Part shown: positions 1 to 5,541 of the stretch, piece by piece
Layout of the letters: the number at the start of each line of letters is the position of its first letter
Numbering within the stretch: position 1 is the first letter of the stretch
Virus record (IMG/VR): IMGVR_UViG_3300029619_000123
Source: a virus
Taxonomy: Duplodnaviria > Heunggongvirae > Uroviricota > Caudoviricetes
Length of the DNA stretch: 5,541 bases
Direction: 5' to 3' (one strand)
Notes under the pieces: model-generated
What the model saw: the letters and a program-made list of their open reading frames with translations, nothing else
The model's database searches: none
What the model was told of the DNA's origin: nothing
Position numbers and translations under genes: made by a program

Positions 1-404
1 AGGTTTAATTCCCGGCGCATAAAGTCCAGCAGAATCACACCAGCCTGCATCTTGTCAGCAGCCTGTCCGGATAATTTTTCCGGTGCGCTGGTTACCATGT
101 CGAAAGTACGGATCACCTTCAGATGGAATGACGGGCTGATCCACATTGCATAGGCATACACCAGTTCTTTGCAGACATACGTCCCCTGGTTATTTCCGCC
201 ACGAATAACGTTAACTGGCTCTATATTGACCGAGTTGCAAATCTGCAACTCGCTTATTAAACGCTCAGTTTGCTCATTGCGGAGCCAGAATGCGGGCTTA
301 TGCTTATCCAGAGAACCAGCAGCCCTGTGCAGATCGTTCAGGCTGTAACGCCCATAAGCATCACGACGAACTTCAATACCATCAATAACCATCAGATTAT
401 TCAT
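1..404 (-). CDS. KilA-N domain protein (putative phage antirepressor/regulator); partial, C-terminus beyond window start
   Basis: Reverse-complement translation from ATG at 404-402 gives MNNLMVIDGIEVRRDAYGRYSLNDLHRAAGSLDKHKPAFWLRNEQTERLISELQ..., open to position 1. SD-like GAGGAGAAACG lies just upstream (rc of 408-418). KilA-N assignment is from memory of the family. Absent from the ORF track because it runs off the window. Confidence 0.75.
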   Translation of the reverse strand, partial: MNNLMVIDGIEVRRDAYGRYSLNDLHRAAGSLDKHKPAFWLRNEQTERLISELQICNSVNIEPVNVIRGGNNQGTYVCKELVYAYAMWISPSFHLKVIRTFDMVTSAPEKLSGQAADKMQAGVILLDFMRRELN

Positions 405-423
405 ACTTCGTTTCTCCTCTTAA

Positions 424-558
424 TCAGGCGGCTGCACCCGCCGCGCTCTGGAATTTGCGCCCCGCCGCGCTTATCAGGCTCTTACCAGCAAACGCCCCTT
501 TGTTGGGGTGTCGCCAGTACGTGTTCACGCTGGGCGGGAAAGGCAGGATCAGCTTCAT
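424..558 (-). pseudogene. RusA-like Holliday-junction resolvase N-terminal remnant (44-aa ORF, truncated relative to ~120-aa family)
   Basis: rc 558->424 translates MKLILPFPPSVNTYWRHPNKGAFAGKSLISAAGRKFQSAAGAAA*. The LPFPPSVNTYWRH stretch resembles the RusA N-terminus (ITLPWPPSNNRYYRH, recalled from memory). ATG overlaps the upstream gene stop as ATGA; SD-like GAGGGG upstream. The stop falls only about 20 nt before the KilA-N start, so the C-terminal two thirds of a RusA are absent. Confidence 0.4.
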
Positions 559-881
559 ACTTTCAGGCCCCTCTCATGTAACCAGTGGGCTGCACGCAGT
601 CTGGCGTTTTCCTCACCGGCAAGCAGTGCGCGGATAATCCCGGCTGCCTCGCTGTCGTCGTCCTTCACTGTGGTATGAAGCGTGATACCCCGGGCCACGC
701 CACGCTTTATCGTGATGACGCCTTTTTTCTCCAGTGCGCGAAGATGCTCCACCGCTGCATTCACCGAACGGTATCCCAGCATGGCTGCCACCTCCTGATT
801 GGTTGGCGGGAAACCACGTTCTTTCTGATAAGAAATCAGCATATCCAGCACCTGCTGCTGGCATTGAGTTAACGTCGTCAT
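555..881 (-). CDS. LexA N-terminal DNA-binding-domain-like protein (108 aa) lacking an S24 peptidase domain
   Basis: From ATG at 881: MTTLTQCQQQVLDMLISYQKERGFPPTNQEVAAMLGYRSVNAAVEHLRALEKKGVITIKRGVARGITL... aligns along its length with the LexA winged-helix domain ([58 protein letters not shown]..., from memory), followed by a ~40-aa tail with no GDSM/KR protease motifs. ATG overlaps the upstream stop as TAATG. The track start at 914 is a GTG; ATG at 881 preferred. Confidence 0.75.
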   Translation of the reverse strand: MTTLTQCQQQVLDMLISYQKERGFPPTNQEVAAMLGYRSVNAAVEHLRALEKKGVITIKRGVARGITLHTTVKDDDSEAAGIIRALLAGEENARLRAAHWLHERGLKV

Positions 882-1369
882 TAAGCCCACACGTAATTCC
901 CTGACAGATACCACTCATCACCCGATACAGCGCGCTTGCTGCTTTTCCGTAAGCCCCGCTCACGGCGCGCCAGAAAATTGTTTCGTTCTGACTGGGAGTG
1001 GCTTTCACGGAATGCCGCCATCCACACGGTTGCAGCACGACGGTATAAGCCCCTGGACTCCAGTTCTTCAGCCTGGCGGGTCAGGCACAAAATTACCCGG
1101 GGATCGTTAGTGCCGACATAGAAATTGCGCACAGGTCTGGTTTCACGAACTGGTTGTGGTTCCGGCTCCTGCGCTCTCTCAGTCAGGCGCGGGAAATGTC
1201 TGCGTGTATTTCCTTCACAACGGTGAGCCACACGCCCACTCTGACGTAACTTGCTTGCTGACTGCAGAACGCGCTGCCGTGAGTAACCTGCAAAAGCATC
1301 TGCAATGTCTCCGGAAGTACACCCCGGATGGGCTTCAATGAATTTCTGAACTTCATTCAAAAGACTCAT
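881..1369 (-). CDS. PerC-family transcriptional regulator-like protein with an N-terminal extension (162 aa)
   Basis: ATG at 1369 with AGGGGG SD about 6 nt upstream. C-terminal half contains AEELESRGLYRRAATVWMAAF, matching the PerC/Pch signature (LE..GLWRRAA..W, from memory). The N-terminal ~60 aa (MSLLNEVQKFIEAHPGCTSGDIADAFAGYSRQRVLQSASKLRQSGRV) looks like a separate small domain. Confidence 0.65.
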   Translation of the reverse strand: MSLLNEVQKFIEAHPGCTSGDIADAFAGYSRQRVLQSASKLRQSGRVAHRCEGNTRRHFPRLTERAQEPEPQPVRETRPVRNFYVGTNDPRVILCLTRQAEELESRGLYRRAATVWMAAFRESHSQSERNNFLARRERGLRKSSKRAVSGDEWYLSGNYVWA

Positions 1370-1371
1370 GA

Positions 1372-2190
1372 TTACCCCCTGAATCCTGCCGGGATCTGGC
1401 TGTAGTCCACGTTGTCGTAACTGGGTTTGAAGTACGGGTCCTCGCGTCTGGCTGCAGATACCGCAGGAACTTCCCAGGATTCTTCGAAATGACGATCCGG
1501 ACCAAAGAACGTGACAGCCTGTTTCACAAATTGTGTGCCGCTGTTACCCATCGCAGATACCCAGCCCGCGTAGCGTTTCACACCTTCCAGCATGGTTTCG
1601 GGTTTTACCCCCTCATTCAAACGGGCTTTCCAGGCTTTGAAGGCTGCAGATTTTGAATTGCCACCAGCACGTTTGGGGTATGCCAGCCATGCCTGCTCAA
1701 ACTCCGGAGAGTATTCCGGTCGGTTTGAACGAACTCGCACAGACTCATCAGCAGATGCACCAACAGCTATTGGTTCATTGACTGGTTCTTTGACTGGTTC
1801 AAAAGAGTGACTGGTTCTGGGTGAATCTCCTGCACCACCCCCTGGTGCAACTCCTGCACTACCTGGTGAATTTGCTGCACCAGATAGTGAATTATTTGCA
1901 CTACCCCCTAGTGAATCTCCTGCACCATCAAGATGAAGGAGATAGATATTACTTGAGTTACCTTTTTCACCTTTCCGGGTGACTTTTTTTACCAGCCCGG
2001 AATCACAAAGGGCCGCAATATGATTCATCACAGAACGTTTGCTAATCTCGCACTGGTCAGCAATATGCTGGTAGCTGGGCCAGCACTCACCCTGATCGCT
2101 GGCATTATCAGCCAGCTTGATCAGAACCAGTTTTCGCAATGGATTACCCACTCGAATTTTCATCGCTTTAACCATCAGCTCCATACTCAT
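1372..2190 (-). CDS. Phage replication initiation protein: N-terminal HTH domain, repetitive linker, DnaT-like C-terminal domain (272 aa)
   Basis: First ATG in frame is at 2190 with strong GGAGGT SD about 6 nt upstream; the track start at 2229 is a TTG. N-terminus MSMELMVKAMKIRVGNPLRKLVLIKLADNASDQGECWPSYQHIADQCEISKRSVMNHIAALCDSGLVKK is HTH-like. C-terminus ...DYSQIPAGFRG resembles the C-terminus of E. coli primosomal protein DnaT (...SQIPPGFRG, from memory). The Gly/Ser/Ala/Pro-rich linker is encoded by the iteron-like repeats. Confidence 0.85.
   Translation of the reverse strand: MSMELMVKAMKIRVGNPLRKLVLIKLADNASDQGECWPSYQHIADQCEISKRSVMNHIAALCDSGLVKKVTRKGEKGNSSNIYLLHLDGAGDSLGGSANNSLSGAANSPGSAGVAPGGGAGDSPRTSHSFEPVKEPVNEPIAVGASADESVRVRSNRPEYSPEFEQAWLAYPKRAGGNSKSAAFKAWKARLNEGVKPETMLEGVKRYAGWVSAMGNSGTQFVKQAVTFFGPDRHFEESWEVPAVSAARREDPYFKPSYDNVDYSQIPAGFRG
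1771..1816. repeat. Short direct repeats GACTGGTTC x3 (plus a partial TGGTTC) adjacent to the iteron block
   Basis: gactggttc at 1780-1788, 1792-1800 and 1808-1816; tggttc at 1771-1776. They encode the EPVKEPVNEP segment of the replication protein. Confidence 0.4.
1821..1927. repeat. Five direct ~17-bp iteron-like repeats (GTGAAT-CTCCTGCACCA family) inside the replication gene; candidate origin of replication
   Basis: Copies at 1821-1837 (gtgaatctcctgcacca), 1846-1862 (gtgcaactcctgcacta), 1866-1882 (gtgaatttgctgcacca), 1887-1903 (gtgaattatttgcacta), 1911-1927 (gtgaatctcctgcacca); first and last are identical. Spacing 20-25 bp, about two helical turns. A moderately AT-rich stretch follows at about 1930-1990. 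Confidence 0.6.
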
Positions 2191-2423
2191 GCTGCACCTC
2201 CGAGATGCTTCATGTTTTTTCCGGAGCAAAAGGCTATAAGCGGCATACTGATGCGGTAATTACGGCCCAGCGGTTCACAAATCACCTTCTGACATTCACG
2301 GTCAACCAGGCTAACACGTAGAACATGCCCTGCAGGCGTGGTGTACCACTGCCCAACTGTAGGAATTGATGTTTTTTTACGCTGAAGCAAACGGCAAATA
2401 TTGAGGATCAACGGATTAAGCAT
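2187..2423 (-). CDS. Hypothetical small protein (78 aa), no family recognised
   Basis: ATG at 2423 with GGAGG SD about 9 nt upstream. Start overlaps the 278-aa ORF stop by 8 nt; its TGA overlaps the replication gene ATG (ATGA). Translation: MLNPLILNICRLLQRKKTSIPTVGQWYTTPAGHVLRVSLVDRECQKVICEPLGRNYRISMPLIAFCSGKNMKHLGGAA. Confidence 0.55.
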   Translation of the reverse strand: MLNPLILNICRLLQRKKTSIPTVGQWYTTPAGHVLRVSLVDRECQKVICEPLGRNYRISMPLIAFCSGKNMKHLGGAA

Positions 2424-3252
2424 GACGATGCCCTCCGCTGATATTCAGGAGACGGTGAATATGAAAATTAGCCTTATCCGCCAGACGAATACGTTCAGCC
2501 TGCAAGTTAAGAAGGGTTTCTACCAAAACCTGATGCGCCTGCGGATCCGAAAGAGTTACCTTGCGCAGAGCACGTAGTGCAGTTGTTACATAACTGAGTT
2601 TATGTAAGTCTTCATCATTCAGACGAGTGAGGGCTGGGACAGTAGCCATGATGGCAGCCTCCGATAACAGTGAATTACCTTCACCACCGGAAACGCCAAT
2701 TTCGCTGGTGGTGAACTGAACGGGGTTGGCGTAACCGGCGTTATCGGAAACCGGCGCACCTTTCGGTGCCCCCGTCCAGCCCACCATAATTTGGGTGTGC
2801 ACAGACACAGACGATAAAAAAGACGCTGGCGCGTCATATATCGCCGATAACATTTCCAGGACGCCAATCCCGTCACCCGCTTTATAAGGTGCCTGAACAG
2901 TGTAACGTCCCGGAATGGCAGAATCAATGTGCTGGTGGTCCTTCACACTCAACAAAATCACGCCTGAATTTCCACAAAGGACTAAAGCACTCATGCGGGT
3001 AGTCTTTGCGAAGATAGATAACGCGCTGTGTTTCTGGTTCCCAACGAATAACATGGACATAAAGCCCTCTTCCGTCACGAAACCAGCGGTTAAGTTCCCG
3101 CACAACTCGCCCCCCACAGTCAGGTAAAGTTCTCTGTGGTTACTTACAGCCAGGTGATTTGGTAATCTGCATTCATGCCGTAACAACAGGTGTTCAGCGA
3201 CACTGACCACCAGCTGTTGCGACAAACGGTTATTTGCCGTTAAACTGTTCAT
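2416..3252 (-). CDS. Hypothetical protein (278 aa), no family recognised; accessory gene in early operon
   Basis: Longest ORF in the region, same strand as neighbours. ATG at 3252 overlaps the upstream gene stop (ATGA); GGAG SD about 10 nt upstream. No Walker A, HNH, DPPY or other motif I can recognise by eye. Confidence 0.7.
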   Translation of the reverse strand: MNSLTANNRLSQQLVVSVAEHLLLRHECRLPNHLAVSNHRELYLTVGGELCGNLTAGFVTEEGFMSMLFVGNQKHSALSIFAKTTRMSALVLCGNSGVILLSVKDHQHIDSAIPGRYTVQAPYKAGDGIGVLEMLSAIYDAPASFLSSVSVHTQIMVGWTGAPKGAPVSDNAGYANPVQFTTSEIGVSGGEGNSLLSEAAIMATVPALTRLNDEDLHKLSYVTTALRALRKVTLSDPQAHQVLVETLLNLQAERIRLADKANFHIHRLLNISGGHRHA

Positions 3253-3812
3253 GCGTTAGTTTCTCCACAGACACAAAACGCCACGACGCCCGGAGCTGCA
3301 CACTCGCGGGCGTCACTCTTTTCTGGAGCGCAAAAGATTTTGTAGACCAGTGCTGCATGCTCTTGGAGCTTCGAAATTGACAGATACAACTCATCATTAA
3401 TTGCTGTCTGCTCGTGTGGCTCCACGACCCCATCTTCGATTGCCGAACGAATCTGCTTTGAGTAATTCCCGATCTGTTCGATGACTTCCAGCAGGCGCTG
3501 GTTTATATCGGCGTTCTCTACTTCCTCAATTTCAGGAAGCGATACGAACACCCCACCAGCAGACTGTGCGACAGCATCCGCAATGTAGTGAGTGTCAGCC
3601 GCGCGCTGTAAAACCATTGCCCATCCCAGCGGGAAAATCTGATCGCCATCGGCACGAAGGCGGTTAAATAATGCGTTCTCTGTTACATCCAGCCAGTCAG
3701 CTGCTTCAGCGTAACCACCCGGCAACGCTGCGATAGTTTTTCTGACAGCTTTCACGTACCACTCAGGCTGTTTTTCTACTTTCCAGTGATACTTACCCAC
3801 GGTTAGCCTCAT
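3249..3812 (-). CDS. Putative CII-like / YdaT-like early regulatory protein (187 aa); function assigned mainly by position after cro
   Basis: ORF begins at ATG 3812, 31 bp after the cro-like stop. Contains an HTH-like segment (GGYAEAADWLDVTENALFNRLR). Size and position match the CII(CP76)/YdaT-like proteins that follow cro-like genes in enterobacterial prophages (from memory, not verified). SD is weak. Confidence 0.5.
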   Translation of the reverse strand: MRLTVGKYHWKVEKQPEWYVKAVRKTIAALPGGYAEAADWLDVTENALFNRLRADGDQIFPLGWAMVLQRAADTHYIADAVAQSAGGVFVSLPEIEEVENADINQRLLEVIEQIGNYSKQIRSAIEDGVVEPHEQTAINDELYLSISKLQEHAALVYKIFCAPEKSDARECAAPGVVAFCVCGETNA

Positions 3813-3843
3813 CGTTCTGTGGTTAAAAATTGAAGGTGTTCTG

Positions 3844-4044
3844 TTAATCTTTCGGATAGATATCCGGTCTTAAGTCAGATTTCGTAATTGCACCTGACGT
3901 GCATTGCTCAAGTTTTTTCGCCAGCACAAAACTGGCTTTTTTATAACCATTGAAAACCAGCCGTAAGTAGCCAGGTGTTGAGCCAACTTTTCCGGCCAAC
4001 TCGCCCTGCTGTTCTTTGGTTAAAGAGTCCCAATACGCTTTCAT
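3844..4044 (-). CDS. Cro-like HTH transcriptional regulator (66 aa; YdaS/Cro family-like)
   Basis: ATG at 4044 with GGAGGT SD (rc of 4054-4059) upstream. MKAYWDSLTKEQQGELAGKVGSTPGYLRLVFNGYKKASFVLAKKLEQCTSGAITKSDLRPDIYPKD contains a classic HTH (QGELAGKVGSTPGYLRLVFNG). Divergent from the repressor gene. The track start at 4149 would overlap the repressor gene and lacks an SD. Confidence 0.8.
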   Translation of the reverse strand: MKAYWDSLTKEQQGELAGKVGSTPGYLRLVFNGYKKASFVLAKKLEQCTSGAITKSDLRPDIYPKD

Positions 4045-4134
4045 ACAATATGTACCTCCAGTATACATATTACATGATTGAAATGAACCTTCAAGGTACT
4101 TGTACCTTATCGGTACAAAGGTTTTAATTTCGTT
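4045..4134. promoter_or_regulatory. Divergent cro/cI intergenic control region with operator-like palindromes and candidate PR / PRM promoters
   Basis: 16-bp palindrome AAGGTACttGTACCTT at 4093-4108 with perfect 7-bp arms. Second inverted repeat ATATGTA-n9-TACATAT at 4048-4070. Further GGTAC half-site at 4112-4116. Candidate PR on minus strand: -35 TTGAAG (rc of 4089-4094), 16-bp spacer, -10 TAATAT (rc of 4067-4072). Candidate PRM -10 TAATTT at 4126-4131, just upstream of the cI ATG with no SD, suggesting a leaderless cI mRNA as in lambda. Confidence 0.6.
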
Positions 4135-4809
4135 ATGAAAACAATCCATGACATCCGGCGGTCTAACGCCAGAAAACTGAGAGATGGTGTTGGCGGAAAT
4201 TCATCCTTTGCCACCATGATTGATCGCGAGCCAACCCAAACCAGCAGGTTTATGGGGGATGGCGCTACTAAAAATATCGGTGACAGCATGGCACGGCACA
4301 TCGAAAAATGTTTCGACCTGCCTGTCGGATGGCTTGATCAAGAACACCAGACAACGAACATCACAAAAAAACCTGATGTTTCAATCACTAACAAACAAAT
4401 AACGTTAGTCCCTGTCATATCATGGGTACAGGCCGGAGCATGGAAAGAAGTTGGCTATTCTGAGGTTGATTTGAGCACAGCAGAAACGTATCCCTGCCCT
4501 GTACCCTGTGGCGAAATGACTTATATCTTGCGGGTGATTGGTGATTCAATGATTGATGAGTACCGCCCTGGAGACATGATTTTTGTTGATCCCGAAGTCC
4601 CTGCCTGCCACGGTGACGACGTTATTGCATTGATGCACGATACAGGCGAAACCACCTTCAAGCGATTGATAGAAGATGGAACACAGCGTTATCTCAAAGC
4701 ATTAAACCCAAACTGGCCTGAGCCTTACATTAAGATTAACGGTAATTGCTCTATAATTGGTACAGTGATTTTCTCGGGAAAACCAAGAAGATACACAATA
4801 AAGGCCTAA
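4135..4809 (+). CDS. CI-like prophage repressor with C-terminal LexA/S24 peptidase autocleavage domain (224 aa)
   Basis: S24 hallmarks all present: Ala-Gly cleavage site (VQAGAW), catalytic Ser motif (VIGDSMID), catalytic Lys (TTFKRL). N-terminal region ends with a ...LPVGWLD segment typical of repressor DNA-binding domains. Divergent from cro-like gene. Confidence 0.9.
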   Translation: MKTIHDIRRSNARKLRDGVGGNSSFATMIDREPTQTSRFMGDGATKNIGDSMARHIEKCFDLPVGWLDQEHQTTNITKKPDVSITNKQITLVPVISWVQAGAWKEVGYSEVDLSTAETYPCPVPCGEMTYILRVIGDSMIDEYRPGDMIFVDPEVPACHGDDVIALMHDTGETTFKRLIEDGTQRYLKALNPNWPEPYIKINGNCSIIGTVIFSGKPRRYTIKA

Positions 4810-4821
4810 TCAATATTTATG

Positions 4822-4846
4822 AACCTGCTTCGGCAGGTTTTTTTAT
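4822..4846 (+). terminator. Rho-independent terminator downstream of the repressor gene
   Basis: AACCTGC-TTCG-GCAGGTT perfect 7-bp stem with TTCG tetraloop, followed by TTTTTTT, starting 13 bp after the cI stop codon. Confidence 0.8.
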
Positions 4847-4848
4847 AC

Positions 4849-4876
4849 TTGACAATGTACCTATGAGATACATAAT
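4849..4876 (+). promoter_or_regulatory. Candidate PL-like sigma70 promoter with operator half-site in the spacer
   Basis: -35 TTGACA at 4849-4854, 16-bp spacer, -10 CATAAT at 4871-4876. The spacer contains TGTACCT (4856-4862), the same heptamer found twice in the cro/cI intergenic region (4051-4057, 4102-4108). Confidence 0.5.
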
Positions 4877-5294
4877 GTATCCAAAAGAAACATGAGGCAG
4901 GCAAGATTCAAACAAAATTTGGTTGTAACACGGCGTATGGCACATGCGTCGTTAGCGGTCTGGGGACGTTAAAGGGGACAATCCACTCCTTGCTAGGGCA
5001 AACAAACCAGGTAGCCGGAATGTGCAAGTCAATGATGATGCTGATAAGACGCCTAACCAGCGTGGCGATCCGGTTTGACGCCTGGGAAGAGACCAGGGTG
5101 CAACGATGAGGGCATTTATGGAGCCGCGACAAAGTGTGGTGCCGTAACTGGCTAAGTGCTCTCAGCGTTGTGGTCATCCGCGAAATGGCGCGGCGGTAAG
5201 TATGGCTGGGTTACTCTTTCCCCGTTGAGGACACCGGATTGTCAGGTTGACCATACGCCTGAGTGACAACCCCACCACAACAGCCACTGCTTTG

Positions 5295-5340
5295 GCGGTA
5301 CCAGTTTGTACACTTGCTTCCGGCTGGTACCGCTCTTTTT
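5295..5340 (+). terminator. Terminator-like hairpin with GGTACC-containing arms followed by a T-tract; overlaps a boxA-like CGCTCTTTTTA
   Basis: GCGGTACCAG (5295-5304) and CTGGTACCGC (5324-5333) form a perfect 10-bp inverted repeat around a 19-nt loop, followed by TCTTTTT (5334-5340). The loop is long for a canonical intrinsic terminator. The arms carry the GGTACC operator-like motif. Confidence 0.4.
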
Positions 5341-5341
5341 A

Positions 5342-5428
5342 CAAAACAGAGAAGAGCATCACCGGACGACGGGCTCATAACCCAATCCATCCGGGCGGCT
5401 GCCACCGCAGGTGTTCTTCTCTGTTTTG
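5342..5428. other. Long imperfect hairpin (~87 nt) in the 5' leader of the right-end gene
   Basis: caaaacagagaag (5342-5354) is the exact reverse complement of cttctctgttttg (5416-5428), 13 bp. This is extended by cacc (5360-5363) pairing ggtg (5410-5413). The enclosed ~46-nt loop is GC-rich. Confidence 0.35.
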
Positions 5429-5477
5429 TGGAGAAACCAACCGACCTTGCAGGGTCGATATGATGAGGAGCAGCAAA

Positions 5478-5541
5478 ATGGCTAGCGAACGCAGTACTGA
5501 TGTGCAGGCATTTATCGGGGAGCTGGACGGCGGCGTATTTG
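5478..5541 (+). CDS. Hypothetical protein, N-terminal 21 aa only (MASERSTDVQAFIGELDGGVF...); continues past window end
   Basis: ATG at 5478 preceded by GAGGAG SD (5465-5470) at 7-nt spacing; open to the window end. In-frame ATGs at 5460 and 5463 are alternatives with weaker SD. Too short to assign a family. Confidence 0.5.
   Translation, partial: MASERSTDVQAFIGELDGGVF

What the first reader, a model, noticed from the sequence alone, without database searches (positions are those of the whole stretch)
555..881. Phage-encoded LexA DNA-binding domain without the self-cleavage domain: candidate uncleavable SOS-box binder
The first ~70 residues align position-by-position with the LexA N-terminal domain (QQ.V.D, G.PPT, LG.RS.NAA.EHL.AL..KGVI, RGI.L), but the protein ends after a ~40-residue tail with no S24 Ser/Lys catalytic motifs. 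Such a protein could occupy LexA boxes without responding to RecA, so it might decouple some SOS-controlled promoters (host or prophage, such as an antirepressor) from DNA damage. Its start overlaps the PerC-like gene stop (TAATG) and its stop overlaps the next ORF start (ATGA), so it is co-expressed with the early operon. I am not aware of a characterised member of this architecture in this context.
Basis: partly seen in the sequence, partly recalled or inferred. Interest (0 to 1): 0.65.

Follow-up and report, generated by a model that had tools for sequence, protein, structure and literature searches.

The report
Prophage LexA look-alike without cleavage domain
A prophage gene found in about half of E. 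coli genomes encodes only the DNA-binding head of the SOS repressor LexA plus a short helical tail, so it probably sits on LexA operators without responding to DNA damage; nobody appears to have tested this.

Summary
Minus strand 881..555 encodes a 108-aa protein. Residues 1-68 are a LexA winged helix-turn-helix: Pfam PF01726 E=3e-19, 51% identity to E. coli LexA without gaps, model rmsd 0.9 Å to the LexA-DNA crystal structure. There is no S24 peptidase domain. Both gene overlaps (TAATG, ATGA) are real. LexA's base-contacting residues are kept (S39, N41, A42, E45; E44 is V). The 35-residue tail is a conserved two-helix hairpin under purifying selection, most likely a dimerisation element. Its 'AG', which aligns with LexA's cleavage site, is not conserved in relatives. 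At 42-49% identity the gene keeps its place, directly or almost directly upstream of rusA in the lambdoid nin region. Neighbourhoods of the gene carry about 40 times more canonical SOS boxes than control lambdoid nin regions, but this window has none. The best reading is a RecA-insensitive LexA surrogate, made from pR after induction, that re-occupies SOS boxes on phage and host DNA. This is inferred, not shown. The architecture has a characterised precedent, GIL01 gp6, which arose independently and activates a late promoter. The family is already catalogued (PHROG 362, SfV orf42) and often mis-annotated as 'LexA repressor'. I found no functional study.

The parts
555..881 (-). CDS of the LexA-DBD-only protein (108 aa plus TGA stop)
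   Evidence: ORF list and translation; PF01726 E=3.4e-19; PHROG 362 E=3.5e-58 over the full length; dN/dS 0.10
678..881 (-). Residues 1-68: LexA-type winged helix-turn-helix (predicted H6-22, H28-35, H40-52, strands 56-58 and 66-68)
726..767 (-). Residues 39-52, the recognition helix SVNAAVEHLRALEK (LexA has [14 protein letters not shown])
   Evidence: Alignment to LexA. LexA's DNA-contacting residues are Ser39, Asn41, Ala42, Glu44 and Glu45 (PMC3091678); S39, N41, A42 and E45 are identical here and E44 is V. In the family alignment S39 is invariant and N41 and H46 are at least 90% conserved
660..677 (-). Residues 69-74: a variable, low-confidence linker that plays the part of LexA's hinge
   Evidence: pLDDT below 50 for residues 71-75; variable and gapped in alignment A1
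558..659 (-). Residues 75-108: conserved two-helix hairpin (H75-88, H93-103), the candidate dimerisation element
   Evidence: pLDDT 86-89. A97 and L101 are invariant, and positions 82, 83, 86, 87 and 100 are always hydrophobic across relatives of 40-96% identity. dN/dS 0.20. No structural match to LexA
879..883 (-). TAATG: stop of the PerC-like gene overlapping the start codon
   Evidence: Sequence read directly
555..558 (-). ATGA: start of the RusA remnant overlapping the stop codon
   Evidence: Sequence read directly. The same 4-bp overlap with rusA occurs in relatives of 44-49% identity and in mEp390. In the 42%-identity lineage a 67-aa ORF lies between the two genes
881..1369 (-). Upstream gene in the same operon: PerC-family (yfdN-like) regulator, 162 aa
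   Evidence: PF06069 E=6.8e-8; PHROG 1324; RefSeq annotation of the identical prophage
424..558 (-). Downstream gene: RusA resolvase remnant (44 aa), left by an in-frame 255-bp deletion
   Evidence: PHROG 34 E=6.7e-14. Comparison with Ec1119 RusA (129 aa) puts the deletion between imperfect 13-bp repeats GCTGCAC(C/A)CGCCG
4067..4094 (-). Candidate pR (TTGAAG, 16 nt, TATTAC read on the minus strand; 7 of 12 to consensus) upstream of the cro-like gene. It is the presumed source of the transcript that reaches the gene. Found by eye only.
   Evidence: Read from the sequence. It is below the threshold of the promoter scan. The simple consensus scan listed no minus-strand promoter-like or terminator-like site between the isrK terminator (2835..2822) and position 423, and all genes from 2423 to 424 abut or overlap
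4135..4809 (+). cI-like (ymfK-type) repressor with an S24 peptidase domain, the prophage's RecA-sensitive switch
   Evidence: PF00717 E=1.5e-26; annotated ymfK in identical prophages

Best explanation
The gene encodes a RecA-insensitive surrogate of LexA. The protein has the LexA-type winged HTH with LexA's own base-reading residues, a flexible linker, and a C-terminal two-helix hairpin. The hairpin replaces the S24 domain and is inferred to act as the dimerisation element. The gene lies in the nin region of a lambdoid prophage, translationally coupled between a PerC-like gene and rusA. It is therefore inferred to be made from the early rightward (pR) transcript once the cI-like repressor is gone, or after infection. 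It would then bind CTGT-N8-ACAG SOS boxes. Because it has no cleavage site or Ser/Lys dyad and lacks the C-terminal ...VAA end that cleavage exposes on the LexA NTD (taken as the ClpX signal from my own knowledge of Neher et al. 2003), it would stay bound while host LexA is being destroyed. The expected effect is re-repression of LexA-controlled genes during lytic growth. Targets would include phage-borne boxes (dinI-like promoters, a late-region DNA methylase, a site inside some cI genes, a KilA-N gene) and probably the host SOS regulon and LexA-controlled elements of co-resident prophages. Shown here: the fold, residue conservation, operon position, purifying selection, synteny, and association with SOS boxes in related phages. 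Inferred: dimerisation, DNA specificity, timing of expression, and physiological role.
For: (2) Specificity residues. LexA helix-III contacts are S39, N41, A42, E44 and E45 (PMC3091678). Here they read S, N, A, V, E. S39 is invariant and N41 and H46 are at least 90% conserved in relatives down to 40% identity. In GIL01 gp6, which binds a different site, this helix has diverged to SHKTAHRYLMQLE.
(3) The wing residues R64, G65 and I66 are invariant. The wing is held to fix half-site spacing in LexA (PMC8565304).
(4) A LexA DBD alone can repress. The LexA NTD retains SOS-box binding and repression and must be removed by ClpXP (PMC10584840).
(5) The tail is a conserved amphipathic hairpin with dN/dS 0.20.
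(6) SOS boxes cluster around the gene. In 80 viral contigs with the gene (1.33 Mb) there are 48 boxes scoring at least 19, against 0.2 in shuffles. In 80 control lambdoid rusA loci without the gene (1.14 Mb) there is one. The boxes lie in at least three different modules. Of 25 contigs carrying the methylase box, 21 carry the gene upstream, one of them only as a 36-aa partial match. The box inside cI recurs next to a 49%-identity homologue with different codons.
(7) Complete phages with the gene carry strong boxes: 2H10 (dinI-like), SfV, mEp460 (four boxes) and mEp390.
Against: No biochemical or genetic data exist for any member. The window has no LexA box that scores like a real one; the only exact CTGT-N8-ACAG, at 3134-3149, scores 7.0 against a minimum of 12.2 for known boxes. 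The 17.8 kb of the identical Ec1119 prophage also has none. The box enrichment compares two sets of closely related contigs, so lineage linkage could produce much of it. The loci of one diverged lineage (L003-L005) have no box within 6 kb. Dimerisation through the tail is not shown, because only a monomer could be modelled and pTM is 0.55. E44V and a different dimer geometry could change specificity or spacing. The PWM was built from 20 SOS boxes recalled from memory.
Confidence: 0.45

Rival explanations
1. It is a phage-specific regulator with a retargeted site, like GIL01 gp6. The captured LexA DBD would recognise a phage operator other than the SOS box and activate or repress a phage promoter, for example to time late or nin-region genes, with no effect on the host SOS regulon.
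For: gp6 sets the precedent: a phage-encoded truncated LexA homologue that binds GaCACAnnTGTGaC and activates late promoter P3. The protein has E44V in the recognition helix, and some relatives change positions 42-45 (P0088, P0182, P0201). The window has no SOS box. The new tail could impose a different half-site arrangement.
Against: The base-contacting residues are much more LexA-like than in gp6. No candidate non-LexA palindrome travels with the gene, which has no intergenic DNA on either side, and its upstream neighbour varies among PerC, Dam, a cytosine methylase and a replication protein. Canonical SOS boxes, not another motif, are what is enriched nearby.
Confidence: 0.25
2. It is a partner of RusA rather than a transcription factor. 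The wHTH protein would act with the Holliday-junction resolvase encoded immediately downstream, for example by targeting or restraining it on DNA.
For: The gene lies directly upstream of rusA, usually with a 4-bp overlap, in lineages of 44-96% identity. In the 42%-identity lineage a 67-aa ORF lies between them. That is long-term linkage for a mosaic genome region.
Against: In this window rusA has lost 85 of its 129 codons while the LexA-like gene is intact and identical to that of the functional phage 2H10. The control rusA loci (DLP12 type) all lack the gene, so RusA does not need it. Conservation of LexA's base-reading residues is hard to explain for a structure-specific role. Overlapping genes with no intergenic DNA also resist recombinational separation, which would explain the linkage on its own.
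Confidence: 0.08
3. It is a decoy for the SOS proteolysis machinery. The hinge-like segment LLAGE (residues 86-90), which aligns with LexA's VAAGE cleavage site, would be cut in trans or would compete for RecA* or the LexA active site.
For: phmmer extends the alignment through LexA residue 86 and places AG88-89 on Ala84-Gly85.
Against: That part of the alignment has low posterior support. AG is replaced by ER, RK, GG, DD, CS, EE, DT or EL in relatives that keep the rest of the tail. The segment is predicted to be helical with high confidence, not the strand-loop of LexA's cleavage region.
Confidence: 0.03

Closest known systems
E. coli LexA N-terminal domain (residues 1-84, the autocleavage product; PDB 1lea, 3jso)
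   Same: Same fold and 51% identity over residues 1-68 without gaps. Base-contacting residues S39, N41, A42 and E45 are identical, as is the RGI wing motif. The free LexA NTD is reported to retain SOS-box binding and repression (PMC10584840).
   Different: It is encoded as a separate phage gene. It has E44V. It carries a conserved 35-residue helical hairpin in place of the hinge and S24 domain. Its C-terminus is ...RGLKV, not the ...VAA end that cleavage exposes on the LexA NTD (my own knowledge of Neher et al. 2003, cited). It should therefore be stable and possibly a constitutive dimer.
Phage GIL01 gp6 (Bacillus thuringiensis tectivirus), a truncated LexA homologue
   Same: It is phage-encoded, has a LexA DNA-binding domain without the catalytic domain, and is expressed among early genes after SOS induction (PMC6182141).
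   Different: There is no detectable pairwise similarity by BLASTP. gp6 derives from Bacillus LexA and this protein from gammaproteobacterial LexA. gp6 is 66 aa with no tail. Its recognition helix has diverged (K38) and it binds GaCACAnnTGTGaC to activate late promoter P3. The protein here keeps LexA's recognition residues.
Non-cleavable LexA mutants (Ind-, such as S119A and G85D) and SOS dampers carried by mobile elements (DinI homologues, GIL01 gp7)
   Same: The predicted outcome is the same: SOS-box occupancy or LexA activity that does not yield to RecA*. Phages carrying this gene often also carry a LexA-controlled dinI homologue.
   Different: Ind- mutants are laboratory alleles of full-length LexA. 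DinI acts on RecA and gp7 acts on LexA, not on DNA. This would be a natural DNA-binding replacement for LexA.
wHTH repressors with C-terminal helical dimerisation modules (BlaI/MecI, MarR/MepR, MntR/DtxR)
   Different: The matches are weak, with rmsd 6-11 Å over the whole length, and there is no sequence relationship. The resemblance is a lead for how the tail might dimerise, not evidence of membership.

Membership tests
LexA repressor proper (NCBIfam TIGR00498 equivalog; the PGAP name 'LexA repressor' given to this gene) | N-terminal LexA-type winged HTH (PF01726) | tested here: met
   68.8 bits, E=3.4e-19, full profile; rmsd 0.9 Å to 3jso
LexA repressor proper (NCBIfam TIGR00498 equivalog; the PGAP name 'LexA repressor' given to this gene) | C-terminal S24 peptidase domain with the Ser119/Lys156 dyad | tested here: not met
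   No PF00717 match; the protein ends at residue 108; TIGR00498 aligns only to profile positions 1-91 of 203
LexA repressor proper (NCBIfam TIGR00498 equivalog; the PGAP name 'LexA repressor' given to this gene) | Conserved Ala-Gly scissile bond in the hinge | tested here: not met
   An AG at 88-89 aligns with A84-G85, but it is not conserved in relatives and lies in a predicted helix
LexA repressor proper (NCBIfam TIGR00498 equivalog; the PGAP name 'LexA repressor' given to this gene) | Score above the curated equivalog cutoff | tested here: not met
   67.6 bits against a cutoff of 110.95
LexA repressor proper (NCBIfam TIGR00498 equivalog; the PGAP name 'LexA repressor' given to this gene) | Binds CTGT-N8-ACAG SOS boxes and represses the SOS regulon | not testable with these tools
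   Indirect evidence only: conserved contact residues and SOS-box enrichment near the gene
PHROG 362 / SfV orf42 family (LexA-DBD plus helical tail, lambdoid nin region) | Full-length match including the tail | tested here: met
   PHROG 362 E=3.5e-58, residues 1-108 on profile 1-106; 93.5-100% identity to genes in SfV, SfII, SfIV, mEp460, cdtI, Stx2 phages and 2H10
PHROG 362 / SfV orf42 family (LexA-DBD plus helical tail, lambdoid nin region) | Position between the replication genes and rusA, upstream of Q | tested here: met
   Window order. The same order is seen in 2H10, SfV, mEp460, mEp390, Ec1119 and in metagenomic relatives of 42-49% identity
GIL01 gp6-type late-gene activators | Phage-encoded LexA DBD lacking the catalytic domain | tested here: met
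GIL01 gp6-type late-gene activators | Sequence relatedness to gp6, with the recognition helix carrying Lys38 | tested here: not met
   No BLASTP alignment at E<=100; the helix reads SVNAAVEHL here and SHKTAHRYL in gp6
GIL01 gp6-type late-gene activators | Binds a site overlapping the -35 of the late promoter and activates it | not testable with these tools
I did not examine the Q-to-lysis interval for a gp6-like site. The strong PWM box found there in SfV and mEp460 lies at the start of the late-region methylase gene

The most novel reading that the evidence does not exclude
Induced or infecting lambdoid phages in roughly half of E. coli genomes would deploy an uncleavable, ClpXP-resistant LexA mimic. 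The mimic would switch the host SOS regulon and all LexA-gated elements back off while RecA* is still active. It would turn LexA-controlled phage genes (dinI, a late methylase, a KilA-N gene, a site inside cI) into a timed pulse. It would also silence SOS mutagenesis, colicins, and LexA-dependent antirepressors of competing prophages, including in Stx-phage lysogens.
Probability: 0.25. Interest if true: 0.75.

Novelty: new variant of a known kind. Interest (0 to 1): 0.5.

Why it matters
LexA cleavage is treated as the single gate of the SOS response, which drives mutagenesis, persistence, prophage induction and Shiga-toxin release. A natural LexA surrogate that cannot be cleaved would add a phage-controlled off-switch to that circuit. 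DNA covering this gene and its two neighbours matches 2683 of 5426 complete E. coli genomes, and the gene itself occurs in Stx2a, Stx2c and Stx2k phages and in Shigella serotype-converting phages. It could explain strain differences in SOS output and in competition between prophages. It also matters for annotation: PGAP labels many copies 'LexA repressor', which they are not. The hypothesis can be tested cheaply with a lexA(Def) complementation assay and gel shifts.

Tried and rejected
(1) Cleavage-site remnant. The LLAGE/VAAGE alignment looked like a retained scissile bond. I rejected it because AG is not conserved in relatives and the segment is helical.
(2) LexA boxes in the window. Four matches to CTGT-N8-ACAG with up to one mismatch, against 2.3 expected. 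The only exact one (3134-3149, upstream of the isrK/C4 RNAs) scores 7.0 on an SOS-box PWM whose known boxes score at least 12.2. I treat it as chance.
(3) An internal promoter for expression in the lysogen. The SfV record annotates a dam promoter in the 3' end of the PerC-like gene, but its hexamers are TTGCGC/TACGGA and the first is TGGCGC in the window. The promoter scan finds nothing. There is no support.
(4) Homology to gp6: none detectable.
(5) Defence-system membership. PADLOC gives only an 18-bit CARF-HTH match, which is not meaningful.
(7) Literature. Seven of the ten full-text searches looked for this protein family. They found no functional study of the enterobacterial family, only catalogue entries. 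The LexA-DNA structure paper PMC2921665 is not held.
(8) Association of the near-consensus box TACTGTTTTTAYATACAGTA with the gene. Only about 19 of 118 contigs carry the gene, and orientation and coverage are ambiguous, so this is inconclusive.
(9) A homodimer or DNA-complex model could not be made; the structure tool folds single chains only.

Full report
THE OBSERVATION
The gene lies on the minus strand, from the ATG at 881 to the TGA at 557..555, and encodes 108 residues. Pfam LexA_DNA_bind covers residues 1-65 end to end at 68.8 bits, E=3.4e-19. No S24 peptidase match was reported, although the neighbouring cI-like gene scores 92.8 bits for S24 in the same call. NCBIfam's lexA equivalog aligns only to its first 91 of 203 positions and stays below its cutoff, 67.6 against 110.95 bits. 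BLASTP against E. coli LexA gives 35/68 identities with no gap. The best PDB sequence match is the LexA DNA-binding domain 1lea. The start shares a base with the stop of the PerC-like gene (TAATG), and the stop overlaps the next start (ATGA).

STRUCTURE

THE FAMILY
An exhaustive HMMER search found 4691 cluster representatives at E<=0.001. Among them is a set of proteins of about 105-135 residues that share 40-55% identity and keep the tail. In the alignment S39, R64, G65, I66, A97 and L101 are invariant, and N41 and H46 are nearly so. Tail positions 82, 83, 86, 87, 100 and 101 are always hydrophobic. Among 85 distinct close alleles, dN/dS is 0.04 for the domain and 0.20 for the tail. The tail is therefore a selected structural element. 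It forms an amphipathic hairpin too small to be stable alone, so I infer that it dimerises. The 'AG' that phmmer aligns with LexA's Ala84-Gly85 is not conserved and lies in a predicted helix, so it is not a cleavage site.

DNA SPECIFICITY (INFERRED)
LexA's helix-III contact residues are Ser39, Asn41, Ala42, Glu44 and Glu45 (PMC3091678). The phage protein has S, N, A, V, E at these positions. By contrast GIL01 gp6, a phage LexA homologue known to bind a different palindrome, has a diverged helix. The wing, which is held to fix half-site spacing in LexA (PMC8565304), keeps its RGI motif. The free LexA N-terminal domain is reported to retain SOS-box binding and repression, which is why cells remove it with ClpXP (PMC10584840). 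The phage protein ends in ...RGLKV. From my own knowledge of Neher et al. 2003, the ClpX signal is the ...VAA end that cleavage exposes on the LexA NTD, and the phage protein has no such end.

GENOMIC CONTEXT
The window is the immunity-to-nin segment of a lambdoid prophage. On the plus strand is a ymfK-type cI with an S24 domain. On the minus strand, in order, are cro-like, cII-like, an Ash-family ORF, a small ORF, a DnaD/HTH_36 replication gene, the PerC-like gene, the LexA-like gene, a RusA remnant and a KilA-N gene. From 2423 to 424 the genes abut or overlap, and the consensus scan lists no minus-strand promoter or terminator between the isrK terminator and position 423. I infer expression from pR during lytic growth. 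The identical protein is encoded by phage 2H10. DNA covering the gene and its two neighbours matches 2683 of 5426 complete E. coli genomes, and at least 576 IMG/VR contigs encode a relative. Relatives at 42-49% identity keep the order replication genes, LexA-like gene, rusA, antirepressor-like or DUF968 gene, Q. In most of them the gene overlaps rusA by 4 bp; in the 42%-identity lineage a 67-aa ORF lies between them.

SOS BOXES
I built a PWM from 20 E. coli SOS boxes recalled from memory, so it is a heuristic; the training scores range from 12.2 to 26.9. The window has nothing above 9, and its one exact CTGT-N8-ACAG scores 7.0. Complete phages that carry the gene do have strong boxes:
- 2H10 has two boxes over the promoter of a dinI homologue.
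- mEp390 has one box next to dinI.
- SfV has one box at codons 3-9 of a late-region DNA methylase.
- mEp460 has four: two at dinI, one at the methylase, and one inside its cI gene.

Across 80 viral contigs with the gene (1.33 Mb) there are 48 boxes scoring at least 19, against 0.2 in shuffles. Across 80 control lambdoid rusA loci of the DLP12 type (1.14 Mb), none of which has the gene, there is one such box. The boxes fall into three classes:
- the start of the late-region methylase;
- the linker of mEp460-type cI genes;
- the rusA/KilA-N intergenic region.

Of 25 contigs carrying the methylase box with enough upstream sequence, 21 carry the gene, one of them only as a 36-aa partial match. The box inside cI recurs next to a 49%-identity homologue, where CTGT/ACAG is kept while the codons between them differ. 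A 42%-identity homologue has a strong box about 40 bp upstream of a 124-aa ORF call that precedes the gene; I read this position as a possible promoter for that operon. These counts are not phylogenetically independent, so they are suggestive rather than conclusive.

MECHANISM
The best reading is a RecA-insensitive LexA surrogate. In the lysogen, host LexA holds the box-bearing genes. After DNA damage, LexA and cI are cleaved, pR fires, and the phage protein accumulates and re-occupies SOS boxes on phage and host DNA regardless of RecA*. I put this at 0.45. The main rival is a gp6-like retargeted regulator (0.25). A RusA-partner role (0.08) is weakened for two reasons: rusA is deleted here while the LexA-like gene is intact, and the DLP12-type rusA loci all lack the gene. 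A proteolysis-decoy role (0.03) is rejected on conservation grounds.

COMPARISON WITH WHAT IS KNOWN
The protein is not a LexA repressor. The S24 domain, the scissile bond and the equivalog cutoff all fail, so the PGAP name is an over-annotation. It is a member of PHROG 362, the family of SfV orf42. A survey of Stx phages lists a pham 237 with the same Pfam domain (PF01726), which I take to be this family, without testing its function (PMC8136144). The architecture has one characterised precedent, GIL01 gp6 (PMC6182141). gp6 arose independently, shows no detectable similarity, has no tail, and activates a late promoter. Seven full-text searches aimed at this family found no experimental work on the enterobacterial members.

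VERDICT
The feature is real and was correctly described. I rate it a new variant of a known kind, with interest 0.5.

Noticed in passing
window 2704-2791 (-) and 2816-2892 (-): Rfam finds full-length matches to C4 antisense RNA (RF01695, 82.8 bits) and isrK Hfq-binding RNA (RF01394, 55.4 bits), with a terminator at 2835..2822. Both lie inside the 278-aa 'Phage_ASH' ORF (3252..2419), and the Pfam Ash match (aa 117-210) overlaps them. This may be a P1 immI-like or Gifsy isrK-like RNA module in the pR operon, and the Ash protein family may partly be a translation of RNA genes.
   Followed up: partly
window 424-558 (-): The rusA gene carries an in-frame 255-bp deletion, leaving 44 of 129 codons, between imperfect 13-bp direct repeats GCTGCAC(C/A)CGCCG. 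All ten closest E. coli genomes listed (99.8-99.9% identical elsewhere) match in two or three pieces, consistent with their holding the full gene; this was verified only for Ec1119.
   Followed up: yes
L011 (mEp460) 31970-31989; L002 836-855; L013 6017-6036: A near-consensus SOS box lies inside the coding sequence of mEp460-type cI repressors, in the linker between the HTH and S24 domains. It is conserved at the DNA level while the encoded residues differ (TVCKNS and TVFINS). Its function is unknown; it could be a LexA roadblock or a LexA-controlled internal or antisense promoter.
   Followed up: partly
L010 (SfV) 34170-34189; L011 (mEp460) 41021-41040; 22 of 80 loci L013-L092: A strong SOS box, TACTGTAAAAATAAACAGTG, occupies codons 3-9 of a DNA methyltransferase gene located between Q and the lysis genes. 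Variants keep CTG...CAG. Of 25 contigs with this box, 21 also carry the LexA-like gene 4-6 kb upstream, one of them only as a 36-aa partial match.
   Followed up: partly
L065 974-993 (and 4 similar loci): In some relatives an SOS box lies in the 160-bp spacer between rusA and the following KilA-N-type gene. This suggests that the KilA-N gene is LexA-controlled there. In the window the spacer is only 22 bp and has no box.
   Followed up: partly
L001 (phage 2H10) 26202-26511: A dinI homologue (82 aa) has two tandem SOS boxes overlapping a TTGACA promoter, in the phage that encodes the identical LexA-like protein. mEp460 and mEp390 also carry dinI, and mEp390 carries a HumD/UmuD-like gene.
   Followed up: partly
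window 4849-5477 (+): A strong promoter-like site (TTGACA, 16 nt, CATAAT; 11 of 12) follows the cI terminator. After it comes about 600 nt with no convincing ORF before the yfdP-like gene at 5478. There is no Rfam match. It could hold a nut- or put-type antitermination element.
   Followed up: no
proteins P0128, P0131, P0137 and others with two matched stretches: Some database proteins carry two LexA DNA-binding domains in tandem in one chain with no S24 domain. This is another S24-free LexA-DBD architecture, possibly a covalent pseudo-dimer.
   Followed up: no
window 881-1369 (-): The PerC-like (yfdN-type) protein has weak MarR/BilQ-like wHTH matches in residues 6-69 ahead of its PerC domain (residues 98-151). 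It may therefore bind DNA itself.
   Followed up: no

Follow-up and report, generated by a model that had tools for sequence, protein, structure and literature searches.

What occupies the interval between the CII-like gene and the replication initiator of this e14/SfV-like lambdoid prophage, and how would the genes downstream of it be expressed? In the window, by which we mean the whole 5,541-nt stretch of DNA analysed, the initial annotation had placed two translationally coupled genes in this position, had regarded both as unassigned and without any placeable motif, and had suggested that they might form an anti-defence, host-takeover or superinfection-exclusion module. The frames that bound and fill the interval are as follows.

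3249..3812 (-): ymfL, CII-like regulator (Pfam Phage_CP76, E 4e-14; NCBIfam YmfL equivalog, E 7.5e-50; PGAP 'protein YmfL')
2416..3252 (-): 278-aa composite read-through frame, proposed analogue of P4 eta (ORF listing)
2187..2423 (-): orf78, 78 aa (phrog_1153)
1372..2190 (-): replication initiator, HTH_36/DnaD-like (phrog_270, E 1e-88; Pfam HTH_36 and DnaD_N)

Organization of the Interval

The two frames and their overlaps are real. The TGA stop of ymfL shares an ATGA (3249–3252) with the start codon of the 278-aa frame, which in turn overlaps orf78 by 8 nt (2416–2423), and a second ATGA (2187–2190) joins orf78 to the replication gene, with Shine-Dalgarno sequences preceding all three starts (GGAGA 9 nt 5' of ATG 3252; GGAGG 5' of ATG 2423 and of ATG 2190). 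Membership in the rightward early operon is likewise upheld, the frames being translationally linked both to ymfL and to the replication gene. In Pfam, NCBIfam and PHROGs, neither ORF matched a family of replication accessory proteins such as helicase loaders or primase-associated proteins, in keeping with the initial annotation, and the NCBIfam profiles returned nothing for the 278-, 78- or 59-aa products. The frames are nevertheless not unassigned, since the 278-aa ORF matches Pfam Phage_ASH (E 4e-17) and several PHROGs and the 78-aa ORF corresponds to phrog_1153, nor are they the only genes present: the interval also contains a 59-aa DUF4222 gene, two Rfam RNA genes and a nested 77-aa ORF.

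In this phage group, the CII-like gene is usually followed by ymfM/DUF4222 and then by the replication gene. An insertion between the CII-like and replication genes is therefore present, as had been noted, but the inserted part consists of the RNA cassette together with orf77 and orf78. The slot is cargo-like, related loci carrying orf77, Rha-domain proteins, P4 Kil-like 64-aa proteins or others after the C4 RNA. We interpret the interval as a P4/P1-type antisense-RNA immunity cassette, situated between ymfM/DUF4222 and the replication initiator and bypassed by ribosomes, and assign this reading a probability of roughly 70%. Cassettes of this type are already known as phage immunity devices, and the locus adds a further member. 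The initial annotation is thus partly confirmed in what it observed and partly supported in what it proposed: the guess of superinfection exclusion or host takeover pointed in roughly the right direction, given that C4/CI RNAs are immunity determinants and that the 278-aa ORF begins with ~100 residues of YmfM homology, but an anti-defence pair of two simple protein genes does not describe an interval of this complexity.

A Leader RNA and a C4 RNA With Covarying Targets

The RNA cassette comprises four elements, all on the same strand.

2899..2927 (-): predicted internal sigma70-like promoter, analogue of P4 PLE and Gifsy-1 PisrK (sequence inspection)
2816..2892 (-): isrK/P4 seqA-like leader RNA (Rfam RF01394, 55.4 bits against a gathering score of 50, full length)
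2704..2791 (-): C4/P4 CI-type antisense RNA (Rfam RF01695, 82.8 bits against a gathering score of 45, E 1e-16, model positions 1–87)
2658..2700 (-): downstream target region, analogue of P4 seqC and P1 a2/b2 (pairing and covariation)

The predicted promoter consists of a -35 hexamer TTGATT (2922–2927), a 17-nt spacer and a -10 hexamer TACACT (2899–2904), with a predicted +1 near 2892. It matches 8 of 12 consensus positions and fell below the threshold of a consensus promoter scan, which did not call it; we infer it from conservation in the alignment, where the -10 pattern TAnnnT, 6–7 nt 5' of the RNA start, is kept in at least 80% of 51 unique upstream sequences (the loci compared here and below share kinship, and their counts are not counts of independent events) and TTGAC-type -35 hexamers are found in distant loci. 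The leader carries the target sites a1 (AUUGGCG, 2862–2868) and b1 (GUUAUCGG, 2844–2851), displays compensatory changes in 9 of its 14 predicted pairs and ends in an intrinsic terminator detected by terminator scan (GACGCGCCAGCGUC followed by U6; stem 2822–2835, U-run 2816–2821). It hence combines a score above the gathering threshold with the 3' Rho-independent terminator of isrK/seqA leaders, and a promoter of its own is predicted.

The C4 RNA folds with an MFE of -47.8 kcal/mol into the expected shape, a long closing stem enclosing two internal hairpins, and compensatory double changes affect 16 of 24 consensus pairs among 21 sequences. The loop of hairpin 2 provides b' (CCGAUAAC, 2740–2747) and a single-stranded segment provides a' (CGCCAA, 2726–2731). 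The corresponding downstream sites are a2 (AUUGGCG, 2694–2700) and b2 (GUUAUCGG, 2661–2668), the latter overlapping the Shine-Dalgarno sequence of orf77 (GGAGG, 2658–2662). The b' loop pairs over 11 bp (-14.7 kcal/mol) with GUUAUCGGAGG (2655–2668), at the Shine-Dalgarno sequence of ATG 2649; within the 2.7-kb early transcript b2 is the best partner of b', and b1 is the second best (8-bp b'–b1 pairing).

These complementarities covary among loci. Complementarity between b2 and the loop is perfect (8/8) at a fixed position in 10 of 17 loop types and in 0% when loops are swapped, and b1 reaches at least 7 of 8 matches in 14 of 17 loop types, compared to 5.5% with loops swapped between loci. Furthermore, a', a1 and a2 switch jointly between CGCCAA/UUGGCG and UCUCAC/GUGAGA in L117, L149 and P4, and near-identical orf77-type loci occur with three specificities (GAUAAC, GUAUGC and UUGAUC), in which b1, b' and b2 have changed together. 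In its score, its structure, the complementarity of its loops to both a1/b1 and a2/b2, and the position of b2 over the downstream ribosome-binding site, the RNA conforms to the C4 family, and it would presumably act as a stable, processed small RNA repressing the genes downstream.

The Pfam Ash Profile Overlies the RNAs

Phage_ASH (PF10554) is the sole Pfam domain matched in the 278-aa ORF (62.9 bits against 26, residues 117–210). In the gene model embodied in the databases, the long frame is not translated over its full length, and the interval encodes DUF4222 (59 aa) and a folded transcription regulator of 181 aa, the 'Ash family' protein (2416–2961). This model, even though hundreds of E. 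coli genomes carry these PGAP calls, PHROGs label the product 'transcriptional regulator' and Pfam holds a curated Ash family, has in our judgement only a slim chance of being correct. The profile falls on the isrK-like and C4 RNAs not only here but also in P4, where the 214-aa eta/kil frame yields a full-length Ash match (E 4.5e-23) over the seqA–CI region. Variable sites in the Ash region (2650–2892) are distributed 16:16:6 over codon positions 1:2:3, so that the third-position or synonymous excess expected of an evolving protein is absent, and the frame is closed within C4 in the distant loci L103, L116, L165, L178 and L188. In VT2phi_272, the DNA of the Ash region carries no annotation and a Rha gene starts directly after it, while a 44-aa 'Icd-like' ORF over C4 also matches Ash. 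Lastly, the start of the 181-aa ORF has no conserved Shine-Dalgarno sequence or start context, whereas the MAT... start preceded by GGAGG is conserved in all loci.

The Ash family seems, for the most part, to be what results when two RNA genes are conceptually translated, and the immunity function of the Ash-covered region of P4 is carried by the CI RNA (PMC10111431). A widespread annotation is thereby corrected: in about half of complete E. coli genomes, an RNA switch would lie beneath what is called an 'Ash family protein' and a 'transcriptional regulator'.

A Composite Frame Across the Cassette

Two further genes share the stretch of the 278-aa ORF.

2924..3103 (-): DUF4222 (RgdR-family) gene, 59 aa, GTG start (Pfam, E 1e-13; phrog_1343, E 2.5e-36; PGAP)
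2416..2649 (-): orf77, nested first gene after C4, in the position of P4 kil (start motif, codon-position variation, phrog_4908)

The 278-aa ORF runs through all of these elements: codons 1 to ~103 make up the YmfM homologue, codons 50–110 overlap DUF4222, codons 121–183 (the Pfam Ash region) coincide with the isrK-like leader and C4, and codons 202–278 are those of orf77. Phage SfV has the same ORF under the name orf37, with the annotation 'immunity region'. It follows the nested design of P4 eta and kil, starting 360 nt upstream of the predicted +1, coupled to ymfL through ATGA and containing orf77 in frame. The ORF is open in 31 of 31 haplotypes of this locus type. More broadly, the corresponding frame is open from -100 or further upstream to +142 or beyond around C4 in 48 of 57 loci, compared to 11 and 4 in the two remaining frames, an openness that could partly be inherited with the conserved RNA sequence. 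The long frame begins upstream of the internal promoter in 28 of 32 locus classes, and is coupled to the stop codon of the upstream ORF in 20 of 32. Its product is not maintained as a single unit: at other loci this frame ends in Rha domains or Kil-like peptides.

The coding evidence for the downstream genes is of a different kind. The start motif MAT(V/I)P.L of orf77, with GGAG(G) 7–8 nt upstream, is common to all enterobacterial C4 loci, and the distribution of variable sites by codon position (5:3:9 in orf77, 6:2:13 in orf78) indicates that both orf77 and orf78 are genuinely coding. The orf77 homologues P0097 and P0103 show 46% identity and keep a VTTALR(S/A)LRKV motif, and a search of 1.8 billion proteins returned only a handful of orf77 relatives, all with the Ash-frame extension. 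An alternative form of orf77, of 123 aa, would start at AUG 2787, and it is to this form that phrog_4908 corresponds. The orf78 gene is coupled to orf77 by the 8-nt overlap and to the replication gene by ATGA. Its product folds into an N-terminal helix and an SH3/Tudor-like beta-barrel, with the same order of secondary structure and the same PDB fold matches as the DUF4222 protein, and profile comparisons (hhalign, E 0.057; HMM, E 0.008) are suggestive only of a distant DUF4222 relative or paralogue, the SH3-like barrel being too common a fold to prove homology.

It is in the light of these frames that the initial proposal can be weighed, namely that the 278- and 78-aa products are ordinary proteins forming a joint anti-defence, host-takeover or exclusion module and that the RNA matches are incidental. 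An ORF open in all 31 haplotypes and translationally coupled at both ends, an N-terminal ~100 aa resembling the Z-ring blocker YmfM (bioRxiv 10.1101/2020.11.19.390815) and the coding character of orf77 and orf78 are all compatible with such a module, but the RNA matches lie far above threshold and are backed by structure and by target covariation, the middle third of the 278-aa ORF has no coding signature, the frame selected at 2924–3103 is that of DUF4222 and not the 278-aa frame, and the 278-aa product acquires Rha or Kil-like ends elsewhere. Moreover, none of the PADLOC-DB profiles was matched by the 278-aa ORF, orf77, orf78 or DUF4222 (E <= 0.1). We therefore consider a two-protein module very unlikely.

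Comparison With the P4 and P1 Immunity Systems

The P4 immunity region (PLE–seqA–CI RNA–seqC–eta/kil) presents the same order of elements, strand and Rfam models as the window (isrK at 8615–8692 and C4 at 8420–8507 of P4). It also shares the a/b complementarities and the nested genes, with a conserved '...EAAIMAT...' junction where the short gene begins; the 65-aa Kil (MATTLTP...) forms the end of the 214-aa frame of P4. As in the window, the P4 long frame is coupled to an upstream gene, the cassette lies upstream of replication genes and the Ash profile covers the RNAs. The P4 ORF over the CI RNA region was originally annotated as 'cI gene product'. According to the summary of Forti 1999 in PMC10111431, CI-dependent termination in P4 is prevented when eta is translated in coupling with the gene upstream of it. 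Unlike the satellite P4, the element carrying the cassette here is lambdoid, a prophage equipped with a CI/Cro/CII-like switch. A YmfM homologue is fused to its long frame, which a DUF4222 gene overlaps, the nested 77-aa protein is unrelated to Kil beyond the first ~7 residues, and one more coupled gene, orf78, stands ahead of the replication gene. The spacer between leader and C4 also differs, measuring 24 nt here and ~107 nt in P4.

In the immI region of P1, as Citron and Schuster reportedly described in 1990, the C4 loops pair with a1/b1 and a2/b2, and b2 lies over the ribosome-binding site of the first downstream ORF. The genes downstream in P1 immI depend on translation of this first ORF, and the heteroimmunity of P1 and P7 reflects interchangeable specificities. 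The immI regions of P1/P7 (c4–icd–ant) share with the window a C4-family RNA, the arrangement of its targets, the dependence (predicted here) of downstream genes on translation of the first ORF, and the existence of many specificities. Unlike P1/P7, the cargo here is not icd/ant: no antirepressor domain was found in the window, and Rha or Ant domains fill the slot in sister phages.

A Model for Antisense Control of Replication

In the antisense cassette that we favour, the internal promoter (~2899–2927) would be constitutive and would transcribe the isrK/seqA-like leader up to its intrinsic terminator, with the read-through transcript also carrying the C4/CI RNA. The a' and b' segments of C4 would then find their partners both in the leader (a1/b1) and directly downstream (a2/b2), and pairing would block translation of orf77 because b2 overlaps its Shine-Dalgarno sequence. 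The start/stop overlaps make orf78 and the replication gene depend on orf77, so that both should remain silent as well, through loss of coupling and probably through Rho polarity. After induction, pR transcripts would be translated from ymfL, via ATGA, into the 278-aa frame, and the ribosomes crossing the terminator, C4 and b2 would prevent both termination and antisense pairing, while also delivering translation to orf78 and the replication gene. By traversing the RNA region and overriding the block, the 278-aa ORF would act like P4 eta, with orf77 in the place of P4 kil.

The sign of this regulation could differ here, as the short IsrK RNA activates the ORF downstream in Gifsy-1 (PMC4825925). 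The Salmonella Gifsy-1 locus (isrK–orf45–anrP–isrJ) has the same isrK-family leader with promoter and terminator, a C4-like RNA downstream of it, an AUG in the 5' stem of C4 and a following gene that is translationally coupled (PMC4825925). The IsrK–orf45/STnc1160–anrP system operates by this coupling, and IsrK activates anrP 100-fold through translation of orf45 (PMC4825925). By the opposite logic, the isrK-like RNA would open in trans the ribosome-binding site of a C4-embedded ORF (AUG 2787, 123 aa) and would thereby activate orf77, orf78 and replication. The required elements are in place, since the isrK match and terminator are accompanied by an AUG (2785–2787) that matches the first AUG of Gifsy-1 orf45 in position (~106 nt from the RNA start), and the resulting 123-aa form is the one represented by phrog_4908. 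We nonetheless judge activation improbable: AUG 2787 has no recognisable Shine-Dalgarno sequence and lies inside the long C4 stem, and the strongest and best-covarying pairing, between the C4 loop and the Shine-Dalgarno sequence of ATG 2649, predicts occlusion. Gifsy-1 orf45 is, furthermore, a separate ORF of 45 codons that stops at the anrP start, whereas its counterpart here is fused in frame to orf77. The Gifsy-1 locus also differs in that its cargo is an antirepressor, that it lies near antQ and not before replication genes, and that IsrK is a positive regulator.

Under the antisense model, e14/SfV-like phages and many Stx-converting phages would possess a second, RNA-based layer of immunity directly upstream of their replication genes, and a single phage lineage would hold three or more interchangeable specificities of it. 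Such a layer would be relevant to prophage induction, to cross-immunity between co-resident prophages and to the replication of Stx phages.

The Overlap Between ymfM and DUF4222

The DUF4222 gene (PF13973, 50.9 bits against a cut-off of 27) is read in a different frame inside the 278-aa ORF, and its TGA stop falls within the -35 hexamer of the internal promoter. It has 51 homologues across the Enterobacteriaceae, and the AF2 model of its product is an SH3-like barrel (pLDDT 86). Comparison of 2924–3103 with K-12 gives synonymous/non-synonymous codon changes of 24/21 in the DUF4222 frame, 3/41 in the 278-aa frame and 5/39 in the other, indicating that purifying selection on this segment is carried by the DUF4222 frame. 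RgdR, encoded in OI-51 of EHEC, belongs to the DUF4222 family and requires its RGD motif for activation of type III secretion (PMC10877973). The window protein appears to lack the motif: at the position that the review (PMC10877973) assigns to it from the R20C mutant, the protein has IRWEP, reading VIRWEPE at residues 18–24.

The YmfM protein of e14 in E. coli K-12 (SfiC) is a cell-division inhibitor that blocks Z-ring formation on expression (bioRxiv 10.1101/2020.11.19.390815), and it shares 32% identity (E 1e-7) with the N-terminal ~100 residues of the 278-aa ORF. Like the latter, e14 ymfM is coupled to ymfL by ATGA and shows the same kind of overlap with a DUF4222 ORF. A ymfM gene usually takes the form of a ~108–114-aa ORF that stops 157–166 nt into DUF4222; the window retains the start and the homology, but unlike e14 ymfM it lacks the usual stop and reads on to 278 aa.

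The YmfM-like N-terminus was at first held to be a non-coding artefact, DUF4222 being the selected frame and frame-shifting indels separating K-12 from the window. This reading was dropped because an ORF of ~110 aa is conserved in that frame across 44 diverse loci. The ymfM frame is open in 43 of 43 unique DNAs, compared to ~6% expected, and stop-forming Val/Leu codons are avoided in 170 of 170 instances. These statistics support ymfM and DUF4222 as a conserved overlapping gene pair. Translation of the 278-aa frame implies that two frames are read over 2924–3103, and for ymfM/DUF4222 such double reading is supported by the same statistics.

More tentatively, the locus may represent a P4-type switch grafted onto a replication module, with its bypass frame fused to ymfM in such a manner that translation of this SOS-induced division inhibitor itself unlocks replication; in this possible but rather doubtful extension, ymfM and DUF4222 would be dual-coding and the SfiC phenotype might be due wholly or partly to DUF4222. 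For K-12, the overlap raises the question of which product is SfiC. The DUF4222 gene overlapping ymfM is unannotated in K-12, where its stop is coupled to the replication gene, and the K-12 ymfM clone showing the Z-ring block also contains the DUF4222 ORF.

Genomic setting and annotation of the interval

Read on the minus strand, the window corresponds to the immunity and early-right region of a lambdoid prophage resembling e14 and SfV. Its sequence matches Escherichia phage 2H10 at 100% identity and both SfV and Ayreon at 96%, and among 5426 complete E. coli genomes 2986 carry part of the interval under study and 439 carry at least 80% of it. The gene order is as follows.

Gene order around the interval (window coordinates)
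4135-4809, plus strand: ymfK, CI-like S24 repressor
3844-4044, minus strand: ymfT, cro-like
3249-3812, minus strand: ymfL, CII-like
2187-3252, minus strand: interval under study, between ymfL and the replication initiator
1372-2190, minus strand: replication initiator, HTH_36/DnaD type
Then, in order: PerC-like gene, LexA-DNA-binding-domain protein, RusA

The two ORFs of 278 and 78 aa described for this interval in the initial annotation are present on inspection of the sequence, together with all three Shine-Dalgarno sequences and the overlaps that join the ORFs to each other and to their neighbors (ATGA at 3249-3252, 8 nt at 2416-2423, ATGA at 2187-2190). Viral contigs yielded 31 haplotypes of this locus type, every one of which has the 278-aa ORF (2416-3252) unbroken; it is the same ORF as orf37 of SfV, to which the SfV authors gave the label 'immunity region'. 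The view that the ORFs are unassigned does not hold, as Pfam and PHROGs matches exist: a Pfam Phage_ASH match is confined to residues 117-210 of the longer ORF, and several PHROGs match it, each over a different portion. On the same DNA, PGAP places a 181-aa 'ash family protein' (2416-2961) and, in another frame, a 59-aa 'DUF4222 domain-containing protein' (2924-3103), the latter with a significant domain match (50.9 bits against a cut-off of 27). No product of the interval matched defense-system models, and profile searches including Pfam, PHROGs and NCBIfam gave no match to replication accessory families for any product.

A C4-type RNA cassette within the 278-aa ORF

A scan with Rfam models revealed two RNA genes on the coding strand within the 278-aa ORF, preceded by a candidate promoter.

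Elements within the 278-aa ORF (minus strand)
2899-2927: putative internal promoter, -35 TTGATT at 2922-2927, 17-nt spacer, -10 TACACT at 2899-2904, +1 near 2892
2816-2892: isrK, 55.4 bits against a gathering score of 50
2704-2791: C4 antisense RNA, full length, 82.8 bits against a gathering score of 45

The C4 element adopts the expected fold, with a long stem and two internal hairpins, and compensatory changes are seen at 16 of its 24 pairs across 21 diverse homologues; in the isrK-like element, which ends in a canonical intrinsic terminator according to a terminator scan, they are seen at 9 of 14 pairs. Of 51 unique upstream sequences, at least 80% keep the -10 pattern of the putative promoter; TTGAC-type -35 hexamers occur in distant loci. 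Since its score lies under the threshold of the promoter scan, the element is regarded here as a candidate.

The loop of the second C4 hairpin contains a segment (b', CCGAUAAC, 2740-2747) that is complementary to GUUAUCGG at 2661-2668 (b2), a site overlapping the Shine-Dalgarno sequence GGAGG (2658-2662) that precedes an internal start codon, ATG 2649. This duplex extends to 11 bp and is the best partner of the loop across 2.7 kb of early transcript, the runner-up being GUUAUCGG at 2844-2851, within the isrK-like leader. Another segment, the single-stranded a' (CGCCAA, 2726-2731), is matched by AUUGGCG at both 2862-2868 and 2694-2700. In 57 unique C4-like loci from viral contigs, comprising 17 loop sequences, these complementarities covary. 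The loop matches the downstream Shine-Dalgarno site perfectly (8/8) at a fixed distance in 10 of the 17 loop types, and never when loops are swapped between loci; for the upstream site, at least 7 of 8 positions match in 14 of the 17, as against 5.5% upon swapping. The a sites change in step (CGCCAA/UUGGCG to UCUCAC/GUGAGA), and three specificities exist among loci of the window's own orf77 cargo type that are otherwise near-identical to it, with all three sites altered in concert. The scheme is that of a1/b1 - c4 - a2/b2 in P1/P7 and of seqA - CI - seqC in P4.

Frames read across the cassette and the cargo slot

The internal ATG opens a nested 77-aa ORF (orf77, 2416-2649). The distribution of variable sites among the 31 haplotypes distinguishes it from the RNA region.

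Variable sites at codon positions 1:2:3 in 31 haplotypes
isrK-C4 region up to ATG 2649, in the 278-aa frame: 16:16:6, no coding signature
orf77: 5:3:9, coding
78-aa ORF (orf78), in its own frame: 6:2:13, coding

A VTTALR(S/A)LRKV motif is kept in orf77 homologues at 46% identity, and the start MAT(V/I)P.L, with GGAG(G) before it, is common to every enterobacterial C4 locus. Past the first ~7 codons the genes that follow C4 diverge into orf77, 181-aa Rha-domain proteins, a 120-aa protein and P4 Kil-like proteins of 64-65 aa, which marks this position as a slot for cargo genes. Of 57 loci, 48 have the long frame open around C4, compared with 11 and 4 for the two alternative frames. In 28 of 32 locus classes the first ATG of the long frame precedes the internal promoter, and in 20 of those 28 it abuts the stop codon of an upstream ORF. 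These patterns fit a selection acting for translation through the RNA region and not for the encoded peptide, as described for the P4 eta gene.

The same isrK-C4 cassette is found in Stx-converting phages ahead of Rha-domain (antirepressor-like) genes. In the Stx1a-converting phage Stx1_499 (locus L084, 2286-3308) it lies between regulatory genes and repO, engulfed by a 340-aa 'Ant' ORF, and in VT2phi_272 (locus L085, 2501-3389) it is unannotated and sits ahead of kil, recT and exo within the early-left operon.

Relationship to P4 and a model for regulation

In P4 (NC_001609), the same Rfam models identify isrK at 8615-8692 and C4 at 8420-8507, and a 214-aa frame (8168-8812) with a full-length Pfam Ash match (E 4.5e-23) spans both RNAs and ends in a 65-aa peptide (MATTLTPSHPEF...). 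The length of this peptide agrees with the size published for Kil. The junction '...EAAIMAT...' is the same in the window ('SEAAIMATVPAL'). A constitutive promoter within the P4 eta gene yields a transcript that is soon terminated through CI-seqA interactions and processed to CI (PMC10111431, citing Forti et al. 1999), and Kil is a truncated Eta; full-length Eta is made only when an upstream promoter is used, by translation coupled to the preceding gene, and this translation blocks termination (PMC10111431). The detection of CI and seqA relatives by the Rfam C4 and isrK models has been reported (PMC10111431). The cassette hence belongs to the C4/CI RNA immunity family, with the nested-gene design of P4. 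It differs in that the element hosting it is a lambdoid prophage equipped with a protein repressor, the cargo is orf77, an additional coupled gene (orf78) is present and the bypass frame is fused to ymfM.

By analogy with P4, an active internal promoter would give rise to a transcript presumably processed to C4, which would occlude the orf77 Shine-Dalgarno sequence; orf78 and the replication gene would be silenced as well because they are coupled to orf77, and Rho polarity probably takes part. Transcripts from pR would escape the block because ribosomes translating ymfL, and then the 278-aa frame, would cross the terminator, C4 and b2. The sign of this regulation could be the opposite. In Salmonella Gifsy-1, a short leader RNA activates the downstream ORF, and the isrK locus, another relative, contains a translated ORF, starting ~107 nt from the isrK start, that is coupled to an antirepressor gene (PMC4825925). 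Our mapping places the start of that ORF at an AUG inside C4, and a corresponding AUG (2785-2787), in the orf77 frame, is present in the window. Activation of this kind is considered unlikely here, and repression by C4 is the preferred reading.

Ash annotations over RNA genes

Two by-products of the analysis deserve attention, namely the Ash annotations over RNA genes and the overlap of ymfM with DUF4222. The Pfam Ash match of the window corresponds to nt 2623-2904, coincident with the isrK-like and C4 RNAs, and both this match and the 'ash family protein' annotation are thus placed over RNA genes. Phage_ASH (PF10554), the PGAP 'ash family protein' and the PHROG 'transcriptional regulator' appear to be largely a conceptual translation of isrK/seqA-like and C4/CI RNA genes (window 2623-2904; P4 8330-8704). 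The old P4 ORF 'cI gene product (AA 1-137)' also matches Phage_ASH, as does a 44-aa ORF over C4 in Klebsiella phage KpLi5, annotated 'host cell division inhibitor Icd-like'.

An overlapping ymfM/DUF4222 gene pair

Over its 5' third, the 278-aa ORF shows homology to ymfM of the K-12 prophage e14 (32% identity, E 1e-7), and both are coupled to ymfL by the same ATGA. Across the 180 nt of 2924-3103, the DUF4222 frame differs between the window and K-12 by 24 synonymous and 21 non-synonymous codon changes, against 3/41 and 5/39 in the other frames, and DUF4222 is therefore the strongly selected frame in this segment. K-12 e14 also has a 59-aa DUF4222 ORF within ymfM (NC_000913.3 1204001-1204180, plus strand, or 2002-2181 of our K-12 locus L003; Pfam E 8.6e-19), with a TTG start after AAGGAG and a stop that overlaps the ymfN/oweE ATG by 11 nt; the K-12 annotation contains neither this ORF nor the overlap.

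In a survey of 44 diverse loci from many enterobacterial genera, the YmfM-frame ORF always begins ~150-300 nt upstream; in most loci its ATG overlaps a ymfL-like stop codon as ATGA. It ends 157-166 nt into DUF4222 in all but Citrobacter braakii ATCC 51113 (L208). The YmfM frame is free of stops in 43 of 43 unique DNAs, where ~6% would be expected from the protein sequences and E. coli codon usage, and safe codons are used at 170 of 170 Val/Leu sites for which a synonymous alternative would introduce a stop, with CTG and GTG common at other sites. The open frame and the avoidance of stop-forming codons thus identify, from coding patterns, ymfM and DUF4222 as a predicted dual-coding, overlapping gene pair that is conserved across the Enterobacteriaceae.

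The DUF4222 stop overlaps the start of the replication-initiator gene in 41 of the 44 loci, which gives ymfL, ymfM/DUF4222, replication gene as the canonical order. The locus of the window and that of C. braakii have an insertion made up of the promoter, isrK-like leader, C4, a cargo gene and orf78. At each of them the YmfM frame has lost its stop and runs on, to 278 aa in the window and 383 aa in C. braakii. In the latter (~1850-3000), an independent case of stop loss, it continues through DUF4222, the leader RNA and C4 and enters a Rha-domain gene. This case suggests that fusion of the ymfM frame to the bypass frame recurs as a solution where the cassette is located after DUF4222.

The study assigning SfiC to ymfM cloned the whole ORF, reporting no frame-specific test and leaving the overlap with DUF4222 unaddressed (bioRxiv 10.1101/2020.11.19.390815); that clone includes both ORFs, and filamentation could come from either product. 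Among DUF4222 proteins, RgdR of EHEC is the only one for which a study was found; this prophage regulator acts on type III secretion and requires an RGD motif (PMC10877973), which the DUF4222 protein of the window lacks.

The product of orf78 (2187-2423) belongs to a narrow, unnamed enterobacterial family. The structural model of DUF4222 (pLDDT 86) shares with orf78 both the order of elements and the PDB chains matched, and the two families align in the same register (hhalign E 0.057; phrog_1153 HMM E 0.008). In Stx1_499, a 49%-identical gene lies ahead of repO. The orf78 product is probably a remote DUF4222-like protein, and orf78 would re-establish coupling to the replication gene beyond the insertion.

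Other features of the early region

An inverted repeat on the plus strand at 3284-3322 (GACGCCCG...CGGGCGTC), whose stem can be extended by GAG/CUC and which is followed by ACTCTTTTCT, is antisense to the 3' end of ymfL and resembles the terminator of the lambda oop RNA, which lies antisense to the cII 3' end. Its loop is longer than 8 nt, so the terminator scan passed over it, and no convincing plus-strand promoter was found upstream. Flanked by the PerC-like gene and RusA, a 119-aa protein at 555-914 (minus strand) consists of a LexA DNA-binding domain alone (Pfam E 4e-19), lacking the S24 cleavage domain; a shorter, 108-aa form is called 'LexA repressor' by PGAP. The host SOS regulon could be modulated by such an uncleavable LexA-like binder from an SOS-inducible prophage.

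Follow-up and report, generated by a model that had tools for sequence, protein, structure and literature searches.

In phage lambda and in phage P22, the replication origin lies inside the gene of the initiator itself (gene O and gene 18, respectively), between the parts that encode the DNA-binding N-terminal domain and the recruiting C-terminal domain. Both origins contain four to five dyad-symmetric iterons of about 18 bp, which are spaced 20–24 bp apart and are read in three reading frames. The iterons are type-specific, a shared A-rich element (ACACAAAAGACAnTATnACAAAAGA) follows directly after the last of them, and the C-terminal domains are interchangeable. The mechanism of the lambda origin is established in the literature (e.g. 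PMC7466680, PMC8022706). An origin inside an initiator gene is the textbook lambda arrangement and so not surprising in itself.

Here, we describe a locus of similar layout in a 5,541-nucleotide stretch of DNA from a virus of the Caudoviricetes (IMG/VR record IMGVR_UViG_3300029619_000123), hereafter referred to as the window. An earlier note on this DNA had proposed lambda-like origin iterons in the linker-coding part of an initiator gene. It had named as refuting evidence a lack of the repeats, or of their conservation as DNA, in functional homologues; the comparison gave the opposite result. Comparison with homologues supports such a reading, which draws on the arrays found in homologous genes, the mixed reading frames of their repeats, the tracking of the N-terminal domain (N-domain) by the iterons, the variation in copy number and the predicted disorder of the encoded linker. 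We consider it probable that positions 1767–1927 of the window are the core of the replication origin of a prophage common in E. coli, located where the prophage's own initiator gene encodes its central linker. An origin annotation at this site is absent from every public record examined, and in the literature that we searched we found no published binding, unwinding or autonomous-replication test for any member of the family.

Initiator gene and repeat array in the window

The gene (Table 1) is carried by a lambdoid prophage of the 2H10/SfV/cdtI/'Eru6' type and shares 99.9% identity with the phage 2H10 gene for a 'replication protein'. Its product matches PHROG 270 ('replication initiation protein', 1.3e-88) and, at residues 17–67, Pfam HTH_36 (PF13730; 43.5 bits against a cut-off of 25), a domain present in 120 of the 120 homologues listed. 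AlphaFold2 predicts a single winged helix for the N-domain, with helices at 3–11, 17–29, 40–47 and 51–64 and strands at 67–73 and 79–85 (pLDDT 70–92). The Foldseek matches of this domain were winged-helix proteins, including the DnaD N-domain 2v79, all with E > 0.02. Pfam DnaD_N matched below its cut-off (8.2e-5), and a PDB sequence search with the initiator returned only a spurious low-complexity match. In the family alignment, residues 1–48 are nearly invariant, and the residues from about 49 to 88, which comprise the recognition helix and the beta-hairpin wing, are variable.

Table 1. Features of the initiator locus (positions in the window)
Feature	Position	Strand	Description
Replication initiator gene	1372..2190	-	272 aa; its ATG start codon and the stop codon of an upstream 78-aa ORF overlap as ATGA
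C-terminal helical domain coding region	1372..1719	-	aa ~158-272; presumed role in the recruitment of host replication proteins
Conserved element, extension	1767..1791	-	two more units in gene sense: GAACCAGTCAAT, then degenerate GAACCAATAG
Conserved element, core	1792..1818	-	gene sense AGAACCAGTCACTCTTTTGAACCAGTC: two direct GAACCAGTC units 17 bp apart; one base after the last iteron
Iteron array (putative)	1821..1927		five dyad-symmetric units; encodes linker residues ~89-124
A+T-rich low-stability flank	1927..1970		70% A+T; N-domain side of the array; encodes the wing (KGNSSNIYLLHLD)
N-terminal winged-helix domain coding region	1927..2190	-	aa 1-88

The repeats had been described as encoding a linker between the helix-turn-helix domain and a DnaT-like C-terminal domain. 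The linker assignment agrees with the AlphaFold2 model, in which the repeat-encoded residues 91–157 are predicted to be disordered (pLDDT about 30) and lie between the confident winged helix and the helical C-domain; the linker peptide in the window reads GAGDSLG GSANNSLS GAANSPGS AGVAPGG GAGDSPR. The DnaT-like assignment, in turn, found no support in Pfam, in NCBIfam, in the PDB sequence search or in a fold search. As the model of this domain is of modest confidence (helices 162–225, pLDDT 56–74), a distant relationship in fold may nevertheless exist. 'DnaT-like' occurs for this domain only as a label in some GenBank records. For residues 147–249, the only matches were to PHROG families that carry the names 'DnaD-like helicase loader' or 'primosomal protein'. 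Clustering places the domain among at least 16 C-domain types that are interchangeable within the family.

Five repeats of about 17 bp, two of them identical, had been reported for the array. Both a repeat search and TRF detected them, and the reported coordinates and counts are correct. The units are 15–17 bp long, have the consensus GTGAATCTCCTGCAC and start at 1821, 1845, 1866, 1887 and 1911; their periodicity, with a start-to-start spacing of 24/21/21/24 bp, can be read directly from the sequence. On the plus strand, the unit cores occupy 1821–1835, 1845–1859, 1866–1880, 1887–1901 and 1911–1925. The iteron reads (A/G)GTGCA-N5-T(T/G)CAC(C/T) in gene sense, and GTG(C/A)A-N5-T(G/T)CAC symmetry was found in five units inside the initiator open reading frame; a lambda-type origin would be expected to contain at least three direct repeats of about 15–20 bp, each with internal dyad symmetry, within the initiator gene. 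Units 1821–1837 and 1911–1927 are identical 17-mers, and unit 1845–1859 (GTGCAACTCCTGCAC) is a perfect 5-N5-5 palindrome. With up to three mismatches allowed, GTGAATCTCCTGCAC has seven matches in the window against 0.15 expected, a number reached by none of 200 dinucleotide shuffles. Four of these seven matches fall within the array, whose fifth unit (1887) has four mismatches. As single-stranded DNA, the array folds better than shuffled sequences (z −2.6 to −2.8), which reflects only its dyads. We interpret the five repeats as putative initiator-binding iterons, through which the locus may act as an origin.

A conserved element after the last iteron

Beside the array, the earlier note had listed a second family of short repeats in three copies. 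Three exact copies of TGACTGGTTC are indeed present (1779, 1791 and 1808, within 1779–1817), where 0.42 matches with at most one mismatch would be expected (1 of 200 shuffles), and a degenerate fourth unit lies at 1767–1776. However, the GACTGGTTC repeats are not specific to this phage but are part of an element that is conserved as DNA throughout the family. Our unbiased sample consisted of 254 relatives that were found in genomes by N-domain peptides only, 80 of which were examined. Arrays were present in all 80 (from Pseudomonas, Enterobacter, Aeromonas, Shewanella, Marinomonas, Xenorhabdus, Cardiobacteriaceae and others). An element of 27–50 bp (AGAACCAGTCACTCTTTTGAACCAGTC...) follows the last iteron in about 79 of the 80, among them phages of Pseudomonas, Shewanella, Aeromonas and Vibrio; it is free of indels in 70 and contains indels in 8 more. 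All 123 loci found with the element pattern lie inside an open reading frame composed of the conserved N-domain, phage-specific repeats, the element and unrelated C-domains. In rep genes of Vibrio and Stenotrophomonas phages with diverged flanks, the element is 90–97% identical. Within a plasmid collection it was confined to phage-like records of 33–53 kb and to chromosomes that had been deposited as plasmids; its location there was in every case an HTH gene or a stretch without annotation.

This GAACC-unit element is under nucleotide-level selection across Gammaproteobacterial phages. The frequency of the most common base at codon positions 1, 2 and 3 is 0.924/0.924/0.965 in the element and 0.886/0.922/0.551 in the N-domain. 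In Shewanella and Parashewanella the spacer is 2 nt shorter, and the first unit is read in another frame (HPEPVTLEPV instead of RTSHSFEPV). The number of units varies among close relatives, with one more or one fewer in five of them; for a concerted change of the two GAACCAGTC units we obtained weak hints only. Two candidate functions were rejected: a frameshift or truncation signal at TCTTTTGA, as the members with the shorter spacer keep the DNA units in another frame, and a protein docking motif RTSHSFEPV, as substitutions occur at codon positions 1 and 2 and third positions are fixed. The element has apparently not been described before, and the literature that we searched yielded no description of its sequence or of iterons for this initiator family.

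The element might instead be a module-junction sequence, at which homologous recombination swaps the N-domain plus iterons between different helicase-recruiting C-terminal modules. It marks the very point at which similarity across the family stops, with conservation falling off beyond about +39 nt. The same N-domain/iteron types are found joined to unrelated C-domains from at least 16 clusters, and the reverse also occurs. In addition, an identity tract of 27 nt is close to the length required for efficient homologous exchange. Nevertheless, conservation is concentrated in the GAACC(AGTC) units, and the spacer between them differs both in sequence and in length (17, 15 or 12 bp), so that recognition of a repeated site fits better than one uninterrupted identity tract. 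The element also persists in hosts of about 40 to 65% G+C with third positions 96% conserved. Furthermore, it is on average the least stable stretch of the gene across the family (z +1.2 to +1.5), and in single-stranded form it showed no tendency to fold into hairpins (z +1.2 and +0.1). We therefore regard a junction as an unlikely explanation for the conservation. The junction and unwinding/loading roles are not mutually exclusive.

We propose the element as the unwinding/loading site because its position matches that of the AT-rich unwinding element of lambda. Two zones of low stability flank the array, namely the element, with an A+T content of only 56–63%, and the A+T-rich flank on the other side; neither comes near the A+T content of lambda, whose purine-rich unwinding tract has about 80%. 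A moderately AT-rich flanking stretch had been pointed out at the outset, and 1927–1970 is indeed of low stability: among the 30-mers of the gene, the lowest stability is reached here (dG −33.3 kcal/mol; the mean of the window is −41.1, sd 3.3), which places the least stable segment in this phage on the opposite side of the array from the conserved element. However, 1927–1990 encodes the conserved wing of the DNA-binding domain with an ordinary coding pattern (third-position conservation 0.46). Because its conservation is of this ordinary coding type, we consider 1927–1970 the weaker of the two candidate unwinding zones.

We speculate that the element is a sequence-specific origin component. 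It may be recognised, as duplex or as one melted strand, either by the near-invariant residues 1–48 of the initiator or by a replication protein that is conserved among the hosts. In this way it could define the place of helicase loading whichever system (host DnaB, phage DnaB or phage primase-helicase) the C-domain recruits, and would constitute a 'universal' signal embedded in coding DNA in more than one frame. We put this idea forward tentatively, as a possibility that falls somewhat short of probable. Matches to the DnaA box (TTWTNCACA, at most one mismatch) number 11 against 10.96 expected, with none in the element, and the IHF consensus gave one distant site; neither type of site is enriched, and neither points to a particular host factor. 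Between 1300 and 2500, no sigma-70 promoter was found, and the sole terminator-like hairpin (1967–1982, plus strand) is at chance level; Rfam gave no match in the rep gene.

Iterons across the homologue family

The repeats are constrained as DNA rather than as peptide. Homologues of many genera carry the array at the same place, and we collected 142 distinct arrays from homologous genes, which comprise 1–8 repeats at a spacing of 21 bp (169 cases), 22 bp (66), 23 bp (68) or 24 bp (166). Out-of-frame spacings occur in 68 of the 142, so that a single gene reads copies of one repeat in more than one frame; in one homologue, a single DNA repeat yields the unrelated peptides GAAYSP, VVQEIHQ and GAAAAL. 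Because nearly half of the arrays have repeats in different reading frames, the iterons are a feature of the DNA and not of the peptide. Their geometry is fixed at 15 bp and dyad-symmetric, and only the G-run spacer differs in length. In the last iteron, conservation at third codon positions (0.84) exceeds that at positions 1 and 2 (0.70 and 0.69).

Repeat number had been suggested for comparison among homologous replication genes. Nearly identical E. coli genes have anything from 1 to 9 repeats, with proteins of 242, 250, 272, 286, 294 and 302 aa corresponding to 1, 2, 5, 7, 8 and 9 repeats; cdtI has 8. Some natural variants have one or two iterons or are devoid of the element; these are possibly defective prophages, or fewer sites may suffice.

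The repeats and the variable recognition part of the N-domain are inherited together. Iteron sequence correlates with N-domain residues from about 49 to 88 (Mantel rho = 0.56, p = 0.001), compared with a rho of 0.17 for the C-domain. Pairs that share a C-domain and have different N-variable regions differ at 10.5 of 17 iteron positions, and pairs that share the N-variable region and have unrelated C-domains differ at 0.36 of 17. We used these distance-based tests in place of a hard clustering into types of iteron, N-domain and C-domain (ARI 0.39/0.15), which was too coarse due to single-linkage chaining. The results support the view that iteron sequence follows the recognition-helix/wing part of the N-domain and not the interchangeable C-domain, although physical linkage alone could explain this pattern because the iterons adjoin the N-domain coding region.

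Plasmid iterons also serve control functions. The five repeats could accordingly be sites at which the initiator or another regulator exerts control (autoregulation, a transcriptional roadblock in the early-right operon or copy-number 'handcuffing'), with the true origin elsewhere in the genome. Weak iteron-like sites are in fact present at 1204–1218, 2670–2684 and 24–38, and the most A+T-rich segments of the window lie outside the initiator gene. Such a role by itself is nonetheless improbable, as the order of N-domain, iterons, conserved element and C-domain copies that of lambda and P22, for which the annotated origin lies inside gene O and gene 18, respectively. Moreover, arrays spaced at two helical turns stand next to a low-stability element in every homologue, and the window contains no further repeat array according to the repeat search and TRF. 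That the repeats are a mere low-complexity G/S/A/P peptide linker expanded by slippage and devoid of any DNA function is very hard to credit: every spacing in the window is divisible by three, and the array encodes a repetitive peptide with predicted disorder, but the mixed-frame arrays with their unrelated peptides, the retention of 21–24-bp spacing irrespective of frame, the dyad symmetry, the fixed geometry and the third-position conservation of the last iteron all speak against it, and the frame data already contradict it.

For an origin within the initiator gene, we took lambda ori and O as the model. Dimers of the initiator's N-terminal winged-helix domain would occupy the five dyad-symmetric iterons, and the spacing of about two helical turns would gather these dimers on one face of the DNA and thereby distort it. 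The distortion would destabilise an adjacent segment, most likely the two to four direct GAACCAGTC units right after the last iteron, which occupy the position of the conserved A-rich unwinding element in both lambda and P22. The C-terminal domain of the initiator would then recruit the replicative helicase; in this phage it would have to be that of the host because no phage helicase or loader gene adjoins the rep gene.

Significance and comparison with known systems

Our analysis provides a concrete candidate origin for a replication module that is without origin annotation in the records examined. Initiator genes of this family, with more than 5,500 homologous proteins, occur in temperate phages across the Gammaproteobacteria. 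The module or its element is present in 17% of complete E. coli genomes (about one in six), and the module also occurs in SfV, ST64B, cdtI and several Stx-converting phages ('Eru6', 'Eru5'). At least eight iteron types are paired with recognition-helix/wing variants, and this natural table should help to study how winged helices achieve specificity and to predict which co-resident prophages are incompatible in replication or cross-activate one another. The least expected part is the family-wide, nucleotide-conserved element. If it is an unwinding/loading site, such sites can be sequence-specific and not simply A+T-rich, and a single DNA probe would cover this whole class of phage origins.

Within the Stx phages, the Eru6 reference Stx2a_WGPS2 has a rep gene with 98.7% identity to that of the window. 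The 'O' of Phi24B/F403-type phages ('Eru5') is a family member as well, with three iterons (GGTGGGGCAGGAGCTGCCC) and a variant element; the Phi24B iteron (GGGGCAGGAGCTGCCCC) is of a different type from that of the window. The papers on these types classify gene content only and note the HTH_36 motif (Fagerlund et al. 2022, PMC8951638; Llarena et al. 2021, PMC8044961), and neither mentions iterons, repeats or an origin for Eru5 or Eru6.

The locus resembles lambda in layout and differs from it in its parts. Unlike lambda O, whose domain is Phage_rep_O, the initiator has an N-domain of the Pfam HTH_36 family. Homology to lambda O was not detected, with no PF04492 match at E ≤ 0.01 and an hhalign probability of 4% for the N-domain profile against lambda O. 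The flanking element consists of direct GAACCAGTC repeats instead of a purine-rich tract, and unlike in lambda, no P-like loader or helicase gene follows the initiator gene in this phage.

Theta plasmids (RK2 oriV/TrfA, F/RepE and pPS10/RepA) have an initiator-specific iteron array beside an unwinding element of short direct repeats, a layout similar to the one proposed here; their DUE of repeated 13-mers is bound by Rep as single-stranded DNA. A possible model for the GAACCAGTC units is the 'loop-back' idea, according to which the initiator makes an additional contact with one strand of the DUE (PMC10602881). Unlike the iteron plasmids, with their intergenic iterons, tandem WH1-WH2 Rep proteins and DnaA boxes, the present system has a single predicted winged helix, intragenic iterons and DnaA-box sites at chance level. 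Internal repeats bound by the gene's own product are found in SPP1 (G38P/oriL) and in the rep genes of the lactococcal phages TP901-1 and Tuc2009. The hosts and sequence families of such Gram-positive 'replisome organiser' genes differ from those described here, whereas the predicted N-domain fold resembles the N-terminal winged helix of DnaD.

The prophage region around the initiator gene

The 5.5-kb window comes from a lambdoid prophage, of which it is the immunity and early-right region (table). Its rep gene shares 99.9% identity with the one in Escherichia phage 2H10; identity is 98-99% with the genes in cdtI, mEp460, several Stx2 phages and PhiR phages, and 89% with the one in Salmonella ST64B. 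It also matches Stx2a_WGPS2, the phage used as reference for replication type 'Eru6' (PMC8951638), and in SfV both the conserved element next to the repeats and the gene order are as in the window prophage. The repeat segment was found in 925 of 5,426 complete E. coli genomes. With phage 2H10 for comparison, no helicase or helicase-loader gene was found adjoining rep in the downstream part of the window (424-1369).

Features of the window, in order of position where one is given
Feature	Position	Strand	Remarks
LexA-DNA-binding-domain gene	555-914	-
rusA	starts at 558	-	start only in window
PerC/ANR-like gene	881-1369	-	next downstream of rep
Replication initiator (rep), 272 aa	1372-2190	-	Pfam HTH_36, 43.5 bits; PHROG 270 'replication initiation protein', 1.3e-88
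78-aa ORF	directly upstream of rep	-	PHROG 1153, function not assigned there
C4 antisense RNA	2704-2791	-	Rfam RF01695, 82.8 bits
isrK RNA	2816-2892	-	Rfam RF01394, 55.4 bits
cI-like S24 repressor gene	4135-4809	+
Cro/YdaS-like gene	first of minus-strand series	-
CII (CP76) gene	after Cro/YdaS-like gene	-
Ash-family gene	after CII (CP76) gene	-

An ATGA at 2187-2190 holds both the start codon of rep and the stop codon of the 78-aa ORF, an overlap which suggests, from the sequence, that the two are translationally coupled; this ORF is kept upstream of rep in SfV, mEp460 and cdtI. Just upstream of rep sits a further candidate module, in which the C4 and isrK RNAs both fall inside a long mechanical ORF (2416-3252) and phage 2H10 has only a shorter Ash-family CDS annotated, downstream of the two RNAs. 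This region resembles an antirepressor module under small-RNA control, either P1 immI-like or of the Gifsy isrK type. The roughly 400 nt past the cI-like gene and a terminator-like hairpin (4810-5210) contain no gene annotated in phage 2H10 and no Rfam match, and as RNA they are not predicted to fold better than shuffles (z -1.0, -1.25).

Repeats in the rep gene and its relatives

As described in the earlier note, the rep gene contains five repeats, two of them identical: the units start at 1821, 1845, 1866, 1887 and 1911 (start-to-start 24, 21, 21 and 24), and the same 17-mer stands in units 1 and 5. A perfect palindrome, GTGCA-N5-TGCAC, makes up unit 2. The iteron consensus, with up to three mismatches, has 7 matches in the window versus 0.15 expected, a number reached in 0 of 200 shuffles. 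Three weak sites lie beyond the array, in the PerC-like gene (1204-1218, plus strand), the Ash gene (2670-2684, plus strand) and the left-end gene (24-38, minus strand). They have three mismatches each, against the same whole-window expectation, two of the three keep the GTG.A...T.CAC ends, and they could be chance occurrences or auxiliary initiator sites.

Because every spacing in this array is a multiple of three, the window alone cannot separate a DNA repeat from a peptide repeat. We collected relatives by scanning viral contigs with the sequence adjoining the repeats and, independently, by searching 185,579 species genomes for two peptide patterns, both drawn from the N-terminal domain only. 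Start-to-start spacings in 142 distinct arrays were 21 bp (169 cases), 22 bp (66), 23 bp (68) and 24 bp (166), and 68 of these arrays had spacings not divisible by three. One DNA repeat is therefore translated as unrelated peptides within one gene (e.g. GAAYSP, VVQEIHQ and GAAAAL). Unit geometry is fixed across relatives, with 15 bp between the dyad ends, and the spacer G-run alone changes length. Judged by sequence, the repeats behave as iterons that a protein binds, set about two helical turns from one another, and not as a peptide repeat.

The number of units, which the earlier note had proposed to compare among homologues, varies: E. coli proteins that share 86% or more identity with the query have 1, 2, 5, 7, 8 or 9 units (242 to 302 aa), and phage cdtI has 8. 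Three E. coli protein variants are natural deletions: in P0037 (247 aa) the last iteron is missing together with all of the conserved element, and P0042 and P0030 (242 and 250 aa) keep only 1 and 2 iterons, respectively. They may belong to replication-defective cryptic prophages and could be used as natural controls.

Initiator domains and iteron specificity

AlphaFold2 predicts a confident winged-helix domain (aa 1-88; recognition helix 51-64, beta-hairpin wing 67-85), a disordered stretch (aa 91-157) and, with moderate confidence, a helical C-domain. The disordered stretch takes in what the iterons and the adjoining conserved element encode, in agreement with the proposal that the repeats encode the interdomain linker. 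The label 'DnaT-like' for the C-domain found no support in the Pfam, NCBIfam, PDB sequence and fold searches; PHROG gives only a DnaD-like loader or primosomal protein. Fold matches of the initiator are generic winged-helix proteins, the DnaD N-domain among them.

Across the family, aa 1-48 are nearly invariant, and aa ~49-88 vary together with the iterons, of which there are at least eight types (e.g. GGTGCAGGAGATTCACC, GGGGCAGGAGCTGCCCC, AGTGAAAATTTTGCACT, GGTGACACAGAGTCACC, CCTGTAGGCCCAGAAAGCAC and CTATGCCGCCAAAAAGCATAG). Iteron sequence had a Mantel correlation of 0.56 (p=0.001) with the variable N-region and of 0.17 with the C-domain. Where like variable N-regions are joined to unrelated C-domains, the iterons are essentially identical (0.36/17 differences); where like C-domains follow different N-regions, they are unrelated (10.5/17). 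Physical linkage contributes to this association; even so, the pattern shows that N-domain and iterons are passed on together, which a specificity pair would be expected to do.

The conserved element and the candidate origin

One base separates the last iteron from the conserved element, which in gene sense is AGAACCAGTCACTCTTTTGAACCAGTC followed by A-n-n-GAACC. The second short repeat seen here previously, TGACTGGTTC, does occur in three exact copies (0.42 expected), but it is part of this family-wide element and not a separate family. Unexpectedly, blastn matched window 1775-1824 at 90-97% identity to rep genes of Vibrio and Stenotrophomonas phages, in which the flanks are below 70% identity or unalignable. 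Among 80 genome loci picked by N-domain peptide alone (hosts include Pseudomonas, Shewanella, Aeromonas, Marinomonas, Xenorhabdus and one Cardiobacteriaceae genome), 70 carry the element with 0-6, mostly 0-3, mismatches; of the remaining 10 loci, 8 have it with small indels, one has it in degenerate form and one is itself a truncated fragment.

The frequency of the commonest base at codon positions 1, 2 and 3 in 51 non-redundant genes was 0.924, 0.924 and 0.965 in the element and 0.886, 0.922 and 0.551 in the N-domain, itself strongly conserved, with only 0.539 at third positions of amino-acid-invariant N-domain columns. The substitutions seen in the element are non-synonymous (ACC to ATC, CAC to AAC, TTT to CTT/TCT/CCT), and in Shewanella and Parashewanella a spacer 2 nt shorter places the first unit in another frame (HPEPVTLEPV versus the usual RTSHSFEPV). 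Because third positions are fixed, changes are non-synonymous and the frame differs, the element is constrained as nucleotides, chiefly in its GAACC(AGTC) units, which number 2-4 among relatives at spacings of 17, 15 or 12 bp. Both GAACCAGTC units are shifted towards GAATCTATC or GAACCTATC within the same genes in three Shewanella prophages (L187, L188 and L206), which may reflect concerted change of a repeated recognition site, on weak statistics that ignore phylogeny. In Phi24B the first unit alone is changed (ACCTATCAC).

Downstream of the element follow at least 16 unrelated C-domain types, and the replication partner encoded after the C-domain differs as well: none in the window phage, a DnaB-type helicase in Stenotrophomonas phage BUCT709 and a large primase-helicase in Phi24B. 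As a rival or additional explanation, the element could be a recombination junction for C-domain swaps. We favour a role as the unwinding or helicase-loading site of the origin; either the invariant part of the initiator or a conserved host protein may recognise it. The other candidate for unwinding is the AT-rich flank proposed earlier: 1927-1970 is indeed 70% A+T, the least stable part of the rep gene, and in the window phage more A+T-rich than the element. It encodes the conserved wing with an ordinary coding pattern (third positions 0.46). In 46 non-redundant genes from across the family, average duplex stability is lowest at the element (z +1.2 to +1.5); the array has another, weaker zone of low stability on its opposite side, which in the window phage is 1927-1970. 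We infer a preference for the element because of this family-wide instability, its lack of hairpin potential as single-stranded DNA and its position, which is that of the A-rich element common to lambda and P22, directly after type-specific iterons; 1927-1970 is ordinary coding sequence. In lambda, the O-some unwinds the DNA at the A-rich element. Searches for DnaA boxes, IHF sites, promoters and known RNA motifs gave none at the element or in the part of the rep gene proposed as origin. The element, conserved family-wide at the nucleotide level, is the part that merits experimental follow-up.

The element sequence was not found in the literature searched, which mostly excluded subscription journals, so that an earlier description is possible. 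The two papers defining Eru types (one being PMC8951638) mention neither repeats nor an origin. In-gene iteron origins are routinely inferred by analogy, e.g. for phage L (PMC8022706). The lambda and P22 records annotate their origins, whereas the examined records of 2H10, cdtI, SfV, ST64B and mEp460 have no origin annotation. Homologue arrays, mixed frames and co-inheritance of N-domain and iterons support the lambda-like in-gene origin suggested by the earlier note, and the four iterons of lambda likewise fall in three frames. The initiator itself is outside the lambda O protein family (no Phage_rep_O match; hhalign probability 4%). By analogy with lambda, window 1767-1927 is the putative core of an origin that is functionally of lambda type: the iterons and the element beside them lie within the initiator gene, the N-domains are type-specific and the C-domains can be exchanged.

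Follow-up and report, generated by a model that had tools for sequence, protein, structure and literature searches.

A mosaic leader of mobile RNA modules in a probable prophage early-left operon, with a divergent DicF-like locus and an apparently new pseudoknotted RNA

DicF is among the oldest known bacterial small RNAs and a paradigm of prophage control over host division and metabolism; it pairs with the ftsZ, xylR and pykA mRNAs. The tRNA cluster of phage T4 also encodes two stable RNAs, species 1 and 2 (rnaC and rnaD), that have no known function. In put-type systems each early operon contains a single site (putL, putR), of about 65 nt with two stem-loops. In the Qin prophage, a 190-nt DicF species has a 5' end that depends on RNase III (PMC10448788), while the 53-nt DicF is produced by RNase E, with a 3' end made by termination or by RNase III (PMC10448788, PMC5069750). 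GOLLD and ROOL are large ornate RNAs of Firmicute prophages (PMC12286853).

The window (the whole 5,541-nt stretch of phage DNA analysed here) contains, after a promoter of PL type, about 457 nt that keep no conserved reading frame and end in a strong hairpin with a U-tail. The entire interval between ymfK and yfdP is left unannotated by NCBI's PGAP in an identical E. coli chromosome. Most probably it comprises the promoter of a PL-type early-left operon, in an SOS-inducible lambdoid prophage of E. coli, together with the operon's non-coding leader, which is organised like the dicF region of the Qin prophage and would be a polycistronic RNA precursor. Four RNA modules, each separately mobile, make up this leader as a mosaic, and it is neither a pseudogene nor a single non-coding RNA: BLASTN matches to it form a mosaic pattern, and the module boundaries are sharp. 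From the repressor gene to the first gene of the operon, the features are:

4135-4809, cI-like repressor gene (ymfK-type), carrying a Peptidase_S24 domain
4821-4840, + strand, intrinsic terminator of the cI-like gene (terminator scan: 8-bp stem and T-run)
4849-4876, + strand, predicted PL-type sigma70 promoter: -35 TTGACA at 4849-4854, 16-nt spacer, -10 CATAAT at 4871-4876
4855-4874, no strand assigned, operator-like 20-nt motif ATGTACCT-N6-TACATA, inside the PL promoter spacer
4884-4923, + strand, short A-rich leader without conserved structure (sequence inspection)
4924-5103, + strand, 5' domain, a 180-nt conserved pseudoknotted RNA (covariance model R1)
5101-5170, + strand, long "hairpin unit" CAACG.UGAGGGCAUU ... 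AAGUGCUCUCAGCGUUG, with a covarying basal stem and a fold z of -3.7
5167-5281, + strand, module B, a cloverleaf-like four-way junction with closing helix 5167-5174 / 5274-5281
5291-5340, + strand, DicF-family sRNA variant by homology, with a UUUGGCGG core, doubling as the leader's intrinsic terminator
5336-5434, + strand, near-perfect hairpin of about 25 bp, beyond the segment covered by an earlier note on this DNA; its 5' arm includes the sRNA U-tail
5442-5480, + strand, small hairpin (5442-5457), GAGGAG ribosome-binding site and yfdP start codon at 5478-5480 (fold; PGAP)

The earlier note had placed a near-consensus sigma70 promoter (TTGACA-16-CATAAT) right after the cI terminator, and the site does match consensus at 11 of 12 positions and is the top-scoring one between 3800 and 5541; the promoter scan returned three promoter-like sites against 2.2 expected, so that the PL match by itself is statistically unremarkable. 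The same note saw an operator-like TGTACCT there and suggested repressor-type control, which is supported: the string is part of the 20-nt motif, and this motif is repeated in the cI/cro intergenic region, once exactly (4050-4069) and once with two mismatches (4100-4119), where 0.02 sites are expected by chance. Similarity to phages of other immunity types starts only at about 4902, as expected if promoter and operator are immunity-specific. In the record of phage Ayreon, the depositors annotated a terminator at the equivalent of the cI terminator and a promoter at the equivalent of PL. Transcription would start at about 4883-4884, as predicted from the promoter position, and the A-rich leader that follows differs among three genomic contexts of the 5' domain. 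Promoter, transcription start, termination and processing at this locus are all predictions made from the sequence.

The 3' half of the leader is homologous to the Qin dicF locus, which makes the terminator hairpin a DicF-family sRNA. Judged by its sequence, 5291-5340 is a divergent member of that family, complete with terminator and missed by Rfam. It aligns with DicF nucleotides 13-53 and stands directly after module B, as DicF does in Qin. Its parts are:

5294-5306 / 5322-5334, stem of 13 bp, enclosing a C/U-rich loop of 15 nt at 5307-5321, UGUACACUUGCUUCC
5335-5340, U-tail CUUUUU

This hairpin (-22 kcal/mol, z = -3.2 to -3.4) has the large pyrimidine-rich loop and U-tail of an Hfq-type 3' end; the terminator scan misses it because the loop is 15 nt long. 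The architecture is common to five other variants, whose stems covary, and to DicF itself, and the position (in a lambdoid early-left operon, after a conserved precursor segment) is that of DicF in the same register. The conserved blocks of DicF are a 5' single-stranded UUUCUGGUGACG, then UUUGGCGGUAUCAG. The second is present here with one change (UUUGGCGGUACCAG, 5291-5304); the first (nt 1-12) is deleted along with the A/U-rich RNase E site, 19 nt in total, so that a short mature sRNA may not form. The Rfam DicF model (RF00039, gathering score 48 bits) gives no match at E<=1 over the whole window, nor at E<=10 over 4880-5480. The DicF of Tritos, used as a positive control, scores 72.5 bits, and an intermediate variant (locus L161) gives a sub-threshold match of 22 bits (E 0.023). 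In a crude duplex-energy test against the ftsZ leader, the window sRNA does no better than shuffled sequences, and DicF itself marginally better.

In Tritos, PPompW and K-12 Qin, the stretch that directly precedes dicF shows 87-88% identity to module B. There, as here, module B and the sRNA come in this order downstream of the cI-like repressor and its promoter, a layout also seen in Salmonella phage F1055 and phage pPE4. RNAalifold gives module B 31 pairs, seven of them compensatory, and within the closing helix there are three arms:

5178-5193, arm 1, CCGCG-AAAUGG-CGCGG
arm 2, variable
5236-5272, arm 3, with the conserved loop GGUUGACCAUACGCC

In phiV10-like phages a tRNA-Arg(UCU) starts at the equivalent of G5170, which puts module B in the tRNA slot of its relatives, and elements with canonical D- and T-arm motifs are found in this slot in relatives. 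Module B thus has the topology of a cloverleaf and the position of a tRNA, but tRNA finders do not recognise it: ARAGORN reports no tRNA or tmRNA in the window, the Rfam tRNA model has no match in 4880-5480 at E<=10, and the D- and T-arm elements of the relatives are negative by both methods. Neither program supports module B or these relatives as bona fide tRNAs.

The base of the hairpin unit is homologous to a hairpin of K-12 Qin (L134:2673-2758). Counting about 190 nt back from the 3' end of DicF leads into the 3' arm of that hairpin, on which the end of the 190-nt precursor is placed by length alone. By analogy, the unit is predicted to be an RNase III processing site. The tRNA-Arg of phiV10-like phages starts with no spacer (0 nt) after the unit, and such abutting tRNA genes (tRNA-Ile beside the 5' domain in phage P1, tRNA-Arg beside the hairpin unit in phiV10-like phages) argue for modules that are excised like stable RNAs. 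Beyond the sRNA, the hairpin at 5336-5434 (-51 kcal/mol, z = -6.5) is kept with compensatory changes in Citrobacter and in Salmonella phage F1055. Its modelled fold makes it a second predicted double-stranded (RNase III) site, one that would part the sRNA from the yfdP message when transcripts read through. According to PGAP, yfdP, the first gene behind the leader, starts at 5478-5480 in the identical chromosome, and its product belongs to no Pfam family.

The 5' domain is not part of the Qin plan. Its helices, in the R1 fold, are:

4931-4939 / 4943-4951, P1 hairpin
4956-4962 / 5008-5017, P2
5028-5030 / 5064-5066, P3
5049-5052 / 5060-5063, P3b
5055-5058 with 5072-5075, pseudoknot
5081-5085 / 5093-5097, P4, with the invariant loop GAAGAGA

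Model R1 scores 183.9 bits at 4924-5103, the sole copy in the window. Across 31 distinct homologs, 96.5% of the cells of the R1 fold are paired, against 30-47% when the partners are slid; compensatory changes occur in 14 of the 32 pairs, and the observed values are reached in 0 of 500 shuffles, although compensatory "cells" are not independent events because the homologs are related by descent and recombination. The pseudoknot itself covaries (CACC/GGUG against AACC/GGUU), and G-U pairs identify the + strand as the RNA strand. The invariant single strands are GGAAUGUGCAAG and GGCGAU.CGGU.UGAC. Because the first collection scan required an exact 18-mer of the domain, it favours invariance of that block, but the block came back unchanged in two later scans keyed on a different one. 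Single-sequence folding of module A (z = -1.1) is not informative alone, and comparative analysis is needed to see the structure.

Rfam 15 (4227 covariance models), run on 4880-5480 at E<=10, has nothing on the + strand of the 5' domain, the lone overlap with 4924-5103 being a 14.6-bit chance match on the opposite strand, and a scan of the whole window at E<=1 has no match in the interval. The literature searched (on phage P1 and its ban operon, GOLLD and ROOL prophage RNAs, catalogues of structured phage RNAs, "dicF-like" and P1 transcriptomes) does not describe the domain. Of 5,426 complete E. coli genomes, 1,834 give BLASTN matches to module A as a whole (4917-5173), and such matches also occur on P1-type plasmids and in Stx2c phages; yet it carries no annotation anywhere. 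The 5' domain occurs in Escherichia, Citrobacter, Kluyvera, Pseudescherichia and Ca. Erwinia lineages, with unrelated flanks. In phage P1 (175.6 bits with model R1) it lies directly 3' of tRNA-Ile, 1-3 nt from the tRNA end, and in phiV10-like phages it lies upstream of a tRNA-Arg that abuts the intervening hairpin unit. K-12 Qin, searched with nhmmer and model R1, does not carry it; only the hairpin unit and module B are found there.

While the DicF locus was already known, the 5' domain looks like a new RNA class. There is a nearly even case for an undescribed class of phage RNA with a function of its own, passed as a cassette among lambdoid, P1-like and phiV10-like phages and processed by the tRNA/rRNA machinery. 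Candidate roles would include a protein- or ligand-binding RNA, a decoy and a ribozyme, and the same reading would allow the cloverleaf to mimic a tRNA, for example to act as a decoy against defence nucleases that attack tRNAs. Tentatively, and at less than even odds, the preferred role of the domain is that of a stable trans-acting RNA, released early in the lytic cycle and binding a host or phage factor. Because the domain stands behind repressor-controlled early promoters, any function would act at lytic onset.

A less probable account takes the 5' domain and hairpin as a cis-acting leader, either a processive antiterminator, as are HK022 put and Bacillus EAR, or a riboswitch-like sensor. 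The cis effect, for which we likewise see a minor chance, would be to carry polymerase through the DicF-like terminator into yfdPQR, in a phage with no N gene near PL. The 5' domain is indeed a promoter-proximal module (in L141-type loci it starts about 10 nt past a promoter-like sequence), a strong intrinsic terminator separates it from the first gene, no N-like gene follows PL (YfdP being without a Pfam family), the phage P1 copy is located in the ban leader, and the size, pseudoknot and invariant junction nucleotides are aptamer-like. However, put-type systems place a site in each early operon, and here there is a single copy in the window despite coverage of about 4 kb of the PR operon. 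In phiV10-like phages the hairpin and then a tRNA come directly after the domain, with no adjacent terminator or ribosome-binding site, and the same sRNA/terminator layout exists in Qin, Tritos, F1055 and pPE4 without the domain. No alternative pairing with the terminator, as in an expression platform, was found. The sequence after the domain depends on context: in phiV10 it is a tRNA, in P1 the ban leader and in the window a hairpin plus tRNA-like element, and no common platform was seen.

It is rather improbable that the leader is the relic of a phage tRNA cluster, in which degenerate tRNAs and spacers would serve as a scaffold for sRNA processing and the 5' domain would be functionless. Such a history would fit module B in the place of the real tRNA of phiV10-like phages, the D-arm and T-arm motifs both in the module B slot of relatives and within hairpin units, and the 5' domain adjoining tRNA-Ile in P1. 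Against it, the domain has no similarity to tRNA by ARAGORN or Rfam, and, in lineages with unrelated flanks, it retains both invariant blocks of 15-25 nt and compensatory pairs, which indicates purifying selection on its own fold.

The remaining alternatives are coding ones. Every + strand frame with an ATG start is shorter than 30 codons; TTG and GTG starts extend the longest to 39 and 36 aa, and the GTG frame at 5263-5463 (+ strand, 66 aa) spans the 3' end of the interval. No frame is kept across homologs on either strand, homologs differ by indels of -1, +4 and +5 nt (not multiples of three), and their substitutions are compensatory for RNA helices. Candidate ORFs have zero matches in Pfam, and in PHROGs they match only families of unknown function, on antisense or overlapping frames; PHROG families are built from deposited ORF calls and so inherit recurrent miscalls. 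GC content is 52-56% within 4900-5400, against 36-47% in the flanks. The earlier note's picture of some 460 relatively GC-rich nt with no convincing ORF (ATG frames on the + strand under 30 codons) and a terminator-like hairpin at the 3' end (13-bp stem and CUUUUU) is therefore accurate, and its option of an untranslated leader or sRNA was essentially correct, an RNA product being supported. Its candidate ncRNA stands as regards an RNA product, but as a mosaic of four modules and not as one element.

Two of its options are not supported. Tiny peptides find no frame conserved across homologs on either strand: translated + strand micro-ORFs, such as ATG 4892 (26 aa) or the frame at 4990-5109 (39 aa), are very improbable, for though such frames do exist, ATG 4892 has no upstream Shine-Dalgarno sequence, and the frames fall within conserved helices and are not conserved in the P1, phiV10 and Kluyvera copies. 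A decayed N-like, rex-like or other protein gene, or a gene on the minus strand, is scarcely credible, although open minus-strand frames of 85-93 codons occur in 6 of 11 homologs and depositors call ORFs here (64 aa at 5211-5405 (-), which matches phrog_3651 at E 5e-38; 89 aa at 4908-5177 (-); F1055_0036). The open frame of different homologs reads the invariant core differently (LHIPATW, LAHSGYL, CTFRLPG), and indels of the sizes given above, the lack of Pfam matches, the absence of a PGAP gene call, and G-U pairs and compensatory changes that fit a + strand RNA all speak against a protein. Miscalls on this RNA would appear to account for several ORFs in deposited phage records and for at least three PHROG families.

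[quoted passage not shown] Once the LexA-like repressor is off the operator, RNA polymerase would start near 4883. Most transcripts, with a primary length of about 457 nt, would terminate at 5340 behind the hairpin and U-tail, and some would reach yfdPQR. The hairpin unit (5101-5170) would be cleaved by RNase III, as would the 25-bp hairpin (5336-5434) of those transcripts that read through. Cleavage would yield a structured RNA of about 200 nt from the 5' side, containing the pseudoknotted domain, and one of about 170-190 nt from the 3' side, containing the cloverleaf and the DicF-like hairpin. The hairpin and U-tail at the end of the latter would behave as an Hfq-type sRNA, whose variant C/U-rich loop and 5' tail would pair with host mRNAs; both Hfq binding and host targets are expected by analogy with DicF.

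Canonical DicF is apparently one member of a larger modular family whose members differ in their loop (seed) sequences, and the current Rfam model does not detect variants of this kind, whose host targets may differ. Conserved structured modules make up the "long untranslated region" of the dicF locus, among them a cloverleaf that replaces a tRNA and a hairpin unit that recurs as a separator. The covariation support for the 5' domain is comparable to that of accepted RNA families, and about a third of complete E. coli genomes match its module.

Among known systems, lambda nutL/N and HK022 put resemble this locus in that an RNA element close to PL precedes a terminator. The GAAGAGA loop of P4 is similar to GAAGA in the boxB loop of lambda nutL, and CGCUCUUUUUACAA (5331-5344) resembles boxA, but the order is the reverse of that in lambda, the boxA-like string forming the terminator tail, 3' of the boxB-like hairpin, and the first gene after PL is yfdP and not N. 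There is also one copy per prophage region here, unlike nut and put, and a domain of 180 nt with a pseudoknot is far larger than the put site of about 65 nt (these two were compared by description only). To our knowledge, neither P1 nor the phiV10-like phages, which carry the 5' domain, use N or put. With T4 species 1 and 2, GOLLD and ROOL the 5' domain has in common that it is a conserved structured phage RNA beside tRNA genes, apparently co-transcribed and co-processed with them. It has no similarity to them in sequence or by model (Rfam negative), is far smaller than GOLLD and ROOL, is enterobacterial, and is fused here to an sRNA locus.

The C1-controlled ban operon of phage P1 is closer, being a repressor-controlled early operon with the same modules. 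Its annotated "dicF-like region" is the homolog of module B and the terminator hairpin, while its 5' domain is left unannotated in the P1 record. There the module order is changed, with tRNAs (trnA, trnT, trnI) and tci genes in between; the standard hairpin unit is missing from the P1 copy, which runs on into ban. The Qin dicBF region differs from the window in that ydfABC lie upstream in Qin, whereas here the RNA opens the operon; in lacking the extra 180-nt pseudoknotted domain; in an sRNA that keeps DicF nt 1-12 and the RNase E site, where the window sRNA lacks both and has a longer stem and another loop; and in having dicB-ydfD downstream in place of yfdPQR. Both loci nevertheless lie in an early-left operon, downstream of a cI-like repressor and an operator-controlled promoter; both have, in the same order, a long hairpin, a structured segment of about 110 nt (87-88% identity) and an sRNA with an intrinsic terminator; and they have in common the core UUUGGCGGUAYCAGUUU and an RNase III-type structure downstream.

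The window comes from a lambdoid E. coli prophage and comprises its immunity and early region; the rightward early genes lie on the minus strand and run leftward. The genes that matter here are:

4135-4809, plus strand: LexA-like repressor gene, Peptidase_S24 (gene annotation and domain)
3850-4044, minus strand: cro-type HTH gene
5478: start of yfdP

Identical or near-identical DNA occurs in E. coli Ec1119-like chromosomes, in phages 2H10, cdtI and Ayreon, and in several Stx2c phages; NCBI pipeline annotation places zero features between the repressor gene and yfdP. The non-coding unit that an earlier note proposed for this interval is real. The 3' half of the unit is a DicF locus, a known system, in a form not seen before; the 5' half is a structured RNA that is well supported and has apparently not been described. 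Plus-strand frames are short, as that note had said, GC climbs to 52-56%, and at the terminator-like 3' end a 13-bp hairpin precedes a U-tail (-22 kcal/mol, z about -3.3).

The proposed promoter (TTGACA-16-CATAAT, 4849-4876) matches the consensus at 11 of 12 positions and is the top promoter-like site of the region, but such sites are no more frequent in the scanned region than chance predicts, which makes the match by itself weak evidence. The operator-like motif also stands: the promoter spacer carries a 20-nt motif, ATGTACCT-N6-TACATA, which recurs exactly at 4050-4069 and with two mismatches at 4100-4119, both between the repressor and cro genes (0.02 expected by chance). Judged by sequence, this distribution fits the pattern expected for operators common to PL and PR/PRM. 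Similarity to phages with other immunity types starts only at about 4902, so the promoter and operator belong to the immunity module and the downstream part is a separate module.

Elsewhere in the window, two Rfam matches, both above threshold, adjoin each other within the rightward early operon:

2704-2791, minus strand: C4 antisense RNA (82.8 bits)
2816-2892, minus strand: isrK Hfq-binding RNA (55.4 bits)

The pair is a predicted antirepressor control module of P1/P7 immI or Gifsy type, in a lambdoid prophage setting. Iteron-like direct repeats of about 21-24 nt (GTGAAT.T.CTGCAC...) and a 12-nt tandem pair (1771-1925) lie inside a minus-strand gene that relatives annotate as an HTH or replication protein, plausibly a phage replication origin inside its own initiator gene.

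When the stretch is compared by BLASTN with phages, plasmids and E. coli genomes, it falls into blocks, each with an independent distribution:

4917-5173: block A, in three contexts (lambdoid prophages, P1-type, phiV10/TL-2011b-type)
5167-5289: block B, 87-88% identical to DNA directly upstream of dicF in Tritos, PPompW and K-12 Qin
5293-5480: block C, upstream of yfdP-like genes in SfV, SfII, ST64B and others

Block A is positioned in lambdoid prophages as in the window. It starts 1-3 nt past tRNA-Ile(CAU), upstream of ban, in P1, P7, D6 and P1-like plasmids, and its last base exactly abuts the start of tRNA-Arg(UCU) in phiV10/TL-2011b-type phages. By BLASTN it is found in 1,834 of 5,426 complete E. 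coli genomes, and it is annotated in none.

Three independent sequence patterns retrieved homologs of the 5' domain of block A (4924-5103) from Escherichia, Citrobacter, Kluyvera, Pseudescherichia, Ca. Erwinia dacicola and many viral contigs. Alignment and RNAalifold give a multi-helix fold; a pseudoknot between the loop of hairpin P3b, (C/A)ACC, and a downstream GGU(G/U) was added by inspection. Across 17 diverse sequences, 96.5% of cells are paired (34-45% with partners slid), double changes occur at 10 pairs (46 cells), and no shuffle matches the observed covariation. The covariance model of the domain, R1, finds exactly one copy per locus (88-196 bits) and none in Qin, Tritos, PPompW, F1055 or pPE4. 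Among 31 distinct R1 matches, 14 of 32 pairs are compensatory, a level reached by 0 of 500 shuffles. G-U pairs are frequent, so the RNA strand is plus. The long single-stranded blocks GGAAUGUGCAAG and GGCGAU.CGGU.UGAC are invariant, as is a GAAGAGA loop; one invariant block was a requirement of the first homolog scan, and it is also unchanged in sequences fetched via a different block (the converse is true too). The domain has no family match in Rfam, and no mention of it was found in full-text literature searches or in the P1 transcriptome papers searched.

Our tentative reading of the 5' domain is a trans-acting stable RNA. Slightly less probable is an element acting in cis on read-through, stability or sensing, and its antiterminator or riboswitch form, taken by itself, is unlikely. 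The single copy, the existence of otherwise equivalent loci without the domain, and the tRNAs next to it weigh somewhat against a role as cis regulator. The rest of the probability falls to something else again, and a relic is improbable. The decayed gene suggested earlier is not borne out, with no Pfam matches for the candidate frames of the interval and with indels between homologs that are not multiples of three in length. Several homologs have minus-strand open frames of 85-93 codons; a minus-strand gene is rejected, as the invariant core is read in different frames in different homologs. Some deposited "hypothetical protein" ORFs lie wholly on the non-coding RNA region (positions in each locus):

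991-1563, minus strand: Salmonella phage F1055
3179-3298, plus strand: Ayreon
3400-3594, minus strand: Ayreon

The families phrog_3651, phrog_33599 and phrog_8854 are likewise built from ORFs wholly on this region. The best explanation for the PHROG matches, and for the deposited ORFs of Ayreon, F1055 and others, is that gene callers mistook GC-rich structured RNA for coding sequence; these ORFs and the three families are probably systematic miscalls.

A long hairpin, the hairpin unit (5101-5170), makes up the 3' part of block A; its base, (A/U)AACG.GAGAGCAUU...AGUGCUCUC..CGUUG, is conserved and covarying while its tip varies freely. K-12 Qin carries an equivalent directly upstream of block B; counting back 190 nt from the DicF 3' end (placement by length) leads into the 3' arm of that Qin unit. 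In Qin, the 190-nt DicF species has a 5' end that depends on RNase III (PMC10448788). Similar units are repeated inside single loci of relatives, weakly in P1, and behave like separators between RNA modules. The weak P1 copies (L004, 1490-2080) lie beneath the minus-strand genes plp and upl. The hairpin-unit base (5101-5105/5166-5170) and the closing helix of module B (5167-5174/5274-5281) both claim G5167-G5170, so they cannot both be complete; this competition could be a matter of folding order, a processing switch, or nothing.

The consensus fold of module B (5167-5281) is a four-way junction in which three arms join a closing helix (GUUGUGGU/ACCACAAC in the window, GUUGUGGC/GCUGCAAC in K-12), and 7 of its 31 pairs are compensatory. 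The GUGG that opens module B equals the first four bases of the genuine tRNA-Arg in phiV10-like phages, and in other relatives its slot is taken by elements whose D-arm and T-arm sequences are textbook examples. No tRNA detector used accepts module B or these slot elements, so the term tRNA-like, as applied to module B, refers solely to its position and topology. Perfect T-arm motifs (GGUUCGAUUCC or GGUUCGAAUCC in 4-5-bp stems) occur within rejected elements, both at hairpin-unit apices (L095, L135:1115-1135, L122, L127) and in the slot past the hairpin unit (L043, L125, and L161 with a canonical D-arm too). Such motifs suggest an origin of the RNA arrays in tRNA clusters, or mimicry of such clusters.

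The terminal hairpin is recognizable as a DicF-family sRNA. Variants from Citrobacter, pPE4, L161, L141 and F1055 have one common plan: a short 5' tail ending in UUGGCGG, a covarying stem extension (UACCAG/CUGGUA, GUAUC/GAUAC, UGG/CCA, UCG/CGA), a C/U-rich loop whose sequence varies from variant to variant, and a 3' U-tail. Rfam DicF does not detect the window copy; the L161 variant ties the series to it (22 bits, E 0.023). In a simple comparison of duplex energies with the ftsZ leader, the window variant scored no better than shuffled sequences, and DicF itself did so only marginally. The pPE4 locus (1300-1480) has a tandem duplication of about 100 nt, giving two consecutive DicF-like copies; its neighbors DicA, YdaT, Kil and exonuclease VIII look like those of an E. 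coli-type lambdoid phage, odd for a recorded Actinobacillus phage. STnc100 has a full Rfam match at L141 4176-4377 and sub-threshold ones of about 33 bits (gathering score 47) past DicF in Tritos (1696-1836) and within the P1 ban operon (2071-2190), and an STnc100-like element may be a further RNA module common to these early operons.

Past the sRNA lies a 25-bp near-perfect hairpin (5336-5434, z = -6.5), conserved with compensatory changes, whose 5' arm starts with the sRNA U-tail. A small hairpin (5442-5457) follows directly before the yfdP ribosome-binding site GAGGAG and the yfdP start. The boxA-like string CGCUCUUUUUACAA at 5331-5344 is taken to be coincidental.

By analogy, an early transcript under repressor control would be cut into stable RNAs, its 3' end would be a trans-acting Hfq-type sRNA, and read-through past the sRNA terminator would supply yfdPQR. 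We infer these processing steps for the window locus from Qin. In dicBF read-through transcripts, 3' processing is described as RNase III-dependent (PMC5069750); the hairpin at 5336-5434 is reminiscent of it and may act similarly. In P1, the annotated "dicF-like region" (L004 782-883) is a module B homolog with a different terminator hairpin, not DicF proper; the first 12 nt of canonical DicF (UUUCUGGUGA.G) are present in the P1 ban leader, directly past the 5' domain (L004 about 3195-3215). The window sRNA aligns to DicF nt 13-53, with UUUGGCGGUAYCAGUUU common to both, and differs from DicF in lacking nt 1-12 and the RNase E site (a 19-nt deletion).

Follow-up and report, generated by a model that had tools for sequence, protein, structure and literature searches.

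Tandem hairpins at the end of the early-left leader of an N-less lambdoid prophage: a probable DicF-type terminator and a conserved long RNA helix that is a candidate RNase III site

We analyzed a stretch of 5,541 nucleotides, called the window below, which corresponds to the immunity region of a lambdoid E. coli prophage of the mEp460/Ayreon/SfV type. In our preferred reading, two tandem hairpins in front of yfdP are the last 190 nt of an untranslated early-left (pL) leader of about 600 nt in a prophage lacking N; the first hairpin would be a terminator of the DicF type and the end of a small RNA, and the second a helix that is cut by RNase III. Taken jointly, with all of its parts, this reading has in our estimate about an even chance of being correct. 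A preliminary description had noted two hairpins, a T-tract, GAGGAG, an ATG and a boxA-like string at this place. All of them are present, and their coordinates needed small corrections. The features are as follows.

4135-4809: cI-like gene of a LexA-family repressor, followed by its own terminator and then by the pL promoter
4849-4876, plus strand: pL promoter, TTGACA-16-CATAAT, with the embedded operator oL at 4855-4874
5162-5281, plus strand: structured leader module of the Qin type, homologous to the region directly 5' of dicF and ending in the mosaic joint CACCACAAC
5282-5293, plus strand: single-stranded stretch AGCCACUGCUUU 5' of hairpin 1, a candidate sRNA seed and one of two alleles
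5294-5334, plus strand: hairpin 1, with a 13-bp G+C-rich stem (5294-5306 with 5322-5334), the positional homologue of the DicF terminator hairpin
5331-5344, plus strand: boxA-like string CGCTCTTTTTACAA, a chance resemblance composed of the variable 3' arm of hairpin 1 and the T-tract
5336-5340, plus strand: U-tract UUUUU, following C5335 and doubling as the first five nucleotides of hairpin 2
5336-5434, plus strand: hairpin 2, a three-way junction on a 25-bp helix (5336-5360 with 5410-5434), a probable RNase III substrate
5362-5394 and 5395-5408, plus strand: apical arms P2 and P3 of hairpin 2
5371-5383, plus strand: apical stem-loop GGGCUCAUAACCC, which exactly reproduces the anticodon stem-loop of initiator tRNA-fMet
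5430-5441, plus strand: tail motif GGAGAAACCAAC, conserved as GUGUGGAG(A/U)AAC at the 3' foot of hairpin 2
5442-5457, plus strand: hairpin 3, 6 bp, just 5' of the ribosome-binding site
5465-5480, plus strand: Shine-Dalgarno motif GAGGAG (5465-5470) and start codon of yfdP (5478-5480), a gene that runs past the end of the window

The pL promoter was recovered with 11 of 12 matches in a promoter scan. Its 20-nt operator oL, ATGTACCTATGAGATACATA, matches oR, ATGTACCTCCAGTATACATA, which is located at 4050-4069 between the cI-like and the cro-like genes, and phage Ayreon has an annotated promoter at the equivalent position. pL is a repressor-controlled promoter that starts the untranslated leader, which ends at the yfdP ATG at 5478. 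As proposed in the preliminary description, this ATG, preceded by GAGGAG, is the start of the downstream gene; it is the yfdP start in the RefSeq annotation of a chromosome with 100% identity, and the translation matches YfdP of SfV, ST64B and LLS. The order of the early-left operon is yfdP-yfdQ-yfdR...xis, with xis at its end, and terminators are annotated within the operon, e.g. after yfdQ in Ayreon. The first gene downstream of the hairpin cassette is variable: it is yfdP at 85 loci, and a rdgC-like, yfdR-like or xis-like gene at 30 loci. Because the first downstream gene differs among loci, the cassette belongs to the leader and not to yfdP.

On the plus strand, no ORF of at least 40 amino acids was found between 4895 and 5263. 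An ORF across the hairpins (5263-5463, 66 amino acids) and an antisense ORF (5211-5405) were rejected as mechanical, because the indels and compensatory changes in the region are incompatible with coding constraint; the same changes argue against any conserved leader ORF across the region. The attenuator suggested in the preliminary description, if of the classical kind, thus gained no support: neither a leader peptide nor a competing antiterminator pairing was found in the leader, in a weak test that was non-systematic for competing structures. In the predicted fold, the leader as a whole is a chain of long helices, and the fold of a 196-nt region gave a z-score of -7.2. In many phages, the sequence shared with the window begins only at about position 5273.

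Hairpin 1 folds with a free energy of -21.2 kcal/mol (z = -4.4), which none of 200 shuffled sequences equaled, and it is retained when the leader is folded as a whole to minimum energy. The preliminary description had assigned it a 10-bp stem with a T-tract; the hairpin and the tract were confirmed, and the stem has 13 bp, including three G-U pairs. Among 49 distinct homologous hairpins the stem is kept with unrelated sequences, and each of them abuts a T-run of 4-8 nucleotides. The homologous stems include complete replacements (GGCGGUACCAG, GUCGGCGUC, UGCCCAUC, GCGGCGUC and GCGGCUG...), and the T-run is invariant or nearly so across all aligned homologues. Because the stem sequence is replaced while the adjoining U-run is invariant, hairpin 1 carries the signature of an intrinsic terminator, i.e. 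a G+C-rich stem followed by a U-run, with a structure that is kept while the stem drifts. It may be a weak terminator, because its loop has 15 nt and only five U follow the stem. A consensus terminator scan did not call hairpin 1, the 15-nt loop being beyond the limit of the scan. Some long-type variants of hairpin 1 carry AGGAGG...AUGUUCUGA inside the hairpin, which the copy in the window does not. From these features we infer termination in vivo, and hairpin 1 together with the U-tract is probably a Rho-independent terminator of the DicF type and the probable end of a small RNA. The preliminary description had argued that the downstream gene can be expressed only by read-through of a terminator, and this argument was borne out by the conserved terminator-like hairpin with its invariant U-tract between pL and yfdP: because hairpin 1 lies between pL and the first gene, transcription from yfdP to xis must read through it.

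Judged by sequence homology, the element is a homologue of the DicF locus (RF00039) of prophage Qin. Positions 5162-5281 of the window and positions 2254-2366 of L078, the Qin locus of K-12 directly upstream of dicF, are identical at 106 of 119 positions (89%), and hairpin 1 is 74% identical to DicF. The two loci have in common a repressor, a promoter, a long leader, a terminator hairpin, a long helix and a first downstream gene, as well as the 5' arm UUUGGCGGUA(C/U)CAGUUU and the end CCGC(C/U)CUUUUU. In both, the U-tract is followed by a helix of at least 21 bp. In Qin, this 21-bp helix begins 3 nt past the U-tract of DicF and nucleotide 72 of DicF falls on helix position 12, a precedent that is a published length mapped by us onto a predicted helix. 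DicF is formed by Rho-independent termination and RNase E processing, and its alternative 72-nt form arises when RNase III acts on the dicBF transcript that has read through (PMC9438474; PMC5069750). What is documented for the Qin locus is thus leaky Rho-independent termination with RNase III processing, not factor-dependent antitermination. There are also clear differences: the 5' single-stranded part, which in DicF is the target-pairing region, is replaced in the window, the loop differs, the helix behind the terminator encloses a different structure, and the next gene is yfdP instead of dicB. The Rfam DicF model did not match anywhere in the window (E <= 1) or in 5100-5541 (E <= 10). Because the 5' region of DicF and its ACUCC loop segment are replaced, the targets of the RNA encoded in the window probably differ from those of DicF (ftsZ and others).

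At the position of the candidate seed, phages of the SfV type have UUUAUGCUGUGUGUAGUCCU on nearly the same hairpin 1 scaffold, and this sequence aligns to the 3' half and seed of RprA in the Rfam RprA model. The DicF position may generally serve prophages as a site for sRNAs with interchangeable seeds, with one allele copying the seed of host RprA. With the model of the STnc100/PasD family (RF02076), the leader module directly upstream of hairpin 1 in SfV and ST64B scored 39.5 and 35.1 bits, below the gathering score of 47, and in SfV the terminal hairpin of the model coincides with hairpin 1. However, the window has the Qin-type module and no STnc100 match (E <= 1), and the published copies are located near Q and the lysis genes, not in a pL leader. 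The leader RNA STnc1310 of ST64B increases upon peroxide and NO shock, in concert with the two genes that follow cI (PMC7067206). STnc1310 was rejected as a counterpart of hairpin 1, as it maps to a different terminator hairpin further upstream in the leader (L004, 1153-1226). The Pas sRNAs of EPEC were rejected as well; none of the PasA, PasB, PasC and PasD probes had a match in the window. Rfam scans of the window (E <= 1), of 5100-5541 (E <= 10), of six homologous loci and of the whole Ayreon genome left hairpins 1 and 2 uncovered, and no family matched hairpin 2. Elsewhere, the same scans yielded only C4 and isrK, in addition to sub-threshold RprA and STnc100 matches in relatives. A full-text literature search with the hairpin sequences returned only unrelated primers.

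Hairpin 2 has a predicted folding energy of -51.0 kcal/mol (z = -7.8; 0 of 200 shuffles). Its base helix consists of 25 consecutive pairs, including an unbroken Watson-Crick run of 15, begins inside the U-tract and ends in GGAGA. The large hairpin of the preliminary description is real, with a span of 5336-5434 instead of 5342-5428, and the perfect stem of 13 bp ascribed to it was an underestimate. In an alignment of 34 distinct homologous sequences, standard pairs were found in 97.3% of the pair cells, versus a mean of 91.5% after shuffling of the 3' letters (0 of 500 shuffles reached the observed value) and 43-55% after sliding the partners by 1-3 columns. Compensatory double changes occurred at 17 pairs. 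The folding and covariation analyses that had been suggested together with the preliminary description hence identify both hairpins as genuine conserved RNA structures. Of the 34 sequences, 29 retain a U-G pair at alignment columns 30/139. A reading of hairpin 2 as a palindrome at the DNA level was rejected, because the G-U pairs favor the RNA of the plus strand (-51.0 versus -46.2 kcal/mol).

Conservation of the basal helix extends far beyond conservation of its sequence. A helix of 23-32 bp still begins at the U-tract in Serratia, Yersinia, Xenorhabdus, Morganella, Providencia and Rahnella, where it carries an unrelated apex. Overall, a basal helix of 19-32 bp (median 24) is kept in about 48 loci from about 20 genera, and at least 20 bp were present in 46 of 57 hairpins that a script found after the T-tract, a few of these 57 not being hairpin 2. 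Substrates of E. coli RNase III have a size of about two helical turns, and perfect helices of 23-32 bp are RNase III substrates in enterobacteria. With 25 consecutive pairs, the helix in the window exceeds the length of an RNase III site (at least 20 bp of nearly uninterrupted double-stranded RNA), and we infer that hairpin 2 is probably a site of RNase III cutting. Its role would go beyond trimming of a read-through sRNA, because in Mixta (L036) and in L164, where hairpin 1 is missing, it follows a predicted promoter at a distance of about 10 nt. The tail motif at its 3' foot is found in nearly all homologues, including four loci that lack hairpins 1 and 2 (L013, L022, L051 and L054). Hairpin 3, which the preliminary description had not noted, has compensatory changes at all five modelled pairs (5/5), and 98.8% of its cells pair; on its own, its fold is insignificant (z = -0.95).

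Combining these elements, we propose that hairpin 1 and the U-tract would stop part of the pL transcripts and thereby form the 3' end of a short leader-derived RNA, which is probably an sRNA of the Hfq type with the single-stranded stretch just 5' of hairpin 1 as its seed. The remaining transcripts would read through into yfdP-yfdQ-yfdR...xis. In these, hairpin 2 would most likely be cut by RNase III, splitting the leader or sRNA part from the mRNA, and the yfdP message would acquire a new 5' end consisting of GGAGAAAC, hairpin 3 and the Shine-Dalgarno motif. This mechanism would parallel both the generation of the 72-nt DicF by RNase III and the situation in the N leader of lambda, where an RNase III processing hairpin lies between nutL and the ribosome-binding site of N. 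There, too, a large helix is located in the pL leader downstream of a regulatory RNA element and just 5' of the ribosome-binding site of the first early-left gene. However, the two hairpins have no sequence relationship, hairpin 2 does not sequester the Shine-Dalgarno motif and its cleavage is a prediction, and the upstream element is nutL with N autoregulation in lambda, whereas it is a terminator and putative sRNA in the window. The proposal offers a specific, testable model for the way in which lambdoid phages without N may organize the start of the early-left operon, which ends in xis.

The RNase III reading leaves one observation unaccounted for: the strong conservation of the apical core in the copies from Enterobacteriaceae, which is not needed for RNase III. 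Several alternatives were weighed. Hairpin 2 could be a passive element, i.e. a 5' stem-loop that shields the mRNA from RNase E and/or blocks Rho loading, with no cleavage at all. An untranslated leader of about 600 nt would otherwise be an obvious target of Rho, the entire leader is a chain of long helices, hairpin 2 can occupy the very 5' end of the transcript, and in distant genera helix length is all that is conserved. Nevertheless, enterobacterial RNase III is unlikely to leave perfect helices of 23-32 bp intact, processing by this enzyme is known for the homologous locus of Qin, and neither the conserved GUGUGGAGAAAC foot nor the apical core would be explained. We regard a purely passive role as unlikely.

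Alternatively, hairpin 2, alone or together with upstream leader modules, could act in cis as a put-like antiterminator, the nascent RNA on the polymerase replacing N. Such a function would suit phages without an N homologue (for LLS, see PMC12315714) that have terminators inside the early-left operon, as Ayreon does after yfdQ, and xis at its end. Moreover, hairpin 2 travels with the pL leader regardless of the first gene, combines a sequence-conserved core with the conserved foot ACAC...GUGUGGAGAAAC, and in some phages lies directly downstream of pL, as putL does (PMC9378689). It shares with put of HK022 its structured nature and its location in the early leader of a lambdoid phage that lacks N. 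Put, however, has about 70 nt and two irregular stems, whereas hairpin 2 has about 99 nt, a three-way junction and a 25-bp helix, is present in one copy per genome and has an apex that is not conserved across genera. In Ayreon, the single copy of hairpin 2 has no counterpart in the rightward or late operons. Hairpin 2 is also located downstream of the first terminator and consequently cannot help the polymerase past hairpin 1, and the retention of a long perfect helix with an unrelated apex in distant genera fits generic double-stranded RNA better than a polymerase-binding fold. The similarity to putL and putR of HK022 that the put-like variant of the preliminary description would predict did not emerge above shuffled controls: in the window, 15 of 200 and 100 of 200 shuffles, respectively, reached the observed score, and local alignment of putL and putR with five leaders, a test of sequence only, was not above dinucleotide shuffles. 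A stretch near 4930 shared with HK022 put (CAUGCGUCG/ACGGCG) was rejected because it was no better than shuffles. An antiterminator of the put type ranks as an improbable explanation, only marginally behind passive shielding.

The apical core itself suggests a further alternative. The apical stem-loop is identical at 13 of 13 positions to the anticodon stem-loop of initiator tRNA-fMet, with the same stem-loop geometry, the tRNA-fMet sequence having been verified in all 5426 E. coli genomes. Hairpin 2 might accordingly be an operator or decoy, with this mimic as its active part, that controls the early-left operon or titrates a factor; a VapC-type tRNA-fMet nuclease, MetRS, the 30S P site with IF3 or a phage protein would be conceivable binders or cutters. 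GGGCUCAU(A/U)(A/C)CCC or GGCUCAUAACCC is present in 32 of 35 core-type homologues, so that CUCAU is kept while the neighboring helices covary, and the same 21-nt core occurs within two unrelated outer stems (L080 and L116). On the other hand, the match is a post hoc observation, none of the three G-C pairs covaries, so that their pairing is unproven, the flanks do not extend the tRNA stem, and the core is missing from all distant-genus copies, in which the helix is still kept. No candidate binding protein was found, and ARAGORN detected no tRNA in the window or in 50 related loci, the sole match in the 51 loci scanned being an odd tRNA-Ile(aat) upstream in L024. A tRNA mimic as the active part of hairpin 2 is in our view doubtful, and less probable than either of the preceding alternatives.

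A broader possibility is that hairpin 2 is something beyond an RNase III target, either as a tRNA-fMet mimic (a VapC decoy or sensor, or a translation ligand of the P site or IF3) or as a member of a put-independent class of antiterminator RNAs, which would substitute for N in the large yfdP/SfV/ST64B lambdoid group. Over both versions jointly, we consider this as unlikely as the passive role. In any case, hairpin 2 represents a well-supported new structured RNA for experiments on RNase III, antitermination and tRNA mimicry.

The proposal of the preliminary description that the T-tract junction is a boxA did not survive the comparison with homologues, which have CCGCCCTTTTT, CCGTCCTTTTT, GCACCTTTTTT or CCGACCTTTTT at the same positions; the first five letters of the string are not conserved, and only the T-run is invariant. 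As far as can be judged from the homologous sequences, the resemblance is a coincidence and not a separate element, and the "boxA", a tempting misreading, is the terminator stem arm plus the T-tract and nothing else. In an N/nut-type site, CGCUCUUUUUACAA would serve as a boxA for the recruitment of NusB/NusE and, with an N-like phage protein, enable read-through. The string does match 8 of the 9 first letters of CGCUCUUUA, ends with ACAA as in the rrn boxA, and lies in the leader of an operon at the position of the N operon of lambda. But its CGCUC part is conserved in no diverged homologue, and this part is base-paired in hairpin 1 and the U-run in hairpin 2. A boxB, i.e. a short 5-bp hairpin with a GNRA-like pentaloop, is absent 3' of the string, which directly enters the 25-bp helix of hairpin 2. 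A better boxA-like motif in homologues, GUGCUCUUU in the 3' arms of their long helices, is merely the complement of AAGAGCA. An N-like protein is missing as well: the product of the first gene has no arginine-rich motif, YfdP has no Pfam match and only families of unknown function in PHROGs, and the early-left operon of the near-identical phage Ayreon yielded no N-like protein, the other early-left proteins of Ayreon and of the identical chromosome being of unknown function, a phosphatase or an excisionase. The related phage LLS has been reported to be without N (PMC12315714). An N/nut-type site is thus extremely improbable.

The leader cassette is very common yet unannotated and without an Rfam family. 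Of 5426 complete E. coli genomes, 4705 contain at least part of a 732-nt query comprising the leader and the start of yfdP. Phages that carry hairpins 1 and 2 include Stx2-converting, cdt-converting and serotype-converting ones, and both hairpins are also present in prophages of about 20 enterobacterial genera.

The last 732 bases of the window (4810 to the end) matched several E. coli chromosomes at 100% identity; identity with Stx2c-converting phages and with the lambdoid phages 2H10, cdtI and Ayreon was 98-99.5%. The RefSeq annotation of such an identical chromosome has no gene in the ~670 nt between ymfK and yfdP. The genes of that annotation and the signals following the repressor gene are:

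4135-4809, + strand: ymfK, LexA-family cI-type repressor
Divergent from ymfK, - strand: ymfT (cro-like) and ymfL (cII-like)
4821-4840: hairpin terminator directly after the repressor gene
4849-4876: near-consensus promoter TTGACA-16-CATAAT, after this terminator
Downstream of ymfK, + strand: yfdP (ATG at 5478), yfdQ (DUF2303) and yfdR

The promoter contains the 20-nt sequence ATGTACCTATGAGATACATA. Its match, ATGTACCTCCAGTATACATA, lies at 4050-4069 in the gap separating the repressor gene from the cro-like gene, which identifies the element as oL/pL. The early-left operon has an untranslated leader of ~600 nt, with the tandem hairpins at its end. In the complete phage Ayreon the order of this operon is yfdP, yfdQ, an annotated terminator, yfdR, three small genes and an excisionase gene. 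A short ORF is present in the leader (5020-5108, + strand, beginning MCKSMMMLIRRL), and Ayreon has a 39-aa hypothetical CDS at about this stretch. Above-threshold Rfam matches were obtained in the rightward early operon for C4 antisense RNA (2704-2791, - strand, 82.8 bits) and isrK (2816-2892, - strand, 55.4 bits), both inside an 'immunity region' ORF at 2416-3252 (ORF listing and Ayreon annotation); this puts a C4 module of the P1/P7 type or an IsrK module of the Gifsy type downstream of the cII-like gene.

The preliminary description had reported tandem hairpins, a boxA-like string, GAGGAG and the ATG; all of these are present, and folding was far beyond shuffled controls and no artefact. 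In hairpin 1, positions 5294-5306 pair with 5322-5334 (13 bp, dG -21.2 kcal/mol, z = -4.4), followed by a C and UUUUU at 5336-5340. Hairpin 2 had been recognized, but its extent had been drawn too small: its basal helix of 25 bp (5336-5360 with 5410-5434) begins within the U-tract, has GGAGA at its end, and carries two arms, 5362-5394 and 5395-5408 (dG -51.0, z = -7.8). A small hairpin 3 (5442-5457) precedes GAGGAG (5465-5470) and the ATG.

The layout of a repressor gene, a leader of 600-900 nt and yfdP is common to SfV, SfII, SfIV, ST64B, phiNP, LLS and a Klebsiella phage, and a YfdP profile search with one genome per species yielded 68 loci from about 25 genera. A covariance model of hairpins 2 and 3 was built from 13 diverse copies and used to align 35 homologues, 34 of them distinct. 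Standard pairs occupied 97.3% of the 1442 pair cells of the distinct homologues, double compensatory changes were found at 17 of 43 pairs (74 cells), and none of 500 shuffles attained any of five measures. When the partners were slid by 1-3 columns, pairing dropped to 43-55% and the compensated pairs to 3-5. The three G-C pairs of the apical stem-loop were the one helix without compensation, and hairpin 3 showed it at each of its five pairs. In eight genera (Serratia, Chania, Yersinia, Xenorhabdus, Providencia, Morganella, Rahnella and Symbiopectobacterium) hairpin 2 has an unrelated apical sequence but keeps a helix of 23-32 bp from the U-tract to GUGUGGAG(A/U)AA. The basal helix has a median length of 24 bp and comprises at least 20 bp in 46 of the 57 hairpins detected after a T-tract. 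Because folding favours the + strand (-51.0 kcal/mol, against -46.2 for the other strand) and conserved G-U pairs are in use, hairpin 2 was assigned to the yfdP-sense transcript as an RNA feature. It is a well-supported, widespread and unannotated structured RNA.

At a Serratia symbiotica locus (L075, 1823-1934), hairpin 2 has the same stem arms with the apical part between them in inverted orientation (GGTGGGTTGGGTTATGAGCCCATCGCC), the model score is about equal on both strands, and yfdP is degraded; this arrangement looks like a DNA inversion across the 25-bp inverted repeat. Records named Fredinandcohnia, Martelella, Chryseobacterium and Geobacteraceae (L017, L020/L021, L028, L033) carry typical enterobacterial yfdP prophage sequence, and their labels probably reflect contamination or mis-binning of assemblies. 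The K-12-like CPS-53 locus (L009) has kept yfdP, but its similarity to the window is confined to the final ~25 nt ahead of the ATG. This cryptic prophage lacks hairpins 1-3 and the remaining leader in the 330 nt upstream of yfdP, and therefore K-12 data sets are uninformative on the element.

Hairpin 1 lies at the position of dicF. The decisive clue came from the K-12 prophage Qin, whose sequence directly 5' of dicF shares 89% identity with window positions 5162-5281; hairpin 1 is 74% identical to DicF (40/54), with UUUGGCGGUA(C/U)CAGUUU and a CCGC(C/U)CUUUUU end in common. Hairpin 1 is not recognized by the Rfam DicF model and has a 5' single-stranded part unlike that of DicF; it is therefore a paralogue at the DicF position rather than a DicF family member. 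DicF originates from Rho-independent termination within the dicBF operon and RNase E trimming, and an alternative 72-nt DicF is cut by RNase III from a read-through transcript (PMC9438474; PMC5069750). Judged from sequence, hairpin 1 would be a DicF-type terminator giving rise to a prophage sRNA, a new variant of a kind already known. Among 120 viral contigs, a near-constant hairpin 1 scaffold is preceded by one of two alternative 5' stretches, ACAGCCACUGCUUU (window type) or UUUAUGCUGUGUGUAGUCCU (SfV type), the latter being aligned by the Rfam RprA model to the RprA 3' seed, AUUGCUGUGUGUAGUCUUUGCC. Such swapping of putative seeds on a constant terminator scaffold is as expected of an sRNA gene.

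In leaders of the SfV, ST64B and LLS types, hairpin 1 is preceded by the single-stranded stretch (A)UUGCUGUGUGUAGUCUU (SfV, L003, 1440-1470; LLS, L007, 1455-1480; many more loci). This stretch is near-identical to the 3' seed of RprA, a host sRNA (Rfam RprA alignment, 40.8 bits, sub-threshold), and is possibly a mimic of that seed encoded by the prophages. In many genera (e.g. loci L028, L044, L047, L062) hairpin 1 is of an enlarged, long type, in which GAAGAUAAUGUUCUG is conserved internally and the loop is rich in CCAACACCAGGAGG; this puts an SD-like AGGAGG, with AUG-UUC-UGA (or GUG) 3' of it, inside the terminator hairpin, where they could form a mini-ORF or a second seed. The window has the short type, which lacks this segment.

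The hairpin cassette is not tied to yfdP. Among the 115 viral contigs with enough downstream sequence, yfdP is the first gene in 85, 110-137 nt past the core of hairpin 2, and an rdgC-like, yfdR-like or excisionase-like gene is first in 30. Hairpin 1, hairpin 2 and GGAGAAAC precede two types of rdgC-like genes, a yfdR-like phosphohydrolase gene or an excisionase-like gene at IMG/VR loci (e.g. L167, L170, L195, L172, L115), and in cassettes with differing first genes the mosaic joint is just 3' of GGAGAAAC(U)AAC. Hairpin 2 also occurs without hairpin 1, in Mixta tenebrionis (L036, 1782-1828) and at L164, where it starts about 10-25 nt past a predicted operator-flanked promoter pL, at the extreme 5' end of the early-left transcript. 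It is therefore an autonomous leader element and not merely a device for sRNA trimming.

What all genera conserve is about two or more helical turns directly 3' of the terminator, and about two turns is what E. coli RNase III requires. In Qin, a 21-bp helix starts 3 nt past the DicF U-tract, and we take nucleotide 72 of DicF, counted from the 5' end and published as the RNase III-dependent end, to be position 12 of that helix, judging from the published length. In the lambda N leader, an RNase III hairpin is located 3' of nutL, ahead of the N ribosome-binding site, and hairpin 2 can be likened to it. Such RNase III processing in an early phage leader belongs to a known kind, and the conserved helix and these two precedents suggest that hairpin 2 is probably a processing helix. 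In the combined explanation, DicF-type termination at hairpin 1 and its U-tract would yield a leader-derived sRNA, RNase III would split the leader/sRNA part from the mRNA at hairpin 2, and the mature mRNA would begin with GGAGAAAC, hairpin 3 and the SD motif. We give these three steps together about an even chance of being correct.

A passive stabilizer or Rho shield is an unlikely alternative role for hairpin 2. Also unlikely is a put-like cis-antiterminator: the phages lack N, terminators are present downstream, and hairpin 2 lies in the leader, at times directly after pL, but it has no similarity to put, Ayreon contains one copy only, the apical part is unconserved across genera, and the first terminator precedes the hairpin. 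The put-type element of the preliminary description was thus not borne out.

A role centred on a tRNA-like apical loop seems very improbable. The apical stem-loop (5371-5383, GGGCUCAUAACCC) equals the anticodon stem-loop of initiator tRNA-fMet, in which three G-C pairs close a CUCAUAA loop; a check of 5426 E. coli genomes confirmed the tRNA sequence in every one. The CUCAU loop core is present in 32 of 35 core-type homologues and the 13-mer is exact in 20, though the surrounding helices drift. A 21-nt core, GACGGGCTCATAACCCAATCC, also occurs within two hairpins with wholly different outer stems and downstream genes (L080, L116, IMG/VR contigs), as if the apical motif were a mobile module of its own. 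However, the loop is absent from the copies of distant genera and is thus dispensable for the general function; the match was seen post hoc and is a lead, not a finding.

An N/nut-type site is essentially excluded, since the boxA-like string (CGCTCTTTTTACAA, 5331-5344) consists of an invariant T-run and, as the five letters behind the boxA resemblance (CGCTC), the last bases of a stem that is swapped wholesale among homologues (GGCGGUACCAG/CUGGUACCGC, GUCGGCGUC/GACGCCGAC, UGCCCAUC/GGUGGGCA, GCGGCGUC/GGCGCCGC, GCGGCUG/CAGCCGC; stem ends CCGCC, CGTCC, GCACC and CGACC in other phages), no boxB-like hairpin was found 3' of it, YfdP revealed neither an arginine-rich motif nor a known domain, no N-like protein was found in the early-left operon, and an N homologue is absent from phage LLS according to its authors (PMC12315714). 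What holds of the earlier reading is that expression of the downstream gene requires terminator read-through.

The leader appears to be a chain of repeated paralogous units, each with a terminator-like hairpin and a long helix closed by CACAAC...GUUGUG:

About 5099-5176: leader repeat unit, window
1597-1744: leader repeat unit, locus L052
1184-1300: leader repeat unit, ST64B (L004)

The hairpin 2 model matches an upstream helix in a Rahnella locus with 31 bits. The 3' arms of the unit helices (GUGCUCUUU..GUUGUGG) are a closer boxA look-alike than the string at 5331-5344, but are base-paired. Leaders such as L049, L059 and L026 contain T-arm/acceptor-like pieces (GGGTTCGAATCCC...) that were not called as tRNAs, and ARAGORN called an unusual tRNA-Ile with the anticodon AAT in the early-left leader of a Phytobacter prophage (L024, 1722-1800). 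In the ST64B leader, an extra upstream terminator hairpin corresponds to the detected RNA STnc1310.
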